A stretch of 29,397 nt of DNA from Candidatus Heimdallarchaeota archaeon. Its GTDB lineage: Archaea; Asgardarchaeota; Heimdallarchaeia; Hodarchaeales; Hodarchaeaceae. Position numbers and translations under genes: made by a program. This document shows, one piece after another, positions 1-29,397 of the stretch. The stretch spans positions 1 to 29,397 of the forward strand of contig DXJL01000039.1 in NCBI GenBank assembly GCA_019057635.1, written 5' to 3'. Within the stretch, counting starts at the first letter, position 1, and each line of letters begins with the position of its first letter. The notes beneath the pieces were generated by a model that made no database searches, was not told where the DNA came from, and was given only the letters and a program-made list of their open reading frames with translations.

Positions 1-38
1 GTCATGTCTGACATATTAATTCTTAATATTTGAGGCAT
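1..38 (-). CDS. 5' end (partial, runs off the window) of a probable aldehyde:ferredoxin oxidoreductase family protein
   Basis: The minus strand reads GGTGGTAATT-ATG CCT CAA ATA TTA AGA ATT AAT ATG TCA GAC ATG = MPQILRINMSDM. This resembles the 'ILR(I/V)(N/D)(L/M)' first strand of AOR-family enzymes. It has an RBS-like GGTGG and lies downstream of MoaD-like genes. Only 12 codons are visible. Confidence 0.5.
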   Translation of the reverse strand, partial: MPQILRINMSDM

Positions 39-283
39 AATTACCACCTACGGTTTTATTTAGAAAATTACAAAGATTAGTCTGATTTCCAAAGCGTGAC
101 ATTTTTGTTCTTTGGAAGTTGGTGAGGTTAGAGTGATCATCAACCTTAAACTTTTCGATCTTCGAAAATATTGAAATACTACGAAATGACGTGATTACCT
201 ACTAATCAATGGTTAATACAATCTCATTAAGCTAAAGAGCAGATTACATGCAATGGTAAAGTTGCTAGCGAAAAAAATATTCC

Positions 284-532
284 TCATCCCCCACCTATTG
301 GAGGAAAAATAGCTATCTCATCATTTTCCTGTAAGAATTCATTAAGTGATTTAATTGTTGTATGATTTCTCATAATGATCTTTGCTTCTTCGGTAGTAAT
401 CTTTAACTGCTCTAATAATTGGTTAAAGGTTGTATTCGCTGCTATTGTCAGAGGGAAAGACTCACCAATTGCTAACCCTTCAGGGCCCCTATCTCGAAGA
501 GTAGCGAATAATTTTACAAAAATATGAACCAA
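284..532 (-). CDS. moaD: MoaD/ThiS/SAMP-family sulfur carrier protein (ubiquitin-like beta-grasp fold)
   Basis: N-terminal VKLFATLRD and C-terminal DEIAIFPPIGGG with a free diglycine. The likely start is TTG at 532, just after GGTGAG (ORF track start is 565). Confidence 0.85.
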   Translation of the reverse strand: MVHIFVKLFATLRDRGPEGLAIGESFPLTIAANTTFNQLLEQLKITTEEAKIIMRNHTTIKSLNEFLQENDEIAIFPPIGGG

Positions 533-536
533 ATAC

Positions 537-875
537 TCACCTGTTTGATAAGTGAAAATAGTCATAATCTTTTGGAGCAGATCGAGTTATGAACCCATGA
601 CCTTTCAAATGTTGTCCACCGCATAGAAGGTACATCCCTTCTGAAAAGATTGCTACACGCGAGTTTTCTTCAATTACTGGATTTTGATCTCTTTTAACTA
701 CTTTTCCATCAATAAAACAATCTCCACATTCCTCCTGAGAGAGTTTAAGATCCGCAAACAATTCTTGAAGAAGTAAACCATCGCGGTGCTTCAATTTAAT
801 TATCAAATCGTCTCCAAGTGAAGCATTTGGATCAAATTTCTTTTTTAAAAAACCATAGATATGAACATCAATCAT
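537..875 (-). CDS. MoaD/ThiS-like ubiquitin-fold protein with internal CGG and a 25-aa C-terminal extension
   Basis: Beta-grasp pattern VHIYGFLK...CFIDGKVV...IEENSRVAIF, ending SEGMYLLCGG-QHLKGHGFITRSAPKDYDYFHLSNR. Paralogous to 910..1203. Confidence 0.7.
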   Translation of the reverse strand: MIDVHIYGFLKKKFDPNASLGDDLIIKLKHRDGLLLQELFADLKLSQEECGDCFIDGKVVKRDQNPVIEENSRVAIFSEGMYLLCGGQHLKGHGFITRSAPKDYDYFHLSNR

Positions 876-909
876 AACTTGTCAATCCAAATTTTTAATG
901 GTCATTTGA

Positions 910-1203
910 TTAATCCTTCCATTTCTTAAGGTATAATCCACCATCGATCAAAAGCATTCCACGGGAAAATATCGCTACTCGCGCATTTTTTGGAACAAAA
1001 TCAGTATGGTTATTTACAATTGTATGATTAATAAAACATTCTCCATAATCCGATTTTGATAAATTTAACCTCTTTAGAAGCTGCTCAACAGATTCATTCA
1101 ATACGAATGGTAATTTTACAACAGTATCCTCAGATAATCTTGCTCCTGGATCGAAATTTGTTTTCAGTGGTCCAAATACGTGAATTTCCAAGCTATCATT
1201 CAT
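910..1203 (-). CDS. MoaD/ThiS-like ubiquitin-fold protein with internal DGG and an 8-aa C-terminal extension
   Basis: IHVFGPLK..FDP...ECFINHTIV...VPKNARVAIF, ending SRGMLLIDGG-LYLKKWKD. Paralogous to 537..875. Confidence 0.7.
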   Translation of the reverse strand: MNDSLEIHVFGPLKTNFDPGARLSEDTVVKLPFVLNESVEQLLKRLNLSKSDYGECFINHTIVNNHTDFVPKNARVAIFSRGMLLIDGGLYLKKWKD

Positions 1204-1403
1204 AATTGATCAATTTCCATAGTTTTTCTGGATTGAGCTCCGCATACCTCAAAATTAGTTCACATTCTCGAATTAATATCCCTTCTTATAAGAATTAGTA
1301 TGAAAAAATCTGAATGTTTGTGCCACAAAGTATTTGCCATAAGAAAACACCATCACACTTTTTAAGACGATGGAGAGTTATTACTTTTATTTGGTGAAAT
1401 TAC

Positions 1404-3455
1404 ATGGTCCTCGATTCAGTTAATCTTGTGAAACATAGAACTTATTGTTTTGTTATCCTCGTTTTAATTGCTCTGATTTTGGTAAATACAAACATTAAAA
1501 GTGATAAAACTTGGAATCGGAATTTACAGATTTCTCCCTATGAGAATGATATGGAATTATCTGTCTTCGAAGCCCACTCACGTTATAAAGTCCAAAGGAC
1601 CAATTACATGGATCACGATCCAATAACTATCATGGGGAACCTTGACTTTCTTGCACAAGCAACCTCGGAAGGATGGCCTGGAGTAGGAAGTAAAGCAAAT
1701 CCAATTATTATCAAGAATTTAGAAATAATAAGTTCAGGAGGCTTTGAGACTGCAATATCGATTTGGGATACAAACTTGTTTTTTCAGCTTACTAATTGCA
1801 TTTTAACTGAAGCATTTGAGATAATAAGTCTTCATAATGTTGAAAATGCAAATATTTCCCATAATGTGGTAAGAAATACTAATAGAGGGAATTTCCCTGA
1901 GCGTACTGGAATTGTACTATTTGGGGGGTCTTCTAATACTATTTTAAATAACACTGTGGATAATTGTGAGTGGGCAATAAGAGTTGAAGTTAATAGCAAG
2001 GATAATTTCATTTTTAATAATACGCTATATGACTGTAATTCAGGAATTTCATTGGATAGTGCCCATAATGTGACTATATCAAGAAATGTTGTTTATAATA
2101 ATGGTCCTGATGGTGGGATAAATCTTCGGGGCTCTACTAATTCCGTTATCAGTGATAATCAAATATTTGATAATGAGGGTGATGGTTTAATTCTCTTTGC
2201 TTCTAGATACAACCTAATACACAATAATACTGTTATTAATAATTCTGGTGCGATAGCACTTGTTGATATTTCCACTGATAATGAGGTTTCTGAAAATCTT
2301 CTGACTGGGAATGTAGGAGGACTTCAGGTTTGGGGGTCAGATAGAAACCTTCTAACTCATAATGAAATTGGTAATGGTCATCAAGATGGTCTTGTCATTG
2401 GTTCAGGTGGGGAAAATATCGTTTCGTTCAATATTATTTATAATAATTTTGAAGGAATTGGTATTGTTGAAAGGTCATTTAATAATCTAATTTACAATAA
2501 TACTATATTTAATAATCCTGCTGTTGGGATCTACCTAGCTGATGAATGTAACGATAATAGTATTACTGGAAATACCATCTACAACAATAGTGATGGGATA
2601 CGACTCTACATATCAAGTAGCAATTCAATACTTAATAATAGTTTTAATAATAACCGTGGATATGGGATGCTTTTACTAAGCCTATCTGATAACAATCTTA
2701 TTTCGTATAATGAAATATCAAACAACACCAACTATGGTATCCAAATAGAAGATTCAGATTTCAACGTCATTCGGAATAATGACTTCATCGGAAATGGGTT
2801 TGGTAATTCTGAAGGAAGTTCTCAAGCCTCAATTTTCTTGGCACAAAATGAGAAAAATAACAAATTTATATTTAATTTTTGGGATGATTGGGCTAGTTCG
2901 GATTTAAATGGTGATGGCATCGGAGATAACCCTTATACAATAGATGGAGGGTTCCAGGACAATTATCCACTAGTTTCACAAGATTTATCACTTGTTTCGG
3001 ATACTATTACAGAAATGGTATATATTTTTCCTCTGAGTGATGTGATCTTGAAGGATAGGGTGAAAATCGAATGGACACCTTCGTACGATGTATTTGAACA
3101 TGAGGTAATGTATACATTATACTATTCTGTTGATAATGGGGAAAATTGGATTCTACTCGTTGAAAATATTATTGAAAATTATTGGATGTGGGATACACGA
3201 GATGTTTCAGAGGATTCTTATTGTATTCTAAAAGTAGTAGCCAGATGTTCAGAAGGGATAGAGAGGGAGTTAATTATGGGGTCACCAGTTTTAATTGATA
3301 ACCATGGTCCTCCAGTAGATTTTTCTATGTTAATTGTAGTCTGTGCTATCATTTTGATTATTCCTGAGTTCTACTTGGGAAGGAGATTCAGTAAATATCT
3401 AACCAGAATGCGTTTAGAACCATCAATACATTCAGAAGGAGTCGAAAATCCATGA
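1404..3455 (+). CDS. Membrane-anchored cell-surface protein with right-handed parallel beta-helix (NosD/CASH-type) repeats
   Basis: N-terminal hydrophobic signal/TM; GWPGVGSKANPIII motif; many Asn-rich N.I.NN..GI repeats; NFWDDW...DLNGDGIGDNPY motif; Ig/Fn3-like IEW...YTLYYSVDNGENW...WDT domain; C-terminal TM followed by a basic tail. GGTGA lies upstream of the ATG. Confidence 0.85.
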   Translation: MVLDSVNLVKHRTYCFVILVLIALILVNTNIKSDKTWNRNLQISPYENDMELSVFEAHSRYKVQRTNYMDHDPITIMGNLDFLAQATSEGWPGVGSKANPIIIKNLEIISSGGFETAISIWDTNLFFQLTNCILTEAFEIISLHNVENANISHNVVRNTNRGNFPERTGIVLFGGSSNTILNNTVDNCEWAIRVEVNSKDNFIFNNTLYDCNSGISLDSAHNVTISRNVVYNNGPDGGINLRGSTNSVISDNQIFDNEGDGLILFASRYNLIHNNTVINNSGAIALVDISTDNEVSENLLTGNVGGLQVWGSDRNLLTHNEIGNGHQDGLVIGSGGENIVSFNIIYNNFEGIGIVERSFNNLIYNNTIFNNPAVGIYLADECNDNSITGNTIYNNSDGIRLYISSSNSILNNSFNNNRGYGMLLLSLSDNNLISYNEISNNTNYGIQIEDSDFNVIRNNDFIGNGFGNSEGSSQASIFLAQNEKNNKFIFNFWDDWASSDLNGDGIGDNPYTIDGGFQDNYPLVSQDLSLVSDTITEMVYIFPLSDVILKDRVKIEWTPSYDVFEHEVMYTLYYSVDNGENWILLVENIIENYWMWDTRDVSEDSYCILKVVARCSEGIERELIMGSPVLIDNHGPPVDFSMLIVVCAIILIIPEFYLGRRFSKYLTRMRLEPSIHSEGVENP

Positions 3456-3892
3456 TAGAATCAGAAACAAGTTCCCCTGACCGTATCTCAATTGATGAAT
3501 TCTCCCCACCTAATTTTAAGAATTGGGAGGCCCAGATCCGTGCAATGGTTCGAATAGCCTCATTATCATTTTTTATTCTATTCATCCTAAAGATATTCGA
3601 AGCAAATATACCAATATTTGCTGATATATCAGTTGGAGTAGTTGTTTTCATATTAGGAATTTTCATAGTAGGATTAGTAATAGGTTTCTTCCAGTTACGA
3701 TACATAAATGTCAGGCGAAATAAAATAACTAATTTTGGAGGAATAGTTGGATTTACAGGATTGTTCCTAACTGGAATTCCTTGCAGTTGTGAATTAGTTG
3801 TACAAGGCTTTTTTTCTTCGTCTCTTCTAGACATTTTATTAGTTTCTGGCCTTTTTCTAACTTTTTTTGGTTTTTTTGCTGAAGCTACTTAA
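3452..3892 (+). CDS. N-terminal 4-TM segment of a large membrane protein, in frame with 3923..8287 and separated from it by a single TAA
   Basis: ATGA overlap with the upstream gene, upstream GGAG, four hydrophobic helices. The frame continues without a further stop after TAA 3890-3892. Confidence 0.7.
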   Translation: MIESETSSPDRISIDEFSPPNFKNWEAQIRAMVRIASLSFFILFILKIFEANIPIFADISVGVVVFILGIFIVGLVIGFFQLRYINVRRNKITNFGGIVGFTGLFLTGIPCSCELVVQGFFSSSLLDILLVSGLFLTFFGFFAEAT

Positions 3893-3922
3893 CTAGATGA
3901 AACATTCCTTTATATTATCCGT

Positions 3923-6900
3923 GTGAACTTAACATCTATATTTCGTTACACTGTGACGATTATTGGAGCTTTCCTCTTCAATTTGGGTATACTTGTCGTT
4001 TTGGCCTCGAGAAATGAGTGGATAATTACAATATGGCCTCAAGGAATTGCTGGAGAATTCGGAATTCTTTTAGGGGTAGTAATTGTGTGGGGTACGTGGT
4101 TCAATCACATTAACCAGTTAATCTGGAACAATCGAATTTTAATCTTGAGAACGATTGAACTAAGTATCAGTCAAGCTCTAGTGTTCTTAGTAGTAGCACT
4201 TCCAATATTAACTATTATCTTCGAGCAGCGTCTTACTCTGGGTGTTTTCCTTATTCTTGTTATTCTTGGTTTTATGGGCATTAGTATATTATATGCAGAT
4301 TTATATTTCTTTGGAGTTCCAGAAAGACTCCGTGATTTTGGCCAAAGGTACCTGCCAGTTGTTCAAGTAATAGTATTGATAAGCGCTGCTTTTCTAATTG
4401 GGATTGGATTATTTTACCCTGACTCTTACTTCCAGGTTTTGAGCAATCAATTAATGATGAATTTGCTGATTGGAAGTTTTCGGGGATATTATGTTGGGAT
4501 TGGTCTTCTCTTAATCTATCGAATGTGGTTTAGAATCATAAATAATTTCTATACTCAATCGGTAAGATTCCTCAGCCAATATTATCGTGAAATTACCACT
4601 GCTGGAGCAATAATTCCCCTTCTCTTAGGAGTGATTGGATTTCCAATAATCAAAAGAAATTCTTTTGATAGTTATCTAATTCCTACAGTCGCTTTAATAG
4701 CAGGGTATTTAATTGGAGTAGGTGTGTGGTATTTCCCAAAACATCAGTACTCCAGAGGGGTCAATACTGTGTGGAGCAGTGTTCTCATATTTTGGAGTTT
4801 AGTTCTGGTCCTTTTCTCCCTAGGTCGCCTACCTGAGATCACTAGTTATCCTTCAAATCTAGGTGTTTTGATTCCTGGAACCTTTTTTGTTTTTTATTTG
4901 GGAGTGGATTCATACCTATGGAGAAAAGAACTTTATCATGTTCTTCACCAGATATGGTTTTTTATCAGAACCTCTTACAGGGAACTCGTCACAGCTATTG
5001 GTATTGGGTTCATGGTAGCTGGTTCTGTATTTTTTAAGTTCTTTGAATTCTGGGAAGTAAATAGTCCATTTCATCTCATACCTGCCGTCTCGTTTTTATT
5101 TGGGTATGCTCTGATAATGATTATCTGGCGCTTTCCGAAACATCCAGTTTATTTCCGAGGAATCACCACCACTCTGAGCGCGAGTGTATTTCTCTGGGGT
5201 GTAGTTATATGGAACTGGAGCTCTAAAGTGTGGCCGCCAATAGTTACGATCGTTTATTTGGGAACTGCCAGTGTGATATCAGCTTTCTTATGGCAAAAAG
5301 AAGTTTTCCTGCTTTTCCGTCGAAGTGCTGAGACGATTAAACGGTTCATAGAAACCTATTATCGCGAATTAATTTCAGTATTTGGGTTGAGTTCGATGTT
5401 TATTGGCTCCTTATGGTGGAATGATATATTTGAGGTCGCTGCTCCTCTCTTTTACGTTGGTTATTTGTTAACTGTGGGAATTTGGCATTTTCCCACACGT
5501 CATAGATCTTTCCGAGGGATTACAACTACGTTGAGTGTGGTCGTTTTCTTTTCTGGCTTATTTCAGGGGAATTGGAACATTGATTTCTCACGTTCCGAAC
5601 TTGTTTGGCCATCTATAATCTTACTTCTCTATACAGGAACTGCCAGTGTGTTCTTAGCTTTCTTATGGCAAAAAGAAGTTTTCCGGCTTTTCCGTCGAAC
5701 TGCTAAAACGATTAAACAGTTTATCGAAACCTATTACCGTGAATTGGTGACGGTAGCGGGCCTTGCTTTAATGATCTTGGGATTAGCGAATTGGAAGGGT
5801 ATTACCACAGGATCTTCCCTTCTCTTTTTCTGTGGTTATCTCTTAACAGTAGCAATTTGGCATCTTCCCACGCGTCATAGACATTTCCGAGGAATTGCTA
5901 CAATATTAAGTATAGTTATTTTTCTGTGGGGATTAATTCCAGGAAACTGGAGGATAGATTTCTCTAGCTCTGAGTCAGTTTGGCCATCAGCAATTTCAAT
6001 CCTCTATATGGGAACTGCTAGTGTAATACCCATTTATCTCTGGAGAATGGAGTTGTACAACCTTCTTCATAGAACTGCTAAAAAGATCAAACAGTTTATC
6101 GAAACCTATTACCGTAAATTAGTGACTACAGCGGGTCTCGGGTTAATGATCTTGGGATTAGCGACTTGGAAGGGTATTACCACAGGATCTTCCCTTCTCT
6201 TTTTCTGTGGTTATCTCTTAACAGTAACAATTTGGCATCTTCCCACGCGTCATAGACATTTCCGAGGGATAGCTACCACAATGAGCATTTTAGTCTTTTT
6301 CTGGGGAATCTTTCAGCTTTCTCTGATTGTAGAACCTACTTCCAACTTTTTGGAAATTCCTTTCCTTATTACATACTCCTTTATTGGGATTGGAAGTGCA
6401 TTACCCAGTTTCTTGTGGCGAGTGGAACTTTGGCACTTAATGAAACAAGTAGCAAAAACAATTCGTCAAGCCGTCACGAGAACTCTACACATGGCATATG
6501 ATTTGATGAAAACCGTCTGGAATGTTATTACACACGCATTTTGGGCAATTATTAGATCTGGTCATAGAGTATTACTGTCCTTGTATAATAATTCGGTTCG
6601 GTTAATACAATATGTGAAATTGAATTTTTGGACTCTTGTACGATACCTTTTCTCACTCATTGGGGTTTTAATGATATCCATTGGGATATTTTTACTGACT
6701 GTTGAAGGATCTCAAGGATTAGATGGTCTTTTGTGGATGTTTGCTGGTTTCCTCTCCATATGCTTGGCCTGGTGGGAAAATTCAATTCAAATCCTACGGG
6801 CTATTGGTAACTCGTTATGGGCCTTCCTGATTTCCATAAGAGATTTTATCATTCATATGAGAAGATTTCTCTGGGCCAAAATTGTAGGGTTTATCGTGTT

Positions 6901-8287
6901 TGTAAGAATATACTTAGAACCTATCATAAGGATCTCCACAACTTTATTAGGTGGTTTATTTGTTTTTCTCGGTATAGCAGGGTTTTCGTTTGAATTAATT
7001 GCTATTAACATCCCATCAGAGCTTTTAATGGTAATAGGTTTATTTATTCTAGTTTTGACTTGGCTATCTCAGATTTATAATTATATTAAGAATACTGCTC
7101 ATTCAGTGAGGAAGTTATTTGTTGGTTCTCTTCATTTTCTCTGGGAAACTGGTGTTGGGGTAAAAAATGCAATCATAAAGGCTTATCTAGCAGTAAAAGT
7201 ATTTTTCCAAACGTATCATGGTTTGCTCCTTCGTTACACTGTCTTTTTCCTAGGACTCTTCTTTATGGCCTTGGCTTTTCAGCCTTGGGTATCAGAAATA
7301 CTAGAATTCTTGCCCTTTATCCTTTTCATGGTAGGTTATTCTTCATCCTTCTTTGCCTGGTACCGTCATGCAAATTTCAGAAGAAACGGAACAATATTGA
7401 GTATTATTATAACTCTCGTTGGACTATATCAAGTTGGGTACACTACTGATCCTATCTCCTGGATAGTAGTAGTAGTTGGAATAGCGGCAAATGGCATCCT
7501 TTGGTGGACTGAGCTTAAAAGTTACATAAGACATCGTTGGAACGCGTTCATCGGTTTTATGATAAGAACTGTCAATGAAGTTAAACAGGCAATTAAAGAT
7601 TTTCTTCGCTATGTGCGGAGTCTATTTTGGAATATAACAGGGTCGGTAGGAATTATTCTAGACTTATGTGGTATTTACCTACTTTTTTTCCCATCAATGA
7701 GAATGTGGGGCTTCTTTTTGTTTGTAGGAGGTTCTCTACTCGTTATTGGCGCTTGGAATCAAGAGATCTTGAATTTCCTAAAACAATGTTCTGAAGTGTT
7801 ATCAAAAGCAGTTACTGTAATATTAAAATTTGCTTCCCGTATATGGCAACAATTAAAACACTTTACTCGCTCAATTTTTGATTCAACATTTATACTCCTA
7901 TTCGTGACCTTCGGAGTTCTGGCATTCTGTTATGGGTTAATTTTAGTTATTTCAGGAATATTTTTTGACGGTTCAGGTGATTGGACAGTAGGCATACGTA
8001 ATTTCCCTATAGTAGGTGAAATTATTTGGCTTATTGCATCATTCGCTCAAGGAAGACCATTTGATCTTGATGGGGTTCCAAATTTACTCGGAGCATGGGA
8101 AGTTTTCCCATCAATTGTTTTAATATTATTAGGCGGAGCCATAATATTCTTCGGGATACTTATTACGTTTATTAGTTATATTAAAAGGGAAGATATCAAA
8201 GTAAATAAAGTAAAACGACGATTTAGCAGCTCTACTTCAACAGGACATAAAATAGACTATGAAGACAAGGAGGGCAAAAAATTATGA
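3923..8287 (+). CDS. Giant polytopic membrane protein with ~125-aa repeats (4 TM plus an amphipathic helix); probably the main part of a single gene 3452..8287
   Basis: 1454-codon hydrophobic ORF with recurring YYREL.T..G / W.(F/L)P..H..FRG / LW..E motifs. The GTG start at 3923 has no visible RBS. Confidence 0.85.
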   Translation: MNLTSIFRYTVTIIGAFLFNLGILVVLASRNEWIITIWPQGIAGEFGILLGVVIVWGTWFNHINQLIWNNRILILRTIELSISQALVFLVVALPILTIIFEQRLTLGVFLILVILGFMGISILYADLYFFGVPERLRDFGQRYLPVVQVIVLISAAFLIGIGLFYPDSYFQVLSNQLMMNLLIGSFRGYYVGIGLLLIYRMWFRIINNFYTQSVRFLSQYYREITTAGAIIPLLLGVIGFPIIKRNSFDSYLIPTVALIAGYLIGVGVWYFPKHQYSRGVNTVWSSVLIFWSLVLVLFSLGRLPEITSYPSNLGVLIPGTFFVFYLGVDSYLWRKELYHVLHQIWFFIRTSYRELVTAIGIGFMVAGSVFFKFFEFWEVNSPFHLIPAVSFLFGYALIMIIWRFPKHPVYFRGITTTLSASVFLWGVVIWNWSSKVWPPIVTIVYLGTASVISAFLWQKEVFLLFRRSAETIKRFIETYYRELISVFGLSSMFIGSLWWNDIFEVAAPLFYVGYLLTVGIWHFPTRHRSFRGITTTLSVVVFFSGLFQGNWNIDFSRSELVWPSIILLLYTGTASVFLAFLWQKEVFRLFRRTAKTIKQFIETYYRELVTVAGLALMILGLANWKGITTGSSLLFFCGYLLTVAIWHLPTRHRHFRGIATILSIVIFLWGLIPGNWRIDFSSSESVWPSAISILYMGTASVIPIYLWRMELYNLLHRTAKKIKQFIETYYRKLVTTAGLGLMILGLATWKGITTGSSLLFFCGYLLTVTIWHLPTRHRHFRGIATTMSILVFFWGIFQLSLIVEPTSNFLEIPFLITYSFIGIGSALPSFLWRVELWHLMKQVAKTIRQAVTRTLHMAYDLMKTVWNVITHAFWAIIRSGHRVLLSLYNNSVRLIQYVKLNFWTLVRYLFSLIGVLMISIGIFLLTVEGSQGLDGLLWMFAGFLSICLAWWENSIQILRAIGNSLWAFLISIRDFIIHMRRFLWAKIVGFIVFVRIYLEPIIRISTTLLGGLFVFLGIAGFSFELIAINIPSELLMVIGLFILVLTWLSQIYNYIKNTAHSVRKLFVGSLHFLWETGVGVKNAIIKAYLAVKVFFQTYHGLLLRYTVFFLGLFFMALAFQPWVSEILEFLPFILFMVGYSSSFFAWYRHANFRRNGTILSIIITLVGLYQVGYTTDPISWIVVVVGIAANGILWWTELKSYIRHRWNAFIGFMIRTVNEVKQAIKDFLRYVRSLFWNITGSVGIILDLCGIYLLFFPSMRMWGFFLFVGGSLLVIGAWNQEILNFLKQCSEVLSKAVTVILKFASRIWQQLKHFTRSIFDSTFILLFVTFGVLAFCYGLILVISGIFFDGSGDWTVGIRNFPIVGEIIWLIASFAQGRPFDLDGVPNLLGAWEVFPSIVLILLGGAIIFFGILITFISYIKREDIKVNKVKRRFSSSTSTGHKIDYEDKEGKKL
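4580..6470 (+). repeat. Intragenic tandem repeat, about five units; the best-conserved units have an exact 375-bp period
   Basis: GGAACTGC(C/T)AGTGT at 5261, 5636 and 6011; AAACAGTTTATCGAAACCTATTACCGT at 5714 and 6089; 5768-5892 and 6143-6267 are identical except for 2 nt. Confidence 0.9.
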
Positions 8288-9978
8288 AAGATATTATGTT
8301 ACATAATAAGGAATTGTTGAGAATAGGAACAGAATTATCTCAATCCGATAAAGAAGTCCAAGAATGGCATCAATGGTTTCTTCGACAGACAGAATTATAC
8401 AAAAATTCGAAAATAAGCTCAAAAGTATATCAGAACATACTGGAGCGGTATCGGATCTTCTTAGAGAAGAAAACGAAAAAGAAAATTCCTTCTTCTGAAA
8501 AATCTATCTTGACAGAAGAAATCAAAGATGGTGAGTCACCAGAAGGTGATTTCAAGATGGTATCATCATCCTCCGTTGATTGTCCTTCTTGTGGGAAATC
8601 GAATTCCCCCCTTGCACAGTTTTGCATCTATTGTGGTGGATCGATCGCTAAAAAATCAAAAGCGTCAGAACAAAAAATCATGGATTCGCGATCTGATCCA
8701 GCAGCTGAAGAAAAAGAGATCAGAGAATCAGAATTAAAATCTGCTGATATGGAGGATTCTGAAAAGAAAGTTCTGACAGAAGGATCGCAGATTCAAGAGT
8801 CTGATGCTTCGGGATTAGGTAAAGATTCATCTCCCAAAACACCCAAAAAATTACAAATCTTACCGATGAAGCCAAAACAAAGAGTTTCGAAAACACCTGT
8901 TGAGGATGATCGAATTCGTGTACCCCAGGTAGAAAGGAAATCTCGAGAGTATTCAGGACGAGAATCGCAAATTAAATTATCAAGAATCATCTCAAAAAGA
9001 ACTATGATTATTGGAGTGGGTTCTTTTACTTCTGCACTAATGATTATTATAATTTTATCATTAGGAGAAGAACGAATAGGGGTCGATAGGATATCTGTTG
9101 CATTAATTCTCCTCGCTTTTCTATCTACAGTTTTTAGCTTGGTAATTGATGTACTAAGGGAAAGGAATTTTGCAGAATGGAGTGCTCTTGGCGCTATTAT
9201 AAGCTATTTCGGGATTTTCCTAATTTTCATTCCTTTACTTGTTTATGTGATTTTTCCAACAGGAATAGAAGAAGATTTTCTAGTTTTTGTGCCTGAAGTT
9301 GTTGGGATAGTCCTTCTGGTCATAGGAGTGACTTTACGGTGGACAGAATATGATGAAAGGTTAGTGAATTTAATTACTATCACCATAGGTTATTGGAAAA
9401 ATTATCAAAAAAGGGAAGCGATTAAAACCTTTCTCATAGCAATCGGTACATTCTGTGTGGGGATATTTAAAGCTATAGTTGGTGGTTTTCGTCGTCTTCC
9501 AAGTAGATTTAAAGCTTTTTTTGGAATAGTAAAACAATTTTTTATAGATTACGGAATAGCCACCATTACCCAACTAATAACTGCATTTACACGCATGTCC
9601 AAAGCTTTGTGGAATCATACCCACTGGATTGGATTACTAGCTATTCTCGTATATCTGTGGCTTACAGGCTTTTCTACGTACCAGAATATTGAGTTATTAA
9701 TTATAATGAGTTTCTTTTTCATTTTAGGAATTCTTTATTCTAATTCTGAACGGATGAACAAAGTTGTTAGTAGTACAAGGGTCACTATCCTGAAAGGAGT
9801 GATTAGTGCGCATTCGATGTTGACAGGAACTAGGATTAAGACAGAAGAAGCAATTTTTTGTTCTCGTTGCTTAAGAGGGGTGCATGAAATTGAGTATGAG
9901 GAGCTCAAGCATGTTGAGCAGAAACAAGTCCCAGAATGTCCTTACTGTGGGCACGAAAATTGGGTAACAGTCAATTAG
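8284..9978 (+). CDS. Membrane protein with an N-terminal zinc ribbon, charged low-complexity linker, TM bundle and C-terminal zinc finger
   Basis: CPSCGKSNSPLAQFCIYCG near 8581, a S/K/E-rich linker, about 6 TM segments plus amphipathic helices, and FCSRC...ECPYCG at the C-terminus. ATGA overlap and GGAGGG RBS. Confidence 0.85.
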   Translation: MKDIMLHNKELLRIGTELSQSDKEVQEWHQWFLRQTELYKNSKISSKVYQNILERYRIFLEKKTKKKIPSSEKSILTEEIKDGESPEGDFKMVSSSSVDCPSCGKSNSPLAQFCIYCGGSIAKKSKASEQKIMDSRSDPAAEEKEIRESELKSADMEDSEKKVLTEGSQIQESDASGLGKDSSPKTPKKLQILPMKPKQRVSKTPVEDDRIRVPQVERKSREYSGRESQIKLSRIISKRTMIIGVGSFTSALMIIIILSLGEERIGVDRISVALILLAFLSTVFSLVIDVLRERNFAEWSALGAIISYFGIFLIFIPLLVYVIFPTGIEEDFLVFVPEVVGIVLLVIGVTLRWTEYDERLVNLITITIGYWKNYQKREAIKTFLIAIGTFCVGIFKAIVGGFRRLPSRFKAFFGIVKQFFIDYGIATITQLITAFTRMSKALWNHTHWIGLLAILVYLWLTGFSTYQNIELLIIMSFFFILGILYSNSERMNKVVSSTRVTILKGVISAHSMLTGTRIKTEEAIFCSRCLRGVHEIEYEELKHVEQKQVPECPYCGHENWVTVN

Positions 9979-10223
9979 AAGGGTGAAACAATGATAAAAA
10001 CATAAGTACTAAGGATTAAAATGTTTTTATTAGCGTTTTTCGTGACTCTACGGCTGATTCCTCTTCAATTTATTGGGCATCGATCTCAAAAACTGAGAAC
10101 ACCTTCCAAAGCTGAAGAAATAAAAATATCTCAATCATTATCGGTTACGAGAAGATTCAACCAATTCTGACGTGGTTCGAAACCTTCAAAATGAGCTAAT
10201 AGATAAGGCTATCTTCCTAGATA

Positions 10224-10463
10224 TTGCAGAAGGTAAAAGTCATAGTCTGGACAAACAAATTTGTTAATGCAACTCGTGAGTACCGTCGACAGATGTGGGA
10301 TGAGATCTATCTCAGAATGATTCGTCAAGCTGACGAGTTCATTCGTAATACGGTTAGAACTGATTATTTGCAGGAACTTGTTACAATTAAGCGTCATTGT
10401 CCCGAATGTGGAGGAGAAATTCTTCTTGAAAAAAAATCAGATAAAGTAGCATACTTATTTTAA
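10224..10463 (+). pseudogene. Possible gene remnant or small hypothetical protein with a lone CPECGG knuckle
   Basis: 79-codon ORF with a TTG start directly after in-frame stops and no RBS. It has only one CxxC pair before the stop. Short protein-like open stretches occur upstream in other frames. Confidence 0.3.
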
Positions 10464-10517
10464 ATGGAGAATGGGGAATATGTCCTATCGCAAATAAGAT
10501 GAGAATGGGGTCTTTAC

Positions 10518-11615
10518 TTGATCTTTACACTTGATTTAATCATAACTGTGACAATTGCTGTTTTGTGTGTATCAGCCGAAATCATAATTGCTGTTAGTCT
10601 GTCAAGACGCTGGATAAAATATAATGCAAAGACTTTGACTATATTTCTCATGGCATTGGCCTCACTATTTCTCGCTGATAGCTCAGGCTTAATAGCAATG
10701 TTTATTACAGACGAATCATTGCTGATCCCAGTCTATAAGTTTTCATTAATAGGTTCAATGATATCTGTGTGTTTCCTCCTGTATTTTTTTGAGGCTTTTG
10801 AGTTTGATACGATTTTCACATGGAAGCAAATGGTTCATACATTAATTTTAGGAGGAACAGTGGTTGCCATCTTATTAGGGAACTTCCAAACTATCTTTCA
10901 TTCAGATTTAGAAATATTAACTGTCACTTTAGATCCTCTAAGTGAATTTCTCACCTTTTTCTTACCGGGATTGGGCAGTTTGCTTATTATATTAAGCTTA
11001 TGGAAAGGATATAACGATGCATGGGCTGTACAAAAGAAACAACTACAATATATGATAATAGGGATAATTATCGCTTATATGCTTCCATTTATTCTCAAAC
11101 CTGTTGCCTTATCATTATCTTCAATGGTTTTTACCATTTTCTTACGTGCTGATGTCGCTATTGGCTTCATCCTGTATTTTATTTCATTTGGAAGTCAAGA
11201 AAATTTTGCAGTATTTAATCGACATCAGGCTGAGCGAATTTTAGTAATTCATGAAACTGGTATCCCACTATTCTCCTATGACTTCAAAGCAGATGATGAG
11301 TCGCTTGATGAAGCGTTATTCGCAGGGGGGATTGTTGCGATCACATCATTGATGCAAGAGGCGACACAGTCAACTGCGGATATATCAGAGGTGAAATTAG
11401 AAGACAACAGACTTCTAATGGAAAGAAAAAATCAAGTTTTAGCTCTGATTCTCACACCTCAAACAACTTTTTACCTAAGAGGGGCGCTTAAACGATTCGC
11501 AACAGGATTCATTAGAGAATTTTCCCAATCTCTCTCATCAATTAACTATATCGAGTCAAATACCTATGCAAAAGGTGGAAAACGCCTAGTTTATGAAAGT
11601 TTTGGTGTGGAATAG
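10518..11615 (+). CDS. 7-TM membrane protein fused to a C-terminal longin/roadblock-like domain
   Basis: Seven hydrophobic segments in aa ~5-225, with QKKQL before TM6 as in HisKA_7TM-type sensors. These are followed by ILVIHETGIPLFSYDF...DEALFAGGIVAITSLMQE...ISEVKLEDNRLLME...LRGALKRFATGF, the beta-beta-alpha-beta-beta-beta-alpha pattern typical of Asgard longin-like domains. Confidence 0.75.
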   Translation: MIFTLDLIITVTIAVLCVSAEIIIAVSLSRRWIKYNAKTLTIFLMALASLFLADSSGLIAMFITDESLLIPVYKFSLIGSMISVCFLLYFFEAFEFDTIFTWKQMVHTLILGGTVVAILLGNFQTIFHSDLEILTVTLDPLSEFLTFFLPGLGSLLIILSLWKGYNDAWAVQKKQLQYMIIGIIIAYMLPFILKPVALSLSSMVFTIFLRADVAIGFILYFISFGSQENFAVFNRHQAERILVIHETGIPLFSYDFKADDESLDEALFAGGIVAITSLMQEATQSTADISEVKLEDNRLLMERKNQVLALILTPQTTFYLRGALKRFATGFIREFSQSLSSINYIESNTYAKGGKRLVYESFGVE

Positions 11616-11720
11616 TTCGACTGTTTTCTAACCTTGAATATCAACCTTAATAACCCTTTTTTTAGAGTTTATTTTATGAACTCTGTTGATCATGTCAGAT
11701 TTATGGTGGTGAACTAATTA

Positions 11721-12488
11721 GTGTTACCAGGAATTACTCGTGCGCAGATGATCCAAGTAGATCGATTGATGGAACAACTTGGTATCACTCTATTATTAAT
11801 GATGGAAAATGCTGGGCTTAATCTTGCTCGACTTGCATTTCTTGTTGGTGGAGAAGAAACCTCTTACATCGTAATAGCTGGCTCTGGAGGGAATGCGGGA
11901 GGGGGAATGGCTGCAGCGAGAAGACTAGCTGCGTGGGGACGTGATGTACAGATTTTTCTTCCCAAAGGCCAAGACAAACTCAATAATGTACTTGAAGAAC
12001 AATTAACAAGAGCGAAAATGGTGGGGGTTGACATCTACGATGGGTTACCAGCTGAAGACACCGAAAATTCTCTTATACTCGATTGTTATCTTGGATATAG
12101 TTTTGAATTTAGAGAGGACGAACTGACTGAACAGGTATTTTCCTTCTTTCGAAAAAATACCTCTGTTATCGCATTAGATTGTCCATCAGGAATAGATATT
12201 ACAACAGGTGAGAATTTTAGTCATTTTCAACCATTAGCGACATTAACGATAGCTTTTGTTAAGACTGGATTATTACACTTACAACCCGAATATTTAGGAG
12301 ATTTTTATGTAATCGATATCGGAGTACCAGTTGATATCTATCGTTCTGAAATTGGAATCGAGTGGCAACCACATTTTGATCCAAACGACTTGGAGAAACT
12401 ATCAAAAGCATTTGTACAAGATCCAATTCAAAAAGTTCGGATTTGGAGAGAATCTGAAACAAGTAAGCTAGGATGGGGAACCATCTAG
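11721..12488 (+). CDS. nnrE: NAD(P)H-hydrate epimerase (YjeF N-terminal domain, stand-alone)
   Basis: ITRAQMIQVDR, LMMENAG, GSGGNAGGGMAAARRL, LILDCYLGY, ALDCPSG, TLTIAFVKTGL and VIDIGVP motifs of YjeF_N. Confidence 0.85.
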   Translation: MLPGITRAQMIQVDRLMEQLGITLLLMMENAGLNLARLAFLVGGEETSYIVIAGSGGNAGGGMAAARRLAAWGRDVQIFLPKGQDKLNNVLEEQLTRAKMVGVDIYDGLPAEDTENSLILDCYLGYSFEFREDELTEQVFSFFRKNTSVIALDCPSGIDITTGENFSHFQPLATLTIAFVKTGLLHLQPEYLGDFYVIDIGVPVDIYRSEIGIEWQPHFDPNDLEKLSKAFVQDPIQKVRIWRESETSKLGWGTI

Positions 12489-12521
12489 CTAAATTAAGAG
12501 GCATTTATACTTTACTTTAAC

Positions 12522-13073
12522 TTAGGTCTTTAGAATACCTTGTTTCTTTAGCACTTCTTTCGTAATCACCGAAAAAGCTTCATGAATGTTTTGATTCGCA
12601 TAAGCGGACGTCTCTAAATACTTCACAGGTTGAAAATCAGGGATAACTGTATCTTCTAAAACACCATAGTCAATTTGTATCATATCATCGAGATCGGATT
12701 TATTTCCAAGGAGAACAGTAGGAATCCTATTTTTTCCTAATCTTTCGTCAATTTGACTCTTCCAGTCATATAATTCATCTAAGGAGTCTGAACGTGTTAA
12801 GTCAAATACAAGTAATGCACCATTTGCCTTTCGAAAAAACACATCTCTCAGTGTTTGGAATCGTTCTTGTCCAGCAACGTCAAATAAAATTAAATTCACT
12901 AAAAATCCATTAACTTCGATTTTCCGATTTGAAGGTTCCATACCTATGGTAAGTAAGTAATTAAATTCAAATTTATTTTCAACAAATCTGCGCACGATGC
13001 TTGTTTTCCCTACAGCTCCAGTACCGCATACTATGATTTTCATATGATATTTGGCTTTCTCTGTGTAGTCCAT
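12522..13073 (-). CDS. Rab-like small GTPase (Ras superfamily)
   Basis: G1 GTGAVGKT, G2 YLLTIG, G3 DVAGQE, G4 NKSD, G5 ETSA, plus Rab-like RFQTLR/FFRKA/LVFDLT segments. Confidence 0.95.
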   Translation of the reverse strand: MDYTEKAKYHMKIIVCGTGAVGKTSIVRRFVENKFEFNYLLTIGMEPSNRKIEVNGFLVNLILFDVAGQERFQTLRDVFFRKANGALLVFDLTRSDSLDELYDWKSQIDERLGKNRIPTVLLGNKSDLDDMIQIDYGVLEDTVIPDFQPVKYLETSAYANQNIHEAFSVITKEVLKKQGILKT

Positions 13074-13221
13074 TACAGCTCATACTCCAATGTTTCCCTA
13101 TACAACAACGATCTATTTCACTAAAGAACCAAGACATATAGCTTTACAAGTTTAATAAAATAAAAGGTTAATCATATAAAATCACACAGGAGTTTTTCTT
13201 ATCATTACGTAGGATTGAAGA

Positions 13222-15099
13222 ATGATGTCCATAAAAGAAAAGGTTTCACGAATTCCATGGAAAGAGTACCTCTCAAAGCAAATGGTTAAAATTATTGGAC
13301 TCCTCCTTATCACTTTTTTGCTGATATTTGTCATGATTATCTCGGCGAGTATAGAGGATTTATCAACGGTTACGTATGGCAATACAGAGTATGTAGTTGC
13401 CATTGTTTTATCAACTTTGTGTTTTTTCCTTGTATTAATCGGTTTTTCGAAAATTGTGCTATTCGATATGGCTGATGAGTTCGGTTTGAGAGATGATTCT
13501 GGAAAAATGATGTATAATTCACGTTTTTGGCTATTTACATTGTTAGCATTATCATTTTGCTCCGCTATATATCTTCTCTTGGATGTTTTCCTACAAGAAA
13601 CCTATTTGCAGCTTCTTCCAGTAATTTTTATGCGTGGTATTTTGGATTACTTTAAACTCGATATACCAGGTTTATCTGATGTTGATGGAAGGAAATTTTA
13701 CGAAACGGCAAGGAATCTCTATTTTGGTGGATTTTTTCTTTTAATAATTGCATTCTCAATCATTGTTTTTCTTATAATTTTGACAACTTTTGCTAGACGT
13801 AGAGTTGTTAGAAAATTCAAAAAGGAGGAAGAAGTCGAAGAAAAAGAGAAAGAAGGGGTTAAAACGATATATAAACTATTTGCTTGGATTTTAATCCCTT
13901 TTTTGTTATTTTTTGTAATGGCTTTACAAAATACATCTATCGGACCTATATTGGCGATTGGATATCTTCTTGCAGCAATATGGTGGATATATCAAGTCTT
14001 AAAGGTGATTTTTCAAATTGTGTGGGGAGGTGTAAAGATTACAGCTTTTATTACAAGTGTCAATTTACTTGTGATTATTCCCCTCATTGCTACTTTATGG
14101 CTACTCCCTACATTTCTTTGGGGGATTTGGGATACGGTTCAGGCAGTCACTGATTCATCCTTTACTATGCCTGAGCTTATGAATCTGTTTGTAGATTCAA
14201 TAATTACTAGACTTGTTGATTTTAATAATTTAATTCAACTCGATTTCATAATAATAACAATTATTGCTACTTTGGTAGTAGGATTTGCTGAAGGATTTGC
14301 CATTATCGCGATCTTTTCTGCTTTATCTAGAGGTATAGAAGTAGCGCGAAGTGGACAAGTTCTTGCACGATCTCCACCAAAGGTTATGGTATTTTCTAAA
14401 TATCTTGTTATGCTTGGTGTGTGGGTTTCACTTCTATGGGATAGCTTTGGAGCAATAATTGAAATGTTAAAAAATCAAATTAATTTAAACATACAATTAA
14501 CTGTGCCTAACTTCTTTCATCTGCTTTATAATCAGGTAGTTTTACCCATTTCGGATTATCTTGCTTCTATTTGGCCTACACTAGAATATCTTCCTTACTT
14601 GATTCTTCCAATCATTTTTATTTTCTCAGGAGCGTTTAAATTCCTATCTGTTACATTGGTCACCCCAAAAGTCAAAGATAGGGGTGAAGTATTCTTCCTC
14701 CTCGTGTCTACTTCCTTTGTCTTGATCATCACAAATATCTTAGGTGACATTTACGAATTAGCCATACCAGATGCTCCTTTACGTTCTCTCTCGGGTTTAA
14801 CAACCATTCTTTCTTCTGCTGTTGGCACCTTTGAAAATGTAGAATCTGTTGCTTTTTATGGTGGATTCCTATTTGGAATTGTTTTCATGCTTTGGAAGGC
14901 TATCAAACGAGAAAGTACCCCAACAAGTACTTTTGCTCCAACTGATGATAGTACTCTCCCATCAATTGATACTCCAACTAAGGAATCTGTTATCAAGGAG
15001 ACAACTATTTCGGTAGATATTGAAGATGCTGAACCAGATGAGGCCCAAGACATAGAATTAAGCAGTTCTCAGGAAGAAATGGACTATGTGGAGGAATAG
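13222..15099 (+). CDS. Polytopic membrane protein of unknown function with an acidic Ser/Thr-rich C-terminal tail
   Basis: 625-codon ORF with roughly a dozen hydrophobic segments, a charged loop (RRRVVRKFKKEEEVEEKEKE) and a D/E-rich tail. Confidence 0.8.
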   Translation: MMSIKEKVSRIPWKEYLSKQMVKIIGLLLITFLLIFVMIISASIEDLSTVTYGNTEYVVAIVLSTLCFFLVLIGFSKIVLFDMADEFGLRDDSGKMMYNSRFWLFTLLALSFCSAIYLLLDVFLQETYLQLLPVIFMRGILDYFKLDIPGLSDVDGRKFYETARNLYFGGFFLLIIAFSIIVFLIILTTFARRRVVRKFKKEEEVEEKEKEGVKTIYKLFAWILIPFLLFFVMALQNTSIGPILAIGYLLAAIWWIYQVLKVIFQIVWGGVKITAFITSVNLLVIIPLIATLWLLPTFLWGIWDTVQAVTDSSFTMPELMNLFVDSIITRLVDFNNLIQLDFIIITIIATLVVGFAEGFAIIAIFSALSRGIEVARSGQVLARSPPKVMVFSKYLVMLGVWVSLLWDSFGAIIEMLKNQINLNIQLTVPNFFHLLYNQVVLPISDYLASIWPTLEYLPYLILPIIFIFSGAFKFLSVTLVTPKVKDRGEVFFLLVSTSFVLIITNILGDIYELAIPDAPLRSLSGLTTILSSAVGTFENVESVAFYGGFLFGIVFMLWKAIKRESTPTSTFAPTDDSTLPSIDTPTKESVIKETTISVDIEDAEPDEAQDIELSSSQEEMDYVEE

Positions 15100-15501
15100 G
15101 TCTAAAATCAGGTAGAATTACATGGATAACGAGAAATAGAACTGAATAACAATCATATTCCGTACAGTCTCACGCCTTTCAGGGTTTCTATCTTTGAGAA
15201 CCTCCAGATTTGTTTTAACTAAAAATATCTTAATAAAATGATTCAAAAAACTCCATGGAAAAAAATTCATGATCGGATAATGAGTACAAAATGGCAAGAA
15301 TACATCGTCGGAAGCTCTCCCAGAGTGTTTCTCAGAATCTTAAGTCCTTTGCAAAAAACCGTTCTGATACGTTCAAATTTTATGACTACCCTTTTCACAT
15401 ACGGTTTCGAAGAAAAAGGAGATAATTAAACAAATTTAATCTGAATATCATTGATTTTTTTAGTACACCTCATTAATGCTTAATTAGTTGAGTAGACTAT
15501 A

Positions 15502-16032
15502 ATGCGGTTATTAATCGGAATCACGGGAAATATGGGGTCAGGGAAGAGTCTTGCTGCTGATTATATCACTAGAAAATATCATTGTAAGAAGCTTCGTCTA
15601 TCTGGTAAAATGAGAGAAATTGCTCTAGAGTTGGAGATAGAACCAACAAGGGATTTCCTTCAGGGGATTGGTAAATTTATGAGAGATTTTGATGATGATG
15701 TATGGGTCCGCTACATCTTTAATAAAGTACAATCAAGTGAATCTCCAATAGTAATAGATGATATACGAAGAGAAAACGAAACTAAATACTTACAACCTCT
15801 AGGTTTTCAATTTATCAGGATTGATACTAGATCTGATATTCGCAAAAGTCGAATTGAGAATCGAGGAGGAGGTAAAATAACTGATGCAGATTGGGATAGA
15901 TGGACTACCCATTTAACCGAAAAGCAAGTTATGGAATTAGAAGTTGATTATCAAATAGAAAATAATGGGACGATTGGGGAGCTACAGGAACAACTTGATA
16001 CAGTAATAATGGAAATTCAAAAGAAAAGGTAA
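15502..16032 (+). CDS. P-loop nucleoside/nucleotide kinase (dephospho-CoA kinase/dNMP kinase-like)
   Basis: IGITGNMGSGKS Walker A, RDFLQGIG..MR, IVIDDIRRENE, and C-terminal DYQIENNGTIGEL. Substrate cannot be assigned. Confidence 0.75.
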   Translation: MRLLIGITGNMGSGKSLAADYITRKYHCKKLRLSGKMREIALELEIEPTRDFLQGIGKFMRDFDDDVWVRYIFNKVQSSESPIVIDDIRRENETKYLQPLGFQFIRIDTRSDIRKSRIENRGGGKITDADWDRWTTHLTEKQVMELEVDYQIENNGTIGELQEQLDTVIMEIQKKR

Positions 16033-16038
16033 CTACGA

Positions 16039-16494
16039 TCATTCATAATCTTTTAAAAGATCCATTGAACCTTTCATCTTCTTTTCGACCTTTTGTTTTT
16101 TTCGTGATGCGAGAGCACCTTTTAATTCGTCTACACTGAATTGATCAGATTGTGCAGCTGGAATGTCTTCAAATGTTCCTCCAGTAAGTACCGTTGCTTG
16201 CCCTCCAGGGGGAATACCAGTATCAGGTCTTTTTGCTTGTCTTAAGTATACTTGGAAGGAATCTATGAAATTACGAGCCATTTTCATAACTAATTCATCT
16301 ATTGCCCCAGGATTGTTTAGACCATACTCCAGTCCGCGACGAATTTCTCCAATTTGAGTATTTACGGAATCAGGGTTCGTTTGAAACGCTTTATTCACAA
16401 TAAGATCGATTAATTTTTTCATTTCCTGCCCCATCCATGAAGTGTATTCTTGACTAGACATGATTCCTACTTCAATCTCATGGTACTCTTGCAT
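16039..16494 (-). CDS. Hypothetical protein: helical N-domain, Pro/Gly linker and basic C-terminal helix
   Basis: 151-codon ORF starting 31 bp downstream of the solenoid gene on the same strand, with protein-like composition. Confidence 0.7.
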   Translation of the reverse strand: MQEYHEIEVGIMSSQEYTSWMGQEMKKLIDLIVNKAFQTNPDSVNTQIGEIRRGLEYGLNNPGAIDELVMKMARNFIDSFQVYLRQAKRPDTGIPPGGQATVLTGGTFEDIPAAQSDQFSVDELKGALASRKKQKVEKKMKGSMDLLKDYE

Positions 16495-16525
16495 CTTTTT
16501 ATGTATTACTAAATTTGCTTCTTCA

Positions 16526-19500
16526 TTATTTTGCTTCTTTCTTATCTTTTTGATTTGTAAAGTCCATCATTTCGTCAAGAAGCTGCTCTGAATACTGTTC
16601 ATCAGCAGTAGATACTTTATTCTGCTCTCCGAGAAATTTTGTACTAATTAGTTGATATTTTTCTGTGAATAGATCTAGCCATTTTTTCTTTTTGTGTCGT
16701 CCCAAATCAGGAAGCAGTTCATTTAATAGGTTAATGAAATTTATAGCAATCTCCTTTGAAGCTGTTTGATTTGATAGATATGCAATTACCTCATCCAAAA
16801 TTTCTAAAGACTTTATATAATCACTTGAGTTAAATTCACTTCTGAATTGAGATTCAAGAAGCTTAAATGTAGTTAATGCGTTACTTATACCTTGAGAAAC
16901 CTTTAATGCTTTTTCATGAGCAAGATTCTTGATTTTTTTATTTTTCTGGTACGCATTTCCAATATTGAATAGAATTATGGCAGCCATATCCTTCTCTTCA
17001 TCATTTAATGATCCAGCGAGATTTCCTATCCATGGTATAACAGAAACAATTATTTCTTCTGGGATATTTGTGGAAGTTATAAGGGGATTGAGCTGTTTGA
17101 TAAATTCCAATTTAGTTCCAGGAAGAAGTGAACTAATGGCATCTTGATCCCGATCCAACAAATCTACTATATCTTTAAATAGAGATTGTTGAATAAATCT
17201 ATCAATTACATTTATTAGCAAGAAAATTGCCTGAGAACCTGCTTCTGGAATTTCTGAAATGCTATTTATAATTAAAGTTAATTGGGAGTAGAATAATTCC
17301 TTTTCATCCCGACTGAGAGTTTCAAACACTAAATTGATATACTTCTCAACAGTTTCTCGGACTAGTGACGAATTTGGGCTAGTAGAACCGATCAAAAGTT
17401 TAAAATAAAGCTTAAGGAGGTCCTTTGAATTCTCTGGGGCATATTGAAAGAAGTAAGGGAGAAAATCATGAATTAAAATTGCTACTTCGTTGATCTTAAA
17501 ATCATCAATTCCAAGGTTTACAACATCATACACCTTTGAAATAGCTCCTTCATAATTCCCTCGTCCAATAAAAGCTTCTACCTTTTTCCGTTCAATTTCA
17601 AGGATTTTATCGGTACGATTAAAGTGTTTGTAAATACGTTCGAGAAGTTCTATGAAGCCTAAGGCTTCATCAAACCGTTTTTGAGAGAAGAGTTCATTAA
17701 TAAAACCCATTAACACTTGAGTGATGGGTTGTATGGATAGAGTTACTTCAGTTGTGAAAACTCGTGATAATGGTTCCCAGGCACGTTCTAAAAAGATCAT
17801 CGTGTAAGCGATATTATTAACGCTCCATAATTTGCGTGCTTCTGCAAGTGCGATCGAAGATGCTTCTTGTAACATTTCTAAATCAGCGTAGATACTCAAA
17901 GCTTGATCTACTAACGTAAAATAAGTGTCATAATCACTCTCAGCAAATCGATCCTTCGCATTGGTTAGATAGGTATCGGCAAGAGATAATGAATCGATTG
18001 AGGTTTTCTGTTCAGTGTCTGCTAAAAACTCTATACCTTGATCTGTTTTTCCATATTTTAATAGTGCCGATCCGAAGGATTTATCAAACTCAACTACTTC
18101 CTTAATTGTTCCTATTTGAGATATGATAGATCTAGCAGCTCTGAATTGTCTGAATGCCAGACTTTCTGTTAATGGGATAAGCTGAATTGCCTTCTCCAGC
18201 ATTAAATTTGCCGCATCTGCATCTTGTTTTAACTGAATTAAACATGAAATCAAGAATTCGAGATAACGTCCAGCTATCGGATCGCTTGAATTTAGCTCAA
18301 TATGATGGTTTTTTCTATTTTCTACATAATCTAAGATTAGGCCGATTTTTTCAATGATTTGTTCTTTTAAGAAGATATTAAATGCCTTGCCGAGATATTC
18401 AAACCCTCGGTCATTAAGACCTTTTTCAAAGAAATGAACACTTATCTCAAAAGCTGAATCACCCTGAGCCTCTTTTATCCCAATAAAATCATAAATATTT
18501 GTTATTAATGTATATACTGGATCAATAAAGGAGAATTCCTCATCATTTGCGAGAAATCGGTTAATTAATGCCTCTAACCGTTGTACAACAGGAATCACTT
18601 CTTCATGTTCTGCTTTCTCCTGAATCAGAAAATTCACTTGGTTATGTATCAAGGGGATCATATATGTATATTGCTGTTTTTCCCTTAATCTTTCAATCAT
18701 TGTATTTGATCGACTCATTGCTCTAGAAATATTCTTCGTACGACGTAGATATTCAAAATTTTGACTGTAAAGGGATAATGCTTCGTCCACCTGATCGTTT
18801 TCCAACAAAAAGAGAGATTGCTGTGAGTAGAGCGAATCGTACTTATCCCCATCTTCTAGTGCCAAATAGGTATTTCCAAGAATATTGATGAAATCATTCT
18901 GAAATATCGTTGATTTCAAGGGTTCAAATAATTCTTCCAAAGTCTTTGCATAAGCCTGCAAAGAAGGAGGATCAACGTATTGGTAAAGGTTACTAGTTTC
19001 TTGTAAATATTCTAATTCTTTCTCGTAATTTCCCATCCTACTATAATATTTAGCAAATTTAATTTTTATTTGGCCAGCTGCCTCTTTTTCGGATATATCA
19101 AGAAAAGTTTCAACTAGAAATTTCTCTAATTCTTCCGCATCGAATACTTTGTTATTATCAAGAAGCTCATCAATTTTATTCTCGAGTTCATCTGTAATTT
19201 TGTGTATTCCAGCAAATCTTGAATGTGAGACTAAGATATCCACTGCTTTTTTAATATATACAAAGTCATCAACGATTAAACCTTGGTTTATTAACTGTTT
19301 TCCAATTTCACGTATGTAAATTGCCACGTTCTCAATTTTTTGATCCCTAGCAGTTTCTTTACAGATATCACTAATCTTATTGAAATAACGCATGGGAAGA
19401 AGAGTGTTTGGATCCTCAAAATTAGTTTTAGAAGAGTGATGAATGAGTTTAACCATTGCTCGTGTACCCTCTGAATAGAGATACTCAATAATTTCATTTG

Positions 19501-20431
19501 GTATAGACTCATCCCCAACTATACTTGAACTCTGAAGTGCATCATCAAAGGTTGTAAAAGCTGTTTCTAATTGATCATTATTTAGATAAATTCTTCCTAC
19601 TTCAATTAATATCTTAGAATAATCTTGCAATGATTGAGCTTGAAGATGAGCCGCTTTCGATCGGGCTATCAAAGTCTCTCCTAGTTCCCGTTTTTCTGGA
19701 TCTGAAAAATTCTTTTCGAGTAAATCGAGACCTAGGTCGGCATAAACTGTCTTTTCGATATTAATAACTTTGTTATTGTGTTCTTGATCATCAAACAGAT
19801 TACGTGCTTCTTCAAACAGGTAAAATCCTTTGTCTAAGATATTTTTTCTAATATTTAATTCTGCTTCGGCGAGTAAAGATTCAAAAGTTGCCTCTTGATT
19901 TTTCATAAGTGAGAAAATAATTCGAGATTTTTCAAATGCTTCCTCCGATTCATGTTCAGTCTTTTTGGAAGTTGCAAGTTTCTTTCCAACCTCTACAAAC
20001 ACTTTTCCTGCAAGAAGAAACTCTTTATTTCTATGGGAAATTCCAGATACGGTTTCTCGACATTCCCCCAGAAAATATCTTGTCAAAGCTCCATTCTTTG
20101 TTGCATATTCTTCATTTTCCACTAATACTTTAATATATTCTTCAATGATCGGAATGGCTGATGCTGTGTAACGGAAGAGCTCCTTTTGGGTTTTATTCTT
20201 TCCACGTCGTGCAACATTGATTATTCTTCTATATAAGACGATAACAGCTTCTGCACGTTTCTCTCTTTGTCGTGCAGAAATAGCACGCTCTAAGTATTTC
20301 AGGGCTTCTTGAAAATTTTTCTGTTCCTCAACGTAATAATCTGCTACTTCTACGGCTGTTTTTGCAGCGTCATCCCACTTCTTCTTCTTCTCATATTTCT
20401 GTAGGTCTTTCGTTCGCTTTTCCAGATTCAT
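16526..20431 (-). CDS. Large all-alpha solenoid protein (TPR/alpha-SNAP-like repeats)
   Basis: About 1300 codons with no TM segment and recurring helix-pair motifs: VADYYVEEQKNFQEALKYLERA, VGRIYLNNDQLETAFTTFDDA, FAKYYSRMGNYEKELEYLQET, FIGRGNYEGAISKV. The likely start is ATG at 20431 after GTGGTTGA (track start 20446). Confidence 0.85.
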   Translation of the reverse strand: MNLEKRTKDLQKYEKKKKWDDAAKTAVEVADYYVEEQKNFQEALKYLERAISARQREKRAEAVIVLYRRIINVARRGKNKTQKELFRYTASAIPIIEEYIKVLVENEEYATKNGALTRYFLGECRETVSGISHRNKEFLLAGKVFVEVGKKLATSKKTEHESEEAFEKSRIIFSLMKNQEATFESLLAEAELNIRKNILDKGFYLFEEARNLFDDQEHNNKVINIEKTVYADLGLDLLEKNFSDPEKRELGETLIARSKAAHLQAQSLQDYSKILIEVGRIYLNNDQLETAFTTFDDALQSSSIVGDESIPNEIIEYLYSEGTRAMVKLIHHSSKTNFEDPNTLLPMRYFNKISDICKETARDQKIENVAIYIREIGKQLINQGLIVDDFVYIKKAVDILVSHSRFAGIHKITDELENKIDELLDNNKVFDAEELEKFLVETFLDISEKEAAGQIKIKFAKYYSRMGNYEKELEYLQETSNLYQYVDPPSLQAYAKTLEELFEPLKSTIFQNDFINILGNTYLALEDGDKYDSLYSQQSLFLLENDQVDEALSLYSQNFEYLRRTKNISRAMSRSNTMIERLREKQQYTYMIPLIHNQVNFLIQEKAEHEEVIPVVQRLEALINRFLANDEEFSFIDPVYTLITNIYDFIGIKEAQGDSAFEISVHFFEKGLNDRGFEYLGKAFNIFLKEQIIEKIGLILDYVENRKNHHIELNSSDPIAGRYLEFLISCLIQLKQDADAANLMLEKAIQLIPLTESLAFRQFRAARSIISQIGTIKEVVEFDKSFGSALLKYGKTDQGIEFLADTEQKTSIDSLSLADTYLTNAKDRFAESDYDTYFTLVDQALSIYADLEMLQEASSIALAEARKLWSVNNIAYTMIFLERAWEPLSRVFTTEVTLSIQPITQVLMGFINELFSQKRFDEALGFIELLERIYKHFNRTDKILEIERKKVEAFIGRGNYEGAISKVYDVVNLGIDDFKINEVAILIHDFLPYFFQYAPENSKDLLKLYFKLLIGSTSPNSSLVRETVEKYINLVFETLSRDEKELFYSQLTLIINSISEIPEAGSQAIFLLINVIDRFIQQSLFKDIVDLLDRDQDAISSLLPGTKLEFIKQLNPLITSTNIPEEIIVSVIPWIGNLAGSLNDEEKDMAAIILFNIGNAYQKNKKIKNLAHEKALKVSQGISNALTTFKLLESQFRSEFNSSDYIKSLEILDEVIAYLSNQTASKEIAINFINLLNELLPDLGRHKKKKWLDLFTEKYQLISTKFLGEQNKVSTADEQYSEQLLDEMMDFTNQKDKKEAK

Positions 20432-20621
20432 ATTATTCAACCACAATATATGAGACTACTGGATATTCTATATACAAAATAAAATTCTGTTAATATAAAA
20501 CTTCCAGAACTAATGTGACTAAATTACTTTCTGGTGAGCTTTATATACTAATTTTAATGAATAACTAGTACTTTTGACAGAAATTGGAGAGAATCGGAAA
20601 ATAAATTGGTGTCAAAGAACT

Positions 20622-22073
20622 ATGCGTGTAGCAATGTTTGCCAGCGAAATGGATCCTTATGTGAAAACAGGAGGTTTAGCTGATGTCATTGGTTCCCTTC
20701 CTAAAGAGTTACTCCCCTATGTAGATAATGTGGATGTGTTTATACCTTATTATCGTAATATAAAGAGAAGTAATATTCCATTGGAACAAACAGACATTAA
20801 TTTCAGTCAAAAAATAGGGTCTAAGCACTATAAAGGTAAGGTGTATAGGATGGAGGATAGTGGTATCTCTGTTTACCTTATTGATAATTATCATTTATTT
20901 CGTAAACGTTCTGATGTATATGTCCGCCATGGGAAAGATTATCCTGATAACTTAGAAAGATTTGTATTTTTCTGTAAAGGGGCGCTGAGGGTAGTTGAGC
21001 AATTATCAGTAAACCAAAATTATAATATTTTCCATTGTCACGACTGGCAAACGGCTTTAATCCCATTATATACGAAATTATCTGATTTCTTCCAGGCAGA
21101 GAAGCGTCCATTAACAGTTTATACTATTCATAATCTTGCCTACCAAGGAAAATTTCCACGATCAAAATTCCCTTTGCTTCAGATCCCTAGAAAGTATTTA
21201 GAACCAAAGTATTTAGAATCATGGGGGAAGATAAATCTAATGAAAGCTGGACTACTGTTCGCTGATGAGTTGACAACCGTAAGTCCAACTTATGCACAGG
21301 AAATACAAACGAAAGAATTAGGAGTAGGCCTTCATGAAATTCTTGCATCTCGTCAAAAGAATCTAACAGGGATTTTAAACGGTGTAGACTATTCGATTTG
21401 GAATCCTAAATATTCATCTCATTTATCTGCAAATTACTCTTCGGATGATTTATCTGGGAAAAGAATTTGTAAGAAATTTCTGCAGAAATATTATCATCTC
21501 CCAGTCAAACCTGATGCATTACTTACGGGTATTGTTTCCAGACTGGCATGGCAGAAAGGAATGGATTTAGTTCTATCTGTACTCCCAGATCTTCTATCAA
21601 CTGGGAAAATTCAATTCGTTTTACTTGGAACAGGAGACTCAAAACTTGAGGAAGATTTTTTAGCCCTAGAGAGACAATATCCAAAGCAAGTAGGGATAAA
21701 AATAGGTTTTGGCGAAGCTTTGGCCCATCAGATAGAGGCAGGCATTGATGTGTTCTTGATGCCTTCACGCTACGAACCATGTGGACTTAATGATAAGTAT
21801 AGTTTAAAATATGGATCTGTTCCGGTAGTGTATTGTACTGGTGGGCTTGCAGATAGCGTGATAGATTACCAAACTCACCCTAACGATGGAACGGGGTTTG
21901 TTTTTTGTCAATTCAATCCAGACTCATTCAAGAAAGCAGTATTAAACGCTCTGAAGATTTTTCAAGTGAAGTCTGAGTGGGTGAAATTGATACAAAGAGG
22001 TATGCAGCAAGATTTTTCTTGGTCAAAATCGGCTGAACAATACTTACAAGTCTATAAACGGAAAAGCAACTAA
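20622..22073 (+). CDS. glgA: Glycogen synthase (GT5, GlgA type)
   Basis: MRVAMFASEMDPYVKTGGLADV, HCHDWQT, TIHNLAYQG, TTVSPTYA, GILNGVD, SRLAWQKG, MPSRYEPCGL and TGGLAD motifs. The likely start is ATG at 20622. Confidence 0.95.
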   Translation: MRVAMFASEMDPYVKTGGLADVIGSLPKELLPYVDNVDVFIPYYRNIKRSNIPLEQTDINFSQKIGSKHYKGKVYRMEDSGISVYLIDNYHLFRKRSDVYVRHGKDYPDNLERFVFFCKGALRVVEQLSVNQNYNIFHCHDWQTALIPLYTKLSDFFQAEKRPLTVYTIHNLAYQGKFPRSKFPLLQIPRKYLEPKYLESWGKINLMKAGLLFADELTTVSPTYAQEIQTKELGVGLHEILASRQKNLTGILNGVDYSIWNPKYSSHLSANYSSDDLSGKRICKKFLQKYYHLPVKPDALLTGIVSRLAWQKGMDLVLSVLPDLLSTGKIQFVLLGTGDSKLEEDFLALERQYPKQVGIKIGFGEALAHQIEAGIDVFLMPSRYEPCGLNDKYSLKYGSVPVVYCTGGLADSVIDYQTHPNDGTGFVFCQFNPDSFKKAVLNALKIFQVKSEWVKLIQRGMQQDFSWSKSAEQYLQVYKRKSN

Positions 22074-22085
22074 TTGGTGAATGAA

Positions 22086-23393
22086 ATGGTAGAATTAGCG
22101 ATTTTAAAAGGAACTAATGATCGTCTTCCAGAGGAACAAGTGTTACGTGAGGAAATAATTGATATTTTAAAAGAATCGTTCCAATTGTATGGATTTCAAC
22201 CAGCGACAACACCAATTCTTGAACTTTGGGAAGTTCTCGCCTCAAAATATTCTGGAGGGGAAGAAATCCTAAAAGAAGCCTACAAATTGACCGATCAAGG
22301 TCAACGAGAATTAGGGTTAAGGTATGATCTCTCTGTTCCTTTAGCTAGATTGATTGGAATGAATCCCCATTTGAGCAAACCATTCAAGCGATATGAAATT
22401 GGCCCTTGCTTCCGTGATGGACCAATAAAAAAAGGTAGATACCGTGAGTTTGTACAGTGTGATGCTGACACTGTGGGTGTAACATCGATGCTAGCTGATG
22501 CCGAGTGTTTAGCATTAGCTCACCAAATATTCTCAAAACTAGGTTTGGATGTATATTTAGAGGTTAATAACCGAAAATTACTCTCAGGAATCTTAATTGC
22601 TGCAGGAATTCCGTCAGAATTATTAAGTACAGCAATATTATCAATAGATAAAATGAAAAAGATTGGTATTGCGGGTGTACATGAGGAATTAGTCGACAAA
22701 GGTATTAGTTCAGATCTAACTGAGAGTATCTTTGAATATTTCAGCTTAGAAGGCCCTTATTTAGAGATATTAGATAAATTAGAAAAGAAGATAGATAATA
22801 CTATAGGAAAACAAGGTATTCTGGAATTGAGGGAATTACACAGATATTTAACACTTTTTGGTATAATAGATGATGTTAAACTGTTGTATAGCCTAGCTCG
22901 AGGGTTAGAAATATATACAGGAACAGTTTTTGAAGCGTTTACAAAAGATCCAACGATTTTGGAATCGTCGTTATGCGCTGGTGGACGTTACGATCAGATT
23001 ATTGGGAAATTCCTTAATTCAGAGCAAGTTATTCCAGCTGTTGGAATTTCTTTTGGATTAGAGACTATTTACGATGCGTTGGCGACAAGGCAAACACCTC
23101 CAGCAAGTAAAACTCAAGTATATCTTATTCCCATAAAAACTCTTGATGTGTGTATAGAAATTACCACACAGTTACGTCAGAAAGGAATTCCAACGGAAGT
23201 TGATCTTTTAAATCGTAATATATCAAAAAATCTTGAACATGCCAATCGTCTACAAATTCCATTTGTTATCATCGCTGGGAAACGTGATTTAGCCCAAAAT
23301 CTGATAACAATAAAGGATATGCGAAAGGGTACTGAGGAAGCTATTAAACTGGATAAAATATATTCTCATCTAACTAAAGTGATGAAGAAATAA
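22086..23393 (+). CDS. hisS: Histidine--tRNA ligase
   Basis: KGTND, LRYDLSVP, FRDGPIKKGRYREFVQCD (motif 2), LARGLEIYTG, GGRYD, and a C-terminal anticodon-binding domain. ATG at 22086 follows GGTGA. Confidence 0.95.
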   Translation: MVELAILKGTNDRLPEEQVLREEIIDILKESFQLYGFQPATTPILELWEVLASKYSGGEEILKEAYKLTDQGQRELGLRYDLSVPLARLIGMNPHLSKPFKRYEIGPCFRDGPIKKGRYREFVQCDADTVGVTSMLADAECLALAHQIFSKLGLDVYLEVNNRKLLSGILIAAGIPSELLSTAILSIDKMKKIGIAGVHEELVDKGISSDLTESIFEYFSLEGPYLEILDKLEKKIDNTIGKQGILELRELHRYLTLFGIIDDVKLLYSLARGLEIYTGTVFEAFTKDPTILESSLCAGGRYDQIIGKFLNSEQVIPAVGISFGLETIYDALATRQTPPASKTQVYLIPIKTLDVCIEITTQLRQKGIPTEVDLLNRNISKNLEHANRLQIPFVIIAGKRDLAQNLITIKDMRKGTEEAIKLDKIYSHLTKVMKK

Positions 23394-23411
23394 TTAAATA
23401 TAACATCAGAC

Positions 23412-23437
23412 AAAAAATCGTTGTAGCGATTATTTTT
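23412..23437. terminator. Possible bidirectional terminator between convergent hisS and the MFS gene
   Basis: AAAAAATCGT-TGTA-GCGATTATTTTT forms a short, weak hairpin flanked by A and T runs. Confidence 0.3.
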
Positions 23438-23478
23438 ATGGAAAATAAATTGGATAAAGAGGAAAAAGAATTGAAAAG

Positions 23479-24852
23479 CTATAAATTCAATTCTTTCATC
23501 TTAATTTTATTAGATGCGACTTTTTCTGATGTGAGGGTATTTAGAAACCAAAAAATGATTACACCACAAACTAATATGATAGCTGGAATCGTGGCTGTGT
23601 GAAGATGGATTCCGAACAATGCTCTTTCAGTTTGTTCACCCTTTGGGACAAAACCAGTTAATTCGTGAACAAACAAAAATATTAGGGCTTGAATTGCAAT
23701 AGCCCACCTACCAAAGAATGCTCTGAATCCCATAAAAATCCCATCATTCCGTTTGCCAGTTTTTACTACTATTTCATCGATAACATCCGCTAAGGCGGGA
23801 TTCATCAGCATCCAATATCCTCCGAAGCCAATACCCATAACAAACGCCAAACTTGAGAACTCTATTAGCGAAGAAGCAAAAGTCATTGGAAGTAAAGCTA
23901 TTACCATTATGCAAGCAGTAATCATAAGCATTCGTTGATTACTTTGAACTCTTTGTGCGAATTTCAGCCATATTGGAATTGTAAGCAGTGCACCAAGTAA
24001 ATAACCAACGAAAATTAACAGAGTTGAGGTGTCAGGTGGTAAAACATAATCTCCCACATATTCTATTGATGAAACTAATGAAACAACCGCTGATTGGTAA
24101 AATAAATAGAGAACTATCCACGCAAAGAAATTTCGTGTTTTTAAGGCATTAATCAACTCTTTGAAAAACGAATCTTCTTCTTTCATTTGTCTATCATGAA
24201 AATAACGTTCAATCATATCAGGAGTTTCTTTGACACCTGATACCATCAAGAATACGGAAACTATTCCTATGAATGCGAATATTAAAGCTGCAGTGATATA
24301 GCTTGAGTATACATTGGAGTCTGTCAGTGATCCAGCTAAGATGAAACCAAAAGCAATTCCAAAAACTCCAATACCTGCTCCATATCCAGCTGTTCGATTC
24401 CTTAATTGCTCTGTACGAAATTTATCTGGGAAAACACTCTGGTAAGAGACATCCCATAGACTAAATAAAAAATCGAACATACAGATAGAGATGAGCAACC
24501 AGAAGAAAATAATGATTTGATCCGTTAATGTCTCTGGAACAGCAAATATTAAAATGAACGAAACTGCATAGAGGAGTGATCCACTTAAAATCCATGGAAA
24601 TCGCCTACCATAATTCTTTGTAAATCTAGTCTGCTTTTTCTCTGTGAAGTAGCCAATTAAAGGATCATTCACAGCATTCCATAAAGAATATAGTATAAAC
24701 GCTAATGCAGTTAGCCCTAGGTCAAGTTGAACAACAGTTTCGTAATAAAAGAAACCTATTACAAGAAATGCTTGCCCAAAGAATTCGGCTAAGAATTTTC
24801 CCACTCCATATGATAACATTACTCTTTGAGAGACGTTTTCAGTGACAGACAT
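23479..24852 (-). CDS. MFS transporter, glycoside-pentoside-hexuronide (MelB/MFS_2) family
   Basis: LSYGVG, WNAVNDPLIGY, TRF...GRRFPW, LADVIDE...TGKRNDGIFMG motifs, about 12 TM segments. Confidence 0.9.
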   Translation of the reverse strand: MSVTENVSQRVMLSYGVGKFLAEFFGQAFLVIGFFYYETVVQLDLGLTALAFILYSLWNAVNDPLIGYFTEKKQTRFTKNYGRRFPWILSGSLLYAVSFILIFAVPETLTDQIIIFFWLLISICMFDFLFSLWDVSYQSVFPDKFRTEQLRNRTAGYGAGIGVFGIAFGFILAGSLTDSNVYSSYITAALIFAFIGIVSVFLMVSGVKETPDMIERYFHDRQMKEEDSFFKELINALKTRNFFAWIVLYLFYQSAVVSLVSSIEYVGDYVLPPDTSTLLIFVGYLLGALLTIPIWLKFAQRVQSNQRMLMITACIMVIALLPMTFASSLIEFSSLAFVMGIGFGGYWMLMNPALADVIDEIVVKTGKRNDGIFMGFRAFFGRWAIAIQALIFLFVHELTGFVPKGEQTERALFGIHLHTATIPAIILVCGVIIFWFLNTLTSEKVASNKIKMKELNL

Positions 24853-24975
24853 TATAACACCTGCTTAATATATCAAATTTGAGAATAATCAGTAATTGTT
24901 CGACTAAGTAACAGTATACCTTTTTGAAATTCTGATCTTTTTTGAATTCTTCGTCTTTCAACATTTAAGTAATTT

Positions 24976-26604
24976 TTAGGCGTGTAGTTTACCTGTTTTT
25001 CGGTTTAAACTGGCTTGAACAAAGGAAATGAAGATTCTCGAAGGGTGCTCAAACTTTGAGAGGAATTCAGGATGAAATTGAGTACCGATGAAAAATGGAT
25101 GATCGGGAATCTCAATTATATGGATAACATCTTCATTAGGGGAAGTGCCTGAAAAAACCATTCCATGCTCGCTAAGTGTCGGAATATACTCTGGGGTAAC
25201 TTCAAAACGATGACGAAATCTTTCTCGAATAATTTCCTTTTGATAGACTTTGTAAGCTAAAGTACCCACTCTGATCTGCACTGGATAACCTCCAAGACGC
25301 ATGGTTCCTCCCTTCCGATAGACTGATTGCTGTGAAGGAAGGAGAGAAATGACTGGATATTCTGTGCTAAGAGAAAATTCCGTAGAATTAGCATTCACCA
25401 AATTACATACATTTCGGGCAAATTCGATGATTGCACATTGTAAACCCAGGCAAATTCCTAAGAATGGTATTGATGATTCACGAATCTTTTGGATAAGTTT
25501 AATTTTTCCTTCGATCCCTCGATGACCAAACCCGCCAGGGATAATAAACCCATCATAGTTTTGTATATGAATATCTATGCTTTTTTCATCCAGATCAGTG
25601 GTTTCAATAAATGTGGATTCGACTTGTATTCCAAGGTGGGCACTTACATGTTTCAAAGCTTTAGTGATCGAAACATACGCATCTCCCAAATCTGTATATT
25701 TTCCCCCAATTCCAATCTTCAGTTTTCCTGTTGGCCGTTCTAAATTATCCACAAGTTCTCGCCATTTTTGTAAAGTAGGAACCTTTTTTGGTCCAATATG
25801 CAAGGTATTAAAGACACAGGTAAGAATTCCTTCTTCTAATAACTGAAATGGATATTTATAGATTGTACTAACATTGTGACCAGAAATAACCGCGGATTTC
25901 TCAATATTACAGAATAACGCAATTTTCGATCTAGTTTTTTCAATTAAAGGTTTTTTAGAACGACAAAGGAGGATATCTGGTTGAATTCCCATTCCTTGAA
26001 GAACTTTGACGCTTGCTTGAGAAGGTTTGGTTTTCTGCTCTCCCACCGCATCAAGGACAGGGATTAAGGTTACATGGCACCAACAAACGTTTTCTGGTCT
26101 AGCTTGTAAACTGAGTTGGCGTAAAGCTTCTATAAAATAAGCATTTTCAATATCTCCCACCGTCCCACCTACTTCAATCAGGGTAATATCTGTTGATTCA
26201 TCCTTTTGACGAATCCAATCAATTATTTCATTCGTAACATGAGGAATAAACTGAATATCTTCACCTAGAAATTCTCCCTTTCTTTCTTTCTCAATGATGT
26301 TATGAAAAATTCTTCCTCCTGTTAAGGAAGACCACGAATCCAATGAAATATTTAAAAAACGTTCATATTCCCCTAAATCCATATCTGTTTCTGTACCATC
26401 ATCCAGTACAAATACTTCTCCATGTTTAAAAGGATTGATTGTACCTGCATCCATATTTAGATAGCCATCAAATTTTATTGGTGAGATTGTATAACCTGAG
26501 GCGTTTAAGAGTTTGGCGAGCGATGCTGCTAATAATCCTTTCCCTAACCCGCTCATAACTCCACCTGTTATTACTAAATACTTATGAACGATTTTTCTCA
26601 CCAA
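24976..26604 (-). CDS. pyrG: CTP synthase
   Basis: TGGVMSGLGKG, HGEVFVLDDGTETDMDLG, EVGGTVGDIE, EQKTKP, PGGFG, GICLGLQ (glutaminase Cys) and QFHPE. Confidence 0.97.
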   Translation of the reverse strand: MVRKIVHKYLVITGGVMSGLGKGLLAASLAKLLNASGYTISPIKFDGYLNMDAGTINPFKHGEVFVLDDGTETDMDLGEYERFLNISLDSWSSLTGGRIFHNIIEKERKGEFLGEDIQFIPHVTNEIIDWIRQKDESTDITLIEVGGTVGDIENAYFIEALRQLSLQARPENVCWCHVTLIPVLDAVGEQKTKPSQASVKVLQGMGIQPDILLCRSKKPLIEKTRSKIALFCNIEKSAVISGHNVSTIYKYPFQLLEEGILTCVFNTLHIGPKKVPTLQKWRELVDNLERPTGKLKIGIGGKYTDLGDAYVSITKALKHVSAHLGIQVESTFIETTDLDEKSIDIHIQNYDGFIIPGGFGHRGIEGKIKLIQKIRESSIPFLGICLGLQCAIIEFARNVCNLVNANSTEFSLSTEYPVISLLPSQQSVYRKGGTMRLGGYPVQIRVGTLAYKVYQKEIIRERFRHRFEVTPEYIPTLSEHGMVFSGTSPNEDVIHIIEIPDHPFFIGTQFHPEFLSKFEHPSRIFISFVQASLNRKTGKLHA

Positions 26605-26822
26605 AATAAGGATGAATAGAGTAGAGGATTCGTTGATTGTATTATAAACTTTTGTTAATTCGAAGTTTAAGAATGAGAATGGTAAGAAGTATAAGTAAAA
26701 AAATAAGTGATTAATAATAATTTACCCCCTAAAGCCTCTTAATAACAATGGAATTGTTTTGGGAATATATTCACCCTGAAAACTTCTAAAAATCGAAATA
26801 TAAATTGGGAAGAATGAAGTGA

Positions 26823-27554
26823 ATGGTTACGAAAAGACATCTAATTATGGAATTTGCAAATCCAATACGAATTGAAATTTTACAACAGTTGAATTACGCC
26901 TCTTTCTCGTTTACTTCTCTCTCAAAAAAGTTGAATATATCTAATTCGGAAGTTTCACGACATTTAAATAGACTAATCGAGCAGAGGCTTGTACAAAAAG
27001 AACGAGGATCAAAAAAATTAAGTTTAACATCATTTGGAGAGCTCATGATAACTGCTTTTGCCCCCCTCGATTTCATCCTCCATCATGCAGAATATTTTCA
27101 AGAGCATGGTTTATTTAATCTCCCTACATCATTTATACGAGATTTAGATCAACTTTCAGACAGTGAACTGATACAGGGAACGGGAAATGTCATGTTGAAG
27201 CTACAGGAGATCACCGAAGCACTAAAAGAAGAGGTTTGGGTCATGACTGATCAAGCATTTCCATTTGGTAAACAAATGATGGATACACGATATATTGTAT
27301 CACCAGAAATGGCTAAATATCGACCTCATATTAAAGACTACAACCGGAGTACGGTCGCCCGAGTATTACCACATATTTCGACTGCGGTGTTGATTGCTGA
27401 TGGAGAAACAGGTGTCTTATTTTTTCCAGACAATCATGGAAATCCTGAATTTAGTCAAGGATTTTATGTGAAAAAAGAGAACAAATTAGGATTAGAATAC
27501 ATTCTACGACTTTGGGATCATTATTGGGAGAAAGGAGAAGTCGTTTCTGAATAA
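26823..27554 (+). CDS. Winged-helix (ArsR-like) transcriptional regulator with an archaeal C-terminal domain (FilR1/DUF1724-like)
   Basis: FANPIRIEIL...SFTSLSKKLNISNSEVSRHLNRL...LTSFG HTH, followed by YFQEH....LP, and ending LWDHYWE. Confidence 0.8.
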   Translation: MVTKRHLIMEFANPIRIEILQQLNYASFSFTSLSKKLNISNSEVSRHLNRLIEQRLVQKERGSKKLSLTSFGELMITAFAPLDFILHHAEYFQEHGLFNLPTSFIRDLDQLSDSELIQGTGNVMLKLQEITEALKEEVWVMTDQAFPFGKQMMDTRYIVSPEMAKYRPHIKDYNRSTVARVLPHISTAVLIADGETGVLFFPDNHGNPEFSQGFYVKKENKLGLEYILRLWDHYWEKGEVVSE

Positions 27555-27668
27555 CAAAGTACTCACATATTTTTGAAAGATCCAATTTATTCGGAATTAT
27601 AGAAATAACTCGGAAAAGTGTCAGAAAGAGCTTATCCGTTAGCATAAATAAGACTACACAGAGTAGCA

Positions 27669-27896
27669 ATGTCCAATAAACGAAAATTGATACTAACGTT
27701 AAATAATCCAGACGCAGTTCAGAGCAGTCAGTGGGATAAAACAACATCAAATGAATTTACATTGATTGCAGTGATAGGGGAGATAAGGGCAGTAAGCGTG
27801 GTTTCCAAATCTATTCTTGTAATAAAGTTCGAAACAGGTGAACTACGGCTAGACATTGATACAGATGATCTGAAAAATATAAAAAATGTGGAATAA
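27669..27896 (+). CDS. Small hypothetical protein
   Basis: 75 codons, ATG after GAG, stop 3 bp before the next gene, beta-rich ILVIKFETGELRLDI segment. Confidence 0.65.
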   Translation: MSNKRKLILTLNNPDAVQSSQWDKTTSNEFTLIAVIGEIRAVSVVSKSILVIKFETGELRLDIDTDDLKNIKNVE

Positions 27897-27899
27897 ATC

Positions 27900-28778
27900 A
27901 TGTATGAAGAAACTCGTCAGATTAAATTTGAACGATACGCAATTAGTTTAATTGCATTGGTATGTGCTGGAGCCTTAGCTCTATTAGCAATACTTGGCCC
28001 ACTAGGACTAAACATAATCAAACACAAGGCCTCTGAATCAGCAATTTATCAAATTCAAGGACAAGATCTAGTTAATCTATTATTGTTGACCCCATTGTGC
28101 ATAATTGGAGGAGTATTATATTTTAAGAAGAGGGAAAGTGCAAAATACTTATTAATATTAGTAGGAATATACATCTTTCTCTATACAGGTCTCGCTTATG
28201 GAATAGGGCAAGAGTGGAATATGTATGACGGAAATGTGGAAGGGTATTTCTGGTTATTTTATATTCTAATCATTGGAGGATTAATCTTACTTCTCAGTAG
28301 TCTATCAATGTTTAATGAGAAAGATGCGCCTGAATTCAATACGAAGAGCTTAAGAGTTTATATTGGATTAATGGTTATATTTCTCGCAATGTTCAGCATG
28401 ATGTGGATACAAGAAATCCTAGAGGTAGTAAGAACTGGTGATACCTCAACAGGGTCTTACTCAGAATCACCTAATGTTTTTTGGGTTATCCGCTACTTTG
28501 ATTTAGGAATAACCCTTCCCTTGGGATTTATTGGATTATATTTACTAGGAACACGTCCCAAAAAAGCTTATCCCTTAATGCTCGCTTTTTATGGATTCTT
28601 TGTAACGCTATCCACCGCAGTAGTTGCAATGGCAGCAATGATGGTACTAAATAATGACCCAAATGTGCAAACTGAGGGATTGTTTATCTTCCCCATACTA
28701 ACAATCTTAGCATGGGCTGGTTTATTCTACCTTTTGAAGCCTAAGTTGTCAAATTGGTGGAAAGCAAGGGGAGAATAA
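27900..28778 (+). CDS. Hypothetical integral membrane protein (~8 TM)
   Basis: 292 codons of alternating hydrophobic helices, with two related motifs QGQDLVNLLLLTPL and YFDLGITLPL that suggest an internal duplication. Confidence 0.8.
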   Translation: MYEETRQIKFERYAISLIALVCAGALALLAILGPLGLNIIKHKASESAIYQIQGQDLVNLLLLTPLCIIGGVLYFKKRESAKYLLILVGIYIFLYTGLAYGIGQEWNMYDGNVEGYFWLFYILIIGGLILLLSSLSMFNEKDAPEFNTKSLRVYIGLMVIFLAMFSMMWIQEILEVVRTGDTSTGSYSESPNVFWVIRYFDLGITLPLGFIGLYLLGTRPKKAYPLMLAFYGFFVTLSTAVVAMAAMMVLNNDPNVQTEGLFIFPILTILAWAGLFYLLKPKLSNWWKARGE

Positions 28779-29244
28779 AATTGGTAATGGAAGAATGCTA
28801 TTTTCCATTTTCAATCTTTTTTAAACACTGAATTTTTGTTCATAAATTACAATTCGTAAAGACAAATGTTGTCGCAGAAAATTATTACAAAATGGTTGAA
28901 GGGCCAGAAGCAATGTTAAATATGCAAGGTTGGCTTTGTTCCGCAACTTTACTATATTTCAACGGTTGTCCTGAGTTTATTTATCTAAAGGCTGAGCTAA
29001 CTGAGCTAGATTCTTACTTATGGTCGCAAAGGATCATAACTTCATAATCCTTGAGTATTGTTTATCCAAAAGGAATTCTAAAAATTTTAAATCTATTGTC
29101 GTAAAATCAGTATTTTGCGAAGTTTATTTTTGTGATATTTTGTCGTTTAACCAACCAGTACTTCGTAACTATGGGTGAAGGTAATAGGCATGAAATCTCG
29201 AAGGAGAAAGACTTAAATGTGGAGAAAAGTGATTAGCAGTTATC

Positions 29245-29397
29245 ATGACCAAAATCAAACTACCTCGCTTTCCACCACGGAAAGCACGAAATACACCAAC
29301 CCTTATAACCTTTGTGGTACGCTGGTTAGATAAATTTCAGATCTTATTAAACCCGATCCCAAGTAGCTCACCTTTCAATATGAAAAATCGATTGAAA
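29245..29397 (+). CDS. Possible 5' end of a gene running off the window
   Basis: ATG at 29245 opens a frame with no stop to the window end (MTKIKLPRFPPRKARNTPTL...). No recognisable motif. Confidence 0.25.
   Translation, partial: MTKIKLPRFPPRKARNTPTLITFVVRWLDKFQILLNPIPSSSPFNMKNRLK

Follow-up and report, generated by a model that had tools for sequence, protein, structure and literature searches.

It has been known since 2006 that MoaD-like genes occur beside tungsten aldehyde:ferredoxin oxidoreductase (AOR) genes. A MoaD-family gene strictly adjoining AOR is described in scattered archaea and bacteria (PMC1779556, section 11; PMC2948915, section 3.2), and has been interpreted as serving molybdopterin synthesis for the tungsten cofactor (Iyer, Burroughs & Aravind 2006, PMC1779556; Makarova & Koonin 2010, PMC2948915). 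In those sections the AOR-linked MoaD is a single GG-terminated gene, often with MoeB, MoaE or MoaA close by. Two MoaD-like genes, aorD and aorE, are found in the aorABCDE operon of Aromatoleum aromaticum, and their products are presented as putative W-cofactor maturation factors that were not found in the purified AOR (PMC6365974). With aorD and aorE added to the expression plasmid, the AOR reached a specific activity of 16 U/mg, compared with 4.5 U/mg without them (PMC9295118, Table 1).

Other beta-grasp proteins carry residues after their Gly-Gly, as in the PdtH/QbsE-type carriers and the eukaryotic ubiquitin and ubiquitin-like precursors. In these proteins the tails that follow the GG are short and unconserved, and QbsE is trimmed after the GG. 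Bacterial precursor-type ThiS/MoaD-like carriers linked to JAB are known from operons of the PdtH/PdtG type (PMC1779556), and Table 1 of the same paper places a JAB peptidase and an E1 in the same operon in PdtH/QbsE-type systems. Archaeal MoaD-type proteins can, as described in PMC2948915, double as sulfur carriers and protein modifiers. The main texts of the literature searched describe neither the X-type family reported below nor its tail, and give no worked-out function for a second, non-canonical AOR-linked protein.

Three tandem ubiquitin-fold genes beside an AOR gene

The window, by which we mean the whole stretch of 29,397 nucleotides analysed here from a Candidatus Heimdallarchaeota archaeon (contig DXJL01000039.1), carries the following features near its first position, in the order A-B-C-AOR fragment.

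910..1203, minus strand: gene A, 97 aa, a short-tail capped beta-grasp protein of the GG type (...MLLIDGGLYLKKWKD)
537..875, minus strand: gene B, 112 aa, a B-type capped beta-grasp protein with a core of residues 1-80 and a conserved tail
591..635, minus strand: tail motif of gene B, MYLLCGGQHLKGHGF, residues 81-95, where conservation within the protein is highest
284..532, minus strand, from TTG at 532: gene C (D type), 82 aa, a carrier-type protein of the MoaD/ThiS family
1..47, minus strand: 5' end of an AOR gene (...MPQILRINMSDM...), cut by the contig end, with its start at 38 (ATG) or 47 (GTG)

Genes A, B and C lie in tandem on the same strand. The original prediction had recognized three tandem ubiquitin-fold genes and quoted their C-termini, with which the ORF translations agree; the AOR N-terminus in the first ~40-47 bases had been missed. 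The protein encoded by gene A ends in ...RVAIFSRGMLLIDGGLYLKKWKD, where the GG (residues 88-89, at 937..942) is followed by 8 residues, and that of gene B in ...RVAIFSEGMYLLCGGQHLKGHGFITRSAPKDYDYFHLSNR, where the GG (residues 86-87, at 615..620) is followed by 25. The C-terminus of gene C is IAIFPPIGGG, with the Gly-Gly free at the end. An alternative start for gene C, the ATG at 565, would give 284..565 and 93 aa; its relatives have 79-87 aa and start just upstream of VKLFATLR, and the 82-aa TTG version has the length of these relatives. The GG is placed 9-10 residues past F77 in B and 5-6 residues past the corresponding Phe in C, as had been proposed. The motif previously written as CGG.H..H has to be corrected, since the actual letters, CGGQHLKGH, leave three residues between the two histidines.

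The paralogy of the three genes, also claimed before, is by BLASTP far above chance level, because A and B match each other with an E value of 1e-22 (39% identity) and C matches A with an E value of 4e-7.

Fold and family placement

Gene C had been called a canonical MoaD-like protein with a free GG, and its match to the Pfam family ThiS (PF02597; E 1.1e-9, 39.1 bits against a cut-off of 22.5) bears this out. Its matches to the NCBIfam models moaD_arch, moaD and SAMP1 fall under the respective cut-offs, and with the SAMP1 match (E 1.9e-5, under the cut-off) it weakly resembles the SAMP1/MoaD-type carriers of Haloferax volcanii; A and B differ from SAMP1 in having no free GG, which is needed for conjugation.

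Neither A nor B has a Pfam match at E ≤ 1, and a comparison with Pfam and NCBIfam gave no metal-binding family for either. In the AlphaFold2 model of B, residues 1-80 form a confident beta-grasp (pLDDT blocks of 88-95), followed by a low-confidence tail (pLDDT 50-60). The best Foldseek matches of this model in the PDB are RnfH, TtuB, ThiS and MoaD, all of them weak (best E 3e-3). The ubiquitin-like fold of the original prediction is supported. A search of PDB sequences with the B-type profile returned a single match at chance level (E 0.32). Gene B has 64 homologues, spread over Asgard lineages, and gene A has 10 close homologues besides itself.

The closest curated family is Ub-Mut7C (PF14451), a ubiquitin-like domain at the N-terminus of Mut7-C RNases, which shares with A and B the beta-grasp fold and the lack of a terminal GG, and is matched by 38 of the 53 members of the broad family alignment. 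A and B themselves stay below its threshold, and a search of the organism's own genome with PF14451 gave no match. The profile of A and B aligns with that of the Y-type, Ub-Mut7C-like relatives with an hhalign probability of 98.6% (E 1e-15), and this match stops at LLC|LLY, i.e. ahead of the GG. The family placement rests on profile searches, because A and B reach no Pfam threshold; by these searches A and B, which we refer to as X type, are divergent relatives of Ub-Mut7C, not members by the curated Pfam test. A further difference from Ub-Mut7C is the context, since A and B are linked to AOR and stand alone, and their fused relatives carry MoaD-like domains instead of the Mut7-C RNase.

Natural X-D fusions are represented by P0056, P0092, P0094 and P0117. 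The AlphaFold2 model of P0056, a B-D fusion, has two confident domains, but its low-confidence tail (pLDDT 52-54) and its pTM of 0.49 are too poor to define how the domains are arranged. An hhalign match between the B-type and D-type profiles was rejected as artefactual, because its matching columns came from the P0056 fusion, which is one of the rows of the B-type alignment. The predicted complex of B and C had an ipSAE of 0.01 in both runs, but the controls were not folded, and the result counts neither for nor against binding. Some X-type relatives, P0092 and P0094 among them, are GC-rich and possibly bacterial; comparison of P0094 with plasmids (tblastn) gave only one weak D-like match.

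A cassette conserved around one AOR clade

The gap between gene C and the AOR start in the window is ~236 bp. Positions 1..~600 of the window align with the end of a second contig (G000:C208), where the reading frame carries on into a protein of 595 aa (8307..10094 of that contig) that matches AFOR_N (E 1e-53) and AFOR_C (E 3e-71). The cassette AOR aligns over its length with the solved tungsten AORs 9mqx (E 3.5e-82) and 1aor (E 2e-75), and because of this full-length alignment it looks like a genuine enzyme.

The B-D-AOR neighbourhood is present in 8 related genomes. Among 85 loci anchored on X-type genes, from Asgard archaea, Bathyarchaeia and Thermoplasmatota, an AOR is found at a distance of ≤ 4.5 kb in 81. 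The usual gene order in related loci is AOR>X>D, with the D gene directly after the X gene in most of them; in some members of the genus (L030) D and AOR are parted by two genes. The 80 loci found with a narrower profile (A5) are anchored on Y-type genes by construction. In a quick tree, the AORs linked to X-type genes form one clade (SH-aLRT 100), separate from six additional paralogues encoded in the same genome. Lone GG-type paralogues also exist away from any AOR, beside varying genes, so the X-type family is not exclusively AOR-bound. By this gene order and distribution, A, B and C belong to a conserved Asgard cassette composed of an AOR, a capped X-type protein and a MoaD-like D-type protein.

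Gene C fits the published description of the AOR-linked MoaD (PMC1779556, PMC2948915). Compared with that description, the Asgard cassette differs by having a second beta-grasp gene whose product does not end in GG. The pair of small MoaD-like genes adjoining a tungsten AOR recalls aorD and aorE of Aromatoleum, a likeness of gene content and placement. As differences, the Aromatoleum AOR is a three-subunit enzyme, and the passages of the Aromatoleum papers that deal with the aor genes do not mention tails such as CGGQHLKGHGF or DGGLYLKKWKD.

So tight a linkage to a single AOR clade could also mean that X, D or both are built into this AOR subfamily as stable small subunits, acting as a structural or electron-transfer-independent accessory chain, and not as transient maturation factors; the conserved flexible tail of X might then become ordered on its large partner. 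We consider this unlikely. The solved AORs that align with the cassette enzyme name no such chain in their PDB titles, the comparable AorD and AorE are missing from the purified Aromatoleum enzyme (PMC6365974), and D keeps the free GG that is typical of activated carriers.

The C-terminal tail

In 90 unique B-type sequences, picked by a regular expression over residues 86-92 so that only columns 81-85 and 93-95 are unbiased, the mean column entropy is 0.29 bits over the tail residues 81-95 (MxLLCGGQHLKGHGF), compared with 1.91 bits over the fold core. In the unbiased columns, M81 is found in 89 sequences, L83 in 90, C85 in 84 (D in the other 6), and H93 and G94 in all 90; G86, G87, Q88, H89, K91 and G92, which the selecting expression covered, are present in 90/90. 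Outside the tail, H5 is kept in 83/90, and the cysteines of 'ECGDC' are not conserved (C50 31/90, C53 67/90). The A type has a tail of its own, and 11/11 sequences end in ...LIDGGLY[LI]KKW[KN][DH]. Given the low entropy of residues 81-95 relative to the core and the likeness of all A-type tails, the tail of A and B is, as judged from conservation, functional and not a disposable propeptide.

The near-invariant C85, H89 and H93 of the B type, with the spacing C-x3-H-x3-H, could, perhaps with His5, make up a small metal- or anion-binding module that binds a metal ion or tungstate and delivers it to AOR or the AOR cofactor. K91 is invariant as well, and the neighbouring gene does encode a metal enzyme. 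The ECGDC and CGGQHLKGH residues had earlier been suggested to make A and B uncleaved metal-binding partners. Such a role for the B type seems to us distinctly unlikely. The A type (DGGLYLKKWKD) and the Y type (LLYKWYF...), which belong to the same family and occupy the same cassette position, are without these ligands; the cysteines of 'ECGDC' are poorly kept; the three glycines within the motif make a preformed site less likely, and no ordered one appears in the models. The lack of a match to metal-binding families points in the same direction.

The Gly-Gly and the linked genes

The original prediction had proposed that A and B are protease-activated precursors. In this case A and B would be ubiquitin-like modifiers or sulfur carriers, cut after the GG by a protease of the JAMM/JAB or another type and then adenylated by an E1-like enzyme. 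Several observations are compatible with this. The GG is invariant in 11/11 A-type sequences and in the 90 B-type sequences, where its columns fell within the selecting expression; the tail is predicted to be flexible and exposed; and the genome has, as the earlier suggestion to search for them implied, five loci of the ThiF family (E1) and five JAMM/JAB loci, all of them away from the cassette. A clade-specific cut by an unlinked protease is conceivable, and A and B share with PdtH/QbsE-type carriers and with ubiquitin-like precursors a beta-grasp followed by residues after the GG.

The expected pattern of an invariant GG and a variable tail was found only in its first half, since QHLKGHG after the GG of the B type is equally invariant. 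The residues after the GG are thus the best conserved of the protein, the opposite of known disposable tails. Likewise, the GG is conserved within the A and B types, but not beyond them. The Y-type sisters, at the same position of the orthologous AOR cassette, end in ...MxLLYKWYF and have no GG, some further relatives terminate in ...LLYC or ...LLYV, and the GG is changed to GA, GV or IS in six natural variants (P0084, P0086, P0090, P0095, L174 and L181). Because of these GG-less sisters and variants, the GG is, by the alignments, dispensable in the wider family; within the A/B clade it is (almost) invariant. In addition, the terminal GG of canonical MoaD, where such carriers are adenylated and thiocarboxylated, aligns with 'GM' or 'NM' of A and B, so that their own GG comes five residues later, and the P0056 fusion keeps the complete tail between its two domains.

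The genomic context differs from that of the PdtH/QbsE type as well. When the five E1 and five JAB proteins of the genome were compared with the 483 neighbouring ORFs at the 85 loci (BLASTP, E ≤ 1e-4), none of these ORFs was recovered as a homologue. With the tail as the best conserved segment, GG-less sisters and variants, and no linked E1 or JAB, we find cleavage of A and B after the GG improbable; the alternative that had been offered alongside it, that A and B are uncleaved partners, fits these observations better.

Least probable of all, and in our view very much so, is that the X-type proteins are RNA- or nucleic-acid-binding regulators of cassette expression, a role modelled on the RNA binding suggested by Iyer et al. 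(PMC1779556) for the Ub-like domain fused to Mut7-C: PF14451 is matched by most members of the broad alignment, but A and B are under its threshold, the fusion partners are MoaD-like domains and not nucleases, and no Mut7-C/PIN domain or RNase was found among the annotated top recurrent neighbour clusters of the 85 loci.

Molybdopterin genes in the genus

In 20 of the 22 genomes of the genus, which contain 1-14 AOR matches each, MoaC, MoaE and MoeA are undetectable, a further difference from the published AOR-linked MoaD genes (PMC1779556, PMC2948915). MoaE was detected in just 2/22. In the search of the organism's own genome (completeness 91.6%) neither MoaE nor the C-terminal domain of MoaA, the latter searched in this genome only, was found. 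Since MoaC, MoaE and MoeA were not found in 20/22 genomes, gene C can hardly play the textbook MoaD role, with MoaE, in this genus, and for the same reason 'cofactor maturation' stays vague as a description of the role. As a separate observation across the phylum, MoaE is found in 29/85 genomes with a strong B-type profile match (E < 1e-9) and in 58/116 genomes without one, a weak and phylogenetically confounded trend.

Discussion

On balance we lean towards a reading of the sequence evidence in which A and B accompany a MoaD-like carrier as its accessory partners, remain uncleaved and are dedicated to one AOR subfamily. Gene C, with its free C-terminal Gly-Gly, could in principle serve as a substrate for adenylation by an E1-like enzyme of the genome. 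At the C-terminus of A and B, a short MxLL helix leads into a flexible and strongly conserved motif, CGGQHLKGHGF...DY[YFW] in B and DGGLYLKKWKD in A. We infer that neither A nor B is cleaved and that both act on the AOR, probably as accessory or adaptor proteins in which the conserved tail may serve for docking or for binding a ligand. They and the MoaD-like carrier may help to mature the neighbouring tungsten/molybdenum-pterin AOR, through the sulfur chemistry of the cofactor, its delivery or its insertion. By analogy, this role would correspond to that of the MoaD-like maturation factors AorD and AorE of the Aromatoleum AOR operon.

A more specific form of this proposal, which we regard as rather unlikely, is that in this AOR-rich lineage C and the capped A and B form a system that works without MoaE and provides the pterin cofactor for one AOR subfamily. 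Tungstopterin or a precursor acquired from outside would then be salvaged, re-sulfurated or inserted. The work would be done by the invariant CGGQHLKGHGF tail, which would bind a ligand or metal or else plug into the apo-enzyme.

The new elements at this locus concern the second AOR-linked protein of Asgard archaea, which is a distinct and widespread capped beta-grasp family, is locked to one AOR clade in its cassette form, and carries a tail motif conserved above its own fold. This tail offers a concrete target for studying how tungsten enzymes mature, a question that matters for recombinant production of AOR. It also follows that Asgard ubiquitin-fold proteins with an internal Gly-Gly need not be ubiquitin-like precursors. 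In 20/22 genomes of the genus, many AOR genes occur without a detectable molybdopterin pathway, which is relevant to how far these archaea depend metabolically on partners. The MoaE-independent system, if true, would put the ubiquitin fold to a new use and would be a new way of supplying the cofactor.

Three ubiquitin-fold genes beside an AOR gene

The window is a whole contig of 29,397 bp (G000:C1) from an Asgard archaeon, with a G+C content of about 35%; the sources of homologues label them Hodarchaeales or Heimdallarchaeota. It carries three genes for ubiquitin-fold (β-grasp) proteins:

910..1203, minus strand, gene A, ORF of 97 aa
537..875, minus strand, gene B, ORF of 112 aa
284..565 from an ATG, or 284..532 from a TTG, minus strand, gene C

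The ORF listing bears out the sequences and tails that the original prediction quoted for A, B and C, and we confirm that the three genes are real and conserved and that the observation was correct. Read from the TTG, C has 82 aa, the same length as its relatives; it matches the Pfam ThiS/MoaD family above cut-off and ends in …FPPIGGG. A and B share 39% identity (E 1e-22), C is more distant from A (E 4e-7), and neither A nor B matched any Pfam or NCBIfam family. In the AlphaFold2 model of B the β-grasp is confident for residues 1-80 and the tail has low confidence from about residue 81, and the best PDB matches of this model in Foldseek are RnfH, TtuB, ThiS and MoaD, with weak E-values.

At the left edge of the window, about 40-47 bases of the minus strand code for MPQILRINMSDM…, the N-terminus of an aldehyde:ferredoxin oxidoreductase (AOR). 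A second contig of this assembly, C208, overlaps positions 1..~600 with similar but not identical sequence, and its frame runs on into a protein of 595 aa that has AFOR_N and AFOR_C domains and aligns along its length with tungsten AORs of known structure (9mqx, E 3.5e-82; 1aor, E 2e-75). The overlap (C208 9940..10558, locus L026) spans gene C and the AOR start, with an 87-bp gap in the spacer between them, and probably reflects a strain variant or a collapsed repeat at which the assembly broke. The order B – MoaD-like – AOR recurs in eight related genomes examined, in some of them with one or two genes between the MoaD-like gene and the AOR, while gene A is restricted to the closest relatives.

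A cassette linked to one AOR subfamily

A profile of A and B, compared with 1.84 billion representative proteins, retrieved only 139 relatives. Many of these capped β-grasp proteins, here called X, lack the GG: past the last strand they continue as …FPxxMxLLYKWYFxxEDE (Y type), or end at …LLYC or …LLYV. The A/B and Y-type profiles match with 98.6% probability (E 1e-15), and 38 of the 53 members of the broad alignment match PF14451 (Ub-Mut7C) of Pfam. A scan of species genomes with the Y-type alignment yielded 138 relatives, and the 80 loci retained are nearly all Asgard, with a few from Bathyarchaeia and Thermoplasmatota; in a phylum-wide search, the A/B profile matched in 91 of 201 sampled genomes.

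An AOR lies within 4.5 kb in 81 of the 85 loci anchored on an X-type gene (AOR cluster checked by Pfam), usually in the order AOR > X (B or Y type) > D, with D standing for a MoaD-like protein of about 80 aa with a C-terminal GG. In a quick tree with long branches and a midpoint root, the AORs linked to X group in a single clade (SH-aLRT 100), and six further AOR paralogues from the genome of the window fall outside it; the tree samples 5 B-linked AORs, all of this genus, and 20 of the 53 Y-linked ones. X and D domains also occur as natural fusions (P0056, P0092, P0094, P0117). These fusions and the shared cassette indicate that X and D are a pair, and that the pair belongs to one AOR subfamily.

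Other two-domain proteins, of 165-179 aa, join an X-type domain to a second β-grasp domain without the terminal GG, ending for example in …KIKYL (P0108, P0110, P0120, P0131, P0145, P0146; L061 6289..6828; L067 6371..6907). Lone GG-type paralogues lie away from any AOR (L035 8638..8949; L031 8740..9054; L179 6091..6399; L169-L178; L180), with tails such as LIDGGMHLKYHPQRR, LIDGGQYIKGHGCIEHDIEVDRY and LIDGGLYIKLLN and varied neighbours (methyltransferase, FTR1 permease, Met-tRNA ligase). In all three such loci of this genus a divergent BtpA gene adjoins the paralogue, which in two (L035, L179) is upstream of a PP-loop ATPase. Two further AOR paralogues of the window's genome have a ThiS/MoaD-family gene nearby but no X-type gene (C101, ThiS/MoaD gene at 91..354 and AOR at 2147..3274; C214, 9361..9621 and 10463..11671, respectively). 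The long repetitive proteins P0122 (1377 aa) and P0153 (420 aa) match the A/B profile only via seven short tail-like stretches (…HLKGHG…/GHGY repeats), a resemblance that may be due to chance or low complexity.

Divergent from gene A is a four-gene block (1404..3455, 3452..3892, 3923..8287 and 8284..9978) encoding a NosD/right-handed β-helix protein whose C-terminus carries a membrane anchor, a small membrane protein, a multi-pass membrane protein of 1454 aa that has internal repeats but matches nothing in Pfam, and a zinc-ribbon protein; it adjoins the cassette in two other genomes of the genus (G002, G005) too. The window also contains the following gene, of a kind found repeatedly close to the Y-type cassettes of other Asgard genomes:

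12522..13073, Ras-family small GTPase gene, E 2e-41

The internal GG and the conserved tail

The original prediction suggested that A and B may be precursors of ubiquitin-like modifiers or sulfur carriers, activated by a protease at the internal GG, in which case the GG should be invariant and the tail variable. This reading is not supported. We compared 90 unique B-type sequences, chosen by a regular expression over residues 86-92, so that the flanking positions alone are free of selection bias. Of the 90, 89 have M81, all have L83 and 84 have C85 (Asp in the remaining 6); H93 and G94 occur in all and F/Y95 in 89. Column entropy averages 0.29 bits over residues 81-95, 1.91 over the fold core and 2.00 over residues 96-112; in this last stretch a DY[YFW] aromatic pair near the C-terminus is kept (Y106 in 82/90). 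All 11 A-type sequences end in …LIDGGLY[LI]KKW[KN][DH]. The tail is therefore the best-conserved part of these proteins, the opposite of a disposable propeptide.

The position of the GG also argues against processing. In the broad alignment the canonical terminal GG of MoaD-like proteins aligns with 'GM' or 'NM' of A and B, whose own GG is five residues further on, where the Y type has Y-K; moreover, it is replaced by GA, GV or IS in P0084, P0086, P0090, P0095, L174 and L181. The genome has five E1-like and five JAB loci, several adjacent to one another, but none is within the window, and a comparison with 483 neighbouring ORFs from the 85 loci found no homologue of any of the ten proteins.

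In some canonical D-type (MoaD-like) proteins of the cassettes the GG is followed by a further 1-6 variable residues (GGF, GGS, GGT, GGNSS, GGDSS, GGVGTYT, GGLFLVQ; L032 8596..8844, L033 9480..9737, L034 8658..8903, L066 7278..7541, L146-L148), and these proteins look more like trimmed precursors than A or B do.

The best reading of A and B is that they are capped MoaD-like accessory proteins which stay uncleaved, form a pair with the MoaD-like carrier C and serve a single AOR subfamily; they would act alongside C on the AOR. In the AlphaFold2 models a short helix forms at MxLL, directly past the last strand, and the tail beyond it is predicted to be flexible, in the fusion P0056 as well as in B by itself. 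Being conserved but unstructured in these models, the tail of B may serve for docking, or may form a ligand site on a partner. A metal or anion site within B itself, as in the metal-binding role also proposed originally, is conceivable from the near-invariance of C85, H89, K91 and H93 in the 90 B-type sequences; however, A-type and Y-type proteins lack these residues, and the cysteines of 'ECGDC' are not conserved in the B type (C50 in 31/90, C53 in 67/90).

Cofactor supply

Iyer et al. (PMC1779556, section 11) and Makarova and Koonin (PMC2948915, section 3.2) reported MoaD genes that lie strictly next to AOR genes, and in these sections the adjacent MoaD is interpreted as supplying molybdopterin for the tungsten cofactor. 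The aor operon of Aromatoleum contains two MoaD-like genes, aorD and aorE, whose products are reported as absent from the purified enzyme (PMC6365974). Adding both to the expression plasmid increased AOR specific activity from 4.5 to 16 U/mg, and extra tungstate besides gave 85 U/mg (PMC9295118, Table 1). The Asgard cassette is in outline the archaeal counterpart of this operon, with AorD and AorE compared by description only. Our literature search found no description of the capped family or its tail motif.

In the window's genome (91.6% complete) there are nine AOR-family matches, and searches for MoaE, MoaC, MoeA_N and the MoaA C-terminal domain gave none. Each of the 22 genomes of the genus has AOR (1-14 matches each), and MoaE, MoaC and MoeA_N only in the same two, G013 and G014, where no X-type match was found. 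The 20 pathway-less genomes include a closed single-contig genome of 4.9 Mb (96% complete) and one that is 99% complete, although absence from draft genomes is not proof of pathway loss. In the phylum as a whole, 87 of the 201 genomes sampled have MoaE, so the pattern is lineage-specific. Given this pattern, the textbook MoaD-MoaE role cannot explain gene C in this genome, and the D and X pair may instead function in salvage or insertion. AOR-linked MoaD-like factors were already known; the variant described here has an unusually conserved tail motif and an unexplained context of cofactor supply.
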